Assembly: GCA_964016885.1 (NCBI GenBank)
Contig: OZ024740.1
Span: 221,464,001-221,528,000, forward strand
Source of the DNA: Eledone cirrhosa
Lineage: Eukaryota
Direction: 5' to 3'
Length of the DNA: 64,000 bases
The notes beneath the pieces are model-generated. The model made no database searches and was not told the DNA's origin. It saw only the letters and a program-made list of their open reading frames with translations. The position numbers and the translations under genes were made by a program. Positions 1-64,000 of this stretch are shown piece by piece (position 1 is the first letter of the stretch; each line of letters starts with the position of its first letter).

Positions 1-199
1 TTTGATAGGGATGTGGATGATGTTAGCAGGTTAAGTAACTTCTTTGAGATCTCTTGCCGGATGATCTTACTTAATGGGTTTTATTGGGACATCTATCGAT
101 AATTTTGCATTTTTTAATGGTAATCAGGTACAATAATATAACTGAAAGAATCCATTAGCAAAATATTCTCAATGTAAACGCAACTTCTAACATTGTTTT

Positions 200-365
200 G
201 TTGGCTGTGTGGTTAAGAAGTTCCTCCCTCATCTATATGGTTTAGGGTTCGATCCAATTGAACGGTACTTTAAGAAAATAACTTCTCTCTTATATTCGAG
301 GCTACCAGAACCTTATAAGAGAGAGAGAGAGAGAGCTTTTGACAGACACTGTGTAAAAACAGTCC
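200..365 (+). mobile_element. Degenerate tRNA-derived SINE
   Basis: A-box-like GGCTGTGTGGTTAAG and B-box-like GGTTCGATCC; resembles the head at 34345. Confidence 0.45.
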
Positions 366-1529
366 TGAGGCATCGTTCGTGTTCTAGGGCGATGGACTTA
401 ATCTGTCGCCCGGTTTTTACATCATCAAATGACCTCTGGGTAACTTTAAAGAAGTTCACTTTGTTTCAAATATTTGGGCTAGGTCTCCGGTTTGATTATT
501 TCTGTAGACTTGAAAGCCACAAGGAAGATCATAGTCATTGTTATTCTGTTTTTGACAAACTCATATAAAACAAATTAGCACCTACATACGAAGAGCATAA
601 TTTTGTAATTATGAAACGATATTATCATACTAATTGATCAGTTGAATTCGTTTTAATTATAAACTAATTTGGGAAAAATTTATATTCAAATCTTGAGGTG
701 TTTCATAATTAAGCTTTAATTTCGTACACTGTTTTCTTTTTTTTGCAAATAAATTTGAATTGTTTCATAAATTACAGCATATATTCAATAAAAATCTACA
801 TAATATATACAAATCCAATGTAAGCAGTTATTTGAAAATCAAATTGAGTAGTGTTGATATACAGCAGAGGTTTTCAAACTGAGTGTCTTAATACTATAGT
901 GTGTTGCCGATAATCTCTTGGTGGGAGTCGAAATTAAAAACTGCCTGATCAATTTTAACGAATACGTAATTAGCAGCGAAGTCTATTTGAGATCTGGCAA
1001 CTCTGCATACAAATAGACATGTGACTGGTGACACGTGATATGATATTTAATTGGTTATTATTTCGTTAATTTCATGTAGTTAAAATATAAAGAATCATGG
1101 AATATTTTAGCTGTTAATATCGCCAACGTGAAAATTTGACAAAACTCTAATATATAAGAAAGCTATATTTCTAAATTACATTTGTATTTCATACTATAAT
1201 TGGAAGATTTACAAAAGAAATCAACATTTAACAAAAGCTAATTCATTTAAAATGTATGATACTCAGGTAAGCCAAATAAATTACAACAAGTAATCTTTAA
1301 GAAATAATAAAGAGTACAATGCAGATAGAACTATAAAGATGGAACTAGAGTAAAAGGAATGACAAAACAAAGTAATGTTTTTAGTCTATATATTTCAAAG
1401 TAAAAACCTTTTCAAATGATTTACGATGGATGCAGGAAAATGAAATGTTCTGTTCTCCCGAATTTTTCCTGTTTTGTGTGTGTGACTGACTGTTAGTGGA
1501 GGTGTGAAATGCGCAGACCGTCTATAACG

Positions 1530-1790
1530 GTTCTGATTCATTATTTATGCTCGGGATATGTCTGTTTATAATGAAAGTTTATTAATTCGTAAATTATTCA
1601 CCTTCGTGGCCTCTATGGTGATCACAATGTCTCGTGTGTAACATTTTTTTAGGTGTCGTTTGACAAAGAAAGCTCTCATGGACGTGTTTTCTTTGATGTG
1701 TGACATCCAGACTGTGCTTCCAATGTATGAGCTACCATAGTTTCTGCCAACCACATACAATATCATGCACATTTCCACGTGTTGAATTTA
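1530..1790 (-). pseudogene. Penelope-like GIY-YIG endonuclease fragment
   Basis: Minus-strand translation ...GSSYIGST...FVKRHLKKC...LRI...FIINRHIPSINN resembles a PLE GIY-YIG C-terminus; frameshifted. Confidence 0.5.
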
Positions 1791-1852
1791 GACTATTTAT
1801 AACCACAGTTAATAAATAGTAAAAATTTAAACAAATGTACACCTAACAACGT

Positions 1853-2136
1853 GGACGCACGTGGACTAGTGGTGAGGGTGTTGGACTTACGATCACAATG
1901 TCGTGGGTTCGATTCATAGGTTGTGTGTTGTGTTCATGAGCAAAACACTTCATTTCCCGTGGCTCCAGTATACTCAGCTGAAAATGAGTACCAGCAATAG
2001 CTGGGGGTCTAACCCTGCGATGGACTGGCGTCCAGTCCAGCGATGAGTCTTGTATTCTCAGTCACTTAACGCCATAGAAACCAAGATTAGCACCAGCCTG
2101 ATGAGCCTCCGGGCATGAGACAGACTTTAGACTTTT
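1853..2136 (+). mobile_element. tRNA-derived SINE with Meta-like central domain
   Basis: A box GTGGACTAGTGG, B box GGTTCGATTC, then AACCCTGCGATGGACTGGCGTCC and ACTTT tail; second copy at 29968-30237. Confidence 0.75.
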
Positions 2137-3514
2137 AAACACACAACAGAAGATATTACCTATATATGCTTTATGGCTAATTGACTGTTCATCTGTAGAA
2201 AAATATCTTTGATCCTTCTGTCCACAAATAAAGCTTTAGTCGAATGTTATTTCCCTATCAAATACAAATTAAGAATTAACAGAAATAACCTGTCTAATTT
2301 GCATGATGTTCATTCTTCGGTGTCGCAAATAATTGGTTGCATGGACAGAAGGATAGTGGTTCTTGCTTACCGAGGAACGGCCAATTAACCGTGAAACACA
2401 AATCCCGGTAGTTCAAGATCTCGTCTCTTTCAGCTATCTACACCGACATTTCTAGGCTTAACGCTTTTCATACCAAACTATACGAAAATACCCCTGAATC
2501 AACGATAGAAGACTATATATTTTAAAGTGTTTGCATTTATATAAAAATAACAAAGAAGTTAGTTATACTATTTTTTGATTTGAAAACCATAGTAACGGGT
2601 GGGTTAACATCGCTGATTATTGTTTTCTACTTGCTTCTGTCATTGAATTGTAGCCACGTTGGAATACTACTTTCAAGATAGACATAGAAACAAAATAGAC
2701 AACGGTTTGATCTGAACATCCAAATGTGTTATGTTTCGTTGCTCTCTTCACGTAAGTATAATTTGGGGTTGGTAAAATAAATACAAATAACATTTTGATA
2801 TCGATTCTATAAATTCTACTTTTTGTATAAATTTGTTGCCTTTTGCAAATGTGAGAAAACGGCGTTAGAGAATGAAGGAATAGCTACTGCAAAAATTGAC
2901 AACCTGAATTTATTTCAGCAAACGATCATGCTATTTTCTCAAGCTATTTGATTGAAATGCCTTCATGAAGAATAAATGAGAGTTGTTAAGATGCTAAGAT
3001 ACTAAATTGAATTCTGTTCTAATTTTACGTCGAACATTTCCTAATTTCGATTTAGTATTAACTATTTTGCATGTTTCACGCAATTTTATCTACTAAGTTT
3101 ATAGTTATTACTTTCACACCAAATCGTATATATTCTTAGATTAAAAGACCAGTCTCTAGTAGTGGTTGTGAAAGCCGTCTAATATAAGAATGAAAGAGAG
3201 AAGGAAGATAAAAACAACATTGGTCATGTGTATCTGACATATTATTCATTTAGAGTTAGTGACGATTTTCTTTTGTCTCACCATTCCAAACGAAATTCAA
3301 TATAAAGAAAGAAAAAGAAATATCACCAGCTTTTCAAATAGACAATTAGAATCACACCAAGTAATTACTTATTTAATTAATAAACCGAAAATAGGACACA
3401 GATGTATTGATTATCAGCTCGGGAAAAAAAATTATTCGCCTTCGATGAAATATTTCCTGCAAGTTTGGATTGTAAATGACCCACTTAGCTGGAAAAATAA
3501 TTCCTTTCGGATAA

Positions 3515-3990
<476 letters not shown>

Positions 3991-4734
3991 GAGCCTGCAC
4001 ATACTTTTGTATGGGTTGATGGAGAAAGACAGAGAAAATGGGGAGAAGAATGAGGTGTTCATGAACATACTCCTGCTAGTTCAGTTATATATATATATTT
4101 GTATATACATGTGTACGTGTATACGTGTGTATGTGTGTATAACACAAATATTACGATTTGCAGTTTCCTTATATGCAATGTAAAAACCAAATAATCCTCT
4201 TACGATTTAACTATAAGTATACATTTTTTTTTTTCGTTTCTCCTTTTAACCTTTACTGGTTTGTTTTGTAAATAAGATAACAAAAAAGCACCAGCACAAG
4301 CACCAGCACCAACACTTGCACCATCACTGCCATCGATCACCAACTGTACCATCCCCAATAATAACATTTCTTACAACAACAATAACAAATATAACATTGA
4401 AAATACATTATTGGACAAAGCGTTAGAGAAGAACTATTCAAAACGAATACAATATCTTAATTCGAAATCGATTAAAATTAATGGGTTGTTCTGTACGTGT
4501 GCAGCGTATTCGATTTTATCAGCCAATGCGAGGGAAACATCAAATTAAGTTCATCTATTCTATAAGTACGGAGAAGAATCATTTATGAATAAATATACAC
4601 AATGAACAGATTTTTTTTTATTAAAAAAATCGAAAGAAAATCGAAATATTTCTTGAAAACACTGCACGATTTGTTGTGTAATGTTGTCTAAGGTTACAAT
4701 ATCTGACAAACGGAAATTAGCATGAAGTTTATTG

Positions 4735-4875
4735 TAATTTATGACCTTTCCCAACATCCTTCTGCTGACACTGATGAAGTCTGAAATCGCCTTGTTTGTC
4801 CTTCCGCCGTGGATTCCAAGGAGAACTCCATGCCTCTTCCATAAATTGGGAGGTTCAATATTGTCCATAGTCAAT
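4735..4875 (-). pseudogene. Possible Tc1/mariner transposase N-terminal (HTH) remnant
   Basis: MDNIEPPNLWKRHGVLLGIHGGRTNKAISDFISVSRRML resembles a transposase HTH start; nothing downstream is recognisable. Confidence 0.35.
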
Positions 4876-5021
4876 TATTCTGCAAAAAAAGGAATGCGAA
4901 AATGGTTATTGTTTTTAAGCAAAGAAAAATAGAAAAAAGACCGACAACGAAAGTATGAATAAAATTAGAAGTTGAAAATTGCGAACGTATACCATCTGCA
5001 TCATGTATGTATGTATGTATG

Positions 5022-9616
<4,595 letters not shown>

Positions 9617-10219
9617 ATGTATGTATGTATGTATATATGATGTATTTTTCTCCCTCAACCTAAACTATGTCCCATTGATATTTACTAACAATTCTTTCAA
9701 CCTTAAAAAAAATTTTTTTCTTTCAAGATAAGAAGAAAAAAAACATTTAAAAAAAAATTTGAGCACCACACATTCTCTCACACACACACTCAAACGTTTC
9801 GAAGCCATATTTTCCACTAAAGTTGGTGTTTGCATTGGCAGCTCCATGACCCGTGGTTCTTTCTGAGGTAATGTCAACCATTTTAGTTGCCACATGTGGC
9901 ATGGCATACAGTGTATCTGTTCTAAGCTGGATACACACAGAAACATTTGAACATCATAAAATACCTTATCTAAAACACATCAACTCCTTTAATATTTTTT
10001 CCCCTTCTAAACAAATATTTTCAAAATTTAAACATTATAGATGTAATTAAACTTCTTATTTGAAATTTATAACATACAAAAACAACTTTGCCTTAATTTT
10101 ATTATTTGAAAATTCTCACCTTCATTTTATATTTAATAACTAAATAGCCTGATGCACGTGTTTGACAATATCAAAAGGTTGAAACATACTGCAGCTTGTA
10201 ACAAAATGATTTGATATAG

Positions 10220-10262
10220 TTGTGTGTGTGTATATGTATTTATATATGTGTGTGTCTGTATG

Positions 10263-10305
<43 letters not shown>

Positions 10306-10884
10306 TTATATATATATGTGTGTGTGTTTATATATATATGTGTGTGTGTTTATATATATATGTGTGTGTGTTTATATATATATGTGTGTATATATGTATG
10401 TATGTTTATATATATGGGTATGTATGTATGTATGTATATATATATGTATGTATATATATATGTATGTATATATGTATGTATGTATGTATATGTGTATGTA
10501 TGTATATATATATGTATCTATATATATATGTATGTATATATGTATGTATATGTATATGTATGTATATATATATGTATGTATATATATATGTATGTATATA
10601 TATATGTATGTATATATATATGTATGTATATATATATATATGTATGTATATATATATGTATGTACATATGTATGTATGTATATATATATGTATGTATATA
10701 TATATATGTATGTATATATATATGTATGTATATATATATGTATGTATATATATATGTATGTATATATATATCTATATATATATCTATGTATATATATATA
10801 TGTTTGTATATATGTATGTATATATATATGTTTGTATATATGTATGTATATATATATGTATGTATGTATGTATATATGTATGTA

Positions 10885-10920
<36 letters not shown>

Positions 10921-10962
10921 TGTATGTATGTATGTATGTATGTATGTATATATATATGTATG

Positions 10963-10995
<33 letters not shown>

Positions 10996-11073
10996 GTATA
11001 TATGTATGCATATATGTATGTATGTATATATGTATGCATATATGTATGTATGTATGTATATATGTATGTATAT
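10220..11073. repeat. Long compound (TA)n/(TATG)n microsatellite
   Basis: About 850 bp of TA, TG and TATG units. Confidence 0.95.
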
Positions 11074-11484
11074 GGGAGAGATGACCCCTTAGCCTTTGTC
11101 AAGGCAGAATTCTAGGAGAAGGAAAACTCTGATATAACACCTGCAACTCTGATGGTATCCAATGATGTTGACTTGTTCTTCTTTTTGGTAAATATCATCT
11201 TGGTTAAGAGAGTGGGACTGGCTTTGTGCAGTGCCTTTGCTCACTATAAAAGCTTCACGGCACAGGCATTGCTTTATATCTGGAGATCTCCCTGCACTTG
11301 TCGTCACATGGTACCATGGGCCCAGCACTAAGTGTCAATAATTGTCACAAGTGTAGTGTTTGTACCAGAGTTTTCAAGTCGCTGGCTGGACTAAAAAGTC
11401 ACACTCGTTCAGTGCATCGGTAGGGGTTCTCCTACATGGATATAAAGTAGTGGCCGTACTCGAAAACGAGTTGGCAGCCACCAT
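11074..11484 (+). mobile_element. Non-autonomous RTE derivative, family B, 5'-truncated copy
   Basis: Near-identical to 11827-12237; contains CTAGGAGAAGGAAAACTCTGA and a C2H2 remnant CHKCSVCTRVFKSLAGLKSHTRSVHR* from 11343. Confidence 0.85.
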
Positions 11485-11643
11485 TATGTATGTATGTATG
11501 TTTCTATGATGTATATATGTATGTATGATGTATATATGTATGTATGATGTATGTATGATGTATGTATGTATGTATGTATGTATGTATGTATGTATGTATG
11601 TATGTATGTATGTATGTATGTATGTATGTATGTATGATGCATG

Positions 11644-12237
11644 GTGCTACTGGTAACATGTATCCCAGTACAACCTGTCCCATGGTCGGGTCGTTCGCGA
11701 CTAAATTGACAACCCCACCAAGGTTTCTTGGTGAGGAGGGTGACTTTGGACATCCTGCAGGACTAAAAACAAAACCTGTCAAAGGGCAAAGGACCTCTTA
11801 AGAGTCAATGGCCATCCACAATCACCGGGAGAGATGACCCCTTAGCCTTTGTCAAGGCAGAATTCTAGGAGAAGGAAAACTCTGATATAACACCTGTAAC
11901 CCTGATGGTATCCAATGACGTTGACTTGTTCTTCTTTTTGGTAAATATCATCTTGGTTAAGAGAGTGGGACTGGCTTTGTGCAGTGTCTTTGCTCACTAT
12001 AAAAGCTTCACGGCACAGGCATTACTTTATATCTGAAGACCTCTCTGCACTTGTCGTTATATGGTACCATGGGCCCAACACTATATGTCAATAATTGTCA
12101 CAAGTGTAGTGTTTGTACCAGAGTTTTCAAGTCGCTGGCTGGACAAAAAAGTCACACTCGTTCAGCGCATCGGTAGGGGTTCTCCTACATGGATATAAAG
12201 TAGTGGCCATACTCGAAAACGAGTTGGCAGCCACCAT
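11644..12237 (+). mobile_element. Non-autonomous RTE derivative, family B (5'UTR + last zinc finger + 3'UTR)
   Basis: 5' part homologous to family A; 3' part has the terminal C2H2 finger and TGGCC-ACTCG-AAAA-CGAGT-GCAGCCA; (TATG)n flanks. Confidence 0.85.
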
Positions 12238-12292
12238 GATGCATGTATGTATGATGTATATATGTATGTATGTATGGATGGATGGATGTTAT

Positions 12293-12828
12293 GTCAGGTC
12301 ACTGTCAAGTGCTACTGATAACATGTAACCCAGTACAACTTGTCTCGGGTCATCGATGACTAAACCGCCAACTCCACCAAGCTTGTTTGGTGAGGAGGGG
12401 GATTTTGGACACCCTGCGGGATGAAATACAAGACCAGGCAAGGCAAAGGGCGGAGGAACTCAGCAGAGTCAACAGCCATCCAAATAGTACCTTTTTTTTA
12501 ACCTGGGAGTGAAAGGCCGCCAGTTGTTGTCACAACACCTTTCTAAGAGAGGAAAACTCTGAACCCCCCCCCCCCAAAAAAAAAAAACCGCGGCTTCAGA
12601 GCATCCGATAATGTCGACCGGTTCTCCTTTTCAGGTAGCGTTTTCGATGCTCAGAGAGTGGCATTGGTCGAGTGCAAGACCTTTACCCACTTAACAAGCC
12701 TTCAAAGCACAAGCATTGCTTGTTCAGGATCTGTTACAGGTTTGTGTGGCTGGCCGTAGCCTAAAAGTGCACCAGTTTCGATAATCTGACAAACGATTGC
12801 AATACACTTAGCAGAGTTTGCAGCCATC
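12293..12828 (+). mobile_element. Non-autonomous RTE derivative, family C
   Basis: Diverged homologue of the A/B 5' region; ends GCAGCCATC(ATGT)n. Confidence 0.8.
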
Positions 12829-12904
12829 ATGTATGTATGTATGCCGATATGCATACATACATGTATGTATGTATGTATGTATGTATGTATGTATGTATGT
12901 ATGT

Positions 12905-14019
12905 CACTTAGGATTAGGAAAGCAAGTGATGCTTTCGGAAAGCTAGAAAGGCGACTCTGGGGTCGGCGAGACATGTGCAGGAGGACAAAGGTAAAGGTGT
13001 ACAAGGCATGTGTGCTCTCTTCTCTTCTTTATGCCTGCGAGACCTGGGTCACATATCGATACCACCTTAAGCAATTGGAGCGTTTCCATCAGATGTGTCT
13101 CAGACGGATCCATGGCGTTCACTGGAGGGACCACATCAGTGATGTCGAGATTTTGGAAAGCTCTATGTGTGACAGTATAGAAGCTCTTGTGCTTAGGTAA
13201 CGACTCCGTTGGAGTGGTCACCTTGCCAGGATGAAGGATTCTAGAATACCAAAACAACCCTTTTATGGAGAGTTGGTTAAAGGAAAACGTCCGCCACATA
13301 AACCCCAAAAGAGGTATAAGGACTCCTTGAAAGCCTCTTTAAAAGACGCTAACATCTCTGCTGATACATGGGAAAATATTGCTGTTGATCGTAATAAATG
13401 GAGAAAGAATGTATATGAGGGAAAAGTTGCCTTTGAGGCATCTCGAATCGCATACGAGAATGTAAAGCGGGATGTGAGGAAGGGCATTGCTATTGCACTT
13501 CCAGACGGCGAGGGTCCTCCTATGGTGCTGACATGCAGCGTCTGTGTGAGACTCTGCCTAAGCAAAGCCGGACTCGAAAGTCATCTTCGCAGTCATAAAG
13601 TAAGACTAGTGGTTGACTACCAGGCTGCTGTTGGAGATGCTACTCATCATGCTTGCCATACATGTGGAAGAGAATGTAAATCAGCAGGAGGGCTCAAGCG
13701 ACATGCAAAAGTACACGAACTCCAACCACAGCCGACTATTCCCAGTGAATGTTTTGGTTGCCGACTCTGTGCAAGGCATTTTAGATCATTGGTTGGGCTA
13801 AAAAGCCACATTCGATCGCAGCGCTGTTAGTTGCTATCGTGTGTGTATAGATATGTTTATGTGTGTGCGTGTATGTGTATATATATATGTATATGTATAT
13901 TATTATTGTTGTTGTCGTTATTATTATTGTTGTTGTTATTATTATTATTATTATTGTTATTAATGTATATGTGTGTGTGTATATGTGTGTGTGTGTATAT
14001 ATGTATGTGTATGTGTGTG

Positions 14020-14068
<49 letters not shown>

Positions 14069-14143
14069 TTTTATTATTTTTTATTTATTAATTTTTTTTC
14101 TCCTCGTGCAATGGCCATACTCGATAACGAGGGGGCAGCCATC
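12905..14143 (+). mobile_element. RTE-clade LINE 3' fragment (RT C-terminus + three C2H2 zinc fingers + 3'UTR)
   Basis: RIRKASDAFGKL..LLYACETW..LERFHQMCLRRI..RLRWSGHLARM..RIPKQ; three CxxC...H fingers to 13830; one internal stop at 13198; (ATGT)n tail. Confidence 0.9.
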
Positions 14144-14213
14144 ATGTATGTATGTATGTATGTATGTATGTATGTATGTATGTATGTATGTATGTATGTA
14201 TGTATGTATGTAT

Positions 14214-17200
14214 GTTTCTCTTTCTCTTAATTTCGAGAACATTTTTGACCGGCCACCTTCCTGGTGGCAAGGTCGTAAAAGAAAAGAAATTGTCATCCCT
14301 TGAATCGCAAGAATGTTTTGCAAATTTTGAAGGTGCCAGCTATCGCAGCCATTTGTAGACTATGAATTAGGGAGCTGCGCTCTCTGTCCGCAAATCCAAG
14401 TTCAGTCATACTTTGGTCGAAGCAGGTTGGTATATAACCCGTAGCTCCAATAATGATGGGTATGAAGCTAAAGGTGCATCTTGGATACTGGATTTGTAAA
14501 CTCCTCATCAATGGTCCGTAGATGTCCTCCTTCTCCTGTATTTTTCTGACAACGTTTACATCAAGTGGGCAGCTGATCTCCACAACAGAACACGTTTTCA
14601 ATGTGTGATCCCAAACAACAATATCAGGCCGGCTGTGCTTTAATTTGGTGGCAGTTTTTATTTTCAGTATTCCTTAGTGCCATCTGTCTCAATATATTCT
14701 TCCTTGTTTGTTGTTAATTTTGTTTTCCGAAGTGCGTTCCAGATGGTTCTAGCTATCCCATCGTGTCTCATGGGAGGTAGTAGCGAGATGACATTCTTTC
14801 GCAGCTGGCAACAATGTGGCTTACATCCTCGATCTTTGTTTTACATAGCCTACATTTATTGTCAGCTGATGGCCCTCCCCTTTTGTGCAGCAGATATTTG
14901 GTAGGGAGTTCTTGTTCCTGTATTGCATAGAGATATTCCTCAAGGTGTGATGTCATAAACCTGTCGGAACTCCATGCCAGGCTTTTTGAGTGGTTTATCC
15001 CCTCTATGGTCTGTGTTTTACGCCTCAAGTATCCATGCACAACTTTTTCTGTAAATTGGTCAATTATTTCATCTTGTTTGAAAATTAAATAGGATCTTCC
15101 GATTTCTCTGGGTGAGAGATTTATATCAAGCTTTATTCCATATCTCTCCTCCAGATCAGTGGCTATTCTAATGATATTTTTTTTCATGCTCATAAACCTG
15201 GGCAAGATGGTTGCCAACCTTTTTCCTCTGTTGAAGATGTTGCTTCAGTGTTACTATCCGGGTCTCATATGATATTAATATGGATTTTAGACCCCGGCCA
15301 CCTTCTTTGCGTGAGAAGTATAGCCTATCCACATCACCATTGATGTTAAAGTTCCCAGTAACACTGAGAAGTTTGCGAGTTCTAACATCCATCTCACTTA
15401 GTTCTTGCAATGACCAGTTCAGCAGGCCAAATATTGGCTTTAGAATTGGCACAGCATAAGTATTGTGGGCAATGTATTTGTTGTACGCTGACAGTTCTGA
15501 TGACCATATTTTCTTTACTCTTCTGAGGTATGCAGTCCTGGTTCTCTCCTTATTTATGGGTCCATCATATCTGACATTCTCATCCTGTCCAAGATATCTC
15601 TAGTTGTCACCTGACTGCAGAGGTTGTATTGTCAGGCCGTTCATCTCTAGATTTCTAGAGGAGGGCACAGCTCTTCCACGTTTTACTGCCAAATATGCAC
15701 ACTTGGACTCATCAAATTTCATTTCGATGTCTGTTGAAAATTGTGTAATGAGGTCCAATTGTTTCTTGATGTCATTGATATTTGGCCCATACAGCTTCAG
15801 GTCATCAACAAAGAAAATATGGGAGATACTTCTGGACCCACTTCTTTGTCCACCTTGTTTCCTGAGTAGGTAAGATAGTGGATTTAGTGAGAGAAAGAAG
15901 AGTAGCACTGACAAGCTATCACCCTGAAAGATGCCCTTCTGGTAATGTATCTTATCAGTCTTAACTTGCTCCTTCTCCCCTCTAAGGATCAAATTGGTGT
16001 ACCAGTTCTTGGTCAGACGTTCAACAGCAGCTACCAGTGGTTGTGGGACTTTGGCTAACTGTAAAGCCTTAACAATCAACCCATGAGGTACACTATCAAA
16101 TGATTTTTGATAGTCCAGCTGCACCACAGTCATGTTTCTGCGATTCTTTGGTGTTTTTTCTTGAATCATTTTATTAGTTAGTAAGTGATCTATGCAACCC
16201 AACACCTTCCTCTTTCCATCAGTTTGCTCAGGTGTTATGATGTTGTTGGTAGCACAGTGATCCTGTAAGAACAGGTTAAGGCACCCAGTAATAATTTATA
16301 CATGGTGTTTTAGCAGGCTATTGGGCGGTAACTTTTAGCAAGGGTGGTTTGGCTATTTTGGGGAATGAGGAGAGTAGTGGCAGTTGATAACCATCTGGGC
16401 AGTTCTTGTGTGCCTTTAATGATTTCTGATAACAGCCGTATGAGATATTGCCGATAGAAAGTGAAATTCTTCAACCAGTATCCTGTAATGAGGTCTGGGC
16501 CTGGTGATTTCCTATTCGACATTTTCTGTAGAGCTGTTTCCAGTATTGACCCATCTATGTCATATTGTTTTGTCTGGACATGTTGGCAGTAGTCCTGTTG
16601 CAGTTCTTTTAGCCAATTAGTTTATCTGTTGAATCCGTCATCCGTTTCCCATACAGATCTCCAGTAGCTCTCAACCTGTTCTTTTGAAGGGGGTGTAATT
16701 TACAGAGATTGAGTTTTTGCCACCGAAGCTGCGATAAACTGATTTAGGATCTCTGGCAAACAATCTATTTAGCACTTGTCGTTTATGTGCTGTTGACTTA
16801 TATTTTAGTCTTTCTGTTGTAGCTGTGAGTTGTTGTTTCAACTGGTGTAATTTGGAGTTTTAAGTTTTAAATTTTGTATCTCCAAATCGTCTCCCCAACT
16901 TTTTTTTAGTTCTTCCTGGTGTCGTGTGAAGTTGCTCTCTATGTTGCATTTCATAACGACTGCGATGTGTGAGATACTTCGTCTCAGGGACAACATTTTG
17001 CTTTTTAAATTTCTCATCCACGCTGGTTCAGGCTTTTTGTTTGTATCTTGATTGCGTGGTTTTAGATGTTTGTTATATGATAGCAATGTGACAGCTGAAA
17101 CATATAACAAAATGTTAAGTGTTTCAAATGTCGTTTCTACACCTTTAGATCGTATAGCCTTCAAATAATTGTCAGCTATTTCGTTCACCGATTCCAATTC

Positions 17201-18381
17201 CAATTTAGTGGGTTCTTTACTGATTCTGGTGTTGTATGGTCTGTCACTCACATTAAGGCTGTGTATCTCTTGAAACATATCGTTCCATGTCACTTGTAAG
17301 GTGTCCACAAGTTTTTGGTGTTCTGTTTGTACAGTAGAATCATAATTTTCAGCCTCGTCGTTGATGTGGTGATAATTACTACTAGAGTTAGTTGACCATT
17401 CTCGCTGTTCTTCAGTGGAAGTGGGATGGATTTCAGTAAAATTGTTGGTGAGCTGTTCACTGTTAGATTTAGCTGGCCATTCTCTTTGTCTGTCAGTGGA
17501 GGTGGGGTGGTTGTCTACAAGGGCTGTATTCAATTCCGTTAGATGTATCAATTTACATCTAATGATACGTTTTGCCTGTTCATCTTTGGAGAAAAGTCTA
17601 ATTCTGGGTGCTTGAAGTTCCATAAAGTTTTTAGCCTTTGCATAAAACCGGACTTTTGGGGTTCAGATTGTTTGTATGCTTCATATAATTCTTTGTTAAG
17701 CTCGTAGCTCCACTGTATACAACGGTTGTAGTTGCGATTTGGTCGAAGGAGACTTGTACGTTTTGCCATGATGAGTTCGTTTATTCACTAATATTTTGTA
17801 TTTATTTTTCAAAATAGTCGATGATCTTCTTTAAAAGTTTCGACAAAGTTCTGTCAGAATCAAATTTAAAGTTATTCACAGCTTGAGTAACATTTCTTTT
17901 CAGTTAGTTTTTAATTCCGCAACTGTGTTTTAAACGTTGTTCTTGAATCGTTTGAATCGAGAACAAAAAAACCGTTCCTTAGTATATTTTTTTATGAATG
18001 TAATATATGATAACGCTGTATTTATATGTTAAAGTTTATGTATCATTCATATAAATAGGTATTCTACAACATATTCACAGTTCAAACACTTATGTTTTTG
18101 TTTCTGAATCGAAAACGTTACTTGCATATTTCTTTATAAATGTAATATAACAAGGTTGCATTTATATGTTAAAGTGTGTTTCGTTCATATATCATAAGTG
18201 TATGTATCATTCATATAAATAGGTGTTTTACAACACACTTACAGTTCAAACACTTATGTAGAATTATGTAATCTTACCGCCTAATGTAGCTCAATTCTTT
18301 CCAATATATGGTATGTTGCCTTCATGTAAGCCGTAATTACACACGCCCGATTATCGGACATTGACCATAACGGTCGCCATT
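14214..18381 (-). mobile_element. Second R4/Dong-like non-LTR retrotransposon, near full length, decayed
   Basis: W..ELN..LY..Y...GFMQRLK..W...HPE; KSPGPD; YRPIAC; LDYQKSFDSVPH; GIFQGDSLS; FVDDLKLY; CRLC..HIVASC; VEISCP..PIIIGATG; exact (TATG)n flanks at 14144-14213 and 18382-18419. Confidence 0.92.
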
Positions 18382-18509
18382 GTATGTATGTATGTATGTA
18401 TGTATGTATGTATGTATGTGGCGGTGGGGGGGGGGACGATTTGAGTCGTCTGACATGGATGATGGCTGGAGTTTCTTGTGCCTAGGGGACTTGTGGCTGG
18501 GGTGGGGCT

Positions 18510-18636
18510 CCGGCCGGATGGAGGGTGGCCTGGTGGTGGAACAGCACGGTGGATAATGGGGCCATTAGAGACAAAAGACTAACATGGAATGCTTGGGAAA
18601 ATGGTGCGAGTAGAGAAGGATGTACAGCCGCTAAGG
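18510..18636 (+). mobile_element. RTE LINE internal fragment
   Basis: WWWNSTVDN.AIRDKR..W.AW.NG.SRE...AAK, typical of the RTE APE-RT linker. Confidence 0.5.
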
Positions 18637-18718
18637 TAATAGATAGGTAAATAGATAGACTGATGCACAGATATCTAGATAGATTGATAGAGAGATAGAT
18701 ACATAGATATATAGATAG

Positions 18719-19203
18719 TATCATCACCACCATCATCATCATTTTACGTCCGCTTTTCTCTGCTTGCAAGGGTAGGACGGGTCCTATTCAGCACAGCATC
18801 TCTCCACTTGTCATGGTTCTTCGTCATCTCCTCCGTGAGTTTCAGCGATCTGATGTCCGCTCTCACCACTTCCGCCCATGTTTTTCGTGCCCTTCCTCTA
18901 CTGCATCTGCCTTCTACTGGGATTTCTTGGCACTACGTTACCCAGCGGTCATCTTCCATGCACAACACATGTCCATACCATCTCAGTCTTCTCTCCTGCA
19001 CACCACAACTTATCCCTCTTATACCCAGTTTCTTTCTCAACTCGTCTATGCTTGGTCGTTCACGCACATTGACATTGCACATCCAACGGATCATGCTTGC
19101 TTCATTTCTCTCCAGCCGTCGCATATCCTATGCAGTTGCTGCTCATGTCTCACTACCATGCATCATCGCGCATCTCATACAGGCATCATATAACCGTACC
19201 TTT
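18719..19203 (-). mobile_element. RTE LINE 3' end (different family, (ATG)n tail)
   Basis: MRRLERNEASMIRWMC..ELRKKLGI..QERRLRWYGHV..RGRARKTW; CAT repeats at 18720-18741. Confidence 0.85.
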
Positions 19204-19257
19204 GTACGCATATATATACGTATGTATATATATATATATGTATGTATGTATATCTAT

Positions 19258-19790
19258 GTCGCGTCACTTTTGAGTGCTACTGGTAACATGTAACGCAGTA
19301 GAACCTGACGCATGGTCGAGTCGTCGGCGACTAAACCGGCAACCCAACCAAGTTTACTTGGTGAGGAGGGGGATTTTGGACACCCTGCAGGACAAAAAAC
19401 GAAACCTGACAAAGGGCGGAAGAACTCATAAGAGTCAACGGCCATCCAAAAGTGTATAAATATGTATATAGACATGTACCGCGTGGTTAAACCACTGGGA
19501 GTGAAGGACCCCTAGCCTTTGTCAGGGCATTCTTCTAGGAAAAGGCAACTCAGGAAACTGGGATAACTCCGATATAAAACCTGCGGCTCTAGTTAACGGT
19601 GATGTTGATCTTTTCTTCTTTTTGGGTTATAGCTACTGTCGCTCAGAGAGTGGGATTGACTCAGTGCACAGTCTTTCCTCACTTTAAAAAATATCTTTAC
19701 GTACAGGCATTGCACGATAGAATTAATTAATAATTATTAATAATGGTATATCGTGCAATGGCCATATTCGATAACGATAGGGCAGCCATC
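19258..19790 (+). mobile_element. Non-autonomous RTE derivative, family A copy 2
   Basis: Colinear with 9080-9616; TATG flanks. Confidence 0.85.
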
Positions 19791-20304
19791 ATGTATATAT
19801 GTATGTGTGTGTGTATTTACGGCACCCCGACGTTAACAACAGTTGCTGTATATCCTGCTAGCGCATTGATTTTAATTCTTTAATTACACCAGAGATCAGT
19901 CTTTCAGAATCATCGCACACAACCTCCTAAGCATAAAGTCCAAGATAATGATACAAATATTGTTTTACGTTGTATAGGACACCTCATATGAGTGAATGAT
20001 CAGAGAGTCCCTAACAGTTGCTGTATTGTGAACTTGTATGAGGGCAATGCTTTCAGAATTGACCAAGGCTGCGGTTTAAGCATTGTATGAAGTCCTCCTT
20101 GAAAGAACTTTAAATAAGTGGGTAAATTTAAGAAAAAATGTTGTTGCTCATCAGCAATAGAAAAACGGGCAAAGGATAGTTTGAAGGCATTTTAAAAAGT
20201 TAAACAGGTACAAAGTTTGATGTAATCCTCTATACACATCCTTCGAATTAATGATCTTATGCCTATGTTGGAAATTATTGCCGTCATTATTTTCACCATG
20301 ATAG

Positions 20305-20702
20305 AGGGCGGTGTATTGGCAGTATCAGTAGACGGTCAGACGCCTGCTTTGTAGCATAGAGTTACGCCCCTTTATGATCTGAGTTCAAATCCCACCGAGG
20401 TTAACTTTGCCTTTCATCCTTACGGGGGTCGATAAAATAAAACACCAGTAACGTACTGGGGTCGATTTAATCGACTTTCCCCTCCCCCAAAATTGCTGAC
20501 CTTGTGCATATATAAGAAACCATTATTTGAGGGCGGTGGATTGGCAGTATCGGTAGAGGATCGGAAACCATGCTTTGCAGCATAGAATTACGGTCCTTTA
20601 TGGTCTGAGTTCAAATCCCGCCAAGGTTAACTTTACCTTTCATCCTTACAGGGTCGATAAAATAAAGCACCAGTAACGTACTGGGGTTGATTTAATCGAC
20701 TT
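20305..20702 (+). mobile_element. Two tandem copies of the abundant tRNA-derived SINE
   Basis: GGCGGTGGATTGGCAG head, B box GAGTTCAAATCC, core TTTCATCCTTACGGGGTCGATAAAATAAAGTACCAG, tail CCTTGTGC..AGAAAC(ATT)n. Confidence 0.85.
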
Positions 20703-21544
20703 TTTCACCATGATTCTTAGGTTATGATACAAACACGAAAATCATTTAATTTGTCCGTCTTTGTTATGTTGTCACACATACTGTGTTCTACACACCGTGA
20801 TACTCAATCTTTGATCTATATAAAGTTAATACTTTCGAAATCCGTTTCCACGTATCCTGTATACGTAAAATGAGATGACTTGGCTATATTTGTATAGTAG
20901 GTCCTTTTTGGGGTAAATTCGTGTTATGGGTCATTTTACGTTGTTTGGCAGATTTCAGATCTTTCAGTCTTGGCAGATTTAAGAGTTCCAGCTTGTACAT
21001 AAAAAATGTTAAGACGACGACGAAGACAACTTTAGCTTTTTGATGTTTTCAATCATTTATATCTTTTATTTGTTATTAATTTGTTTTCAGAATGTCTAAT
21101 TGAAGGATACAGACAAGGTCATTCATCAGTGATGAAGAATAAAAAGTAAAGAAAAACAACAAAAAATCTTTGGCTCTTTAAGCTGACATTAAATAAAAAT
21201 TATTTCTTATTATCAACTTCAGATACACCTCGTATATGGAGTCATATTGACATTAAACTGACATTTCATGAGTGATGATCTTTTATGATATATTTATCTG
21301 TTTTGGTGTTTATTTTCAGCATATTTGGTAAAGAAAATATACATTTAAACCAAGCAAACATATTAGCGAAGTGTTACGAAGATACTTTGACATATACAAA
21401 GACGACATCCACATACTAGCACACATACGCACACGCTCGGACACATACACACACGCATATATATATATATATGAAAACAGGGAGAAAGAGACGATTATTA
21501 GGAAGAAAAATATTTTTTTTTCCCTTTTTCTTTCTTTCGCTCTT

Positions 21545-21642
<98 letters not shown>

Positions 21643-22296
21643 GTGTGTGTGTGTTTGTGTGTGTGTGTAAACAACATTATAAGCAATGTTTGAACTTCCG
21701 AAGCGCTGAGGGATTATGAGGTTCCGAGAAAATGTAGGGAACTCAGACGCAGAAAATTACTGTAAACATAGTTGCTTGCAATAAATAGCTTGAACATCGG
21801 GTAAAAACTCCTTATAGAAGGAAAAGACTGGTCCGCAATCGCTACAAGGAAGCTAACCTTATAACCTTCAGATACCAGCTGACTGCACTAAGCATTGAAC
21901 TAAAGGGTTCCTGACAACAACTAACCGTCTAAATTAGAAGCCTAAAACGATGGAAGATAAGAAACAAAGTAGAGACTTGTAAGTTTTGAGGTAAATAAAA
22001 ATGTACCACTTTTGTACTGGAGTCACTTTTTCCTCTCTCTATATTTCTCACTTCCTAATTCTCTCACTTTCTATTTTTGTCTGGAAGAAATCTGCTGTGT
22101 CTAGACCTGAAGAGAGATGGGCTGCGCAAGGCTTAACATTGCCAAGAAACAGGGTATATCGTTCCAGTGAGCCTACGACCTCATCAGGTGTTACGGGAGT
22201 ATAACAAACCAACTAAATTTAGTAAGACATTTTGTGCGGCAACAATTTTTTCTATTATTCAACATTCCTTTATCTTTTATAATGTTAAATATAAAG

Positions 22297-22482
22297 TTTC
22301 TACTTTTGGTACAAGGCCAGCAATTACCCCAGTGCATTACTGGTGCTTTATTTTATCGACCCCCGTAAGGATGAAAGGCAAAGTTAAACTCGGCGGATTT
22401 GAATTCAGAACATACAAGGCCATAACTCTTTGCTTGCAAAGCATGGTGCCTGACGCTCTACTGATACTGCCAAACCACCACC
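22297..22482 (-). mobile_element. Abundant tRNA-derived SINE copy
   Basis: Reverse complement of the 20305 family. Confidence 0.8.
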
Positions 22483-22998
22483 TTTATAATGTTATATGTT
22501 AAATATAAAATGGAAAACATGAGGATGGACGTTTATACTTGGCAAGTCAAAGAAGCTACTGTAACTGTCCACATTTTACACCATTACATACCATCTGTAT
22601 CTTATATCGCACAAGTAATTAATTGCCTGTCTACATTGATCATAGTCTCTTAAATAAGTGTGTACGCGACTACGTAATCGACTACGTAATCGAACTCATT
22701 TTCTTTCATAGTTCCTAGGAGAGAAGAAGTTACAGCAGGCTGTCATATTTACAGATCCGTTTGTTCTCTAATTAAACAATGTCGATATTGTTTAATTAGA
22801 AAACTTAGTTCTAATTCGATTCCCAATTTTCTACCCAGAGGAGAATTGTTAAAGTAACATTCCTAGTCATACAAATATTTATTTGTTTCTAAAATATTGA
22901 TGAGATTTTATAGGATTTTCCAGTTGTATAGTCACGTGGGAGTTATTCTAATTATAATATACTATGAATCAAATCCCTCTTCGATTCGCTATTATCCT

Positions 22999-23131
<133 letters not shown>

Positions 23132-23319
23132 GATAGAGAGAGAGAATAAGGAAAATGTGAAGTTTGGTGTGGAAGTTAAAGAGTCCTTCTTTAACATTTA
23201 CAGCGAATTTCGCATTTTCCTTATTCTATATATACTCCGTCACCGACTGACAAATCATATTTAGAAGAAAAGAACATGACGTTGAGTGCTTGGTCCGAAT
23301 TGATTCATTATTTACTGTG

Positions 23320-23504
23320 AATTGGCAGTATCGGTAGAGGGTCGGACGCCATGCTTTGACGCATAGAGTTACGGCCTTTGCCATTCTGAGTTCAAATCCC
23401 GCCGAGGTTAACTTTGCCTTTCATCCTTACGGGGTCGATAAAATAAAAGTACCAGTAATACAGTGGGTAATTGCTGGCCTTGTGCCAAAAGTAGAAACAA
23501 TTAT
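23320..23504 (+). mobile_element. Abundant tRNA-derived SINE copy
   Basis: Same family as 20305. Confidence 0.85.
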
Positions 23505-23563
23505 TTACTGATTGGTGCGTTGCATACGCAACGCCATTTAGTCAGCATGTTTACCGTAAGTGT

Positions 23564-23611
<48 letters not shown>

Positions 23612-23614
<3 letters not shown>

Positions 23615-23833
23615 GGAAAAAGTATGACACCGACGGCAGAGCTCAAGCCGTTTCGACGGCTATTTCTAGACTAGAAATAGCCGTCCAGAAATAGTAGTCC
23701 AGAAATAGCCGTCAAAACGGCTTGAGCTCTGCCGTCGGGGTCATACTTTTTCCTATTTCCCACTCTACTACCCTAAGTATTGAGTACTTTGGTGCGTTAT
23801 GGCCCATCTGGTTCCTTACCACAATTCCTTCGT
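23612..23833 (+). mobile_element. Short (TA)n-embedded foldback element with the 3' half of a hammerhead ribozyme (PLE-like)
   Basis: Inverted arms 23612-23666 and 23700-23755; left arm on the minus strand reads GCCGTC-GAAACGGC-TTGAGCTCT-GCCGTC^; homologue at 33710-33852. Confidence 0.65.
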
Positions 23834-23841
23834 TATATATG

Positions 23842-23992
<151 letters not shown>

Positions 23993-24107
23993 GTGTATAT
24001 GTATATAACAACTAGAAATTGATTAACATATAAATAAACATATGAAACAATCACAGGGGATAATTTTTACAAGTGTGCAAAATTTATCATAATTTTGGAT
24101 ATAGATA

Positions 24108-24275
<168 letters not shown>

Positions 24276-24360
24276 TATATTTATAAAGGATAATAGCAAA
24301 TCGAAGAGGGATTTGATTCATAATATATTATAATTAGAATATATATATATATATATATAT

Positions 24361-24752
24361 ATAAGTTGTAATAAAATGAAAACGAAATTTCATTTCTCAC
24401 TCTTAGTACGGCACTTACTTAAATGTAAGAGTGAGAAATGAAATTTCGTTTTCATTTTATTACAACTTATCGTTTTCGGTATGCCTGGCCGAACTCACTC
24501 GATATGCAAATTAGGTTGCTCAGCCGTTAATTTTCATAAGGAAAGTATATACTTTCGAACGTTCAACCATCTGGCAGAAGGGTATACAGTGCTGATGATA
24601 GCTAACAAGCTTGAAACTAGTACATCGTTCCTGTGTCAGTGTTGAACAAAAAGGTGACGTGGTTGCCTTAACACCGTACGGCATAAATTCAGGCTGTTCA
24701 GTTTGTTTATAAACGAACAAAGCGGGCGTTATAATAAGAGTCCGCTAAACTG
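24361..24752 (+). mobile_element. (TA)n-embedded element with a perfect 45-bp terminal hairpin and a minimal hammerhead motif
   Basis: 24361-24405 is the reverse complement of 24426-24470; CTGATGA-TAGCTAACAAGCTT-GAAACTAGTA^ at 24592-24622. Confidence 0.6.
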
Positions 24753-24785
24753 ATGCGTGCATATATGTATGTGTACCTGTATGTA

Positions 24786-24818
<33 letters not shown>

Positions 24819-24965
24819 GCATGCTACTGTACGTCTGTATACATATATGTATGTACGTATACATACATACTTACATTTATATATATATACATACATGTGT
24901 GTATATATATATACATGTGTGTGTGTGTATATATATATTATTATTATTATTAAAGTTTGATATAT

Positions 24966-25159
24966 GGCGGTGGATTGGCAGTATCGGTAAAGGGTCAGAC
25001 ACCATGCCTTGCACCATAGAGTTACGGCCCTTTATGGTCTAAGTTCAAATCCCGCCGAGGTTAACTTTGCCTTTAACCCTTACGGGGTCGATAAAATAAA
25101 GTACCAGTAATACACTTGGATAATTGCTGGCCTTGTGCCAAAAGTAGAAACAATTATTA
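24966..25159 (+). mobile_element. Abundant tRNA-derived SINE copy
   Basis: Same family as 20305. Confidence 0.85.
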
Positions 25160-25163
25160 TTAA

Positions 25164-25876
25164 AAGATCGGATGCCACAATCAATTAATTCAGGTTTATT
25201 TAAAACTCCGTTATACATATTTCCCTGAGGACTATCAGTTATGATAGACTGAACTCTTCAGACGGCAAATCCTATAAAAACTTGAAGACATTGAAAGTTC
25301 CTAAAAAGAAAATCAATAAATTAAAAAAAAAAATCCAAAAATTTTCCATTTCTTGATATAGGGGGACGGTCGAACGTGTGGTGTTGTTTATTCAACGTAT
25401 TGATTTTGGCGGAAGTGCTGATCAGTTCCGGTCTCAAGTCACTATCGCCGGATGTTTAGTTTAGGAAGGAGATGGTTCTCACTACTACTATAACAACTAC
25501 TAACTGCCAGGGAGGAGGGAGAAATGGGCTACTAGCTGATTTCTTTACTACAACGACAACATCCGGCTATAGTGATGTGAGACCGGAACTGACCAGCAGT
25601 TCCGCCAAAATATTTAGAATCATACAAGGGCAGCCGTCGAAGAAACAACACCACACGTTCCGACGTCACCCTGTATCAAGAAAAAGAAAATTTTTTCGGG
25701 GAAGATTTTGGATTTTTTTATAATTAAAAACTTTATTTTAGGAACTATCAATCTTTTCAAATTTTAATAAGTATTGCCGTCTGAAGAGCTCAAGCTATCA
25801 TAACTGATAGTCCTCAGTAAAATATGTATAACGGAGTTTTAAATAAACCTGAATCAACTGATTATGGCCTGATCGT
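25164..25876. mobile_element. Non-autonomous DNA transposon with long imperfect TIRs and TTAA flanks (Kolobok-like MITE)
   Basis: 25164-25456 pairs imperfectly with 25558-25876; TTAA at 25160-25163 and 25877-25880; no ORF. Confidence 0.7.
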
Positions 25877-26057
25877 TTAATAATATATAATGCTATGGCT
25901 TGCAACATTTATACAAGTTGTGTACCGCTTTTTTTTTCTCTGCTTCACAACCGACTGATCCTTGTGGTCCGCACATCACATGTCGATTAACCCCATATTC
26001 TAATATATGTATATACATATATAATAATGTAATCTGAGTTTTTCGAATATTAATAAT

Positions 26058-26242
26058 TGTTTCTACTTTAGGCACAAGGCCAGCAATTACCCAGCACATT
26101 CCTGGTACTTTATTTTATCGACCCCGTAAGGATGAAAGGCAAAGTTAACCTCGGCGGGATTTGAACTCAGACTGTAAAGGGACGTAACTATGCTAGAAAA
26201 AAAGGCGTCCAACCCTCTACCGATACTGCCAATTAACCGCTC
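26058..26242 (-). mobile_element. SINE insertion with an 18-bp TSD
   Basis: TTTTCGAATATTAATAAT at 26040-26057 and 26243-26260. Confidence 0.9.
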
Positions 26243-26360
26243 TTTTCGAATATTAATAATAACATTCGATTCGTTTGCAATTATGCAAACATGCCTCAAT
26301 TTTATAGCTATGTCAGTAGAATGAACACTTCATTCTTGCTCTTGTGTTGGCATGCCAACA

Positions 26361-26410
26361 GAACTGCAGACACTAATGTTTCTGGGTATCACCCTTCATC
26401 AGTACAGTTC
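26361..26410 (-). ncRNA. Type I hammerhead ribozyme
   Basis: GAACUGUA-CUGAUGA-A GGG UGAUA CCC A-GAA-ACA UUAG UGU-C^-UGCAGUUC: 8-bp stem I, intact core, GUC cleavage triplet. Confidence 0.85.
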
Positions 26411-26756
26411 ACTGTTCACCTGCCAAACTGTCAGAGCTAGTGAAAATATATGCTATTTTCAAAAATACACAATAACTGATCGGCCTGATTTGCATATTAG
26501 CAGACTGGCTGATCAGTCAGATCTGCATATTAGCAGATCCACTGATCAGCCAGATTTGCATATCAGCTGACTGGCCGGTCAGTTTCCTGTACACGAGCGA
26601 TAAATGGCCGGATTTGCCAAATTCAAAGATCTGCTAATATGCAGATCTGACTGATCACCCAGTCTGCTAACAAGCAAATCAGGCCGATCAATCACTGTGT
26701 ATTTTTGAAAATAGCATATATTTTCACTAGCTCTGACAGTTTGGCAGGTGAACAGT

Positions 26757-26806
26757 GATCTGTACTGATGAAGGGTGATACCCAGAAACATGAGTATCTG
26801 CAGTTC
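26757..26806 (+). ncRNA. Type I hammerhead ribozyme, inverted-arm copy (stem III mismatch, AUC triplet)
   Basis: CTGTA-CTGATGA-AGGGTGATACCCA-GAAACATGAGTATC^-TGCAG. Confidence 0.7.
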
Positions 26807-26968
26807 TGTTGGCATGCCAACATAAGAGCAAGAATGAAGTATTCATTCTACTGACATGGCTTTATAATTGATGCTTGTTCGTATAGTTGCAAACAAATCG
26901 AATGTTATTATTAATATTCGAAAAACTCAGATTACATTTATTTTATTCAGCCATGTAGAGCGAAATTT

Positions 26969-27034
<66 letters not shown>

Positions 27035-27818
27035 TATGTATATGTATATATATATGGAGAGAGAGTTTGATATTTACACACATACATTCACATATGCACA
27101 CAAACACACACACACATACACATATATATTCGGATTCAATATATTTTCATTCATTGACGTATAATAAAGTCTTAGAATCATAGTCTTCTTTCACATACTA
27201 AATAAAATAACGATATACATTACTCTGCTGGCATGTAATTTGTGAGGCAAAAAAAGAATTTTTACAAATTCACTGGACCTGCTAGAAATAACAGCAAAAT
27301 GTCCCCGAATTGGCATCCTAGTGTCCAAAATAAGAAAATAATGCATTTTATAACACACACACTTAGATACTTATACTAAGGTAGGGTGGTTACAGCCGAA
27401 ATGTCTTCGATAATATAGCTGTTCATTCAGGGCTGGCCTAGGGCTAAACACCGACAGTAATATCAAAATCTACTACAGTACGTAGATGGTTTTTTCGCAT
27501 GTACGATGCTATTTACTTATGGCATCGCTTGATAAAATAGATTTGTTTGTGTAAAGCATTAAATCAATCTTGATGTAGTAGCTGTCTTGCAATTTATTTC
27601 TCTTTCTTGACTCTTAACTCCTGATGGAGTCGTAGAAACACCGTCTTGGCACATGACGTGTTTTGGGCATTTAAAACCTAGTGGTGGAAGCGGGACCCAT
27701 CCATCTCCAGGTCAGAACACAGCCGATTTCTTTCAGAGAGAGAGAGTGTGTGTGTGTGAGAGAGAAATAGTGAGGGAGAGAGAGTGTGTGGTAGCGATTG
27801 TAAGAAAGAGTGAAAGAG

Positions 27819-27907
<89 letters not shown>

Positions 27908-28360
27908 GTGAGTGAGTAAGTGAGAGGAAGAGTCGACCCCAGTACTGGGTTGGTACTTTATTTACTGACCTCAAAAAGATGAAACCGCAGTTGACATCGG
28001 TGGGATATAAACTATGAGCCACAACCAATACAAGAAGATTCAATACTAATTCGCCGCATTTTGTTATATACTACATGTCTCGTATACATAGAGCAACAGT
28101 TAATGGTGTCCTGCTTAGTGGATATTTGATGTATTAGTTACCTTTGAATTGACTTAAGGAGAAATTCAAAATGTTTATGACCATGGGCCTTTGCAAGGAA
28201 ACTAAAGAGCTAAGGAAAGCGTTGGAGTATCGGCCTTTTAGCTTCCACAGTTTACCATAGATTTTCAAGAGTACACACACTCTCACACATAAGCACGCAC
28301 GTATGTATGTATGTATGTATGTATGTATGTATGTATGTATGTATGTATGTATGTATGTAT

Positions 28361-28950
28361 GTCGGGTTACTCTTGAGTGCTACTGGTAACATGTAACTCA
28401 GTACAATCTGTCGCATGGTCGGGTCGTCGGCGACTAAACCGGCAACTCCACCAAGTTTACTTCGTGAGGAGGGTGATTTTGGGCACTCTGCAGGACAAAA
28501 AACAAAACCTGACAAAGGGCGGAAGAACTGATAAGAGTCAACGGCCATCCAAAAATGTGTAAATATGTATGTAAATGTGTATATATGTATGTATATATGT
28601 CTATGCATATGTATGTATATGCGCGGTGACATAGAAATAGTTGGGCTGGACACCCGGGAGTGAAGGACCCCTAGCCTTTGTCAGGGCATTCTTCTAGGAG
28701 AAGACAACTCAGGAAACTGGAATAACTCCGACATAAAACCTGCGGTTCAGTAGTTACCGATGATGTTGATCTTTTCTTCTTTTCGGGTTATAGCTACTGT
28801 CGCTCAGAGAGTGGGATTGGCTCAGTGCACAGTCTTTCCTCACTTTAAAAAATATCTTCACGCACAGGCATTGCACGATAGAATTAATTAATAATTATTA
28901 ATAATGATATATCGTGCAATGGTCATACTCGATAACGAGGGGCAGCCATC
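28361..28950 (+). mobile_element. Non-autonomous RTE derivative, family A copy 3
   Basis: Colinear with 9080-9616; (TATG)n on both sides. Confidence 0.88.
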
Positions 28951-29093
28951 ATGTATGTATCATGTATGTATGCGTGTGTATGTATGTATGTATGTATGTA
29001 TGTATGTATGCATGTATGTATGTATGTATGTATGTATGTGTATGTGTGTATGTATGTGTGTGTATGTGTGTGTGTGTGTGTGTGTGTGCGTAA

Positions 29094-29860
<767 letters not shown>

Positions 29861-29967
29861 GATCCCAGAAAGTATGGGGATGAAAGTAAAGCCTGTAAAA
29901 CCTTTATTTATGTATTCTGCTACTTTTGTTAACTCTTATAATATTTAGTCAACCTATTAATATATAT

Positions 29968-30237
29968 GGAGGCCTAGTGGTAAGGGTGTTAGACTTACGA
30001 GCATAATGTAGTTTCGATTCCTGGGTTGCGTGTTGTGTTCTTGAGCAAAACATTTCATTTACCGTTTCTTCAGTATACTCAGCTGGAAATGAGTACCAGC
30101 AACATCTGGGAGTTTAACCCTGCGATGGACTGGCGTCCTGTCCAGGGGGAGTCTTGTACTCTCAGTCGCTTCACGCCATGAAACCGGGATAAGTACCGGC
30201 CAAATGAGCCTTCTGGCTTAAGACAGACTTTAAACTT
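29968..30237 (+). mobile_element. tRNA-derived SINE with Meta-like domain, copy 2
   Basis: Colinear with 1853-2136. Confidence 0.75.
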
Positions 30238-30244
30238 AGATTAA

Positions 30245-32918
30245 TATATATACATAGAATATTTATAGCATGATCTTTGAAACCTACAAATCCTCCATAG
30301 GGGATTAAGTAAAAATTATAGAAGAACAATCCAGGAGAATTTAATAGAGATCAATAGTCAGGGTAAACATCTGGTTGAACAATTAGATCTTGATAAGTAC
30401 ATTGAACAGTATACATCGTAAACCTCTACGGTCACTCTTTTAAGGGCCATAACATAACTTTAAAAACAACCCGTCTATCAGGCTAATAGGCCCTACAACT
30501 TCAGACGTGGGTAGAATTAGCCCGACCACCAGTAAAAAGGTAACCCATAACTTATGGGGAACACCAATAAAGTAATTAATTGGTTTAGCTACATCGATAG
30601 GAAAACTGATACTAAATTTGTCTAGTTTGATATAGACCCCTATTATGCTTCTATCTATCCTGACCTAGTAAAGAAAGCTCTTAGAATGGCCAAGAAATAC
30701 ACCAGTATCACTAATATAGAAATAGATATTATCTTGGCCGCTAAATGTACTATAATAGAATGGTAGCCGCTGGACAAGGAATAATTGCCCAAATAACTTC
30801 GCTATTATTACAGAGTCGAGTGACTGCGCACGTCACCGACTTAGTTGGGCTATTCCTGCTTAACAATTTAATTAAGGAATTCCCCGCTATGAAAGGTGGC
30901 ATATACAGAGATGATTCTCTATTTTCCATTATAAATATTAACAGCTCAGGGCTCGAAAGGATTTCAAATTGTATAATTTATGTTTAACCATAGATAATAG
31001 CACTAGGGTAGTGAACATCTTAGATGTTACATTAGACCCAGACACGGAATTTTATAGACCTTACCACAAGTCTGGTGAGTCCCTCTACTATATATATAGG
31101 AACTTAAACCATCCGAAAGATATTATCAGATATGCCATTAAAACTGTATCGGGAAGGATCTCCAGACTTTCTGATAATGAGCAGATTTTTTACCTTGATG
31201 CTCAACACTACAATGAAGCCCTTGCGAGATCAGGCAATACTGAGATGATGTACTTCAACCCAGACATTTACACTTCTAGAAGCATCATAACATACAATAA
31301 TAGCCATAGGGTTCGTAGCAACAATAGCTTTACTAATGGATCTGGGAAATTAATAAAAACCATTAAAGACCCTACAATAAAGGTAGCTCTAACGCCAATA
31401 AGGTCAAACCAAACAGACTTCAGTCGATTTCCCTAATACTAAGCATTCGATTAGAAATATGAACCATAGTTTAAGCACTAGTCTCCCTCTTTTTAAACCT
31501 AATATATATAGCGAACTATAGAAATGTAGATAGCATCCCAGACCACTACCACAATACTCCTAATAATAGTCGTGTCCCGCATATCGATAACCTGCAAAAT
31601 CCGCTAGTTTAAAAAAGAGAATAATAGAAGAAAAAAGGCACCCAATTCAACCTTCCATACGGAATCCAAATAGATTTTAATATTCCAAAGCTATTCTTTG
31701 GCATAGTTGAGAGAAACGTCCCAGTAGATCACAAATATTATAAAATACAAAAGCACCGTTAAACTATCATTCTCGACTACACGTAGTCTAGCAGACTTTC
31801 TAGCACTCAATAATAATTTAAAAAAATTGAATGTACGAATCTAAGCGAGCTACTCTGGTTAATCATGTTACCTAAACAAGCTCCCCGGCATTTCAGATAG
31901 TGGGCCTACTAATAGTGAGACGGCCATTAATAATCTAATTAGTGAAATTGATAATTTAGCATGTCTGCCTACTAATGGATTAGTAGATCATACTATAACT
32001 GAATGTAATACATTCAATAGTAGTCACCACGTTGGAAGGGACTGCAATTGTTGGGTCCGTGGTTCTTGCTCCCTTGGGGGACATTGCCTAAAACGCAACG
32101 TGTTATATAAATGTGAGGTCTCCACCAATACAAACACTTATGATTACATAGGAGCCTCTATTCGCTTCAAGGCGAGATGCTACTAGCATATCCACTCCTT
32201 TAAGTACGAAAACCTAAGGCACACTACTTCTCTAGCTAAATTGGTATTAGACTTAAAAAGTAAAAATATAAAATACACCCTTCAATGAGATTTAGTTAAC
32301 TCTGGGAAACCTTGTGCATGACGGAAATATTGTGATCTTTGTTTGACAGAGGTACTGGAAATAGGCACATCAAATATCGCCCTGATAAACTCCAAGAAAA
32401 AAGGTTATTCCTTCTTGTAACCAGAACATTTTTCAATCGTTCTACACTCGATATTCGAACTGACCTGAATGCAATTCTGAGGACATATATTCGATAGGGA
32501 TCAATATATAGGGTAATTCTGATCTCTCCTAATGCCCCACACCTAACTGTCACCCTTGTCCGATACTTTAACATTTTGGTCTCTTACGAGTAATCGATGG
32601 TCCCATTAATAACCTATATTTTTTATTTAAACTTGATCTTTTCGTTTTATTTTTATTTTTATTATTATTGTTATTTTTTTTATTTTGGTTACCTTAACTT
32701 ATTTGATTACTACCCCTAATTAGACTCTAAGCGTGGTTATCCCCCTTTAACCTCAAGTCGTCTCTAGGTCACCATGCAATATTTACACCGATATAGACAA
32801 CTAACATGCAAAACAGAAAGTAATATCTTGTTAATGTTAATTTAGATATGTTTATAGATCCTGATGTAGCACGGCGAACATATGCCGGTCAATTAAATGT
32901 ACAATTAACAGCTTTGGT

Positions 32919-32923
<5 letters not shown>
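30245..32923 (+). mobile_element. Penelope-like retroelement (RT + GIY-YIG; Naiad-like), decayed
   Basis: RLIGPTTSDVGRIS, NTNKVINWF, FDIDPYYASI, GIYRDDSL, LDVTLD..YRPYHK, NHP; endonuclease CNC..C.LGGHCL..VLYKC..YIGA..FKAR...H.HSF..CDLCLTE; ends in (TA)n at 32924; many stops and frameshifts. Confidence 0.85.
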
Positions 32924-32984
<61 letters not shown>

Positions 32985-33139
32985 CGCTCTACATGGCTGA
33001 ATACAATAAATATAATCTGAGTTTTTCGAATATTAATAATAACATTCGATTCGTTTGCAATTATGCAAACAAGCCTCATTTCAAAGCTATGTCAGTAGAA
33101 TGAACTCTTCATTCTTGCTCTTGTGTTGGTATGTAAACA

Positions 33140-33189
33140 GAACTGCAGACACTAATGTTTCTGGGTATCACCCTTCATCAGTACAGTTC
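33140..33189 (-). ncRNA. Type I hammerhead ribozyme
   Basis: Identical to 26361-26410. Confidence 0.85.
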
Positions 33190-33441
33190 ACTGTTCACCT
33201 GCCAACTGTCAGAGCTAGTGAAAATATATACTATTTTCTAAAATATACTGTGACTGATCGGCCTGATTTGCATATTAGCAGACTGGTTTATCAGTCAGAT
33301 CTGCATATTAGCAGATCCACTGATCAGCCAGATTTGCATATCAGCAGACTGGCCATTGAAGGGTTTATTCTACTGGCATGGCTTTAAAAATGAGGTTTGT
33401 TTGCATAATTGCAAACGAATCGAATGCTATTATTAATATTC

Positions 33442-33661
33442 ACCTGCCAAGGTTAACTTTGCCTTTCATCCTAACGGGGTCGATAAAATAAAGTACCAGT
33501 AATGCACTGGGTAATTGCTGGCCTTGTGCCAAAAGTAGAAACAATTATTAATATTCAAATCCCGCCGAGGTTAACTTTGTCTGTCATCCTTACGGGGTTG
33601 ATAAAATAAAGTACCAGTAATACACTGGGTAATTGCTGGCCTTATGCCAAAAGTAGAAACA
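33442..33661 (+). mobile_element. Two 5'-truncated SINE copies in tandem
   Basis: Each is bounded by ATTATT(A/C)ATATTC repeats (33429, 33544, 33662). Confidence 0.85.
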
Positions 33662-33709
33662 ATTATTCATATTCGAAACACTCAGATTACATTTATATAT
33701 ATATATATA

Positions 33710-33852
33710 TGAGGATGGATTCAGTTAGAAACTGGTTAGATCATTACTCACCAGAGTACTCGGAACTTGGGGTATTGGAGTATGGTTATATGAATAAGTC
33801 AGGACCCCAACGGCTGAGCTCTTGTCGTTTCAACAGCTAGTTCTAGACTCTC
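33710..33852 (-). mobile_element. (TA)n-embedded short element homologous to 23700-23833 (half hammerhead)
   Basis: Minus strand CTAGAACTAGCTGTTGAAACGAC..GAGCTC.GCCGTTGGGGTC...GAGTAC.TGGTG. Confidence 0.6.
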
Positions 33853-34423
33853 TATATATACATATATATACACACATATATATACATATATATTTATACA
33901 CACACACACACATATAACACACAAACGCACACATATATATATATAATTCAAGGAGACAACAGACAGTGGTATAAAAAGTCTTATTAGTTTCACGCTTCAT
34001 ATGGAAAAGAGGAAAGAAAGTTCGATGTGTCGGGGTTAAGCCCTTCTGTAGGAGTACAAATAGAGACAGGATCACAAAGGAGAAACAGAAATAAAGGAGG
34101 TCCAAGTAAAGAAAAAAATCGAAAATAAAGAGTGTAAACAAGACAAACTGCGTTTGATTATAACTGTTACAGTTGTACATTTATCAACAATGAAATTTTA
34201 ACTGGGCTGATTTATGTGTAAACATTGCCGTTATCTCTCGATCTAAGATATCGAACTAACGAAAACGTATGCGCCTTTGATTTAGTTGTATTTGTTTGCA
34301 TGATCGATTGAATGATTGATTGGTTGCTTTCTTGAGTGAACGCAGGCATGGTTAAGTGGTTAAGAAATTCTCTTCGCAATCAGGAGGACTTGGGTTCGAT
34401 CCGAATATGTAGCGCCTTGGGTA

Positions 34424-34799
34424 CGCTCGGATCTCGAATAATCATCCTCAACCCCCCCCCCCCCCGGTTCTTCCTTTTTCAAGTTATTTTCACCACCCTC
34501 GGATTAAAATTTTGCTAATCTATCTCCACTGAAATTATTTTTTTAAGTGGTAGCATTCCTGAGACATTTAATTCTCTTTAGAAACCCCCCCACCGCCCCC
34601 CCCCCCCACAAAAAACATTATACATGACAAAAAAAAAAACATTAAAAGAAATCCCATACACTATAAAATATAGGATGGGTTGGGGTCACAATATGTAAAC
34701 TAAACGACTAATTCTGTTTTTATTTTTAAATCAAGGGAGTCAAACTAGAAAAATTACCCCCCCCCTCCGCCCCACCTCCACTTATTCGGGATCCGCAAG
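34424..34799. mobile_element. TA-flanked MITE (Tc1/mariner-like) inserted in a tRNA SINE
   Basis: Imperfect TIRs CGCTCGGATCTCGAATAA / TTATTCGGGATCCGCAAG with TA on both sides; SINE head at 34342-34420. Confidence 0.55.
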
Positions 34800-35062
34800 T
34801 AATTGTTTTACCATATCCTCGGAATGATTTACGTCATGTCAGTGAAATTGGGTGGACAAAACTCGGTGGAAGGAAGCCCATTGGAGGGCTTGTGTCTATA
34901 ATTCTAAGATCCAGCCATGCCATGTATTGTGTCACGCTGGTTGTTGGTGTGGTGTGACTGGAATAATTAACCATTTATATTTTGTTAAATCATAAATCAG
35001 ACCTTCTAACGATAGGACGACTGAATACTCATCGTCAAAACAGAAGAATGAGTAACCATTGT

Positions 35063-35518
35063 CACGACGACGACGACGACCACCACCGCCACCACCACCA
35101 CCACCACCACCACCATCACCACCACCACCACGACCACCAACACCACGACTACGACCACCACCAACGCCACCACCACCACCACCACTACCACCACCACCAC
35201 CACCACCACTACCACCATCACCACCACCACCACCACCACCACCACCACGACCACCAACACCACGACTACGACCACCACCACTGCCACCACCACCACCACC
35301 ACCACCACTACCACTACCACCACCACCACCACTACCACCATCACCACCACCACCACCACCACCACCACCACCACCACCAACACCACGACTACGACCACCA
35401 CCAACGCCACCACCACCACCACTACCACCACCACCACCACCACCACCACCACCACCACCACCACCACGACCACCAACACCACGACTACGAGCAGCAGCAG
35501 CGCCACCACCAGCAGCAC
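35063..35518. repeat. (CAC)n-derived repeat with ~115-120 bp higher-order units
   Basis: The variant block CCAACACCACGACTACGA recurs four times. Confidence 0.9.
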
Positions 35519-35634
35519 CTCAGATGTTTTTATCTATATAAACCCGTTGTTGAAAGGTAGGGTTTTGCGGGTATGCATAATGTCCCCTATTTCATAATCA
35601 CTGATATTAGTAAATCTACGAGCGTACTCTAAAC

Positions 35635-35821
35635 CAAGCATGTCAAACATGCGGCCCTTTACAAGCACACCTGCGGCCCGCACAAAGATTTTTACAGTGC
35701 GAGCATGTTTTATCTTCGTAAAATTAGTTGTAATGTGAGCAATTAGTTGTCGTGTGTGGCCCTCAGACAACACATATGTGACCCATGTGGTCTTCGGGGG
35801 ACCCTCAGTTTAACATTCCTG
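35635..35821. mobile_element. hAT (Charlie-like) MITE
   Basis: TIRs CAAGCATGTCAAAC / GTTTAACATTCCTG; near-TSD CTCTAAAC / CTCTTAAAG; internal GCGGCCC repeats. Confidence 0.65.
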
Positions 35822-35909
35822 CTCTTAAAGCTCTAACTGACAGCGGCCTAGAAATAGAAGGATAAAGTCCATTATGGCAAACAGGGTGAACCTAGCCAAA
35901 TACTTCAAG

Positions 35910-36445
35910 GGCTGCAGATCCCGTGTAGACTCCTTTGGCCTCTGTACGCTGCCCTGTCGCTACAGTGCCGGCGCCTTCCACGCCATGTTGCTTTCAACGA
36001 GGTCATAAAGCATGGCTTGAATGCTGCAGGCTTCCCCTTCCAGCTCTAGCCGGCGGGACTGGACTGAAGGGACGGCAAAAAGCCAGACAACATGACCATC
36101 TTCCCGTTCCTCGGTGGTAAACCTCTCATCTGGTATGCCACATGAAGCGACACTTTCTCCAGCGGCATCCTGGTGCAATCTACGACTAACCCAGGCTCTG
36201 CTGCCCTTCTAGCCGAGGTGAATAAAATCTCCAAATATCGGTCTCTCTCCGACAGGTTTGCGGTCGAGCCCGTAACAGTGGATACTTCTGGTGTCATTTG
36301 CCCTAGGGTCACCTCCCTAATCATCACCATCGGCACATAATTGTCTATCCGCAGCTGTGAGCGTCCTGAGCTGGAATGGCTCTTCCAACTCGTCTCCTTC
36401 ATCATAATCCTGGGAAACGTCTTCTCTATTCTGTCCGCCGGGGCC
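35910..36445 (+). mobile_element. CRE-like non-LTR retrotransposon 3' fragment (zinc knuckle + RLE)
   Basis: C...RH.AFNEVIK..DGKKPD..T.FPF..GKPLIW...DTF..AE..KISKY..L...PV.V.TSG..WLFQ.VS....GN. Confidence 0.75.
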
Positions 36446-37117
36446 GCGGGACGTCCAGCACGTGGGCCCCCATTTGCTCATAATAGTGTGAGATGCGGAG
36501 AGCGAGAGAGACAGAGGCAGTGACAGTGGGAGTTTGTTTCCTTTGTGTTTCGATCTGGTGTATATGTATATGTTTCAGAGATAGACACTCACACTGTAAA
36601 ATAATGAAGAAGCAGTTACAATTAAGTTGATACCATACGTGTCCCATTGCACAACCTTGGCTGAACCACTACAATTAATAAACCAGTCAGATCAAGAAAC
36701 ACTAACACAGATCACATGGTTACTCGATCTATTAAAAAACAGCAGCTACATTCTTTCAATTCAATCCACCCTCTTAAATAAAATCTCACGAAGTTGGTTT
36801 AAAACCCATTTGATAGTTTGTGAAAAAAAGAAAAAAAGAAATAGAAAAACATATTCACACGGCAATAAAAATTTCTTTTCGACATTAATGGTTATAATAA
36901 ATAGGGAGTAGTGCAAAATATATTCAAATGCTGTCTACATATTTCTTTACTGGTTTCAGCCATTTGCTCGAGGTCATGCTGGTGCCATGCCTTCAAAGGT
37001 TTCATTCAATTTTATCGAAACCCTATAATTAGTCTAGGTTTTTACTTATAGAAACGACTACCCTCACCATAGTGAGTTACGTAACTTTAGGGGCGTACAC
37101 ATCACCACAAGTTATTT

Positions 37118-37158
<41 letters not shown>

Positions 37159-37164
37159 TGTATA

Positions 37165-37370
37165 TCATCATCATCATCATTACCGTTTAACATCCATTTT
37201 TCCACGCTAGCATGAGTTAGAAGAATTGTCCCATATGAGAAGTCAGGTCAGATGACCGTGTCTTGCTCATACAGAATTGTTTCTGGCTTGATTTCTATGG
37301 CTGGATGCTCTTCATAACGCCGACCACATTTACAGCATGGACTGGGTGCCTTTTGTAGCGACACCAAAGC
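37165..37370 (-). mobile_element. Short RTE-tailed non-autonomous element
   Basis: (CAT)n plus TTTAACATCCATTTTTCCACGCTAGCA, matching the RTE 3' end at 18735-18770. Confidence 0.55.
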
Positions 37371-37544
37371 GACCCTTTACAGTGTAGTCCACTTTACTAT
37401 ATATATATATAAGGTACACTTTTTTCAAACATGTTATTTTGAAGAATGTAATCTTTTGATTAAAGATTGTTCTCATATTTCCTTATTAGTTCATTAACAT
37501 TTCAAGACCTTCTCGGTCGCATCTTCTGGGCGAAATGATAATAG

Positions 37545-37728
37545 TTGTTTCTACTTTTGACACAAGGCCAGCAATTCACCAGTACATTACTGGTACTTTA
37601 TTTTATCGACCCCGTACGGATGAAAGGAAACGTTAACCTCGACGGGATTTGAACTCAGACCGTAAAGGGACGTAACTATGCTGGAAAGCATGGGGTCCAA
37701 CCCTCTACCGATACTGCCAATCCACCGC
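37545..37728 (-). mobile_element. Abundant tRNA-derived SINE copy
   Basis: Same family as 20305. Confidence 0.85.
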
Positions 37729-39344
37729 ATAATAGTGCGCTGTAGCTAGTCGCCGAGTTTTGTCATTTAGCTAACAAGGCATTGATGAAGCCATTGTCCA
37801 AGGTATGCGTAGTGGGATTGAATTATGGGTCAGTTGGGTGCAAAGCAAACCTTTTAACCACGAAGTAAAATATAGCCGTTTAGCATTAAAATGTTCCCTT
37901 GCCAAACGCCACACTTTATTTTAAAATAATATGTGCTGTGTTAGCAATAATGTAATAATACAGCCTGAGTAATTGAATTCTCAGTAAAAAAAAAACCTAA
38001 ATAAATAAGTAAATGAATAAGTAAGTAAAAAAAGTGAATAAGTAAATAAATAAATAACCAAGTAAAAAAAAAAAAGCTGCTTGTTTCCTTGCTTCATTGA
38101 TTGCTTCTTCGATTGCTTTCTCTAGTGTCTGCTTTGGTATCTTACAGAGACTACTGACGTTCTTTCTTTAGAAATATATATAGAATAAACTTTCGTTTTT
38201 TTTTTTTTTTGCTATTCGTTTACTTAGGTTACGATTGGGTGAAGTATTTCTTCTGCTTAGGTAAAGGAATGTGTATGGAAACGTACATCTGTCATAGTCT
38301 TGTTAAATATTTTTCTTTCATCTAACACATTAAGAAATGTTTTCTAAACAGCAACTACGATATATTTTTGTTAAGACATCAAATATAACTTTGTATTAAA
38401 TAGACTATCTTTTGATATTACTTTAGAATTTTAAAACTGTCTATTTTAATGACTTCTATATATATCAAATGTAAAGTCTGCTTAAACTCACAAAAAACTC
38501 TAACTAGTCTTTTGCGAGATGATCTGCATTGAAACTGATATTTCTAAGGGATTTTTACTGTTAGTCCACTTGTCAATATGTCTATCTATTGGGCTTTTCT
38601 ATTCATAGATAATTTTCTCGACACCAACACTAACACATATAATTCAGGCCTTACTATAAAATCAATTTACTTCATAACCATTGTTATAACAATATACACA
38701 TTCATTTTCTTTAAGTTGTATTTACCATCTCAAATACTGTTGAATTGTAGGTTTTTAGTCATGTTTATGAATATCATATATCCTATGAAGTATCTATTAA
38801 AACAGCAACAAGAATATATACACTAATTATCTTAAGATATTTTCGGAAGAATTTTGTAACATTATGCAAGCTTCTAATGAGTTTTTATCGCATTAACTAA
38901 TTCCCATCTTCCAGAAAATATTGTTAAAAGGGAAAATCCCAATAACGTAAAACCTAATTGTATTTCTAATGAATTATTTTAGTCAGATCACACTTTTAGA
39001 TATATAGACCGGCTTATTATTTTTCCTTGACAATCCAATTACTCAGAGTGTATTTTTACATTATTTCTGACACAGCATATATTATTTTAAACCAGCACGA
39101 GGTGTTTGAGAATGCAACCTTGTAATGCTAACTTTCCATTTCTTCCTATTTCATATTTTATCTTATTCTTTACTTTTCTAAGAGAGTATCTTTTCTCACT
39201 TTAAAAAAAAATTTAAATTAGAATTTTAAAATAATGTACGTTCTTCCATATGTTTAAAGGTTTTTAAATTTTATTGATAAATATCAGATGTTCGTACTAT
39301 CTACGTCTTTATATATGGATGGCAAAAATTTAAATACATATAGT

Positions 39345-39640
39345 CCTTTCAGAGTCTGATAATTTGGAACATAGGTAACTCCGCCCAGACAGTCTACTTC
39401 CTGGTAACATGGTTTTAACATAATGACTACCTAGCTTCATCGAGATCTTCAGTGCTCACGGTCCTCGGAATGCTGTTTCCCTCCACTAAAGCGGGAGGGG
39501 GGCATCTGGGTTTAAGAAGCAACTCCGTGACATGAAATGGTTAACGCAGTGAGTATCGTTGGAATTTTAAAGCGGCAATCTTTCGCCATTATGTCTGCGT
39601 GTGTGCAGCTGATATCTACTTTCCAGTCAAGTAAGTAGAG
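39345..39640 (+). mobile_element. Highly decayed CRE-like RLE remnant
   Basis: ATCGAGATCTTCAGTGCTCACGGTCCTCGGAATGCTG aligns with 63035-63071 (VESSDVVGPRNA). Confidence 0.45.
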
Positions 39641-40237
39641 TTAGACCCTTCCTCCATTTCTCTTTTCTTATCCTTTCTTTCTTTTTTACCTTTTTTTATT
39701 CTTCATAACTAAACTTAAATTCATCAAACACAAACTATTAAGAAGATATATAAACATGTTTCAATCTAATGTAGGATCACATACAGGAGATGAAATAAGT
39801 TCGAAAATATATAATTCTTATGTTATTTGCACGGAAACAAAGACCAGAATTTCTTTCTTCTAGGCATGCACATAAAATCAGTGATTAATTTTTAATTTAT
39901 TTGGGAATTACTAATAACTTAGCTTTATTGTATATGTTCTCCAAAATGGAAATTTCAATTCATAAAACATGTTTTGCATCAATATCTACACAATCTGCAC
40001 CTCATCTACACAATTTCACGCCAATAAGCCTATTCGAATTATTTCCCTTAGCTGATATTATTTTTTAATTATGCAAATTATACTGACTGGTAATTACTCA
40101 TAACTCATTTTCATATGTAAAATTCTTTGCCATCTGACCAAGCAAGTCGAAACATGTCCACCTGCAAACAAAGATCAGGCTTTCCTTTCCTCAAGCAAGT
40201 AATTTAACTTTGAGAGACTAAACTTCTAGACGTATAA

Positions 40238-41220
40238 TAATTATTTCTGTTTTTGGCACAAGGCCAGCAATTTGAAGGAACGGGGAAAGTTGAGTAAATC
40301 GACCCCAGTGTATTACTGATGCTCTATTTTATCGACCCCGTAAGGATGAAAGGCAAAGCTAACCATAGTGGGATTTGATTCCAGAACGTTAAAGGATGTA
40401 ACTCTATGCTGCAAAGGATGATGTTCTACCGATACTGCCAATCCGCCGCCATGATGTATAATAATTGTTTCTACTTTTGGCATAAGGCCAGTAATTATCC
40501 CAGTACGTTACTAGTACTTTATTTTATCGACCCCTTAAGGATGAAAGGCAAATTAACCTTGGCGGGATTTGAACTCAGACCGTAAAGGGACGTAACTTTG
40601 CTGTAAAGCATGGCGTCCGACCCTCTACCGATACTGCCAATCCCAGCCCCTGGTTTCTGATATAGACACAAGGTCAAAGGTTGGGTGGTGGGAGAAGGGA
40701 AAGAACGATTAAATCGACCAGTGTATTTTATCGACCTTCGTAAGGATAAACAGCAAAACTAAATCGGTGGGATTTGAACTTAGAATGTAAAAGGACGTAA
40801 CTCTATGCCACAAAGCATGTTGTCTGACGCTCTACCGTTATTGCAAATCCTCCTATACTGCCCTGATGTATAATAATGGTTTCTCATATAGGCACAAGGG
40901 CAGCAATTTTGGAGGAGGGGAAAGTCGATTATATCGACCCCAGTGCGTGACTGGTACTTTATTTTATCGACCTCGTAAGGATGAAATGCAAAGTTAACCT
41001 CGGCGGGATTTGAACTCAGATAATAAAGGGCCATAACTCAATGCTGCAAAACATGGTGTTCGACCCTCTACCGATACTGCCAATCCACCGCCCTTATGTA
41101 TAATAATAATTGTTTCTACTTTTGGCACAAGGCCAGCAAATACCCAGTGCATTACTGGTACTTTATTTTATCGACCTCGTAAGGATGAAAGGCAAAGTCA
41201 ACCTTGGCGGGATTTGAACT
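40238..41220 (-). mobile_element. Cluster of five same-orientation SINE copies
   Basis: Copies at about 40238-40450, 40460-40650, 40651-40855, 40875-41093 and 41108-41220, most abutting AAT repeats. Confidence 0.85.
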
Positions 41221-41238
41221 AATAATAATAATAATAAT

Positions 41239-44200
41239 GATTTCATTTATTGGCCACAAGGGCCGACATATAGGGGACAATACAAAAGACTGGGACAGTG
41301 GGGTTTTACAGAAAAATCGAGTAAACAATATGAATAAACAAAGTAACAATAACAAAGTAACAGTAAAGTAACAATAAAATTACAAGAAAAAAATTCCCCA
41401 ATAGGGGGGATGACCACCTAGGGTTCGCTCAGGTACCCCACCAGTCCTGAACGACCCGACGCTTCGAGAGCACCCTGGAAGGGCACCCCTCTCCTCTTCA
41501 AATTTACCTACCTACAGCCGCATGACCAGAGTAGGCCCACTCACACGGGCCATTCTCGCCACATTCACCCACCTTTCAGCAAATGTACTGGGGGGGGGGG
41601 GGCAGCACTTCTCTCTCCACCCTCACCTTCCTTTCCAAGTGAAACTTGAAAAAGTTGATGAGGGATTGGCCGAAGAGAAAAGTGTCTGTCTTCAGTCCTT
41701 TCAACCTTGTCCACCATACAGCCTCTTTCGCTACTGCCACCAGACAGAGGAAAATTGCCTGCCCTTCCTGGCCAAAAGAAGGCGGCGGGTCTATCTTCAC
41801 TATGGACTCGGCCGATAGCCGGATCCGTTCTACACGCGACAACAGCTGTTCAACATAACTCCACAAGTCAGTAATGCACGGACACTGGACAAGTGCGTGC
41901 AGAACGGTTTCGTCGCTCTGCGCGCATCTCAGGCAGGTCCGTCTGACAGCATTTCCGTGTCTGTAGAGTTTATCTCGAACCGGCAGTGCCCCCACGGTAG
42001 CACTGCCAAGCGAGGGATTTTTGGAAATTATCCATCGTCCCCGGCTCGAAAGTCCTCCGGTACAGACTGGTTAGTTCGACTTCGTTGACTCCCAGAGTCT
42101 CTTCGAGTGTGTCGTAGCACTTGCCCACCACTAATCCTCTATAGAACTCGAGAGTGGAAGTTCCACTGACCGCATTGCCCGCCTGGCATAGGGCAGTGAG
42201 TGCCTGGCAACATTCCAGATGCCAGTCACCCAGTCTCGGTCACTTCTTGACCCAGGACTGCAACTCAGTCAAAGAAACGAGCTGCGGAAAGGCCCGTCTG
42301 ACAAACGGCGACCACACCTGTTCACCGTTTATGCAGAATATCTGGAGATGCCGCAGCCTCAGCGCGTGCCTGCGCATCATTAGCCACGGCATGCCCATCC
42401 CTCCACGTAGAGGGTGCTGGCAGCAGATGGACTGCCTCACCAGCGGAACCTGACCCCTCCACAAGAATTTGAAGAGGAGCCGCTCCAAGATGGCGAGGCA
42501 CGAACGGGGGCAAGGGACGAGTCAGACGGTAGTAGATGACGGACGCGATGTACGCGTTCGCCACCTCCGCCCGACCTTTCAGTGATAGCTTCAACCCAGC
42601 CCATTTCTGGGTGAGACTGACTACCCTGCCCGTCACCTCGTCCCAATTCTCATCCACCTGGAGGTCTGGCCCGAACCAAACCCCTAGCAACTTTACCGGT
42701 CCGTCCGTCCAGCGCCTAACGACGTTGTTGGACGGCATGGACTTGCCTCTCCAGGTGCCGAGTTGCAAGCCTACTGACTTTTCCGGGTTAAGTTTTGCTC
42801 CCGTCAACCTTTCATATTCCTCCAATAAGTTGCCGACCACCTCGATTTCTGAGGTGTCCGACACCATCACGGTGATGTCCGCATAAGCCGACACAGCCTT
42901 TCCGCGTCACGGTTCGAGCGGGATGCCCTGCAACAGCTCCAGCTTCCGCAGTAAAGGCTCGAGAGTCAATACGTACAGAAGGGAGGAGAGAGGGCACCTT
43001 TGACGGACCGATCGGGAGACCTGAAACGGTTCCGAGAGGTGGCCATTAATTTTGACCATCGACAGGTGCCGCTGTGCATTGCAGAGATCCAGCTTCTGAA
43101 GACGGGGCCGAAGCCAGCCGCCTTGAGGACAGCCTCCAGGTACCGATGGTCGACCCTATCGAATGCTTTCGATTGATGTAAATTGATCAGAGCCCAACCG
43201 AAGCCAGGTTTACACCCAACCCTCTCTATGATGTATCGCATCAGGTGGAGGTTGTCGTGTATGAACCTGGTTGGGATTGTGCAAGTTTGCGCCTCCCCAA
43301 CCAAATCCCCGACGACAAGCGCCAACCTCTTCGCTAACACCCTGGCCAAAATCTTAAACTCTGTGTTGAGCAGAGTTATGGGCCTGAACTTGTCTAATGT
43401 GTCCCTCTTGTTCTCGTCTTTCCTTATCAGCGTCACTACGCCCCGGCTCACAGAACTGGGAATACTCCCGTTTTGCTTCTAGTTGCAGTAAAAGGCTTCG
43501 AGGAGATTGGAGAACAAGTCTGGCATATTTACGTAAAGCTCGTAGGGCAGACCATCCAAACCGGGTGACTTGCGCCTCATGCAGCCTACAAGGGCATCCT
43601 GAATCTCGGCTGAAGTAATTGGCCTTTCGCAGCGCCCAGCGTCAGCCGTCGAGAGTTGCGGCAAGCCATCAAGGTAGGGACTGAAGTCCGCCACTTCCCC
43701 CGAACAACCGAGCAAAATGTTGGCGAAAGGCCTCACACATCCTCTTGGAATCGCTCAGCTCGAGCCTGTCTCGGTCCGTCAAAGACCGAATCGTGGTTTT
43801 ATTACCACACTGCGCCTCTGCCATGCGGGCCCATCGAACAGCTTTGGTTCCCTCGTTTCTCAGAGCACGCGCCTTAGCTCTGACAATGCAACCTTCGTGT
43901 TTCGCATTGAAGAAATGGTCTAATGCCATTCTCGCCGCTAGCACGTTAGTTGCAATGCCACTACCAATAGCCTCGTCTAACTTATCTACCAACTCTCCCG
44001 CCTTTCTATTTTTCTCTAATGCTACTTCTTTGCTAAACTCTATCGACATTACTCTAATCTCTCTTTTGAGAGCCCCCCACCATCTATTGTTGTCGACTCC
44101 CCCTGTCAACTTTTTCTTAACTAAATTGTTGACCTGGTCCCTGTAAGCCTTACGTGCCGGAAATGACATGTTTAGCTTCCAGTAACCAGGTCCTAACCTA

Positions 44201-46157
44201 CGCGTCTTATCTAGGTCGACCATACAGATCACAAACTTGTGATCTGAATAGGCGACCGTTTCAAAACGTGGACAGCTTACACTATTTCTGTCTATTTTCC
44301 TAATGAATATCCTGTCTATATACGATCTAGATGACCCTATGCGGTTAGCCCAGGTCCACACTGGCGCATTAGGGAAATCTAGTCGGTACCTGTCAGACAG
44401 TTGGAACTGGCTGATCAGGTTCTTGAGGCTTTTGCACCCCCCCCCCCGCTCCTATCGGATATTCCCACACAGTCCCAACGTGCGTCTAAGATGCCGTTCC
44501 AGTCCTCCGCTAACAGTAAAGGGCGAGACGTACCCAGGAAGGCTTCCAGGCGTCTAAAGAAGTCCGGCCGTCCTTCCCCAGTAGGAGCATAGACGGCCAC
44601 CAGTCTAAAGGCACCACCTTCATTATTGTTCACGTCCAGGACCACCAACTTCCCGTCTCGGTCCCGGAAGATCGACCTTACCTCGAGGTCCAGGCCTTTC
44701 CTAAACAGCATTGCCACCCCGCCTCCCATTCCCGGCTGGCTAACAGATGCAAAGATCTGATAGTCGTCGAAAATGGGGGTTAGTGCGCGCGTGTCGGAAA
44801 TCCTGGTCTCGCTGACTGCAATTACATCCATTTCTATAGACCTTAGGTTGTTGAGCAGGTGACCCTACTTCCAGGACGATCCCAGGCCTCGAACATTTAA
44901 ACATCCTAATCTTAATACGGCCATGTTGGCAGGTTAAACAGAGAAAGAGAGGAAGGTTTACTTACCTTCCGGGCTCTTGTGAAGGTCGGGTTGTTCGACC
45001 TCCATAGTTAGTGGGGTTTCTTTTGGGAACCCCTTTAAAAGTCTTGAAGTGGGTTTTACGTTCGGGGTTCCCACGTCCCGAGGAAAGCTGTGTCGTATTT
45101 CTTTGAATATGTCGAGCGACATTCGCACCAGAACCAAATCTTCCGGCACGCGAAATGTGCTCGATTTAAACATTTCCCCCTCTTTTTGTATATTTTCACT
45201 TCGTGTTACGAGGGCCATCAGTTCCTTGTTGGCCCTCCTGACGAGCACGAAGTTTTGTATGTTTTGTTGGTGTGATTTTATTTGTTTGCGTGGCTGTGGT
45301 GGTGATGGTTTTGGTGGTGTTGTTTCGGTTGTATCTGTGTTTGTTGTGAGTGCGATGTCTGTGTTTTCAGATGTTTGTGTGTATATTTTTTCTTGCGTCT
45401 GTTTCGGTTGTTTGCGTTTGGGGGATTCTGGTGATGGTGATGGTGGTGTTGATGTTAGTGTTATTGGAGAGATGTTTGCGTGGGTGGTGTCTGCGTTTTT
45501 TATTGTGGGTGCTTTTGTGCTTTGTTGTGTTTTTTTTTTCTTTTTGTGTTTCCTTTTTTGTATTTTGGGAGATTTTGAATTTCCCTCATCTTCACTACTG
45601 GTAGATGAGGGGTCTGTGTCTGTAAATGTGTTTGTATGTATGTTTAAGGTTTTATTGGTGCGTGTATTTTTTTTTGGGGGGGGGGGGGATTTGACAGCTT
45701 TCCTCGTTTCCCCCCTGGGTGGTCAATGTTGGTGGTGGTCTTTCTATTGGTGTTGTTGGTGGTTTTGCCGGTGCAGGTGTTGGTTGTGGTCCTCGCCCCG
45801 GCGTCGGCAGCAGTGGAGCCTTTCGACCCCTTGCCTCTTTGAGCAGTTGAGGGCAGAAGGCTCGCAAATGGTTTTTTCCCCCACAAACAAAACACCGCGG
45901 CCTTTTGCCTTCGGTCATAATGTGAATGACAGTCCCATTCTGAAGCCATGTTTTTTTTTTCTTCGTAAATTTTTTTAACATGTAAAAAAAACTTCAAATA
46001 TTTGGGCCAAAAGGCCCAAATATTATACTTTCCCTTTCACGGGGCAAAGTCTAAGGGCTTATATCCCTTACACAACAAGAAATATTTAACAACAAATAAT
46101 TTAAACAGGCAAATAAAGCGACTTACTGTGAGCGAGCAAAATACGTCCGCTTAGACC
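41239..46157 (-). mobile_element. L1/Tx1-clade LINE in (AAT)n; ORF1 partly deleted, ORF2 disrupted
   Basis: ORF1 knuckle CFVCGGKNHLRAFC; ORF2 from 44924 with APE (LNVRGL, SET, SDH), RT (KSPGLDGLP, FRPITLLN, KAFDRV, YADD) and C-terminal CLRC..ETVLHALVQC; AATAAA + (ATT)n tail; (AAT)n also at the 5' end. Confidence 0.92.
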
Positions 46158-46215
<58 letters not shown>

Positions 46216-46586
46216 GATAGAGACATGTGTATATTCCACGCTTTATAACTATTGAGCCATCAAGTTATAGATCCCTCTGCATGCATGGTCCCGTAACCCC
46301 TGAGGGAGTCGTAGGGGTGCTATATTGACATACGGCGATTCTTAGGGAACTTTTAAACCTGGCGGAGCCTAATCCTCTCCAGGTCTGAACACAGCAGATT
46401 TCTTCCAGAGAAGGATAGAGAGAGTGAGAGAATCGAAAGGCAAAGTTAACCTCGGCTGGATTTGAACTCAGAGGACAGAGAGCCGAAACGAAAACTGCAA
46501 AACATTCTATCCGACGTTCTGACCACTTTACCACTTCATCGCCTGTAGATCACTGTAACAATGTTTTATTATATTAAACTTTTTGA

Positions 46587-46825
46587 AGGCGGTGGATTGG
46601 CAGTATCAGTAGATGGTCGGGCGCCATGCTTTGCAGCATAGAGTTACGCCCGTTTATGATCTGAGTTCAAATCCTGCCGAGGTTAACTTTGCTTTCATCC
46701 TTACGGGGTCGATAAAATAAAGCCCCAGCAACGTATTGGCGTCGATTTAATCGACCCCCCCCCCCCCCAAAAAAAAAAAAAAATTACTGGCCTTGTGCCT
46801 ATACTAGAAATCATTATTATTATTA
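46587..46825 (+). mobile_element. Abundant tRNA-derived SINE copy
   Basis: Same family; (ATT)n tail. Confidence 0.85.
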
Positions 46826-47734
46826 CTGTATATAATATGTTTATACAGTTTTTATCATAAATCAATTGATTTCTCATTCTTAAAAAAAAAACAACCCCAA
46901 CTCACACGGGCCTAAAAATAGAGGTATAAAGTTCATTATGTCAAACTGGGTGAACCTAGCCATATACTTTAAGGGGATATCTCTGAATCAAGTTATGATG
47001 ATATGGTATTTTTTTTCTTCTTCTTCTTCTTCTTCTTCTTCTTCTTCTTCTTCTTCTTCTTCTTCTTCTTCTTCTTCTTCTTCTTCTTCTTCTATCATAA
47101 TTCCGTTCATATCTATGTAGTACGTTTTCATGGGAATATCAACACGCAATATTTGACTGGTACTTTATTTTTACCAATCCGAATATTTACAAATGACAGC
47201 GAAGTTGACCTCGACAGGAGTTGAAGCCCTAAGTAAAGAGCTGCAACTAAATGCAGTAAGGTATCTTGTCCCACCGCCTAACGATTCCATCATGCCAGAA
47301 CTTAATAGCTAAAGAGGGACGTGACTAAACACAGCAAGCCTTTGCATAACTTCTACCAGGCACAATTGAGTGACTAATAAGTTCCCTTTGCAACAATGAT
47401 GTTCTGGGTTCTATCTTACTGCGTGGCCTACAGCACGAGTATCTTTAATGTAGCCTCGGAGCAACTCAAGGCTTGTGAATGAAATTAGTTACACGGTGGT
47501 GGATGGCAGAGGGAGATGAGCTATTTACATGATGTTTTCTTAAGTATTTAAATATTCTGAGTTCAAATGCCGCTAAAGATAAATTAATACCGTAAGCACT
47601 GGTATATAGCTAGGGATGTGTGGGTTTAGTAGGAATATTCTTAAATTTTCAAAAAATATTGTATATTTCGCTCACTTATTTGAATTACATAAAACAATAA
47701 AATATGTATAATACAATAATGAATAAAGATGTCA

Positions 47735-47928
47735 TAATAATTGTTTTCTACTTTTGGCACAAGGCCAGTAATTACCCAGTACATTACTGGTACTTTATTT
47801 TATCGACCCCGTAAGGATGAAAGGCAAAGTTAACCTCGGCGGGATTTGAACTCAGATCATAAAGGGACGTAACTCTATGCTTCAAAGCATGGTGTCCGAC
47901 TCTCTACCGATACTGCCAATCCACCGCC
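47735..47928 (-). mobile_element. Abundant tRNA-derived SINE copy with TSD
   Basis: AAAGATGTCATAATAAT at 47725 and AAAGACGTCATAATAAT at 47929. Confidence 0.85.
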
Positions 47929-48344
47929 AAAGACGTCATAATAATGATTTGCGTGCATAAACATTTTTGTCGGAAAATTATAAACGTCTACACCCCTCAC
48001 AATGATCGGAGCAATAAATATCTTATAACCGTAAGTACTAGTAAACAACAGAGCGTGATTTATTTTACACCCTCTTACACAATTTGCAGCGTCACATGTT
48101 TATTTTAGAAATTATAATTATTAGATTTTAATTGTTTGTTCGAGTAGTTCTATGATTAACACATTAATGTATAAAGTTTAATTCTCGTTCTGCAATTAAT
48201 TACAATTAATTACAATTAATAAATACTTCGTATTGCATACTTTTCTGACTGTTCTGTTTTGTTGAACACTTGTCATTAATGTGCTAAATCGATGTTTAAT
48301 AGTATCAGTTCAACCTTCGACAACACTAATACCGTCTCTTGCTC

Positions 48345-48423
48345 ACATGTACCGGTCGCTCTCCGACAGGTTCGCGGTCGTGCCCTTGGCAGAGGAGTCT
48401 TCTGGTGTCCTTGACCCTAGGCT
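48345..48423 (+). mobile_element. CRE-like RLE micro-fragment
   Basis: Aligns with 36235-36310. Confidence 0.55.
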
Positions 48424-48620
48424 ATATATATATATATATATATGTAGGAGGTGAGTTTTTATATGTTGATTTAAAACTGCACTATTCACAAGTGTTTTTT
48501 AACCTTCATATCATGTCTCCCTATTTTATCTGACGAAAACGCAAATGTCATCGCATGATGATATTTGATTTTGAAATGCGCATAATAAAATACATGGAAC
48601 TCTTTTAACCATCTTTTGAT

Positions 48621-48670
<50 letters not shown>

Positions 48671-49591
48671 AACGAAGTTTTCTCGAAGAACAAGCTGGAG
48701 AGCGAATTCAAATTAGATTTCATAAACTAATGAGAAAGATTCAATGCAAGAATAGCTGTTAAAACAGCAAAATGCCGTCAATGACAATGTCGGTAAAAAT
48801 TTATCTTGAATGACAGAAATCAGCGGCTAGAAGTATGTTGGCTCGCAGAAGTGATAGGGAGAAAGGAGAAAATGAACGTGATAGGATCATACACACACAC
48901 GCTTTAGTTTAGCCTCTTCCGCTCTTAGACCGGCTGTGGTTTCGCACGATTTAATTTGAGATATTTCACAAACATAGTTTTGTTAAAACTTTTCCGGCGA
49001 AACTGAATATAACATATTCCGTCGGTAAAAGAGGGGGTTATGCACTAATGGTAATACGATTGAAGTATTATGAAGGCATATACGCTATGTTTATATATAC
49101 CCCCCCCCCTCTCTCTTTATATATATATATGAATAAGAGAGACGGTTTTATTTGTTTAATATCTGTTTATTACATAGTTCTGTTATACGCAAAGATGTGA
49201 GAGTGGTTGCATAATAACCTTCTGACATGTTCTCTTCAAACAGTTTGATATGTGTGGTGTTTTTGTTTTTCATGTGGTACTGGTTCATCGTTGTGTTTAC
49301 ATGCTGTCCAGTAGTCATGTGGATAGTATTGCTATTCTAGTAAGTATATAGGGAGCGGGGTGTGTGCTGAATTGTTGCTGGCATTCTATGGATTGTAAGT
49401 AGGTTAAGGTATCAGATTACCAGAGGGATCTGTCTCCTGTTCATATATCTGAAAGAATTGGCTTGAATGGTCTACTTATTTGTTTGTTAATTTGTTTGAA
49501 CTTAATTCTACGTATTTGTGTATGTATATGTATATATATGTATATGCATATATGTATATATGTATGTATATCTATGTATATATATATATAC

Positions 49592-49629
<38 letters not shown>

Positions 49630-49630
<1 letters not shown>

Positions 49631-49850
49631 AGGGAACGATCGACTTTCGTCAAATCGGACCGAGGGAACAATGTTTCCGTTGGTCTTTCCAATTGCTAAT
49701 ACTATCTATCGGTCGCAACTCCAGGTAGAAGGAGCAACGTGAAATAAAGTGTCTTGCTCAGGGACATAACGCATCACCTGGTCCAGGAATCAAACTCACA
49801 ACCTTACGATTGCGAATCCAATTCTCTAACCACTCAGCCACACGCCTTCA
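49630..49850 (-). mobile_element. tRNA-headed SINE
   Basis: Minus strand GGCGTGTGGCTGAGTGGTTAGAG..GAGTTTGATTCC..TGAGCAAGACACTT. Confidence 0.65.
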
Positions 49851-50743
49851 CATATATATATATATAACGTATATATATATATAAATATTAATTCAAAATA
49901 TTAACAAAATAGATATTCTTGTGATCAAGTATATTTTATTATACATATTTCAGAGGTACTGAGTTAAGTTCAACAGTACGTCCGCATCAGATAAAATAAG
50001 ATGAAGAATGACATACCCTGACATAGTAGATGGTTAAGATCCAGTCATGGTAGTGATTAATATATGACAAAACTCAATATTTATACCCTAATATTGAGAA
50101 CATGAGAAAGATATATAATACAAATAATAGAGAGGGTGCGTGTAATACAGCTTAAAAAATACATGGCATCAATATAAGTTAACAAATTTTTTTTTTTTTA
50201 AACTACTGAAGAAAGAGGAAAGAAAGGAAAGCATAGAGGAAGAAACAGCTGATGGGATAATATATTTAGTAGAAGCCTCGAAAAACAAATGAAAGATGAT
50301 TAAAGAGAGAGAGACAAAGGGGAGAGACAATTTATATTCAAGTTTATAGACAATTATCCATATATGCAATATATATCTAAACTTATTTAGTTGATCGTTA
50401 ATATTCAAAATATTTAATTTAAGTTATTTCAGAGTAATGAGTAATATTTTAGGTTTTAATAGTTAATAGGTATCTGTATTAATATTATATTATACTATCA
50501 AGTTTAATTTCTAAAATTCAAATTTTATGAAAACAAATTTAAAGGATTTACGAAATACGAGAAAGAAAATATATAATGCTTTTATACCCTCACGACGGTA
50601 ATCTTTTGAATTAATATTAATAACTCTGGAAACCCTTTTTTATCTGTTGAGTGCTTCCAATCTATTGTAAAACTCACTCATTCTTTGATGTATTCATTGA
50701 ACCTTGTTTAACTTTTAAATATATATATATATATATATATATA

Positions 50744-50917
50744 CGTTATTCCGGGTTGAATCGGAGGTAACCACAGTAAGTAAGGTACTCAATACATAGC
50801 AGAGTATAAAAGTTTTAATATAGATGAGATTCTACAGGACTAGAACTGTTTCATTCATTAGAAATCATCAGGATTCCTGATGATTTCTAGTCCTGTAGAA
50901 TCTCATCTATATTAAAA

Positions 50918-50920
<3 letters not shown>
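50744..50920 (-). mobile_element. (TA)n-embedded foldback element with a hammerhead core at the inversion centre
   Basis: 50809-50843 and 50857-50872 pair with 50876-50920; minus strand CTGATGA-TTTCTAATGAAT-GAAACAGTTCTAGTC^CTGTAG. Confidence 0.65.
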
Positions 50921-51014
<94 letters not shown>

Positions 51015-51531
51015 GTATGTGTATTACTGCTAATAATAGTAATACATCTTAGTGTTCACGACGCAGACACGACATTTTCACTAATCATACCTTTTGTGTG
51101 GACCGAACAAATAATGGACCAATTAGGAGCTATAAATGTCTTATTTTTTCTAACAAAAAAAAAAGACTACATTTATTAAATACTAATTTGGGTCATTAGT
51201 TTTCGTCTTTAATGGCCATCTAAGTAGTTTTCGTTGAAAATACGTGATTTTACTGTAGCAATGCAATAACGAGCGAAAATTTAATTTCGAAAGCTATTTT
51301 ATTAGTTCCCATTTCTACAATCATATAACCTTATTTAACATATAAGTAGATTTAACGTTTTCGATATCAGACTGCATTAAACTGCCTCTGGTTCTATGAT
51401 ACATAACTGTTTGTTTTAAAACTTTTGTATTCATCTAAAAAAAAAATTAATTTCAATCATAATTTCATGTAAGAATTTTTGTAAAATCATATTCCAAACA
51501 CGATATTAATAATAATTTATTTCTTTAGTAA

Positions 51532-51722
51532 TAATAATTGTTTTTACTTTTGGCACAAGGCCAGCAATTATCCCAGTGTATTACGGGTGCTTTATTTTAT
51601 CGACCCCGTAAGGATGAAAGGCAAAGTTAACCTCGGTGGGATTTGAACTCAGACCATAAAAGACCGTAACTTTTTGCTGTAAAGTATGGCGTCAGACCTT
51701 CTACCGATACTGCCAATCCACA
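51532..51722 (-). mobile_element. Abundant tRNA-derived SINE copy
   Basis: Same family as 20305. Confidence 0.85.
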
Positions 51723-51921
51723 GTATAAGATGTATTGTTAAAATTCCCCCAAATTCTTAAATATTTTCAAAATTCTTTAAAAATCGTAATCAGTGTGTTT
51801 CATAAAAAATATCGAAGAAAACACACATGAAATGTTAAACTTGGTAACATAGAGCAACAACCTCAATAGGCAGTTTTGTATATTTCCTCACGATTTAATT
51901 CTATTCTCAAATCAGGAAGAC

Positions 51922-51978
<57 letters not shown>

Positions 51979-52023
51979 TTAATAATTAAAAATATTAATA
52001 AATATAGACATTCATGTAAGCAA

Positions 52024-52095
52024 ATATATTTGATTATATATATTTCGCAGGCACTGTGCTGTTTCCTCAGTACGTCCTCATCAGATAAAATATAT
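52024..52095 (-). ncRNA. Minimal type I hammerhead ribozyme, inverted copy
   Basis: Reverse complement of 52166-52237 with a few substitutions; core intact. Confidence 0.72.
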
Positions 52096-52165
52096 AAATT
52101 GATGTATGACATAATTCAACTGTGCTGATGGTTCATTTCCAGTGAGGTATGTCATACATCAATTT

Positions 52166-52237
52166 ATATATTTTATCTGATGAGAACGTACTGAGGAAAC
52201 AGCACAGTACCTCCGAAATATATATAATAAAATATAT
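52166..52237 (+). ncRNA. Minimal type I hammerhead ribozyme with palindromic stem III
   Basis: AUAUAUUUUAU-CUGAUGA-G..GUACUG..CAGUAC..C-GAA-AUAUAUAU-A^-AUAAAAUAUAU: perfect 11-bp stem I. Confidence 0.8.
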
Positions 52238-52247
52238 TTGATTACAT

Positions 52248-55200
52248 AAAACACAGAAAACAAATACAATAACACCCACACCACAAACACGAGCCGAAAA
52301 TGAACCCCTCCCCTCGAATACGGAAGACGACCCCCTTTAGTCGTCAGACGAGGGGGGGGGGGACACTTTCATAAAGTTAAAAGAAATAAAAGAAAACACA
52401 CCACAGGAACACAAATACAAATAACCCCTCCCCAATACATAACACAGACATCAATACAAAAAACACACACAACAACAGCAAACAAAAAACATCACAGAAA
52501 AAGAAAAATATGCTTACACGTACATAAACACAATAAACAAAAAACTGTTAAACCTTATTTATAATAACAACTTAATAAAAACCGAAGGTTCGAATTTCGC
52601 GCAAGCAACGGGGCTTCCCCATCTAAAAATGATAAAAGCCCCAATGGACATTTACAAAACGTTAAAAGACACTTTTAAAGAGGACGTGGGGCCCCCTGCG
52701 TCAGACCCATTAACCGTGTCCTCCTATTCCAGACACTCACACAACGTCAAACACCCCAACCCCACCACACACTGATGCCCCTACACTTCCACAAACCACC
52801 ATCCCACCCAACAACCCATCCCCCACCCACATGGAAATTGTGCGGCCCGGTCCCCGGGACGCAGAGAGGTAAGTGCCTTTTCTCTTTACCACCAACATGG
52901 CTGTGTTGAGAGTAGGTTGTCTAAATGCGCGTGGCCTGGGCTCACCTTGGAAGCAAGCAATGCTTCTAAATGACCTCAGGTCACGATGTATATATGTGAT
53001 AGTTATTTGCGAGGCCCGGATCAGAAGCGTGCGACAGCTGGCCCCCACCTTTGATGACTTTGAGATGCACGCATCTCTCTGTCAGCCCTGAGGTGGGGTG
53101 GGGTTGTCGTTCTGCTGCAAAAACATCTGGGTCTCGCTATACAGACGGTGCACTTGGACCCGGAGGGTCGACTTGTGGTTCTGGACCTTGGCAGTGGTGA
53201 AGGCGGAGCTTTTAGGCTGGTCGCCGTCTACGGCCATTTTGGGTCAACGTGGCCGCACTTCTTCCATCGTCTGGAAACTTTTCTAGGGACGTCTTGCTTT
53301 TAGTGGGGGACTGAAATGGTATCCTAGATGCACGTTGGGACTATGTAGGGGCATGTCCTGATAGAGGGGGTTGTAACAGCCTCAAGGGGTTAATCGGCCG
53401 AATTGACCTGGCCGATAGAAATCGACTAGATTTTCCGACTGTGCCAACCTGGACTTAGAGAAACCACAGCAGTAAATCTAGATCGTATCTAAATAGGTTC
53501 TTAGTTAGAAATAAGGATAGGGACTTTTTAAGTTGTCCAGAAATGCTCATGGTTGGCTATTCAGACCACAAGTTAGAGACCTCCATGGTCAACCTTGATA
53601 GAACGCATAGACAGGGATCCGGTTACTGGAAGCTCAACTTGTCCTTAGCGGCAAGTAAAGCTTACAGGAACCGGCTAGTACTTTAGTTAAGGAGCGGTTG
53701 ACGGGCGCCATCGTTAACAGCAGGAGGTGGGGCTCTCTCAAAAGAGAGATTAGAGTAGCTTCAATAGGAGTTAGTAAGGAGTTAGCTTCAGATAGAAATA
53801 GGAAGGAAAGGGAGTTGGTAGATAGGGTAGAAGAGGCAATTAGAAGCGGCGACGTAGCCAGAGTGCTAGCGTCAAGAACGGCCTTGGGCCAGTTCTTCGA
53901 CGCGAAACACGAAGGCTGCATCGTCCGAAGCAAAATACGTGCTCTGGGAAACGAGGGGAACAAAGCTGTTAGCGGGGCCCGCTAAAAGGGGGTTTATATC
54001 CACTATCCGGTCTTTGCGAGACCAGGATGGACGGGTGATCCTTGAACCTAAGCAGATGTGCGAGGCTTTTCAAAAGCACATTGCCAGATTGTTCGGAAGG
54101 CGCGGGGATCCGGTTGGGAAGTGGACTTCGATCCATACCTCGACGGCCAGCTGCGTCTTTCGGACGAGGAGGCGAAGTCCTGCGAGAGGCCGATTTCAGC
54201 TGCTGAAATAGGGGACGTGCTGAGCCAATGCGGCAGACGCAAATCTCCGGGCCTCCATGGTCTTCCATACGAACTGTATTTAAGTATGCCGGACTTGTTC
54301 TTCGATTTCCTCGAAGCGGTCTACTGCACCTGGCAACAGAACGGGAGAATTCCCTGTTCTGTGACCAAGGGCGTAGTCTCGCTAGTGAGGAAGGACGAGA
54401 ACAAGGGGGATGAAATAAGTAATTTTAGGCCCATAACTCTGCTAAATGCAGAGTTAAAGATTTTGGCCAAGGTGTTAGCAAAGAGGTTGGCGCATGTCGT
54501 GGGCAACCTGGTGGGAGATGCGCAGACATGCGCCATCCCGTCCAGGTCCATTCACGACAACCTCCATCTCATGCGATACATCATAGAGAGGGTTGGGAAC
54601 GAGCCCGGCTTTGGTGGGGCCCTGATCACCTTGGATCAATCTAAGGCGTTCGATAGGGTCGACCATCGTTACCTGGGTACGGTGCTAGTGGCGGCAGATT
54701 TCGGACACGTTTTTAGGGGCTGGATCACTGCCATGCACAGCAGCCGCATCTGCTCTAGGGTCAAGGTGAACGGCTACCTCTCGGAGCCGTTCAAAATCAC
54801 GCGGTCCATCCGACAGGGATGCCCTCTCTCCCCCCTTCTGTATGTATGGCCCTAGAGCCACTGCTGCAGAAGTTGGAGTTGTTGCAGGGCATCCCTTTGG
54901 ACCCTAGATTGCGGAAAGCGGTGTCGGTCTACGCCGGTGACGTGACAGTAATGGTGTCAACGGCCTCGGAAATCGGGGCGATCGGCACCTTACTGGAGGA
55001 GTACGAAACGTTTACAGGGGCTAAGCTGAAGCGGGACAAGTCGATCGGTTTGCAACTCAGCACGTGGAGGGGCAAACCGATGGTATCCGACGGCGTCGTG
55101 GGGCGCTGGACGGAGGGCCCGGTAAAATTGCTCGGGGTCTGGTTCGGACCAGACCTCCAGGTGGAGAAGAACTGGGGTGAGGTAACGAACAGGGTGTTTA

Positions 55201-56290
55201 CACTGACCCAGAAGTGGGCCAAGTGCAAACTGTCCCTGAAAGGTCGGGCGGAGGTGGCGAACACTTATATAGCGTCCGTCATCTACTACCGCCTGACTGC
55301 CGTGCCTTGCCCAAGGGAAACGCTCGCCAAAATGGAGCGCGCACTCTTCCAATTCCTTTGGAAGAAGCGGACTCCTTTGGTGAGGAGATCCATCTGCTGC
55401 CAACACCCTTCGAAAGGAGGGCTGGGGATGCCGTGGCTGATGATGCGTAAACACGCATTAAGGCTACGGCACCTCCATGTATTCCTCACCGGTCAACCGG
55501 TGTGGGCCCCGTTTGTGAGGCGAGCCTTTCCCAGACTCGCCTCGATCACCGAGCTGCAGTCCTGGGTCAAGCAAAGACCGAGAAAACTGGGCGCCTGGCA
55601 CACCGAGTATGCCCAGGCGCTCACGGGTCCTCTGGCAGGTGGACCCGGCTATCGGTGGAGACTCCACCTCGTCATTCTATAGAGGGCTGGTGGTTAGTAG
55701 GTGCGACAACGCCCTCCCACAAGCCCTAGGCATGGAAGAAGACGAACTGGCCAACCTGGTCGGTAGGACATTTGGCCCGGGACCTATGGACAACTTCCAG
55801 AGGTACCTGGCCTGGCAGTGTTACCGAGGGGCGCTGCCCGTTCGAGAAAAGCTTTACAGACACGGGCGCCCGGGTAGGGACCCCTCGAAAAAATCTGTCC
55901 CAGATGCGTGCGCGACGAGGAAACCGTTGCGCACGCATTGGTACATTGCTCGGGCGTTGCCGATCTGTGTGGCTATGTCGAACGACTGCTATCACGGGTG
56001 GGACCAATCCGGTTGACCACTGAGTCCATTGTAACGATCAAGCCACCTCCCCCAGTGAAAGAGGTTGTATGGTGGACGCGTCTGAAAGGACTGAGGTCAG
56101 ACACCTTTCTCTCTGGCCAATAACTGGTCCGTTTCTTCCGATAACATTTCGGAAGAAGGATAAGGATGGAGAGAGAGGTGCTGCACCCCAGCCGTTTTTA
56201 TGAAAGATGGGTGAAAGTGGCGAGAATGGCCCCTGTGAATGGGCCTTCACTCTACATCAGACTAGGTGAGAAAGCTGAAATATAAAAAAA
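52248..56290 (+). mobile_element. L1/Tx1-clade LINE, 5'-truncated in ORF1, ORF2 disrupted
   Basis: ORF2 ATG at 52897 (MAVLRVGCLNARGL); SDH; RT NFRPITLLN, LDQSKAFDRV, RQGCPLSP, YAGD; C-terminal CxxC..H..C. Confidence 0.9.
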
Positions 56291-56299
56291 AAGATGAAA

Positions 56300-59200
56300 G
56301 ATAAAAAAACTGAACCAATTGTTTGAAAAAACATATCATTTTGTAGATTAACCCCCAAGCTGAATTGTCAGCTGGGTGGTAATCCCATTTTTAGCCCCTT
56401 TAGGGGCGAACATTTAATTTAAATATTGTTTTAAAAAATCAAATTTTGCCAACTATAAAACATGAATAGCTCGGAAAGAACGCTAGATTACGTCGACAGA
56501 GAGAAGAGAGGTAGAGAGGCAATATTAACGTTATATCTGCTTCTGCTACTATGGACGTCGCCATCGATACGACTGTCTACAAAGAGAAAAAAATAATATT
56601 ACCAATTGAAGATTTTAAAATTTCTACCGTCGAAGCGGAGAAATATAACACACAGGAAAACACAGGAATTAAACCTATTAACATACATACGCATGAAAAA
56701 GACAACAACAACAACTCCATAGATACATCTACACATAAAGTTTCACCTCGTCAAGAAATTGCGATTTCCAACACCGAGGCTATGAACGATAACAACAACA
56801 ACAACAACAACAGCAACACCACAAAAAAAATGTCTTTCGCTGAAACAGTGAACAAAAAAACAGATTTTATAAATCTTGACATCTCCAATGCAAGAGATAT
56901 GCTCCAGCAAGTAACTTTCGAAGACAAGGGTGTGGGTAGAATTAACTCACCCCTCGAAATAAAAGAAGAGACATTTCGAAGGACAGTGACCTTCAGAACT
57001 GTCACCAACACAACGAGAAAGCCAATATTTGTTAGTCAAGGAGACATAGAAGCCACCTTGAAGGAGACTCTAGCAAATATTGACTTTCTTCGACGAGGAA
57101 AACAGTACGGAAGTGTTTCCGTACGGTTTAAAAGCGAGGTACTCGCCCAAAAACCTTCTGTGACACCAATGGTGTCAAAAGCATTCACATTTTTCCCTAC
57201 GTACATGGGAAAAAGGACACAAAAAATAAAAATAAAAATATACCACCAAACATTAACATCTGGTGGATCTTGGCTGGCTTCGTGGAGCCAGAGACTGATG
57301 CTATTCTTTCAATACGAAAGTCTATTAAACAAAGGTGGGCGGATACTGAGTTGGGGATTCTGATGCAAATGAGGCCGGAGAGAATCTCCAAAATACCGAA
57401 AAAGTCGTCATTGACGACAAAAACAAATTAAACATTTCGGTAGAGGGGCGTAAACTTCATTGCTTTCGCTGTGGTAGCATAGCACACCTAAAAGCCTCCT
57501 GTCCTTCACAAACACACCACAAAAACATCATTAAAAAAAACACTATTACCAACACCAACACCAAAACAACCACCACCACAAGTACAACAACAGACGAAAC
57601 GAGCAAACACACCAAAACAAACAGCCACTCAACCAACAACAACAGAAAAAACACTGACAACACCCCTGAAGAACACAGCCCCACCCCATCCCACTCTATC
57701 AAACACTACCACAAACACACACACCGAAACACCACCATCACACAATGTACCCCGACCCAACACTGCTGACGATGATTATTCATCAACAGATGAGGCTGCT
57801 TCTTCTTTAAGTGAAGAAGAAGGAGAGCCTCGGAAATCTAAAAAAAGAAAAAAAAAGAGACACCACAAAACCCCCAAAACTCCAATCACCAACACCAACA
57901 CACAACCACAGACACAAACAACAACACAAACAACACCACAGTCAAACATCCTCCTACCAGCAAAACCAACACCAATACCACTCCAAACACAAGCACCCAC
58001 CATAAAAAGAAAACTCCCGGACGAACAACAAACTAAAACAACACAACAAAAATACAAACAACAATACGCATACATCAACACAAGCAACAAGAGTTTGATA
58101 GAGGTCATCTCCCAAAACCCCAAGTTGGAGACGGAGGGCAAAACTTTCGTCAAAGCAGAATCGTCTCCACACCTAAAACTAATAAGGGTTTCGATAGCAA
58201 CCTCTGAGAAATTGAAAGAACAGTTTTCGCAGGATGTTGGCAACCCCTGTCATAAACCTATTAACCGCGTCTTATTAAAATGTTTCCGCACCTCACCCAT
58301 CACCCCCACCAGAACTGAAATGGAGATTGAACAACCCGATCTCCAGAAAACGAAAAGGTAAGTGCACCTTTTCGTCCTTTTCGCCAACTCTTCTCCACCA
58401 ACATGGCTGACTTACGAGCTGGAAGTGTGAATGTGCGTGGCCTAGGGATGCCCTGGAAACAGGGCCAACTTTTAAACGACCTGAGGTCACACGGTATGGA
58501 TGTAATAGCCATCACTGAGTTCAGGATCCAGAACAAGCAGCATCTAACCCCCATCTTCAATGACTTTGAGATCTACGCATCTCTCTGTCAGCCGGGAGGT
58601 GGAGGGGGAGTGATTGTCATGTTTCAGATAAACCTGGATCTCGAAGTACAGCAAGTACACTTGGACCCGGAGGGTAGACTGGTGGTCCTAGATGGGAACA
58701 GTCTTGGAGGTGAAGCCTTCAGACTGGTGGCCGTTTATGCCCCGACCGGGCAATCACAATCGCGGCCAGACTTCTTTAAGCGTCTAGAGTTTTTTCTGGG
58801 AACGTCTCGCTCCTTGCTTTTAGTGGTGGACTGAAATGGTATCCTAGATGCACGATGGGACTATGTAGGATCATGTCCCAGTAGAGGGGGTGCAGCAGCC
58901 TCAAAACTTTAATCGGCCAATTCCAACTGGCCGATAGGTATCGACTGGATTTCCCGACTGCGCCACAGTGGACGTGGGCAAACCGCAGCGGGACATCTAG
59001 ATCGTATTTAGATAGGTTCTTCATTAGGGAAAGGGACAAGATGTTAAGCTGTCCACGAATGCACATGGTTGCCTATTCAGATCACAAATTAGTCGTCTGC
59101 ATAGTGAACCGTGATAGAACACTTAGACAGGGACCCGGATACTGGAAGCTGAACGTGTCGTTGCCGGGACGTAAAGCTTACAGTGAACGGATAAGTAGAC

Positions 59201-60679
59201 TAGTCAAGTAACAGTTGACGGGAGCCATCGTCAACAATAGATGGTGGTATTCTCTCAAGAAAGCAATTAGAGTAGAATCGATAGGGTTTAGCAGAGAGTT
59301 AGCCTTACAGAAAAACAAAATAGAAAAAGAACTAGTAACCAAGGTAGAGGAGGCACTTAGAAGTGGCAACGCGGCTAGAGTGTTAGCGTCGATAACGGCA
59401 CTAGACCAGTTCTTCGACGCGAAACACGAAGGCTGCGTGGTCAGAAGCAAAACACGTGCTCTAAGAAACGAAGGAGCGAAAGCTGTCAGTGGCGGAGGCG
59501 AAAGGTGGCAACAAGTCCACGATTCGGTCTTTGAAAGACCAAAACGGATGCGTGTTACTTGACCCCAAGCAAATGTGCGCGGCCTTTCAGAAGCACTTTG
59601 TGCGACTGTTTGAGCAGAACGACGGTGAGCCGAACGGGGCAATGGACTTTAGTGTATACCATACATCGACGGCCTGCCGCGTCTCTCGAACACGGACGCC
59701 GAGTTCTGCGAAATACCGATCACGGACACTGAGATACGGGACGCTCTGGGCCGCTGCGGGAATCGCAAGTCACCCAGTCTAGATAGTCTACTCTATGAGT
59801 TTTACATAGGCATGCCGGACTTGTTCTCTAGCGTCCTCGAAGCCGTCTACTGCAATTGGCAGCAGAACGGGAGAATTCCCAGTTCTGCAGGCAAGGGCGT
59901 AGTAATGCTGACCAGGAAAGACGAGAACAAGGGGGACGAAATTAACAACTTCAGTGAGGAGATCCATCTGCTGCCAACACCCTTCGAAAGGAGGGCTGGG
60001 GATGCCGTGGCTGATGATGCGTAAACACGCATTAAGGCTACGGCACTTTCAGGTATTCCTCACCGGTCAACCGGTGTGGGCCCCGTTTGTGAGGCGAGCC
60101 TTTCCCAGACTCGTCTCGCTCACCGAGCTGCAGTCCTGGGTCAAGCAAAGACCGAGAAACTGGGCGCCTGGCACACCGAGTGTGCTCAGGCGCTCACGGC
60201 TCTCTGGCAGGCGGACTCAGCTATCGGTGGAGACTCCACCTCGTCATTCTATAGAGGGCTGGTGGTTAGTAGGTGCGACGACGCCCTCGGACAAGCCCTA
60301 GGCATGGAGGAAGACGAACTGGCCAGCCTATTTGGGAGGACATTTGGCCCGGTACCTATGGACAACTTCCAGAAGTCCCTGGCCTGGTAGTGCTACCGAG
60401 GGGCGCTTCCCGTTCGAGAAAAGCTCTACAGACTCTCTCTTTATCAGCCTGTAGGTGGAAAGGTGGAAGTGCAAAGGAGCACCCCTTCTCTGTGCTCCTA
60501 AGGAAAAGGGTTGCACACTTTTTCGGGGGTGTGTGTAACCCCCAAAACGCCTCCTCCCTATTGACGACTCTATTGTTAATTTTATATTTGTTATTTGTTT
60601 TTTACTCGTTCCTTTATGTAAACTCCCCCCTTGTATTTGTTCCCTTCTTTTGTGCCCTCGTGGAAAATAAATAGAAACT
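56300..60679 (+). mobile_element. L1/Tx1-clade LINE with ORF1 (RRM-like region, CCHC knuckle, Thr/Gln-rich linker) and internally deleted ORF2; (TATC)n tail
   Basis: ORF1 56551-58361 frameshifted (CFRCGSIAHLKASC near 57460); ORF2 from 58403; RT core deleted at about 59955; AATAAA then (TATC)n at 60680-60846. Confidence 0.9.
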
Positions 60680-60695
60680 TATCTATCTATCTATC

Positions 60696-60726
<31 letters not shown>

Positions 60727-60733
60727 CCATCTC

Positions 60734-60802
<69 letters not shown>

Positions 60803-60803
60803 A

Positions 60804-60847
<44 letters not shown>

Positions 60848-61328
60848 GAAGGAGAGGGGATTTTCCTTTGTGTGATAGCTATGGCGAAAGAGGTTGTATG
60901 GTGGACGAGGTTAAAAGGGCTGAGGTCAGACACCTTTCTCTCCGGCCAACAACTGATTCTTTATTTCAAATACCACCTTGGAAGAAGAATCAGGATGGAG
61001 AGAGAGGTGCTGTACCCCACCAAGTTTTATGAAATGTGGGTGAAAGTGGCGAGAATGGCCCGAGTGAATGGGCCTTCTCTCTATATCAGCCTGTAGGTTG
61101 ATGAAAAAGAGGAAAGGGGTACTCACTCTTCGTACTTCTAGAGATGAGGGTTGCACATTTTTTTCGGGGGTATGAGTTACCCATATGTAATGTCTCCCCC
61201 GATTGGGCAAAATCGATTAATTTTTAAATTGCATTTGTGATAACATTTTACACGTTTTTATTGTATGTAAACTTCCCCGTTTGTATTTGTCCCCTTCTTT
61301 TGTGCCCCTGTGGCTAATAAAGAAACAT
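60848..61328 (+). mobile_element. L1/Tx1 3' fragment inside (TATC)n
   Basis: AMAKEVVWWTRLKGL..WVKVARMA; 3'UTR like 60590-60679; (TATC)n on both sides. Confidence 0.88.
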
Positions 61329-61709
61329 ATCTATCTATCTATTTATCTATCTATCAATCTATCTATCTATGAATCTGTCTATCTATACACACGTATGTAC
61401 ATAGTTATACACACACGCAGGCATACACACGTATGTCGTATATGCTGGTATGTGTATAACGTTCTAGAAGCTAAACAAAATGGCGCCTGTGAGCAGCAAG
61501 CTAGTTTTACATGTGAACCAGCTGTCAATCATGATTTACTCATCTACCCATACAGAAATTATATTAAAGAAACTATACTACTGAAAGTTAATGAATTAAA
61601 AGTAACCACTTTGCACTAAATCAATAAAAGAAATTAATCTACGATGCCGTTTTAAATTTTCTAAATTAACCATTTTAAAACATTTTTTAACTTATAAAAT
61701 TGTGTATAG

Positions 61710-62215
<506 letters not shown>

Positions 62216-62814
62216 ATGAAAATTCACGTCGATTTAACCATGGTATGGATTTTTTAACTCTTTGATACTCTCATCAGTTATATTTCCTATTTTTGTTTAT
62301 TTAAAATCACTCTTAATGTAATCTTCTTTTAGGAGAATGGTTATCTGTAAGCAGCTGCATGTTTTCTGTTTTAGTATAAATAGAATATAGACCATACCAC
62401 ACACCCTCCGCACAAATGTAACAGCTTTGTATTTCTCTTCCCAGCAACTCCACACACACACATCCTCCATACAAATGTAACAACTTTGTACTTCTGTTAA
62501 CATTCAAACATATTCATTTTTGCCGACAAGCTGTTGTTTTATATGTGTTAATTGTTTGATATTTTAATATTGATAACATATTCCAAATTTATTTCAACAT
62601 CACTTCAGCAGAAATACCTTTCGGGATTTTGTTAGACTTCTTTTATTTTTCATTATAAATATGATCACTTAAGAATTTAACATTGTTTTCAATTATCGTA
62701 GTAGTTGCCTCTAAGGATTGTTTAATACAAATGTTGTTCTTGTTAAAGAGTAAATGTTTACGAGAGATCTTTTCATACATAACATTTTATTATTTTTGTT
62801 TATACGTTTTAACC

Positions 62815-63370
62815 TTTTACCTCTCTTGCAGATAGGAAGACAGGAACAGGAATAATTTTCTTATTCGATGGAAGTAAATCCTTAATCGGGGACGCGATGT
62901 GTTGCGACTTGTTCTCCGCCTCCAACCTTGTTGCTTCGGCTGCAAATCCGGGCACCGCCGCTCTCAACGCAGAGGAGAGGAAGATAAGTAAATACAGGGA
63001 CTTGACCGACCTCTTTTTTTTCGTACCGGTCACCGTCGAGTCATCAGATGTCGTCGGTCCTCGCAATGCTGATTTCCTTCGTAAAATCGGAAAGACAGTA
63101 GCGCACCTGTGGAAGGAACTCCGCAAGGTGGGATGGCTGTTGCAGCGGGTGTCGCAACAATAAATTTGCTATTTTGTCAAGGTCAAACTGAAACACCGTT
63201 CAGACTGGAGTGTGGAGTATGTCGCTTCCCCGCTTTCTTTCATCCCTTAATTCCCTTTTTCTTACTATTTTTCTTCTTTTCCTTTCTTTTTGTTTCTTTC
63301 TTTATTGCCATGTATATTGTACAGTTTTTATGAAATATTCTGTATTCTTTGTATTCTTAGAATAAAACTA
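62815..63370 (+). mobile_element. CRE-like non-LTR 3' fragment (RLE + 3'UTR)
   Basis: DLFSASNL..AANPGTAALNAEERKISKY.DL..FFFVPVTVES..GP...FLRKIG..WLLQRVS; pyrimidine-rich UTR and AATAAA at 63361. Confidence 0.75.
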
Positions 63371-64000
63371 ATTTGGATCAGGATTGAGGGGGTAATTGGG
63401 TGTGGGTATGACAACCAATATAGAAGTATGCTAGTAAATAAATGCATTAAGACATAAAAAAATGAACCAATTGTATTTAAATGACAGATAGGTAGTGTAA
63501 TAAATATCTATACACCATATGGTAAGTGTGATTAAGGTTCATTTCGAATGTTTATATGGGGTAAGAATGGGGCGAGGAAAATGATTTAGTTCTTTGAAAG
63601 TTATTTTGCACAGAGATTATTAGTCAAGGCTTCATGTAATGATTAGACTAAGATAGATAGTAGTGAGGTGTGGTATAAAGTATATAGGTCCTATTGATTA
63701 GATACTCCTGCAGGAATAGGGGAACATTGGTGTAGAGATAGAAGTATACAAATAAAATAACCAATAGGCATGTGATTCGAGAGTGTTGGTTAATGTAAGC
63801 TTAATCATTTGTGAAACATTTGAATACAGAATTGAGTGTAATGTGTGTCTGTAAATTATAGGAAATTTTCTGGCGAATGATTAAATAATAGCAACATTAT
63901 AATCACTACAGAATCAGTACTTTTCAAAACGAATTCGCTGGTTGAGTCGAATAATTTTGTAAAGTCACAATGATAACGAGAAAAATAAAATGGCTGATTC

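What the first reader, a model, noticed from the sequence alone, without database searches (positions are those of the whole stretch)
26026..26975. Two-armed foldback with a complete type I hammerhead on each strand, recurring at 32981
The minus-strand HHR (26361-26410) has an 8-bp stem I, intact CUGAUGA/GAAA and a GUC site. It is letter-identical to 33140-33189 although flanking positions differ between the copies, which suggests constraint or recent spread. The two arms differ from each other at scattered sites. The two loci invert at different points, so the foldback formed independently at least twice.
Basis: seen in the sequence. Interest (0 to 1): 0.75.

Follow-up and report, generated by a model that had tools for sequence, protein, structure and literature searches.

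The report
Penelope-pasted retrozyme, back-to-back insertion
This hairpin is two back-to-back pieces of a 440-base, protein-less repeat present in thousands of copies; each repeat unit carries one hammerhead ribozyme motif and a sequence resembling the host's small-nuclear-RNA promoters, and the layout of its insertions indicates that Penelope-type jumping genes likely pasted it in, so the mirror image is likely an insertion scar and not a two-strand ribozyme device.

Summary
The foldback is real (arms 277/297 identical). The minus-strand hammerhead is intact and identical to 33140-33189. The plus-strand copy is damaged (AUC, stem III pair broken), and the second locus has only one hammerhead. 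The element is a dispersed 440-nt unit (1,524 exact hits of a 25-mer in the 3.0-Gb genome). 38 of 59 loci are head-to-head pairs with variable junctions. In 22 of 22 with two canonical ends, one arm stops at site A and the other about 35 nt further at site B, mostly in (TA)n. Autonomous Penelope-like elements of this genome show the same layout. Copies decay neutrally (core 2.7% vs rest 3.1%), so the identical 50-mer shows no constraint; stems do covary against a diverged sister family. Each unit holds an snRNA-type promoter layout about 50 nt before the cut site. Verdict: a non-LTR retrozyme, likely mobilised by Penelope double target-priming. Cleavage, transcription, circles and the partner element are untested or not found. 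The scan noted sister families of this class earlier, in this and other genomes.

The parts
26024..26627 (-). Left arm of insertion 1: unit positions 182 through one cut site to site A (143-148), interrupted by a SINE; outer end in TA-rich DNA
26628..26975 (+). Right arm of insertion 1: unit positions 270 through the cut site to site B (about 175), i.e. with the ~35-nt tail (about 26941-26975), followed by (TA)n at 26974-27055
26361..26410 (-). Intact type I hammerhead motif; predicted cut between 26369 and 26368; self-complementary stem III could allow a dimer form
   Evidence: cleavage untested
26757..26806 (+). Damaged hammerhead copy (AUC triplet, stem III pair broken, stem I mismatch)
26444..26495 (-). 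snRNA-type promoter layout: octamer 26488-26495, U1/U2-like element 26471-26481, TATA-like box 26444-26451; predicted start near 26419-26423
   Evidence: transcription untested
26476..26582 (.). 3.2 copies of a 33-bp palindromic repeat carrying octamer-like motifs; part of the unit
26058..26242 (-). Secondary SINE insertion with a B-box-like motif (26157-26168), between two copies of an 18-nt target duplication (26040-26057, 26243-26260)
   Evidence: this repeat has more than a dozen matches in the window
32981..33355 (-). Insertion 2, long arm: unit 232 to site B (168), with intact hammerhead 33140-33189 and promoter layout 33222-33273; (TA)n at 32924-32982
33357..33696 (+). Insertion 2, short arm: unit 37 to site A (143), no hammerhead, with two 5'-truncated SINEs (33443-33541, 33554-33659) at the same site as in insertion 1

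Best explanation
The window holds two independent insertions of a 440-nt non-coding repeat with one hammerhead motif per unit (a non-LTR retrozyme), each laid down as two head-to-head arms with fixed, different outer ends in (TA)n, likely by a Penelope-like element (PLE) working in trans. Shown: unit, copy number, ends, neutral decay, promoter-like layout. Inferred steps: (1) the internal snRNA-type promoter, or host read-through, makes multi-unit RNA; (2) the hammerhead, probably as a dimer, cuts it to monomers that may circularise; (3) a PLE GIY-YIG/RT complex nicks both strands of a TA repeat and primes one strand at internal site A and the other at site B about 35 nt downstream, usually on the same or a clonal RNA; (4) the two 5'-truncated cDNAs are joined head-to-head, mostly at 0-4 nt overlaps; (5) copies then decay, and a SINE often lands at unit position 109.
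For: Unit of 440 nt, tandem junctions in many copies, longest sense ATG frame 42 aa. 1,524 exact 25-mer hits vs 0 control. 38/59 loci two-armed; 22/22 with two canonical ends are A+B (binomial p 2e-7); (TA)4 at 48/58 canonical ends vs 9% background. 11/11 A+B in a third set, which was picked by a tail pattern and so under-samples A+A. Seven two-armed insertions of coding RT+GIY-YIG elements in this genome, read by eye, show the same one-arm tail in (TA)n. PLEs are described with an inverted 5'-truncated copy and a 30-40 bp tail on one end (10.1101/2021.04.23.441226; PMC3846280), and the tail lies between two internal RT start sites (PMC11167929). Opposite arms share rare variants at 0.0033/site vs 0.0005 between loci; column 42 agrees in 17/23 pairs vs 48% expected. 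A diverged sister family keeps the octamer, TATA, ribozyme core and tail motif, while 4-5 of 11 stem pairs change on both sides. Promoter: U1/U2 matrix score 17.3, reached by 0/300 shuffles and 0/123 genomic windows; octamer at -76 and TATA at -31, as in three U6 genes.
Against: No coding PLE sharing sequence with the unit was found in 70 GIY-YIG loci, nor among 30 tail-pattern loci; 150 of 10,595 GIY-YIG candidates were scored. The active hammerhead fold is 6.2 kcal/mol above the predicted minimum, in which the core is paired; only 1 of 9 Xenopus retrozyme dimers cleaved in vitro (10.64898/2026.07.22.740005). No array above 807 nt among 120 segments, and only 8 segments hold two hammerheads. 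The distal element found at about -260 of host snRNA genes is absent (score 7.4 vs null 90th percentile 8.7). A U6-type Pol III transcript would stop at the T run near site B and could not template the promoter part that the copies carry. In vitro the Anolis PLE showed no difference in start site between strands (PMC11167929). 6 of 23 arm pairs disagree at column 42, and arm similarity could also come from later gene conversion.
Confidence: 0.8

Rival explanations
1. The arms are 5'-truncated pseudo-LTR stumps of an autonomous PLE not yet found; there is no independent retrozyme or RNA circle.
For: Same architecture as coding PLEs here. Retrozymes resemble PLE pseudo-LTRs in Xenopus (10.64898/2026.07.22.740005). 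Only a small part of the PLE candidates was examined.
Against: Arms run upstream into the previous 440-nt unit, up to 807 nt. No protein similarity of the unit to the PLE ORFs (best E 0.55). The coding PLEs sampled mostly carry different, minimal hammerheads. The unit has its own promoter layout, shared with a sister family.
Confidence: 0.1
2. PLE-mobilised, but the second arm is made by fold-back (self-priming) copying of the first cDNA, or from an antisense template, not by a second priming on RNA.
For: Arms share rare variants. Self-priming was proposed for head-to-head Penelope junctions (PMC3846280, passages).
Against: In several loci, including window locus 1, L006 and L007, neither arm is contained in the other, so each holds sequence the other lacks. 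Most junctions show short overlaps, not palindromes. Later central deletions could hide nesting.
Confidence: 0.07
3. A DNA foldback/MITE-like transposon, or a locus selected to give self-cleaving RNA on both strands.
For: Long inverted arms; TA-rich flanks.
Against: The two ends are never alike and the centres vary. 19/59 loci are single-orientation. The second hammerhead is damaged or absent in both window loci, and cores decay neutrally.
Confidence: 0.03

Closest known systems
Metazoan non-LTR retrozymes (Cervera and de la Pena 2020, PMC7229834, parts 2-3 of 6 and passages read; Li, Clavereau and Pollet 2026, 10.64898/2026.07.22.740005, parts 1-3 of 5 read)
   Same: Non-coding tandem unit of 150-450 bp with one type I hammerhead; thousands of copies; predicted highly self-paired circle; coexists with PLEs; mismatch at the base of stem II, as in axolotl HHR_Amex2.
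   Different: Here the copies seen are dispersed and under two units long, head-to-head, with one-arm tails in (TA)n. 'Inverted' occurs 0 times in the first paper; in the second 'inverted' occurs only in a reference and 'tail' and 'promoter' 0 times. Circular RNA and cleavage were shown there, not here.
Insertion units of endonuclease-bearing Penelope-like elements (Craig et al. 2021, 10.1101/2021.04.23.441226, passages; Arkhipova et al. 2013, PMC3846280, passages; Frangieh et al. 2024, PMC11167929, parts 1-2 of 4)
   Same: Partial tandems, inverted 5'-truncated copy, 30-40 bp tail on one end, AT-rich or (TA)n targets, hammerhead upstream of the ends.
   Different: No ORF; a longer-stemmed hammerhead than the minimal ones in the coding PLEs sampled here; no sequence match to any sampled coding PLE.
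Newt satellite 2 (Coats, Zhang and Epstein 1994; not held; seen only as cited in PMC2220036)
   Same: Hammerhead repeat with an internal snRNA-type promoter.
   Different: Newt transcription was shown and assigned to Pol II; here the layout has both U1/U2-like and U6-like elements and is only predicted.

Membership tests
Type I hammerhead ribozyme | Core CUGANGA, GAAA and NUH around three stems, stem I open | tested here: met
   Minus-strand copies at 26361-26410 and 33140-33189; the plus-strand copy fails the stem III pair
Type I hammerhead ribozyme | G10.1-C11.1 pair at the base of stem II (recalled consensus) | tested here: not met
   A.A in this family, U.U in the sister family; a U.U is described for an axolotl ribozyme that cleaves (PMC7229834)
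Type I hammerhead ribozyme | Match to an Rfam hammerhead model | tested here: not met
   No hit at gathering score or up to E=10
Type I hammerhead ribozyme | Stem covariation between lineages | tested here: met
   Against two sister units, 4 and 5 of 11 pairs change on both sides; 0 and 1 pairs are lost, the latter at the seventh stem I pair. Only 2-3 lineages. Within the family only one stem I A-U/G-U polymorphism
Type I hammerhead ribozyme | Self-cleavage | not testable with these tools
   Folding model favours an inactive fold by 6.2 kcal/mol; stem III self-duplex -8.8 kcal/mol allows a dimer
Non-LTR retrozyme | Non-coding tandem unit of 150-450 bp, one type I hammerhead per unit | tested here: met
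   440 nt; 8 segments with two hammerheads; longest ATG frame 42 aa sense, 83 aa antisense
Non-LTR retrozyme | Highly self-paired monomer | tested here: met
   Circular fold 70% paired, z -10.2 vs 60 shuffles, inflated by the palindromic repeats
Non-LTR retrozyme | Expressed linear and circular monomer RNA | not testable with these tools
   No run on record as RNA was available
Non-LTR retrozyme | Target duplication longer than 4 bp when present | tested here: inconclusive
   Ends lie in (TA)n, where a duplication cannot be read
Non-autonomous Penelope-like element | Inverted 5'-truncated copy and 30-40 bp tail on one end | tested here: met
   38/59 two-armed; 22/22 A+B
Non-autonomous Penelope-like element | AT-rich / (TA)n target | tested here: met
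   48/58 ends vs 217/2340 background windows
Non-autonomous Penelope-like element | Terminal homology to a coding PLE | tested here: inconclusive
   None in 70 GIY-YIG loci, a small sample of 10,595 candidates; one mixed insertion, L221
MITE / foldback DNA transposon | Two equal terminal inverted repeats and fixed internal structure | tested here: not met
   Ends always differ; junctions scatter over the unit
Viroid-like RNA with ribozymes in both polarities | A ribozyme in each polarity of the unit | tested here: not met
   The descriptor scan of both window strands finds the motif in one polarity of the unit only

The most novel reading that the evidence does not exclude
A self-transcribing retrozyme has captured an snRNA promoter and a conserved tail signal. 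A PLE dimer uses that signal to start one DNA strand at site A and the other at site B of one RNA, a strict one-site-per-strand rule (33 of 33 here) not seen in the published in vitro assay. The mixed insertion L221 (PLE family F1 arm ending at its A site, retrozyme tail ending near B) records a template switch and names F1 as the helper.
Probability: 0.3. Interest if true: 0.7.

Novelty: new member of a known kind. Interest (0 to 1): 0.42.

Why it matters
How animal retrozymes are transcribed and copied is proposed but not shown in the papers read. This family carries the Penelope insertion signature base for base, a tail motif conserved with a diverged sister family, and a promoter layout matching host snRNA genes, so helper enzyme, start sites and promoter can each be tested. 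The window's hairpin itself is one decayed copy among thousands.

Tried and rejected
Locus 2 as a reversed, deleted copy of locus 1: rejected, since its tail arm holds unit 232-269, which the tail arm of locus 1 lacks, and the SINE truncations and duplications differ. L1-style twin priming without overlap: rejected, arm starts do not cluster at the other arm's end. A-to-I editing scars: none, A>G 83 vs T>C 79 on the sense strand. Distal snRNA element: not above null. Rfam miRNA hits: only hairpin shape, below thresholds. Expression: no RNA holder listed; the three laid runs are contigs of one sample, and their depth was not used as copy number. Ten further U6 hits gave no usable upstream sequence with my start motif, so the U6 comparison rests on 3 promoters. 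Helper search by family sampling, tail motif and blastx found none. A shared GTGT/ACAC-type tail hairpin, seen by eye in several coding PLE tails, is not in this unit; its tail folds weakly. Excess of 5' ends just after the cut site (14/106 in positions 1-25, p 0.003) is kept as weak: loci were query-selected and a strong stem lies there. Scripts failed and those in 51 and 58 stopped part-way; they were rerun. L031 and L053 were dropped as duplicates of L020 and L052 before counts. Literature searches gave no paper on a cephalopod retrozyme; subscription papers, Repbase and bioRxiv supplements were not searchable and may hold this family.

Full report
Observation. The region 26243-26924 is an inverted repeat with arms 277/297 identical. 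The minus strand at 26361-26410 carries a type I hammerhead motif: 8-bp stem I, CUGAUGA, A.A mismatch then 4-bp stem II, GAAA, short stem III and GUC. A descriptor scan of both window strands found only this and the identical copy at 33140-33189, and none of that quality in 20 shuffles. Rfam gave no match. The plus-strand copy is damaged (AUC, broken stem III pair), and the second arm of locus 2 starts past the cut site. Bases 26058-26242 are a SINE between 18-nt duplications.

The family. The genome is 3.0 Gb. It is probably a cephalopod; this rests on my recall of the SINE and on earlier scan notes, and was not tested. Two searches, one with the ribozyme region and one with the spacer, gave 1,639 and 1,526 candidates, of which 30 loci each were fetched. 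They define a 440-nt unit, numbered here from the cut site. An exact 25-mer has 1,524 hits and 0 control hits; 11 of 36 spacer-selected copies keep it, which suggests roughly 5,000 hammerheads. Most mapped segments are about 90-99% identical to the majority sequence.

Architecture. After dropping two duplicates, 38 of 59 loci are head-to-head, 19 single-orientation and 2 other. Outer ends fall at site A (137-151) or site B (160-183). All 22 loci with two canonical ends are A+B; 16 have at least one non-canonical end. (TA)4 flanks 48 of 58 canonical ends against 9% background, and junctions scatter, mostly with 0-4 nt overlap. A third set chosen by a tail pattern gave 11 A+B and no A+A or B+B among 22 family loci; that set under-samples A+A. 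The genome has many RT + C-terminal GIY-YIG elements, and the seven two-armed ones displayed show the same one-arm tail in (TA)n, read by eye. This is the published PLE signature (10.1101/2021.04.23.441226; PMC3846280), and the tail is the stretch between two internal RT start sites (PMC11167929). Opposite arms share rare variants 6.7 times more often than copies at different loci (26/7886 vs 655/1,333,453 sites), although overall divergence is the same (6.6%). In several loci neither arm is contained in the other, which favours two primings on RNA over fold-back copying.

Constraint. In spacer-selected copies the 13 core positions mutate at 2.7%, the hammerhead at 3.4% and the rest at 3.1%. 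The lower core rate (0.8%) in ribozyme-selected copies is ascertainment. 49 of 83 complete hammerheads pass my intactness rule. Identical 50-mers occur in 28 of 630 pairs, as elsewhere in the unit. Selection is visible between lineages: a pattern for octamer-TATA-core excluding this family has 19,629 hits vs 4 controls. These sister units (430-500 nt) keep octamer, TATA, TGGCAG and core, change 4-5 of 11 stem pairs on both sides, and share the tail region (0/500 shuffles for one unit, 18/500 for the other). Seven of the 19 sister loci mapped show both ends, all A+B by eye.

Promoter. From 9 U1/U2 promoters of this genome I built a two-block matrix. The best site in the unit scores 17.3 (real promoters, left out in turn, 5-20), reached by 0/300 shuffles, 0/123 window segments and 1/300 column-shuffled matrices. 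It predicts a start near unit 386-388. Three U6 promoters have an octamer at -76 to -78 and TATA at about -30; the unit has them at -76 and -31 from position 390. That pattern occurs twice in the window, both in this element, against 0.02 expected. The distal element is absent. Newt satellite 2 has such a promoter (cited in PMC2220036; original not held). Unresolved: a Pol III transcript would end at the T run at site B and could not carry the promoter, yet 77 of 120 segments cross the cut site and many include the promoter, so templates were read-through multimers or ligated circles.

Limits. No helper with shared sequence was found in 70 PLE loci. One locus, L221, joins a PLE family F1 arm ending at its A site to a short F1 piece plus the retrozyme tail with no TA between; it is single and noisy. 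The active fold is 6.2 kcal/mol above the minimum, and the self-complementary stem III suggests dimer cleavage, as for axolotl retrozymes (PMC7229834). Eight of nine Xenopus dimers did not cleave. Neither window locus has two hammerheads on one strand, so neither can release a monomer by itself.

Verdict. A new member of the non-LTR retrozymes, working like a non-autonomous PLE (0.8); a circular intermediate is about even odds. The foldback is a by-product of insertion. Earlier scan notes describe sister families in the same terms and are not independent support; my U1/U2 promoter test preceded reading them, and they prompted the sister-family search and the editing test.

Noticed in passing
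window 26058-26242, 33443-33659; unit position 109 in other loci: The same SINE sits at unit position 109, in sense orientation, in 14 of 59 loci, with different 5' truncations: an insertion hotspot, likely from pairing of its ATT-type tail with the target.
   Followed up: partly
L221:1476-1944 (G000:C2 near 128,045,900): Mixed head-to-head insertion: PLE family F1 3' end on one arm, a short F1 piece plus this retrozyme's tail on the other, without TA between; possible template switch.
   Followed up: partly
L171-L200: A more abundant sister retrozyme (430-500 nt, at least 19,629 motif hits) forms longer arrays and carries an internal TA-rich tract.
   Followed up: partly
L092, L093, L096, L100, L102, L110, L142, L151: Coding PLE families with copies about 97% identical in protein carry variant minimal hammerheads (UUGANAA core, CCGG loop); L096 and L105 are head-to-head pairs of ORF fragments.
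   Followed up: no
L111-L139 upstream regions: U1, U2 and U6 genes share a TTACCTCCCTT-like element at about -260; U1/U2 have a TCAGT element at -57 plus a TATA-like box, U6 an octamer at -76.
   Followed up: partly
window 5510-8119, 14768-17662, 41576-45722, 54052-58834: Fragmented LINE-type reverse transcriptase frames (RVT_1, zf-RVT); two of the regions are 74-78% inverted copies of each other.
   Followed up: no
window 13201-13830: Open frame of 209 aa with C2H2 zinc-finger matches.
   Followed up: no
L006, L030, L100, L103, L202, L215, L229: Retrozyme and PLE insertions of different families stack in the same (TA)n tracts.
   Followed up: no
antisense of the 440-nt unit: A stop-free frame of 134 codons in the doubled unit; no match to the PLE ORFs at hand.
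   Followed up: partly
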